DNA from: Candidatus Micrarchaeota archaeon
GTDB taxonomy: Archaea > B1Sed10-29
Assembly (NCBI GenBank): GCA_964388265.1
Contig: CAYLXZ010000028.1
Location: 1 to 8,998 of the forward strand
Length of the DNA stretch: 8,998 nucleotides
Direction of reading: 5' to 3'
Part shown: one piece after another, positions 1 to 8,998 of the stretch
How positions within the stretch are numbered: position 1 is the first letter of the stretch
Layout: every line of letters begins with the position of its first letter
Notes under the pieces: model-generated
Seen by the model: the letters and a program-made list of their open reading frames with translations, nothing else
What the model was told of the DNA's origin: nothing
Database searches by the model: none
Translations under genes and position numbers: made by a program

Positions 1-48
1 AGAAACTGGAGATAGCCTGAGACACGGGTTCAAATCCCGTTCGGAGCA
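1..48 (+). tRNA. tRNA, most likely tRNA-Glu, 3' portion only (truncated by window start); 1-13 looks like the 3' end of an intron (or split-tRNA leader) at position 37/38
   Basis: Anticodon-stem 3' strand GCCTG (15-19), short variable region AGAC (20-23), T arm ACGGG-TTCAAAT-CCCGT (24-40), acceptor 3' strand TCGGAGC plus discriminator A48. This matches the archaeal tRNA-Glu pattern (GCTCCG...CGGAGCA). No Glu anticodon lies where expected upstream of GCCTG, so the anticodon is not visible. Confidence 0.8.
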
Positions 49-70
49 TCTTAAGATCTTTATAGGATAA

Positions 71-154
71 GCGGGGATGCCTGAGCGGTCAAAAGGGCTA
101 GGCTTAGGACCTAGTGGCTTAGTGCCTTCAAGGGTTCAAATCCCTTTCCCCGCA
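71..154 (+). tRNA. tRNA-Leu (anticodon TAG)
   Basis: Full cloverleaf: acceptor GCGGGGA/TCCCCGC with A discriminator; anticodon arm CTAGG-CTTAGGA-CCTAG (TAG at 105-107); long variable arm; T arm AAGGG-TTCAAAT-CCCTT. CCA is not encoded. Confidence 0.97.
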
Positions 155-156
155 TC

Positions 157-191
157 CACTTCTCCCACACTTTCTTCAAAATTAGTTTTTT
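157..191 (+). terminator. Possible pyrimidine/T-rich archaeal terminator after the tRNA pair
   Basis: CACTTCTCCCACACTTTCTTC followed by a T run directly 3' of tRNA-Leu. Assigned by position and composition only. Confidence 0.3.
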
Positions 192-197
192 ATTAAG
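186..197 (+). promoter_or_regulatory. Putative TATA box for the surface protein gene
   Basis: TTTTTTATTAAG about 30 nt upstream of the ATG at 227. Confidence 0.4.
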
Positions 198-226
198 CGA
201 GTTCCTTCTCTTACCAGGGTTTAATC

Positions 227-1723
227 ATGAAGATAAAGATATTGAAGGTATTAACTCTGATAATGGTTCTTCTCCCTATTGCATTCTCTTTGAATATAGT
301 AGAACCTGATACAGGAGCTTACCTATCTGGAGAAACGCAGATAGAGGTTTTGGTGGAAGATGAAAACGTTTCAAGAGTTGAAATCTATTGGGGAGCTACC
401 TCTCGAGGATGGAACAAGATAGATACCATTGAAGAGGGAGGTCAAGGAACATACACGACTAACTTTGATACCACTGATATGCCTGATTCATCTAACCTCC
501 TTATCAGAGCTAATGCGATTGAATGCTACTCTTCATGGGTGGAGGACAAGGGTGAGATATGCTGGTCATCCAAGACCGATATACATAAGAATATAACTAT
601 TGACAACACACCACCTAGAGTAAAGGAAGCTCCATGGATCATATTTAACAACCTAGGGGGTAACTTAACAGCTAAGATGCAGGTTAAGATAACAGACAAG
701 CTTACAGGGATAAAAGAAGTAAATAAACCAGTAATAGATAGGAAAAAAGATGAATACATCCTAGATATTGAAGAAAACCTAGTTAACTCCACTATTATCT
801 TTGAGGACGGAGCGGGAAACCAAGAAGAACACAAACTAGGATACATCTTATCAAATAATAACTTAACTTCTCTGGAGAATAACACTGTCTCAGAGCAAGA
901 GTACAGGAAGAAAGATTCCCTTGAGAACACAGGGGAAAACAGCTTCTACTACTACATCACTCATTCCTCTCTAGAAGGAAGTGAAGAGGTCGATGGATTG
1001 GAGTTCACAGGAGGACTTCACCCAGGAGAATCCACTTCACTTGAAACAACATGGAAAGGAGACTGGATAGAACTAGACCAAAGCAAATGGACACAGAACC
1101 AGGAGAAGAAATCAACTCCTGATGAAGTTCACTTCAAAGCTAACTCAACCATAAAAGCTAAAGAAATCCTACCTGAATCCACTGAAGTCACGTATGAACC
1201 TAGACAACAGGACCTAGAGAAATGTTCCTATATAGAGACCGAGAAAAGGGATTTAGGTGAATTGGATCCTGGTGAAGGAAGAAACTTATCCTTGAAGTCA
1301 AAGGTTGACTGCATAGGGAATTTGAATCTATCAGAATGGAGTTCTCTCAATGATTCAGGTAGCTTGACTGCTGGCTACGAATATATTGCAAATAACTTTT
1401 CGAGTACCTTGAATGTGACTTACCAGGTGCCTGAAGATCAGTTACCTGAGAACTACAGCTGTGAAGAGGGCTGCTCGAAGAAAAAGAAAACCGTTCCCGG
1501 TAACTCAACTGATGTTTACTTCCAGGTAGAGGAAGATCAGAGTTCCAGTAAAATCAAAGATAGTGAAGATCAGGAAACAGGGGTTACAGGGTTAATGTCA
1601 GGTTCTTTAGGCGAATCTGTTTTATTTGAAGCAGGATTAGGTCTCTTTGTTTTAAGTATAATCTTGGGAGTTACTTATTTCTTGAAGAAGAGAAGGATTA
1701 ATAATGAAACGGAAGAGATCTAG
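227..1723 (+). CDS. Secreted, C-terminally membrane-anchored surface glycoprotein with probable Ig-like/beta-sandwich domains (function unknown)
   Basis: N-terminal signal peptide (MKIKILKVLTLIMVLLPIAFS). Ig-like repeat hallmarks: 'P..G..LSG', 'ITIDNTPP', 'D.AGN', and two 'L.PGE' motifs. 14 N-X-S/T sequons in the ectodomain and six Cys. C-terminal hydrophobic helix followed by KKRR. Confidence 0.8.
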   Translation: MKIKILKVLTLIMVLLPIAFSLNIVEPDTGAYLSGETQIEVLVEDENVSRVEIYWGATSRGWNKIDTIEEGGQGTYTTNFDTTDMPDSSNLLIRANAIECYSSWVEDKGEICWSSKTDIHKNITIDNTPPRVKEAPWIIFNNLGGNLTAKMQVKITDKLTGIKEVNKPVIDRKKDEYILDIEENLVNSTIIFEDGAGNQEEHKLGYILSNNNLTSLENNTVSEQEYRKKDSLENTGENSFYYYITHSSLEGSEEVDGLEFTGGLHPGESTSLETTWKGDWIELDQSKWTQNQEKKSTPDEVHFKANSTIKAKEILPESTEVTYEPRQQDLEKCSYIETEKRDLGELDPGEGRNLSLKSKVDCIGNLNLSEWSSLNDSGSLTAGYEYIANNFSSTLNVTYQVPEDQLPENYSCEEGCSKKKKTVPGNSTDVYFQVEEDQSSSKIKDSEDQETGVTGLMSGSLGESVLFEAGLGLFVLSIILGVTYFLKKRRINNETEEI

Positions 1724-2119
1724 TTAATCTACCTTGAATTTATGCCCGTAGGCTATTACTCCTTCTTCACTGCTGTTTACCTTTCTGAAAACTTTCTTTA
1801 CTTTTTTCCCTATCTCTATCTCACTTTCATCGGAGTCCACTATCTGTGCGAACACGGTGACTTCGTTTTCCAGTTCTATGAGCCCTATATAGTAGGGTGT
1901 TTCGTCTTCGAAGTCCTTGTGAGCTGCGTGTATCTGTGAGTAGCTCTTTATCTTTCCCGTCCTAGGCATCTCTTTGTCCTCTAGTTTTCCTTTTCTCCTG
2001 CAGTTCGGGCAGATCTTTCTCTTTGGATAGAAGTCTTCTCCGCAGTTCTTACAGTGATTTCCTTCTAGCCTGTATCTTTCTGGGTATTTTCTCCAGTTCA
2101 ATGGTATTGCTTCTTTCAT
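1724..2119 (-). CDS. DUF35 family Zn-ribbon + OB-fold protein (scaffold of the archaeal thiolase/HMG-CoA synthase complex)
   Basis: CKNC and CPNC zinc ribbon in 'RYRLEGNHCKNCG..FYP.RKICPNC', OB-fold C-terminus ending 'YGHKF'. Abuts the thiolase gene, with SD AGGTGAT upstream. Confidence 0.93.
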   Translation of the reverse strand: MKEAIPLNWRKYPERYRLEGNHCKNCGEDFYPKRKICPNCRRKGKLEDKEMPRTGKIKSYSQIHAAHKDFEDETPYYIGLIELENEVTVFAQIVDSDESEIEIGKKVKKVFRKVNSSEEGVIAYGHKFKVD

Positions 2120-3289
2120 TTAATCACCTTTTTTGAGTAGATGTACTACTGCGCTAGCTCCGCTTCCTCCTACGTTGTGTGTTAAACCTATTTCAGGGTC
2201 CTTCACCTGTCTTTCTCCGGCTTTGCCTGTGAGTTGCTTGTAGGCCTCTACTGCTTGTGCTACTCCTGTTGCTCCTACAGGGTGTCCTTTTGCTTTTAAT
2301 CCTCCAGAGGGATTTATTGGTATCTTTCCATCTCTCTTGGTTTCTCCTTTTTCCACTGCTTCTGCTGCTTTTCCTTTCTTGTAGAATCCTAGGTCTTCCA
2401 TTGCCATTATTTCTGCTATTGTGAAGCAGTCGTGTACTTCAGCAAAGTCAACATCGCTTGGCTTTAAATCTGTTTCTTTGTATGCTTTTTCACTTGCTCT
2501 CTCCGTTGCTTTGAGCTTTGTTATTGATTCTCGGTTTGCTAGGTCCAGTGTGTCGCTGGCTTGGCTGGATGCCGTTATCTCTATGTATTCTCTTCCTTCT
2601 TCCTCAGCTTTTTCTTTAGTTGTAAGTGTCACTGCGGCTGCTCCGTCCGTTAATGGAGAGCAGTCGTATAATTTTAGAGGAGTAGCTACTTTTGGTGACT
2701 TCATGACTGAATCTATGGAGATTTCTCTTTGGAACTGCGCGTACGGGTTCTTTGCTCCGTTCTCATGGTTCTTCACGGCTACCTGTGCCAGTTGTTTCTC
2801 TGTGGTTCCATATTTCTCCATGTGTTTCCTTGCCATTAATGCGTATATTCCTGCGAATGTTCCTCCGTTGAATATCTCGGTTTCTTGGTCTCCTGCTCCT
2901 CCGAGTGCGAAGTTCGCTCTTCCTGTGGAGACGTCTATCATTTTTTCTCCGCCTCCTACCACGACTAGGTCGTGTTCTCCTGAGGCTACGGATAGGTAAC
3001 CTGTTCTTAGTGCAGTTCCTCCTGAGGCGCAGGCTGACTCTACTCGAGTCGATGGTATTGGGTTCAGTCCTACTTGGTCGGCTACGAGTGCTCCTATGTG
3101 CTCTTGTCCTATTAGTCTTCCTGATGCCATGCACCCTGTGTATAGGGCGTCTATCTCGTCTCCTTTTATCTCGCTTTCTTTAACTGCTTTTACTCCTGCT
3201 TCGGCTATGAGGTCTTTGAAGCTTTCTTCCCATCTTTCTCCGAACTCTGTTAGTCCTGTTCCGATTATCACGACTTTTCTATCGTTCAT
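2120..3289 (-). CDS. Acetyl-CoA acetyltransferase (acetoacetyl-CoA thiolase, archaeal/SCP2-like type)
   Basis: Catalytic Cys in 'VESACASG'; motifs 'DCSPLTDGAAA', 'EVHDCF', 'GHPVGATG', 'HNVGG'. ATGA overlap with HMG-CoA synthase and SD GGAGG. Confidence 0.96.
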   Translation of the reverse strand: MNDRKVVIIGTGLTEFGERWEESFKDLIAEAGVKAVKESEIKGDEIDALYTGCMASGRLIGQEHIGALVADQVGLNPIPSTRVESACASGGTALRTGYLSVASGEHDLVVVGGGEKMIDVSTGRANFALGGAGDQETEIFNGGTFAGIYALMARKHMEKYGTTEKQLAQVAVKNHENGAKNPYAQFQREISIDSVMKSPKVATPLKLYDCSPLTDGAAAVTLTTKEKAEEEGREYIEITASSQASDTLDLANRESITKLKATERASEKAYKETDLKPSDVDFAEVHDCFTIAEIMAMEDLGFYKKGKAAEAVEKGETKRDGKIPINPSGGLKAKGHPVGATGVAQAVEAYKQLTGKAGERQVKDPEIGLTHNVGGSGASAVVHLLKKGD

Positions 3290-4329
3290 TCGTGAACCTC
3301 CTTTAGTTTGTTCATGTATCTGGCGTAGGTTCCGTAGTCCACGTACTTTTTTTCGTCTATCTTGTCTTGTAGTGTTTCCTCAGGTTTTGAGTCTGTTATC
3401 TGCGGTTTTGTTTCTATTAGGAAGGAGTCACTTCCTGCTCCGCTTCCGTAGGATGTTAGCATTATTCTTTGGTTTGGTTTTGCTTGATCCAGGACGTTAG
3501 CTAGGCCTATGAAGGTTGCGGCGGAGTACGTGTTACCTATCTGTGGTGTGATTAATCCTGGTTTTATTTTCTCTAGTGGTATGTCTAGTTTTTTACCTGC
3601 TTTCAATGGGAATTTTCCGTTTGGTTGGTGGAATACGAAGTAGTCGAAGTCCTCTTTGTTTAGTCTTGTTTCTTTGAGCAGTTTCTTCGTGGAGTTCAGA
3701 ACGTGTTTGAAGTACGCTGGTTCTCCTGTGAATCTTCCTCCGTGTCTTGGGAACTCTTGAGCTTCTCTTCTCCAGAAGTCAGGTGTGTCCGTGGTATATG
3801 ATACGGTTTCTTTTATCTCAGCTATCTTTCCTTCTTTATCTAGCACTACGGTTCCGGCTCCACATCCTGCGCTGTATTCCAGGGCGTTATTTGGGCTGGA
3901 TTGGGAAGTGTCGGTTCCAATTGCCATTCCTTTCTCTATTTGTCCGCTGTTTATCATTCCCATTAGTGCTTGGATTCCTGCTGTTCCGGCTTTGCATGCG
4001 AACTCGAGGTCAGCTCCGGTTAGGTCTGGAGTTGCTCCGATTGCTTCTGCTACTATCCCTGCTGTTGGTTTCACTGCGTAGGGTGGGCTTTCGCTTCCCA
4101 CATAGATTGCCTGTATTTCCTCTGGGTTTATTGAGTTTGTTTTTATGGCTTCTCTTGCTGCTTCTACTGCTAGTGTCGCGCTGTCTTCATCGTGGTGTCT
4201 TACGGTTTTTTCCCGGATATTAAGACTTTTCTTCATTGTTTCTGGGTTTTCTCCCCATTGTCTGGCTATTTCTTCTGCTTTTATCCTTCTCAGTGGTATT
4301 GAGGTACCGTATGAGTTTATTCCTACCAT
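3286..4329 (-). CDS. Hydroxymethylglutaryl-CoA synthase, archaeal type
   Basis: Motifs 'GSESPPYAVKP', catalytic 'EFACKAGT', 'DTPDFWRR', 'RFTGEPAYFKH', 'FHQPNGKFP', 'GNTYS', 'SYGSGAGSD'. Clustered with thiolase and DUF35. Confidence 0.97.
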   Translation of the reverse strand: MVGINSYGTSIPLRRIKAEEIARQWGENPETMKKSLNIREKTVRHHDEDSATLAVEAAREAIKTNSINPEEIQAIYVGSESPPYAVKPTAGIVAEAIGATPDLTGADLEFACKAGTAGIQALMGMINSGQIEKGMAIGTDTSQSSPNNALEYSAGCGAGTVVLDKEGKIAEIKETVSYTTDTPDFWRREAQEFPRHGGRFTGEPAYFKHVLNSTKKLLKETRLNKEDFDYFVFHQPNGKFPLKAGKKLDIPLEKIKPGLITPQIGNTYSAATFIGLANVLDQAKPNQRIMLTSYGSGAGSDSFLIETKPQITDSKPEETLQDKIDEKKYVDYGTYARYMNKLKEVHE

Positions 4330-4375
4330 TTTTACATTCTTCCTCTGTTTGGCTTTGTTATCTTACTTATTGGGT

Positions 4376-4390
4376 GTTTAAAAGGTTTTC
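4376..4390 (-). promoter_or_regulatory. BRE-TATA promoter of the mevalonate operon
   Basis: Minus strand reads GAAAACC-TTTTAAAC (purine-rich BRE, then TATA-like box) about 47 nt upstream of the ATG at 4329. SD-like AGAGGAAG at 4346-4339. Confidence 0.6.
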
Positions 4391-4510
4391 GTTAGACGAA
4401 TAACGTAATTACGGTAATGAACGTAAGTTTTTATCTGTTCTTTTCCTTAAAAACCCAGGTTAGATAATCAAAGTATAAACAGTTTCAAACTTAGTTTTTC
4501 TTTGTAAATC

Positions 4511-4518
4511 TATATAAA
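4511..4518 (+). promoter_or_regulatory. Putative TATA box of the nrdD operon
   Basis: TATATAAA about 100 nt upstream of nrdD, implying a leader of roughly 70 nt. SD GGAGG at 4601-4605. Confidence 0.5.
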
Positions 4519-4611
4519 TTACTCTTTCCTTAATCCAACACATCAAACTGCATTGTAAATTGAACATAGAAACATGCAAAAATTAAGAAAACTAAAAACT
4601 GGAGGGAAAAA

Positions 4612-7600
4612 ATGAGTAAAATACAGAGAATAGAAAAAAGAGACGGTGAAGTAGTACCGTTCGACAAATCAAAGATCACAAACGCTATATACGCAGCGGC
4701 GAAATCAGTGGGAGAAGAAAGCAAGAAAGCATGCAAAGACCTAGCTGACGTAGTTACAAAGGAACTAGAAAGAAGATACGAAGACAAAAAAAGAGAACTA
4801 CCCGACGTAGAGGAAATACAGAACCTAGTAGAAGAAGTACTGATGGAAAAAGCACATCCAAAAACAGCTAAAGCTTACATCCGATACAGACAACAACACG
4901 AAAACATAAGACAGATAAGCAGGTTCATAGAAGACGTTACACTCGTAGAAGACTACCTTAATAGAGACGACTGGGAAGTAAAGGAAAACGCGAACATGAG
5001 CTACTCTTTACAAGGGCTAAACAACTACTTAAGCGAAAAAGTAATCAGGAAATACTGGCTAAAGAAAATCTATCCTCAACAAGTACAAAATGCACACGAA
5101 GACGGAAAGTTCCATATCCACGACCTAGGAGTACTAGGACCATACTGCGTGGGATGGGACCTAAAAGACTTCCTGAAATCCGGGTTCGAAGGAGTAAGAG
5201 GAAAAATAGAGACAAAAGCCCCAAAACACCTTGACGCAGCACTAGGGCAACTAGTAAACCTACTCTACACACTACAAGGAGAAGCAGCAGGAGCACAAGC
5301 AGTATCAAACCTAGATACCATGATGGCTCCATTCATAGCGTACGATGACCTAAGCAGAAGAGAAGTAGAACAAGCATTAGAATCATGGGTATTCAACATG
5401 AATGTGCCAACAAGAGTAGGGTTCCAAACACCATTCACCAACGTGACAATGGATTTAACAGTTCCAAAGAGCCTAGAAGACGAGCCAGTGATCATAGGAG
5501 GAGAAGAACAAGATAAAACCTACGGGGACTTCCAAGAAGAGATGGACATGTTCAACGAAGTGTTCGCAGAGATAATGATGAAAGGAGACGCAAAAGGAAG
5601 ACCATTCACCTTCCCAATACCAACCTATAACATAACCAATGACTTCGACTGGGACAAAGAAACACTAGATCCAGTATGGGAGATGACAGCAAAGTACGGA
5701 ATACCATACTTCGCGAACTTCATCAACTCAGACATGGAAGCGGACGACGCAAGAAGCATGTGTCCCATAGATGGGGAAGAGAAAGTACTCATAAAATCCT
5801 CCAGAGGAAGAGAACTAGAATACAGTAAAATTAGAAATATCTATGAAGGAAATTCCAAACAAGAAGAATACGAAATCTTCAGCGATGGAAAATTCGTTAA
5901 AGGAGAATTCAACAAATTCAAGAACCAGGAAATGGTTAAAGTAACTTTAGAGAACAACCATGAGCTTAAAATGACGAAAGAACACTTAAACTTCATATTA
6001 AGAGATAGAAACAGTGAAATGGAAGAACTAAAAGGGAAAGAACTGAAAGAAGGAATGTATCTCCCCTATTCCCAGAAAAAATATGAAGGAAGAGAAAAAA
6101 GCAATAAAGAAATGGGTTACTTCATAGGAGCCTTTGCAGGTGATGGATCATTTGATGGAGAAACTACAGTAATCTTCTCTTTAAATAAAAACCAGGAAGA
6201 AGAAGTGGCTGAAGAACTAGCTGACATTGCAAGGAGATATTTCGGTGCCCACACAACCTTAACTCCCCATGAAGAAACCGAGTTGCTCACCCTCAAAGTT
6301 CATTCCCGAGCAGCAGTAGGATTATGCAAAGACTACGTCTCAGGAAAAGAAAGAGAAAAACACTATCGAGCACGGCTCTTTAACACCGGGATTGAATTTA
6401 GAGAAGGGGTAATCGAAGGACACTACGCAACAGATGGAGGAAACAGAAACCGTATATATACTTCTTCTGAAAAGATGGTAGAATCACTTAACATGCTAGC
6501 AGCTACTTTAGGAACAACTACAAGTGTTTACCAAGACGATAGAGAAGGGAGATTAGGTGAAGAACCTAACTACTCCGTGCTCATCTACCAGCTAAACAGA
6601 GATAAATATGGAGAACTATGGTTCAAAAAACACAACAAACTATGGGTGAAAATAAAGTCCATTGAAGACATTCCAAACAACACAGCCTACTGCTTCGAAG
6701 TAAAAAACGATGAACCCATCTTCACAGTAGGTAGTACAGGTATACTCACTCACAACTGCAGGCTCCGACTAGACAAGAGAGAACTAAAGAAAAGAGGAGG
6801 AGGACTATTCGGAGCAGACCCCAAGACAGGGAGCATCGGAGTAGTAACAATCAACATGCCCAGGATAGGGTACGAAGCGGACAATGAAGAAGAGTTCATG
6901 GAGATGCTCGAAGACAGAATGGATCTAGCAAAGAAAAGCCTGAAGATCAAGAGGGAAATCCTAGAAAGACTGACAGAGAAAGGACTGTTCCCATACTCCA
7001 AGTACTACCTCAGAGACATAAAAGAAGGCTACGGAGAGTACTGGAAGAACCACTTCAGCACCATAGGACTGAACGGAATGAACGACGCGCTTCTAAACTT
7101 CATGGACACTAATATAGGGACAGAAGAAGGAAGGAAGTTCGCGGAGAAAGTGCTAGTGAAGATGAGAGAAAAGCTAGCGGACTACCAAGAAGAAACAGGA
7201 GACATATTCAACCTAGAAGCAACACCAGCAGAAGGAACAAGCTACAGGCTAGCAAGAATAGACCAACAAAGATACCCAGACCTAAGAATACACAACCAGG
7301 AAAAATACGGAAGCAAGACACCTTACTACACAAACAGCACACAGCTACCAGTAGGATACACAAACGATCTATTCGAAGCGCTTGACAACCAAGACCCACT
7401 ACAAACCAAATACACTGGAGGAACCGTGTTCCACGGCTTCCTAGGAGAAAAGATGCCGGATAAAGAAGCGACAAAGAGCCTAGTGAAGAAGATAGCTAAC
7501 AACTACGAGCTACCGTACTACACTCTATCCCCAACATTCAGCGTGTGCCCAGAACACGGGTACATACCTGGAGAACACGAATACTGCCCAACATGCGATA

Positions 7601-7653
7601 AAGAACTAATGAATAAAGTTGAAAGCCAAAATGGAGGTGGCGTAGATGGATAA
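4612..7653 (+). CDS. nrdD: Anaerobic (class III) ribonucleoside-triphosphate reductase large subunit with N-terminal ATP-cone; contains an intein; lacks the C-terminal glycyl-radical loop
   Basis: ATP-cone 'IEKRDGEVVPFDKSKITNAI'; motifs 'HIHDL', 'PYCVGW', 'FTFPIPTYN', finger loop RSMC..CRL, 'TGSIGVVTINMPR', 'NLEATPAEG', 'YTGGTVFH'; Zn site CPEH...CPTC. No RxxGY motif before the stop. Confidence 0.97.
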   Translation: MSKIQRIEKRDGEVVPFDKSKITNAIYAAAKSVGEESKKACKDLADVVTKELERRYEDKKRELPDVEEIQNLVEEVLMEKAHPKTAKAYIRYRQQHENIRQISRFIEDVTLVEDYLNRDDWEVKENANMSYSLQGLNNYLSEKVIRKYWLKKIYPQQVQNAHEDGKFHIHDLGVLGPYCVGWDLKDFLKSGFEGVRGKIETKAPKHLDAALGQLVNLLYTLQGEAAGAQAVSNLDTMMAPFIAYDDLSRREVEQALESWVFNMNVPTRVGFQTPFTNVTMDLTVPKSLEDEPVIIGGEEQDKTYGDFQEEMDMFNEVFAEIMMKGDAKGRPFTFPIPTYNITNDFDWDKETLDPVWEMTAKYGIPYFANFINSDMEADDARSMCPIDGEEKVLIKSSRGRELEYSKIRNIYEGNSKQEEYEIFSDGKFVKGEFNKFKNQEMVKVTLENNHELKMTKEHLNFILRDRNSEMEELKGKELKEGMYLPYSQKKYEGREKSNKEMGYFIGAFAGDGSFDGETTVIFSLNKNQEEEVAEELADIARRYFGAHTTLTPHEETELLTLKVHSRAAVGLCKDYVSGKEREKHYRARLFNTGIEFREGVIEGHYATDGGNRNRIYTSSEKMVESLNMLAATLGTTTSVYQDDREGRLGEEPNYSVLIYQLNRDKYGELWFKKHNKLWVKIKSIEDIPNNTAYCFEVKNDEPIFTVGSTGILTHNCRLRLDKRELKKRGGGLFGADPKTGSIGVVTINMPRIGYEADNEEEFMEMLEDRMDLAKKSLKIKREILERLTEKGLFPYSKYYLRDIKEGYGEYWKNHFSTIGLNGMNDALLNFMDTNIGTEEGRKFAEKVLVKMREKLADYQEETGDIFNLEATPAEGTSYRLARIDQQRYPDLRIHNQEKYGSKTPYYTNSTQLPVGYTNDLFEALDNQDPLQTKYTGGTVFHGFLGEKMPDKEATKSLVKKIANNYELPYYTLSPTFSVCPEHGYIPGEHEYCPTCDKELMNKVESQNGGGVDG
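5764..6756 (+). mobile_element. Intein with LAGLIDADG homing endonuclease in NrdD (P385-N715, 331 aa; alternatively starts at C384, 5761)
   Basis: Block A-like PIDGEEKVLI; block B TKEH (5974-5985); endonuclease blocks FIGAFAGDGS (6121-6150) and IEGHYATDGG; block F AYCFEV; block G GILTHN followed by Cys+1. Removal restores DARSMC-CRLRLD. Confidence 0.95.
7633..7639 (+). promoter_or_regulatory. Shine-Dalgarno site for the small glycyl-radical gene
   Basis: GGAGGTG ending 6 nt before the ATG at 7646, within the last codons of nrdD. Confidence 0.8.
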
Positions 7654-7798
7654 AGAAGACCTACCTGAAGAAGAAAGAACAAAATGCGAAGTTTACTCAA
7701 GGATAGTCGGGTACCTAAGACCCGTAGAACAATGGAACGAAGGAAAAACCGAGGAGTTCCACAACAGAGAAACCTTTGAAACGAGTATAAACGTATGA
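7646..7798 (+). CDS. Stand-alone NrdD glycyl-radical domain protein, 50 aa (not in the supplied ORF track)
   Basis: Hand translation: MDKEDLPEEERTKCEVYSRIVGYLRPVEQWNEGKTEEFHNRETFETSINV. It contains the NrdD C-terminal signature (CEVYSRIVGYLRP..WN.GK..EF..R), has a strong SD, overlaps nrdD by 8 nt and overlaps nrdG by ATGA. Confidence 0.93.
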   Translation: MDKEDLPEEERTKCEVYSRIVGYLRPVEQWNEGKTEEFHNRETFETSINV

Positions 7799-8481
7799 AG
7801 ATAAGAGGAATAAGAAAAACAACACTGGTGGACTACCCAGGGAAAGTAGCAACCACTATATTCACAGGTAAATGTAACTTCAGGTGTCCTTACTGTCATA
7901 ACCCTACGTTAGTGGAAGAAAAACCTGACACGGACACCATACCTATAGATAAATTCCTCAAGTTTCTAGAGGAGAGAAGAGGGAAACTCGGCGCCGTGTG
8001 CATAACAGGAGGAGAACCCACACTACAACCAGATATAAAGCAATTCATAGAAAAGATAAAAGATAAAGATTACCTAGTGAAACTGGATACCAATGGCTCG
8101 AACCCAGAGAAACTGAAAAAACTATTACCTACAGTGGACTACGTGGCGATGGATATAAAAGCACCCAAGGAAAGATACCAAGAAGTAACCAGGTCCAAGG
8201 TCGATCCGGAGAAAATACAGAGAAGCATAGACTTGATAAAGGAAAGCGATGTAGAATACGAATTTAGAACCACAGTAGCTCCAGATCTACTGGACGAAGG
8301 AGATATGGAAGAAATAGGTAAATGGCTAGATGGATCTAGAAACTACTACATCCAGCAGTTCAGTTCAAAGAACACTCTGGATCCTGATTACCGTGAGAAA
8401 ACTCCTTACCCTGAGGAAAAGCTTGAAGAGATCAAGGAATCCATCGAGAAACACTTTGGAAACTGTGAAATCAGATCCTAG
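7795..8481 (+). CDS. nrdG: Anaerobic RNR activating enzyme (radical SAM)
   Basis: Motifs 'TLVDYPGK', CNFRCPYCHN (CxxxCxxC), 'ITGGEPTL', 'KLDTNGS', 'AMDIK', 'EFRTT'. Operonic with nrdD. Confidence 0.95.
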   Translation: MKIRGIRKTTLVDYPGKVATTIFTGKCNFRCPYCHNPTLVEEKPDTDTIPIDKFLKFLEERRGKLGAVCITGGEPTLQPDIKQFIEKIKDKDYLVKLDTNGSNPEKLKKLLPTVDYVAMDIKAPKERYQEVTRSKVDPEKIQRSIDLIKESDVEYEFRTTVAPDLLDEGDMEEIGKWLDGSRNYYIQQFSSKNTLDPDYREKTPYPEEKLEEIKESIEKHFGNCEIRS

Positions 8482-8490
8482 TTCTGACAT

Positions 8491-8532
8491 AAGGGTTTTT
8501 AATTTCTCAATCCACTTAATTCACAGGGTGAT
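8491..8532 (+). promoter_or_regulatory. Putative promoter and SD of the HIT gene
   Basis: AAGGG-TTTTTAAT (8491-8503) about 33 nt before the ATG; GGTGAT SD at 8527-8532. Confidence 0.5.
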
Positions 8533-8535
8533 AGA

Positions 8536-8946
8536 ATGGAAGACTGTCTGTTCTGCCAGATAATTAAGGGAAAGAAACCAAGCCATAAGGTATACGAAGA
8601 CGAAGATGTCTACGCGTTTCTAGATATAAACCCAAAAGTCAAGGGACACACGCTTGTAGTGCCTAAGGAACACAGCGAGACGTTCTTGGATCTAGATTCA
8701 TCTCAGATAGATACATTATTCGAGTCCGTACAAAAAATAGCTAAAGGAATCACTGAAACAGTTAATGCAGAAGGATTCAACTTAATGCAGAACAATGGAA
8801 GAGCAGCAGGACAGGTTGTTGACCACGTACACGTACACATACTTCCAAGAAAACAAGACGATGGCCTGGACATGGAATGGAGTTATGAGCCTGAAGGAGA
8901 ATTCCAAGAACTTAAGAAAGAGATTAAAAACTCAATTGAATCTTAA
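8536..8946 (+). CDS. hit: HIT (histidine triad) family nucleotide hydrolase, Hint-like
   Basis: N-terminal 'DCLFCQI', 'AFLDINP..GHTLVVPKEH', 'AGQVVDHVHVHILPR' (HxHxHxx triad). Confidence 0.95.
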   Translation: MEDCLFCQIIKGKKPSHKVYEDEDVYAFLDINPKVKGHTLVVPKEHSETFLDLDSSQIDTLFESVQKIAKGITETVNAEGFNLMQNNGRAAGQVVDHVHVHILPRKQDDGLDMEWSYEPEGEFQELKKEIKNSIES

Positions 8947-8966
8947 GTTTAACTAAACACTACTCA

Positions 8967-8998
8967 GGGCCCGTAGATCAGTGGAAGATCGTTTCCTT
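8967..8998 (+). tRNA. tRNA, most likely tRNA-Ala, 5' portion (truncated by window end just before the anticodon)
   Basis: GGGCCCG acceptor 5' strand (G3), TA, D arm GATC-AGTGGAA-GATC, G, anticodon stem TTTCC then TT. Resembles archaeal tRNA-Ala 5' ends. AT-rich TATA-like TTAAGTTTAA at 8943-8952. Confidence 0.85.

Follow-up and report, generated by a model that had tools for sequence, protein, structure and literature searches.

The DNA analysed here, a stretch of 8,998 nucleotides referred to below as the window, comes from a metagenome assembly of a Candidatus Micrarchaeota archaeon whose genome is 82% complete. Its forward strand carries nrdD (4612-7653), a short open reading frame (ORF) encoding 50 amino acids (7646-7798) and nrdG (7795-8481). 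We read them as an anaerobic (class III) ribonucleotide reductase (RNR), an oxygen-sensitive producer of DNA precursors, encoded in two pieces together with its activase. The nrdD ORF encodes a precursor of 1013 amino acids, which comes to 682 once spliced; the subunit of about 680 amino acids named in the first-pass annotation is therefore correct for the protein without its intein, but not for the protein as encoded. The core comprises an ATP cone, an NxN flap, the barrel, a finger loop (MC/CR) and a Zn site, and is without a glycyl-radical loop. It was assigned to the NrdD family by profile scores above the curated cut-offs, with 1003.5 bits for NCBIfam NF006126 (cut-off 548) and 503.7 bits for TIGR02487 (cut-off 326.35); the Pfam profile PF13597 matched at 585 bits. 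The cysteines of the active site and finger loop (C179, C384 and C716) were invariant across 86 aligned sequences. This large chain also keeps the Zn site that belongs to the glycyl-radical domain (Cys979, His982, Cys992 and Cys995; 7546-7596, forward strand); it is a putative metal-binding site, in which C979 and C992 were invariant and H982 and C995 were conserved in at least 90% of the alignment. The protein ends with CPEH...CPTC and 18 further residues. That nrdD stops at 7653, after the Zn site and before any RxxGY motif, had been read from the sequence alone, and two results agreed with it: a regular-expression search found no RxxGY in the 1013 residues, where a canonical one-chain NrdD would have it, and the match to PF13597 ended at profile position 530 of 562.

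The motif is present in the locus on the 50-aa ORF, which encodes a glycyl-radical loop (YSRIVGY) with the predicted radical glycine, Gly22 (codon GGG at 7709-7711), and a C-terminal tail. R19, G22 and Y23 were invariant in 120 sequences. The small ORF lies in the +1 frame relative to nrdD, overlaps it by 8 nt and starts with an ATG at 7646-7648. A Shine-Dalgarno-like GGAGGTG (7633-7639, forward strand) is located 6 nt before this ATG, within the final nrdD codons, and a TAG in the small-ORF frame (7643-7645, forward strand) directly precedes the ATG, limiting any frame-joining event to 7643-7652. At its other end, the small ORF overlaps nrdG in an ATGA (7795-7798). The separate frame, the GGAGGTG, the preceding TAG and the coupling to nrdG had all been listed in the first-pass annotation, and each was found. 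From nrdG comes an NrdG2-type radical SAM activase with 228 aa (204.7 bits for TIGR02495; cut-off 131.15). On PF13597, the small ORF covers positions 531-562, and it thus complements the nrdD ORF exactly; searched against Pfam and NCBIfam, it matched NrdD models only. It was the only Gly loop found in the 82%-complete genome, in a single copy. No class I or II RNR was found in this genome either, although at 82% completeness another RNR could be missing. As a separate observation, NrdR was not found in the same 82%-complete genome.

The nrdD precursor contains a LAGLIDADG intein of 331 aa (residues 385-715; 5764-6756, forward strand), with matches to PF14890 and, weakly, to PF14528. It is inserted between finger-loop Cys384 and Cys716, both of which are invariant columns in intein-free homologues. 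The intein would excise itself and so rejoin the MCCR finger loop. Its first residue is Pro and its last residues are His-Asn, and it lacks the Trp that class 3 inteins carry in block B. Because of the Pro start and the absent Trp, splicing of this copy is an assumption.

The first-pass annotation had asked for a search for nrdD/small-ORF/nrdG triplets in other genomes. The 190 cellular loci comprised 60 split ones, 104 fused ones and 26 that had the peptide with no adjacent core; the loci were picked as best matches to short peptides, so that this sample favours split forms. Without a duplicate and L050, which is probably an indel, 58 distinct split loci remained. The three frame offsets occurred in 24, 17 and 17 of them, the distance from core stop to motif ranged from -41 to 868 nt, and nrdG came directly next in 48. 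The peptide had its own Shine-Dalgarno sequence and start codon in 51 of the 58, compared with 6 of 104 fused controls. In two genomes, 1.6 and 6.8 kb separate the core from the peptide. Three coding sequences (CDSs) for core, peptide and nrdG were also present in finished genomes of cultured bacteria, including oxygen-exposed ones, and split nrdD loci were found as two CDSs in RefSeq on pHG1 of Cupriavidus necator H16, pSULKU01 of Sulfuricurvum kujiense and pTB101 of Aquabacterium olei. In H16, a 676-aa core without RxxGY and a 66-aa ORF with RVMGY are annotated (WP_011154155.1 and WP_011154154.1), and the core is 46-48% identical to the Micrarchaeota exteins. NrdDG of H16 was reported to be essential for complete denitrification, in a passage that names NrdDG and no third component (PMC2864759).

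The closest short homologues of the small ORF were 50-51 aa long and 78-86% identical over 98-100% of its 50 residues. Since close homologues share its length at such identity, the small ORF is more than a chance reading frame. The top short homologues scored 87-94 bits against it, while the top longer or fused homologue scored 62. In the comparison with genome G002, pS was 0.45 and pN 0.12 for the small ORF, as against 0.56 and 0.10 for the nrdD core; judged from these values, the small ORF is under purifying selection similar to that on the core. Genomes G002 and G029 have the same split, and in both a GGAGG element stands ahead of the small-ORF start; in G029 an intein-free core of 681 aa is paired with a peptide of 52 aa.

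These observations bear on two ways in which the split could be only apparent. A fused NrdD might be produced by programmed frameshifting or read-through, for which the 8-nt overlap at the Micrarchaeota locus would speak. However, no slippery heptamer was found at 7643-7652, the sole zone in which the frames could be joined, and relatives show neither a conserved overlap nor a conserved frame, with three frame offsets and gaps of up to 868 nt; in some genomes core and peptide are unlinked, and the two have separate Shine-Dalgarno sequences. We consider a frameshifted product very improbable. Alternatively, the break might be a sequencing indel, or a pseudogene decaying in a symbiont that lives on scavenged nucleotides. 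As a metagenome assembly, the genome is known from contigs; the one contig spanning the junction shows 0 gaps there, but it may be where this DNA came from and so does not count as independent. Among relatives, L050 is probably an artefact of this kind, but five independent homologues of 50-51 aa at 78-86% identity, the split shared by G002 and G029, a pN far below pS and the occurrence of the split in finished genomes all stand against it. This explanation is already largely refuted, and we give it hardly any credence. The claim of a gene split rather than an indel was thus borne out by the 58 distinct split loci with their three frame offsets, their own Shine-Dalgarno sequences, and by the finished genomes that have the split. 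We conclude that a class III RNR has very probably undergone genuine gene fission at this locus: nrdD holds the catalytic body and Zn site, a 50-aa gene holds the Gly loop and C-terminal tail, and the two products likely come together in trans as one active enzyme. The three-component enzyme proposed in the first-pass annotation is supported as a reading of the sequence.

In such an enzyme, the small ORF would be translated from its own Shine-Dalgarno sequence, coupled to nrdD and nrdG, and the peptide is likely a separate subunit that completes the enzyme. By analogy with one-chain enzymes, in which the same residues are so placed, the CEVYSR strand of the docked peptide would likely lie beside the Zn hairpin and the RIVGY loop would reach into the barrel. 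NrdG2 likely places the radical on Gly22, and because the Zn site remains on the large chain, this activation probably takes place on the docked peptide. The radical would then pass to a finger-loop Cys and onward to the substrate. Since the join would be non-covalent, the peptide could be exchanged; exchange after oxygen damage is hypothetical. AlphaFold gave no confident fold for the peptide alone (pLDDT 63, pTM 0.23). A natural fused homologue with a long linker (L155) was modelled at pLDDT 88, and at about 89 over residues 681-700, with no disordered linker; this model lends no support to a floppy break point.

The peptide also occurs in viruses. Of 80 viral loci, 71 had it alone (53 distinct cores, with nrdG in none), and all 71 lone peptides keep RxxGY. 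In the five viral records searched whole, three of them at least 90% complete, the peptide was the only PF13597 match, and all five loci scanned had phage genes around it, including replication and recombination functions. A search of GenBank phages gave two matches to the Micrarchaeota peptide and none to the H16 peptide; the lone peptide is thus scarcely seen in cultured phages. Action in trans is indicated, since the viral peptides stand alone and core and peptide are separated in two cellular genomes.

On the core tree, the split label changes 12 times, with at least five changes forced by well-supported branches. A single origin of the split was rejected: an AU test on 87 rows, from which six long branches and one duplicate had been removed, excluded one split clade (p=3e-32). 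The core tree does not distinguish gain from loss of the split, and the phylum of genome G039 was represented by only 3 genomes. Among archaeal genomes, in what is a weak test on kin, Fe/Mn-SOD was found in 3 of 30 with a short frame and 5 of 50 with a long frame (p=1), superoxide reductase in 19 of 30 and 24 of 50 (p=0.25), and class I/II RNR in 5 of 30 and 13 of 50 (p=0.41). This comparison omits genomes whose frames were ambiguous (G092, G116 and G157), one at a contig end (G168) and those with weak short matches (G009, G017 and G028); G016 and G025, each with a fused copy and a weak short-frame match, were tallied as long-frame, and part of the short-frame genomes were counted by eye.

What purpose the split serves can be read in several ways. 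As proposed in the first-pass annotation, the split might be retained because the peptide is a cheap cartridge that can be swapped: oxygen might cleave it at Gly22, whereupon the fragments would leave and a fresh peptide would revive the 682-aa core. The lone viral peptides, the occurrence of split loci in oxygen-exposed bacteria, and the intact NrdD found beside a second, Zn-bearing Gly domain at loci L108-L110 and in genomes G066, G068 and G070 all favour this, and YfiD and Y06I of phage T4 are described as a precedent for pyruvate formate-lyase (PFL) (PMC8683613). Against it, oxygen-handling markers are no commoner in split genomes, and the gene is single-copy in the Micrarchaeota genome and coupled 1:1 within the operon. 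The split is also present in Halanaerobium (L074), a strict anaerobe. Such revival is conceivable, if rather less than an even prospect, and we extend no more than the same tentative confidence to the wider proposal that Gly-loop peptides of 40-70 aa are exchangeable cartridges of class III RNRs, the first spare-part system outside PFL, with split enzymes renewed through the peptide alone, Zn-bearing spares beside intact NrdD, and phages of anaerobes using the bare peptide to sustain the dNTP supply of their hosts. The break might instead have been merely tolerated, the peptide being a permanent 1:1 subunit and fission and re-fusion alternating by drift. The repeated label changes, the rejection of one split clade, the fused forms with linkers of 15-22 aa (L010, L047, L116 and L155) and the lack of enrichment in oxygen markers fit drift, which nevertheless accounts poorly for phages that keep a lone, intact Gly peptide and for extra Gly domains beside intact enzymes; we regard it as possible, but would not expect it. 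Both of these purposes are compatible with a three-component enzyme. Finally, a detachable loop might be more reachable for a PFL-AE-like NrdG2, or the supply of peptide might limit the RNR and be exploitable by a phage. The peptide gene does abut nrdG in 48 of 58 split loci, viral copies lie amid phage genes, and a 7-mer loop peptide is noted in a 2026 review to be activatable by PFL-AE (PMC13450708). Gene order and activase type are identical in fused enzymes, however, and the core retains the Zn site; we consider easier activation or control unlikely.

The layout itself is already present in RefSeq as paired CDSs, and it is widespread; the caution over novelty in the first-pass annotation was apt. 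In the literature searched, we found no account of a split class III RNR; several key NrdD papers and the supplements of RNR phylogeny papers, which lay outside this search, could mention such fragments. According to the 2026 review, it is still to be settled whether any glycyl radical enzyme besides PFL has a spare-part protein (PMC13450708). The loci described here offer candidates in three forms, namely the obligate split, the intact enzyme with an extra domain and the phage-only peptide. C. necator H16 is a tractable, non-pathogenic model that already carries the split form, and a naturally detached Gly loop would allow activation by NrdG to be studied on a 50-residue substrate. By implication, many NrdD "fragments" in databases would be real subunits, while many "full-length" NrdD entries would be without the radical site. 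Should the split hold without the cartridge role, the result would still correct RNR architecture and annotation.

One-chain class III RNRs (Thermotoga maritima 4COI/4U3E, P. copri 8P23, S. thermophilus 9D3X/9DCA and phage T4 1H7A) share with the Micrarchaeota locus the ATP cone, NxN flap, barrel, double-Cys finger loop, Zn site, RxxGY and adjacent activase, and the predicted model of a fused homologue matched these structures (E ~1e-30). Here, in contrast, the glycyl-radical domain is cut between the Zn site and the Gly loop; in a sequence search of the PDB, the loop was seen only on chains of 651-743 residues. The RefSeq split loci of H16, S. kujiense and A. olei, known from automatic annotation only, have the same order of core, peptide and nrdG and the same break after the Zn site. 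GrcA/YfiD from Escherichia coli and phage T4's Y06I are described as small stand-alone carriers of a radical Gly in cells and phages (PMC8683613, PMC13450708), and to that extent the analogy drawn in the first-pass annotation stands. It fails in family and target: the small ORF matches only PF13597 and belongs to the NrdD family rather than to the PFL-type glycyl-radical domain family, it has 50 aa as against about 127, and GrcA repairs an enzyme that is encoded intact, whereas the Micrarchaeota core never carries its own Gly. Because its Gly loop is the only one found in the genome, the peptide would be an obligate subunit and not a spare; a target encoded whole with its own Gly exists at the loci and in the genomes that have an extra Gly domain. 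A further likeness in layout is the split class II RNR NrdJa/NrdJb of Pseudomonas aeruginosa, which is described as likewise having its C-terminal part on a separate chain (PMC9669993, PMC4520616).

Re-reading of the sequence bore out every coordinate of the first-pass annotation. The frame at 4612-7653 matched NrdD in both Pfam and NCBIfam profiles, and since a 331-aa intein lies within it, the mature NrdD is 682 aa. Its match to PF13597, a profile of 562 positions, ends at position 530, and the 50-aa ORF at 7646-7798 takes up positions 531-562. A profile search assigned the neighboring nrdG to the NrdG2 type. The host genome is a small archaeal assembly of 725,682 bases; at 82% completeness, the sole Gly loop found in it was that of the 50-aa ORF, and no class I or II RNR was found. 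The intein (5764-6756) is inserted between the two finger-loop cysteines and begins with Pro rather than Cys. Its block F Cys and the Thr preceding the terminal His-Asn are present and the block-B Trp is absent, so that by our own motif reading two of the three class 3 (WCT) positions appear to be occupied. The same intein occurs in G002, a genome of the same family, and is absent from G029, a genome of the same class.

Several other features of these genomes were recorded. A degenerate NrdD paralogue of 586 aa in genome G000 (C1:5724-7484, minus strand; 25% identity over residues 11-335) lacks the Gly loop and evident finger-loop cysteines. By profile search, the window also carries a cluster, ordinary for archaea, of HMG-CoA synthase, thiolase and ChsH2/DUF35-type genes (1724-4329, minus strand) and a HIT protein (8536-8946, plus strand), and G002 has a similar order of these genes.

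The first-pass annotation took the arrangement for a real gene split rather than an indel, and this reading held. The two frames can be joined only within 7643-7652, a stretch in which no slippery heptamer and no homopolymer longer than 3 was found. Each of the five nearest short homologues is 50-51 aa long and shares 78-86% identity with the window's peptide across 98-100% of its length; they scored 87-94 bits, versus 62 for the best longer protein. In G002 and G029 the break falls at the same place and is accompanied by their own GGAGG elements; in G002 the motif lies 147 nt downstream of the core stop. Between the window's peptide and that of G002, pS was 0.45 and pN 0.12, and the core behaved alike. 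Given the conserved short homologues, the splits in G002 and G029 and this purifying pattern, an indel or frameshift origin is very unlikely. In the G002 locus, a 30-codon ORF (L111, 3700-3792) lies between the core and peptide genes, coupled to both by stop/start overlaps.

Next, 190 cellular loci were sorted by layout. Relatives supplied 30 of them, and species genomes and metagenomes 80 each, the best among 598 and 552 loci, respectively. In these sets, which are biased toward split forms, 104 loci were fused, 60 were split and 26 had a peptide without an adjacent core. Removing one duplicate and one probable indel left 58 split loci, which use all three frame offsets and in 48 of which nrdG comes next. 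An SD-like element and start codon precede the peptide in 51 of the 58, versus 6 of 104 fused controls examined in similar, though not identical, search windows. Another archaeal phylum was sampled evenly: 67 of its 151 sampled genomes matched, and by our own count the loop was in a short frame in 21. Split loci were found in archaea, Patescibacteria, Elusimicrobiota, Chloroflexota, Bipolaricaulota and Halanaerobium. The layout is widespread, in keeping with the first-pass annotation's caution that small NrdD fragments of this kind might exist elsewhere. The split point usually lies after the Zn site, but falls inside it in loci L017, L019 and L020; there the core ends in CPY(x) and the peptide starts with MC, so the fourth Zn ligand, a Cys, is probably on the peptide.

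A tree of the core, built on 94 rows after 6 short ones had been set aside, shows 12 changes of the split/fused state, at least five of them forced, and a single split clade was rejected; fission, re-fusion or both therefore recurred. In four fused NrdDs (L010, L047, L116 and L155) a linker of 15-22 aa occupies the split site; three of these proteins have the split-type CD-x-E tail, and all four are possible re-fusions or intermediates.

Among 156 plasmid records with a match, the three loci opened (S. kujiense, A. olei and C. necator H16 pHG1) were all split. The H16 core (676 aa, 76.2 kDa) lacks RxxGY, and RVMGY is found in a 66-aa ORF that has an SD to itself. A 1999 paper on H16 reportedly proposed Gly650 as the radical site; residue 650 of the core lies within the Zn motif. 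RefSeq already labels both CDSs, by automatic annotation. The report that H16 NrdDG is essential for complete denitrification (passages of PMC2864759) is the best available sign of a split enzyme working in vivo. In conclusion, split NrdD is a real, conserved and widespread variant of class III RNR.

Gene layout, conservation and separate translation signals characterize the split enzyme, and all catalytic residues are kept. In published structures (passages of PMC11226230), the NrdD glycyl-radical domain comprises a Zn site, a buried Gly loop and a tail with few specific core contacts, and the Tyr after the Gly and a later Arg touch the NxN flap network. The peptide holds the Gly loop and tail of this domain. 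It would dock on the core in trans, where NrdG would activate its Gly22 and the radical would pass from Gly22 to the finger-loop Cys. Predicted alone, the peptide gave no confident fold. A fused long-linker homologue was predicted to resemble known NrdDs, with its linker modelled confidently, so the prediction does not support a floppy joint.

Core and peptide may also lie apart: a truncated core is 6.8 kb from the peptide in genome G067 and 1.6 kb in G069. Of 466 viral loci the 80 top-ranking ones were classified, and 71 of these have the peptide alone, nine a fused NrdD and none a linked split. The separated pairs and the lone viral peptides both speak for action in trans. The lone peptides represent 53 distinct core sequences, all keeping RxxGY; nrdG is absent from the locus in all 71 and the Zn motif in 69. 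No NrdD core was found in five viral records searched whole, three of them at least 90% complete, and in five scanned loci the neighbors were phage genes. Two viral contigs (L222/L268 and L223/L272) each carry two different lone peptides about 10.5 kb apart. In a third form, an intact NrdD coexists with a second Gly domain that itself bears two CxxC motifs. The domain is encoded next to NrdD in L108-L110 and elsewhere in the genome in G066, G068 and G070 (loci L033, L055 and L088). These Gly domains are the best candidates for true spare parts. Stand-alone Gly domains, of 80-145 aa, include these six and AJP62049.1 of archaeal virus ANMV-1, a 144-aa CDS among unrelated genes that was grouped with them by size.

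What the split is for admits several answers. That the peptide is a cartridge exchanged after oxygen damage, as the first-pass annotation proposed, is plausible, though we rate it as somewhat less likely than not; the lone phage peptides and extra Gly-domain copies favor it, as does the YfiD/Y06I precedent in pyruvate formate-lyase (PFL; passages of PMC8683613). Against it, SOD, superoxide reductase and class I/II RNR showed no enrichment in 30 short-frame versus 50 long-frame genomes, which are incomplete and, being kin, non-independent. Neutral fission of the gene is almost as likely as the cartridge, and a role of the split in activation or control is less likely than either. Class I/II RNR was not found in 25 of the 30 short-frame genomes, incomplete as they are, which fits a working split enzyme.

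Literature searches brought up no account of a split class III RNR, and no description of one was found in keyword passages of PMC9669993, PMC4390871, PMC13450708, PMC2795772, PMC3019208, PMC4493059 and PMC12662201 or further passages of PMC11226230, PMC9176816, PMC2807308, PMC2864759, PMC12288474 and PMC8683613; other relevant papers lie outside this set, and an earlier printed description may exist. In these passages, split RNRs were of class II only (PMC9669993) and spare parts were described for PFL only (PMC13450708, PMC8683613). The split NrdD system is by assignment a class III RNR, and its peptide is placed there, not as a member of GrcA. The closest analogue of GrcA is instead the form in which an intact NrdD is accompanied by a second Gly domain.

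Follow-up and report, generated by a model that had tools for sequence, protein, structure and literature searches.

A proline-first intein in the anaerobic ribonucleotide reductase gene of a Candidatus Micrarchaeota archaeon and its likely class 3 route through a block F cysteine

The nrdD gene of Candidatus Micrarchaeota archaeon B1Sed10-29 is interrupted by an intein that appears to begin with a proline, which raises the questions of where exactly this intein starts and how it could splice with no nucleophile at its N-terminus. The window analysed was a stretch of 8,998 nucleotides (positions 1 to 8,998, forward strand) and represents the whole contig CAYLXZ010000028.1 of assembly GCA_964388265.1, a 726-kb genome that is 82% complete.

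The nrdD gene (4612..7653, + strand) encodes a class III (anaerobic) ribonucleotide reductase (RNR) with an ATP cone (PF03477) and an NRDD domain (PF13597) and with one intein inside. It is of the double-cysteine MCCR type, one of two class III finger-loop types (PMC9669993), and all the features of such an enzyme were found: GPYCVGW with the beta-A Cys, the SMC/CRL finger loop (the slash marks a splice junction), the Zn site CPEH...CPTC, and RIVGY on the next ORF. The latter, a separate ORF of 50 aa (7646..7798, +), covers positions 531-562 of PF13597 and represents the glycyl-radical segment of the NrdD C-terminus; across 31 loci this segment was a separate ORF in 18, fused in 7 and beyond the fetched stretch in 6. 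It is followed by a radical-SAM protein (7795..8481, +; PF04055, PF13353), likely the NrdG activase as judged from its position. The named top matches of the host protein were from Aenigmatarchaeota, Nanohaloarchaea and Woesearchaeota; with the nearest named intein homolog, given below, they make a DPANN source the most likely. The genome, 82% complete, yielded no large subunit of a class I or class II RNR. A NrdD-like paralog of 589 aa (27% identity) is encoded on contig C1 of the same genome (about 5700-7500, minus strand); neither the CRL finger-loop motif nor the glycyl-radical motif was found in it, and similar paralogs are present in many relatives.

The rest of the window contained a tRNA-Leu(TAG) at 71-154, preceded within 1-154 by the apparent 3' part of a second tRNA that is truncated at the contig end. 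The predicted product of 227-1723 is a surface protein with an Ig-like domain, and that of 8536-8946 a HIT-family protein. HMG-CoA synthase-like, thiolase and ChsH2/DUF35 genes lie side by side on the minus strand (1724-4329), a row which we take to be the usual archaeal mevalonate-entry cluster.

Translation of the ORF 4612-7653 agreed with the junctions and motifs read in the initial annotation (DARSMC-PIDGEEKVLIK, TKEHLN, AYCFEV and GILTHN-CRLRLD). The span given there, 5755..6765, does hold a NrdD intein, but the intein proper is confined to 5764..6756 (+; 331 aa, Hint and LAGLIDADG), as delimited by Pfam, a predicted model and the matches in the genomes of relatives, which stop precisely at query residue 384 and resume at 716 on uninterrupted DNA. 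The insertion is in frame and absent from orthologs, contains blocks A, B, F and G, and ends in His-Asn before Cys, as expected for a Hint-fold intein. Pfam Intein_splicing scored 42.8 bits (cut-off 35.8) and LAGLIDADG_3 28.4 (cut-off 22.5), and the predicted model (mean pLDDT 94) matched inteins composed of Hint and LAGLIDADG domains (TliVMA, 7qsu, E 7e-20). The LAGLIDADG domain (6100..6609, +, limits approximate) carries two motifs, FIGAFAGDG (6121-6147) and VIEGHYATDG (6409-6438), and was assigned from motifs and fold as a homing endonuclease with predicted cleavage activity. The frequency of T at third codon positions was 0.19 in the intein (5764-6756) versus 0.07 and 0.06 in the exteins, which is consistent with a later arrival of the intein.

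The start of the intein depends on the assignment of Cys384 (5761..5763, +) and Pro385 (5764..5766, +). It had been claimed that Cys384 must stay in the extein and that the proline occupies position 1 of block A, and an alignment with intein-free close NrdD homologs had been asked for. Among the 119 closest host proteins examined, 114 had an empty site, four a Pro1 intein and one a Cys1 intein (P0313, reading SMC/CFTG). All 114 empty sites showed two cysteines (SMCCRL in 107, SMCCHL in 7), and none of the proteins searched read SMCRL or AMCRL. In a set of 151 more distant rows the C-junction was recognisable in 129 and the N-junction too in 116, which had Pro (47) or Cys (69) in one column; an added search gave 74 new proteins, 33 of them Pro-first and 38 Cys-first, with the junction missing in 3. 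Every allele whose N-junction could be seen (116 + 71) had the extein Cys-1, and at this site only Pro or Cys was seen as first residue (187 alleles; no Ala1, Ser1 or other). The 107 Cys1 alleles (69 + 38) keep an extein Cys of their own ahead of Cys1 in the form xxC/C-[F/L]-x-G, and the proline sits in the Cys1 column. Both SCCR cysteines of the T. maritima NrdD are essential (PMC4493059), so splicing of the intein must be precise. The empty sites, the xxC/C alleles and the essential host cysteines together place Cys384 in the extein as residue -1, the first Cys of the finger loop, with Pro in place of Cys1. The register Cys384/Pro385 ... Asn715/Cys716 is thus settled in favour of both earlier claims, and the product that the host requires is SMCCRL, whose second Cys is Cys716 (residue +1; 6757..6759, +). 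Automatic rules will place the intein start at Cys384 and thereby delete a catalytic cysteine of the host RNR.

The intein region, used as query, had 558 matches, and SMC/P[L/I] was present in 119 of the best 120, the remaining one being N-truncated and starting with MCP. In addition, all four CCN codons were used for Pro1 across 21 loci, so that the proline is neither chance nor a sequencing error. At 76% identity, the nearest named homolog of the intein came from an assembly of Ca. Iainarchaeum. Named carriers were Woesearchaeota, Nanoarchaeota, Iainarchaeum, Patescibacteria, Anaerolineae and two viral contigs, a spread over DPANN, CPR and other bacteria, and viruses; on a tree of 186 diverse alleles, 80 were Pro1 and 106 Cys1. 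Comparison of the 21 loci gave pN 0.25 and pS 0.80 for the Hint domain, with pN below pS in 209/210 pairs, which indicates purifying selection; the LAGLIDADG domain gave pN 0.24 and pS 0.79.

The Pro1 prototype from mycobacteriophage Bethlehem was fetched and translated for alignment, with block labels after PMC2807308. Its Pro1, Ser62, His65, Trp67 and Cys320 aligned with Pro1, Thr71, His74, Asn76 and Cys310 of the NrdD intein. The block B core T71-K-E-H74-L-N76 (5974..5991, +) therefore has Thr at B7, His at B10 and, where class 3 has Trp, Asn at B12; Cys310, which is Cys694 of the ORF (6691..6693, +), is Cys F4 and the predicted first nucleophile, and block G ends in Thr-His-Asn (G5, G6 and G7; 6748..6756, +). 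His B10, Asn/Gln B12, Cys F4 and Thr G5 were found in 80/80 diverse Pro1 alleles, and the Thr-His-Asn end and Cys+1 were invariant across them. Cys F4 accompanied Pro1 in 119/119 best homologs, in 47/47 and 33/33 diverse alleles and at 21/21 loci. The initial annotation had read Cys F4 and Thr G5 correctly, and was also right that B12 is Asn and not Trp, but Asn in 39, Gln in 41 and Trp in none of the 80 Pro1 alleles make this a conserved substitution, not a loss.

This combination was compared with the three known intein classes. Class 1 has Cys or Ser at position 1, and residue 1 here is Pro. Class 2 (KlbA) likewise has no N-terminal nucleophile and shares Cys+1, but its Ala1, Asp F4 and Ser G6 (PMC4031507) and its KlbA host are replaced by Pro1, Cys F4, His G6 and NrdD. 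Of the WCT features of class 3, the absence of Cys/Ser/Thr from position 1, Cys F4 and Thr G5 were found; B12 is Asn instead of Trp, and residue +1, usually Ser or Thr in class 3 with Bvi IcmO as an exception (PMC2807308), is Cys in all alleles. For want of Trp B12 the intein is not class 3 in the WCT sense; it does fall within the looser definition used in a 2020 survey (no Cys at N1:1, Cys at C2:4; PMC7891396).

Like the WCT inteins (Bethlehem DnaB/TerL, M. smegmatis DnaBi1, M. chimaera DnaB1), the NrdD intein has no N-terminal nucleophile and has His B10, Cys F4, Thr G5, a His-Asn end, a relaxed B7 and a LAGLIDADG domain, and with Bethlehem it shares Pro1. It differs from them in Asn/Gln B12, Cys+1, Cys-1, a residue 1 that is always Pro, and a host that is an RNR rather than a helicase or terminase. 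Splicing of the Bethlehem prototype at 15 °C survives the changes W67N and W67Q, and C320A/S are dead; Trp is structural and B7 dispensable, and Cys F4 and His B10 are needed in class 3 (PMC2807308), for which Gly/Asp at B7 has also been reported (PMC7891396). The AceL NrdHF split intein (MCT; Hoffmann et al., PMC7891396), biochemically confirmed as class 3 without Trp, shows that Trp B12 is not obligatory. It likewise lies in a ribonucleotide reductase gene, that of a class Ib beta subunit, but is a split mini-intein with Ala1 and Ser+1; solved structures, compared up to E 1, gave no sequence match to it. Pro1 inteins and Trp-less class 3 inteins thus each have precedent.

According to Tori 2010, non-KlbA inteins without a nucleophile sit in helicase-like hosts (PMC2807308). 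Among its 1702 class 3 sequences, given as accessions only, the 2020 survey counted NCT three times and QCT never (PMC7891396); a few members of the Pro1 NrdD family may be among those counted there unnamed, and two older accessions of the family were absent from its table. PMC5050341 deals with WCT inteins of mycobacteriophages. In searches of largely open-access full texts, no paper was found to name a Pro1 or class 3-like NrdD intein. The Pro1 NrdD alleles represent a large set of Trp-less class 3 candidates.

From the Cys F4 that no Pro1 allele lacks, the poor fit to class 2, the splicing of W67N and W67Q in the prototype and the Trp-less AceL NrdHF we infer a class 3-like route: the Pro1 NrdD intein is probably intact and mobile, and is likely to splice through block F Cys694. 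The four steps outlined here are all predicted for this intein. His74, Asn76 and the tertiary Cys-Pro amide would prime the N-terminal bond, and Cys694 would attack the carbonyl of Cys384 to give a branched thioester at block F and free Pro1. The N-extein would be transferred from Cys694 to Cys716, after which Asn715 would cyclise, aided by His714, and an S-to-N shift would restore the Cys-Cys bond of the finger loop. Movement of the intein between nrdD genes of anaerobes would depend on the LAGLIDADG domain.

An alternative that we consider unlikely is a class 2-like route, in which the first attack on the Cys-Pro amide comes from Cys+1 itself and Cys F4 has no more than an assisting role or is simply inherited. 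The invariant Cys+1 would permit a direct attack. Cys F4 is common also in the Cys1 alleles of the same site (61/69 and 33/38, the others having Asp or Ser, 8/69 and 5/38), and class 1 inteins elsewhere in NrdD have it too. The initial caveat that class 1 inteins may carry Cys F4 is therefore stronger than was thought, and with Cys F4 in 94/107 Cys1 alleles that of the Pro1 alleles may be inherited. Class 2 inteins, however, depend on Thr B7, His B10 and Asp F4 (PMC4031507), and the Pro1 alleles never have Asp F4, have His at G6, and show Gly, Asp or other residues at B7 in 22/47 (Gly/Asp in 20). Thr or Ser was found at B7 in 25/47 Pro1 versus 68/69 Cys1 alleles, although on the tree this relaxation corresponds to just three changes on the Pro1 side and one on the Cys1 side.

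The extent to which the signature residues are held in place was assessed on one tree of 80 Pro1 and 106 Cys1 alleles, with a total branch length of 51.5 for Pro1 and 50.3 for Cys1. Changes away from Cys F4 numbered 0 on the Pro1 side versus 4 on the Cys1 side, those away from Asn/Gln B12 0 versus 16, and Thr G5 of the Pro1 alleles did not change. In a scan of 136 well-filled Hint columns the column most constrained in Pro1 alleles was Pro101 (6064..6066, +; p 1e-9), near-invariant there (79/80) and variable in Cys1 alleles, followed by B12 (p 2.7e-6); the extra constraint on F4 was weak in the tree-aware test (p 0.07), and other columns of the scan were equally strongly constrained on the Cys1 side.

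It is improbable that the product is SMCCRL and the thiol of Cys384 nonetheless takes part in splicing, through a thioester relay or a redox-gating disulfide with Cys694 or Cys716. The active site brings three thiols together, and Pro1 was found only behind Cys-1, with no first residue other than Pro or Cys among the 187 alleles, unlike in the WCT inteins; moreover, the class 3 DnaBi1 is redox-gated by a disulfide (PMC6195587). The host enzyme, however, itself demands Cys-1, whose invariance is therefore uninformative about participation, and on chemical grounds an attack on its own carbonyl would require a four-membered ring. We speculate that three thiols in an oxygen-sensitive enzyme would allow a gating like that of DnaBi1.

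A dead intein that inactivates nrdD is very unlikely: with a genome 82% complete another RNR could be missing from the assembly, but the frame is open, the motifs are intact, pN is below pS in nearly all pairs, the intein has hundreds of homologs, and the neighbouring nrdG and glycyl-radical ORFs are intact. Hardly credible is a class 1 intein with Cys384 as residue 1 and SMCRL as product, to which Cys-Pro-Ile lends only a superficial nucleophile at the start, against the two cysteines of every empty site, the absence of SMCRL or AMCRL from the proteins searched, the xxC/C alleles with Pro in the Cys1 column, and the two essential finger-loop cysteines.

With the block F route through Cys694 retained as the likely one, the origin of the Pro1 alleles was considered. 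The same-site Cys1 inteins resemble them in often having Asn B12 and Cys F4, and differ in Cys1, a retained Thr B7, a drifting B12 and an F4 that is sometimes Asp. One such Cys1 intein, that of the Clostridium phage c-st NrdD (deposited in GenBank), shares the insertion point (xxC/.../CRL) and has homologous Hint and endonuclease domains, with 29% identity to the Pro1 intein over 329 residues. All 48 Pro1 rows were nearer in Hint identity to a same-site Cys1 allele than to 12 WCT-type references, with means of 27% and 17%, respectively, and the result was the same under 12 versus 12 resampling. Pro1 endonucleases scored a median of 85 bits against the Cys1 alleles of the site and 31 bits against the WCT references.

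In the phylogeny that had been called for, the best careful tree (49 rows) set the WCT clade (100/96) apart from the alleles of the NrdD site (95/97), although a tree joining Pro1 to the WCT clade was unrejected (p-AU 0.09) and in a quick set of 142 rows the better score went to the joined tree (p-AU 0.63). A full-length tree of 38 rows nested a large clade with Cys1 and Cys F4 within the Pro1 alleles (93/94, 87/81; two changes in total), which suggests a reversion to Cys1; Pro1 monophyly was likewise unrejected (p-AU 0.093). On these comparisons the Pro1 family likely derives from same-site class 1 inteins rather than from the WCT clade, and an independent switch from class 1 to class 3 is favoured, not demonstrated. 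A fuller history, to which we would give slightly less than an even chance, is that splicing by a block F cysteine arose a second time: a class 1 NrdD intein would have gained Cys F4 and exchanged Cys1 for an obligate Pro with Asn/Gln-Cys-Thr, then spread in archaea, bacteria and viruses, with one large lineage returning to Cys1.

If true, this would mean that intein classes 1 and 3 are interconvertible by few substitutions, and it would contradict the published views that class 3 arose once (PMC4031507, PMC3196547) and has no direct evolutionary path from class 1, a graft of WCT onto a class 1 intein having failed (PMC7664689). The states Cys1/Asp-F4, Cys1/Cys-F4 and Pro1/Cys-F4 are all extant at one NrdD site, and since Pro1 and Cys1 alleles share site, Hint lineage and endonuclease, the origin of class 3 is directly testable with natural pairs. 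Within the WCT clade itself nests the terminase intein of Lactococcus phage AM4 (L034), which has Cys1, Cys F4 and Ile B12 and may have reverted from class 3 to class 1.

Inteins were also seen at other sites of NrdD. A second family begins with Thr (GAY/TY[YF]GKET...HN/CVGW; P0006, P0021, P0030 and P0031) and sits immediately before the other catalytic Cys, at a site that also hosts class 1 Cys1 alleles (P0061, P0096, P0115 and P0118). The site GFQ/.../TPF carries Cys1 inteins with a Gly-Asn end and Cys at or near F4 (P0007, P0009, P0015 and others) and is shared by the Ser1 alleles P0036 and P0064. In the genome of the micrarchaeon itself at least three further inteins were found on contigs C11, C14 and C15 (L055-L060), with Asp F4 in the C-junctions seen.
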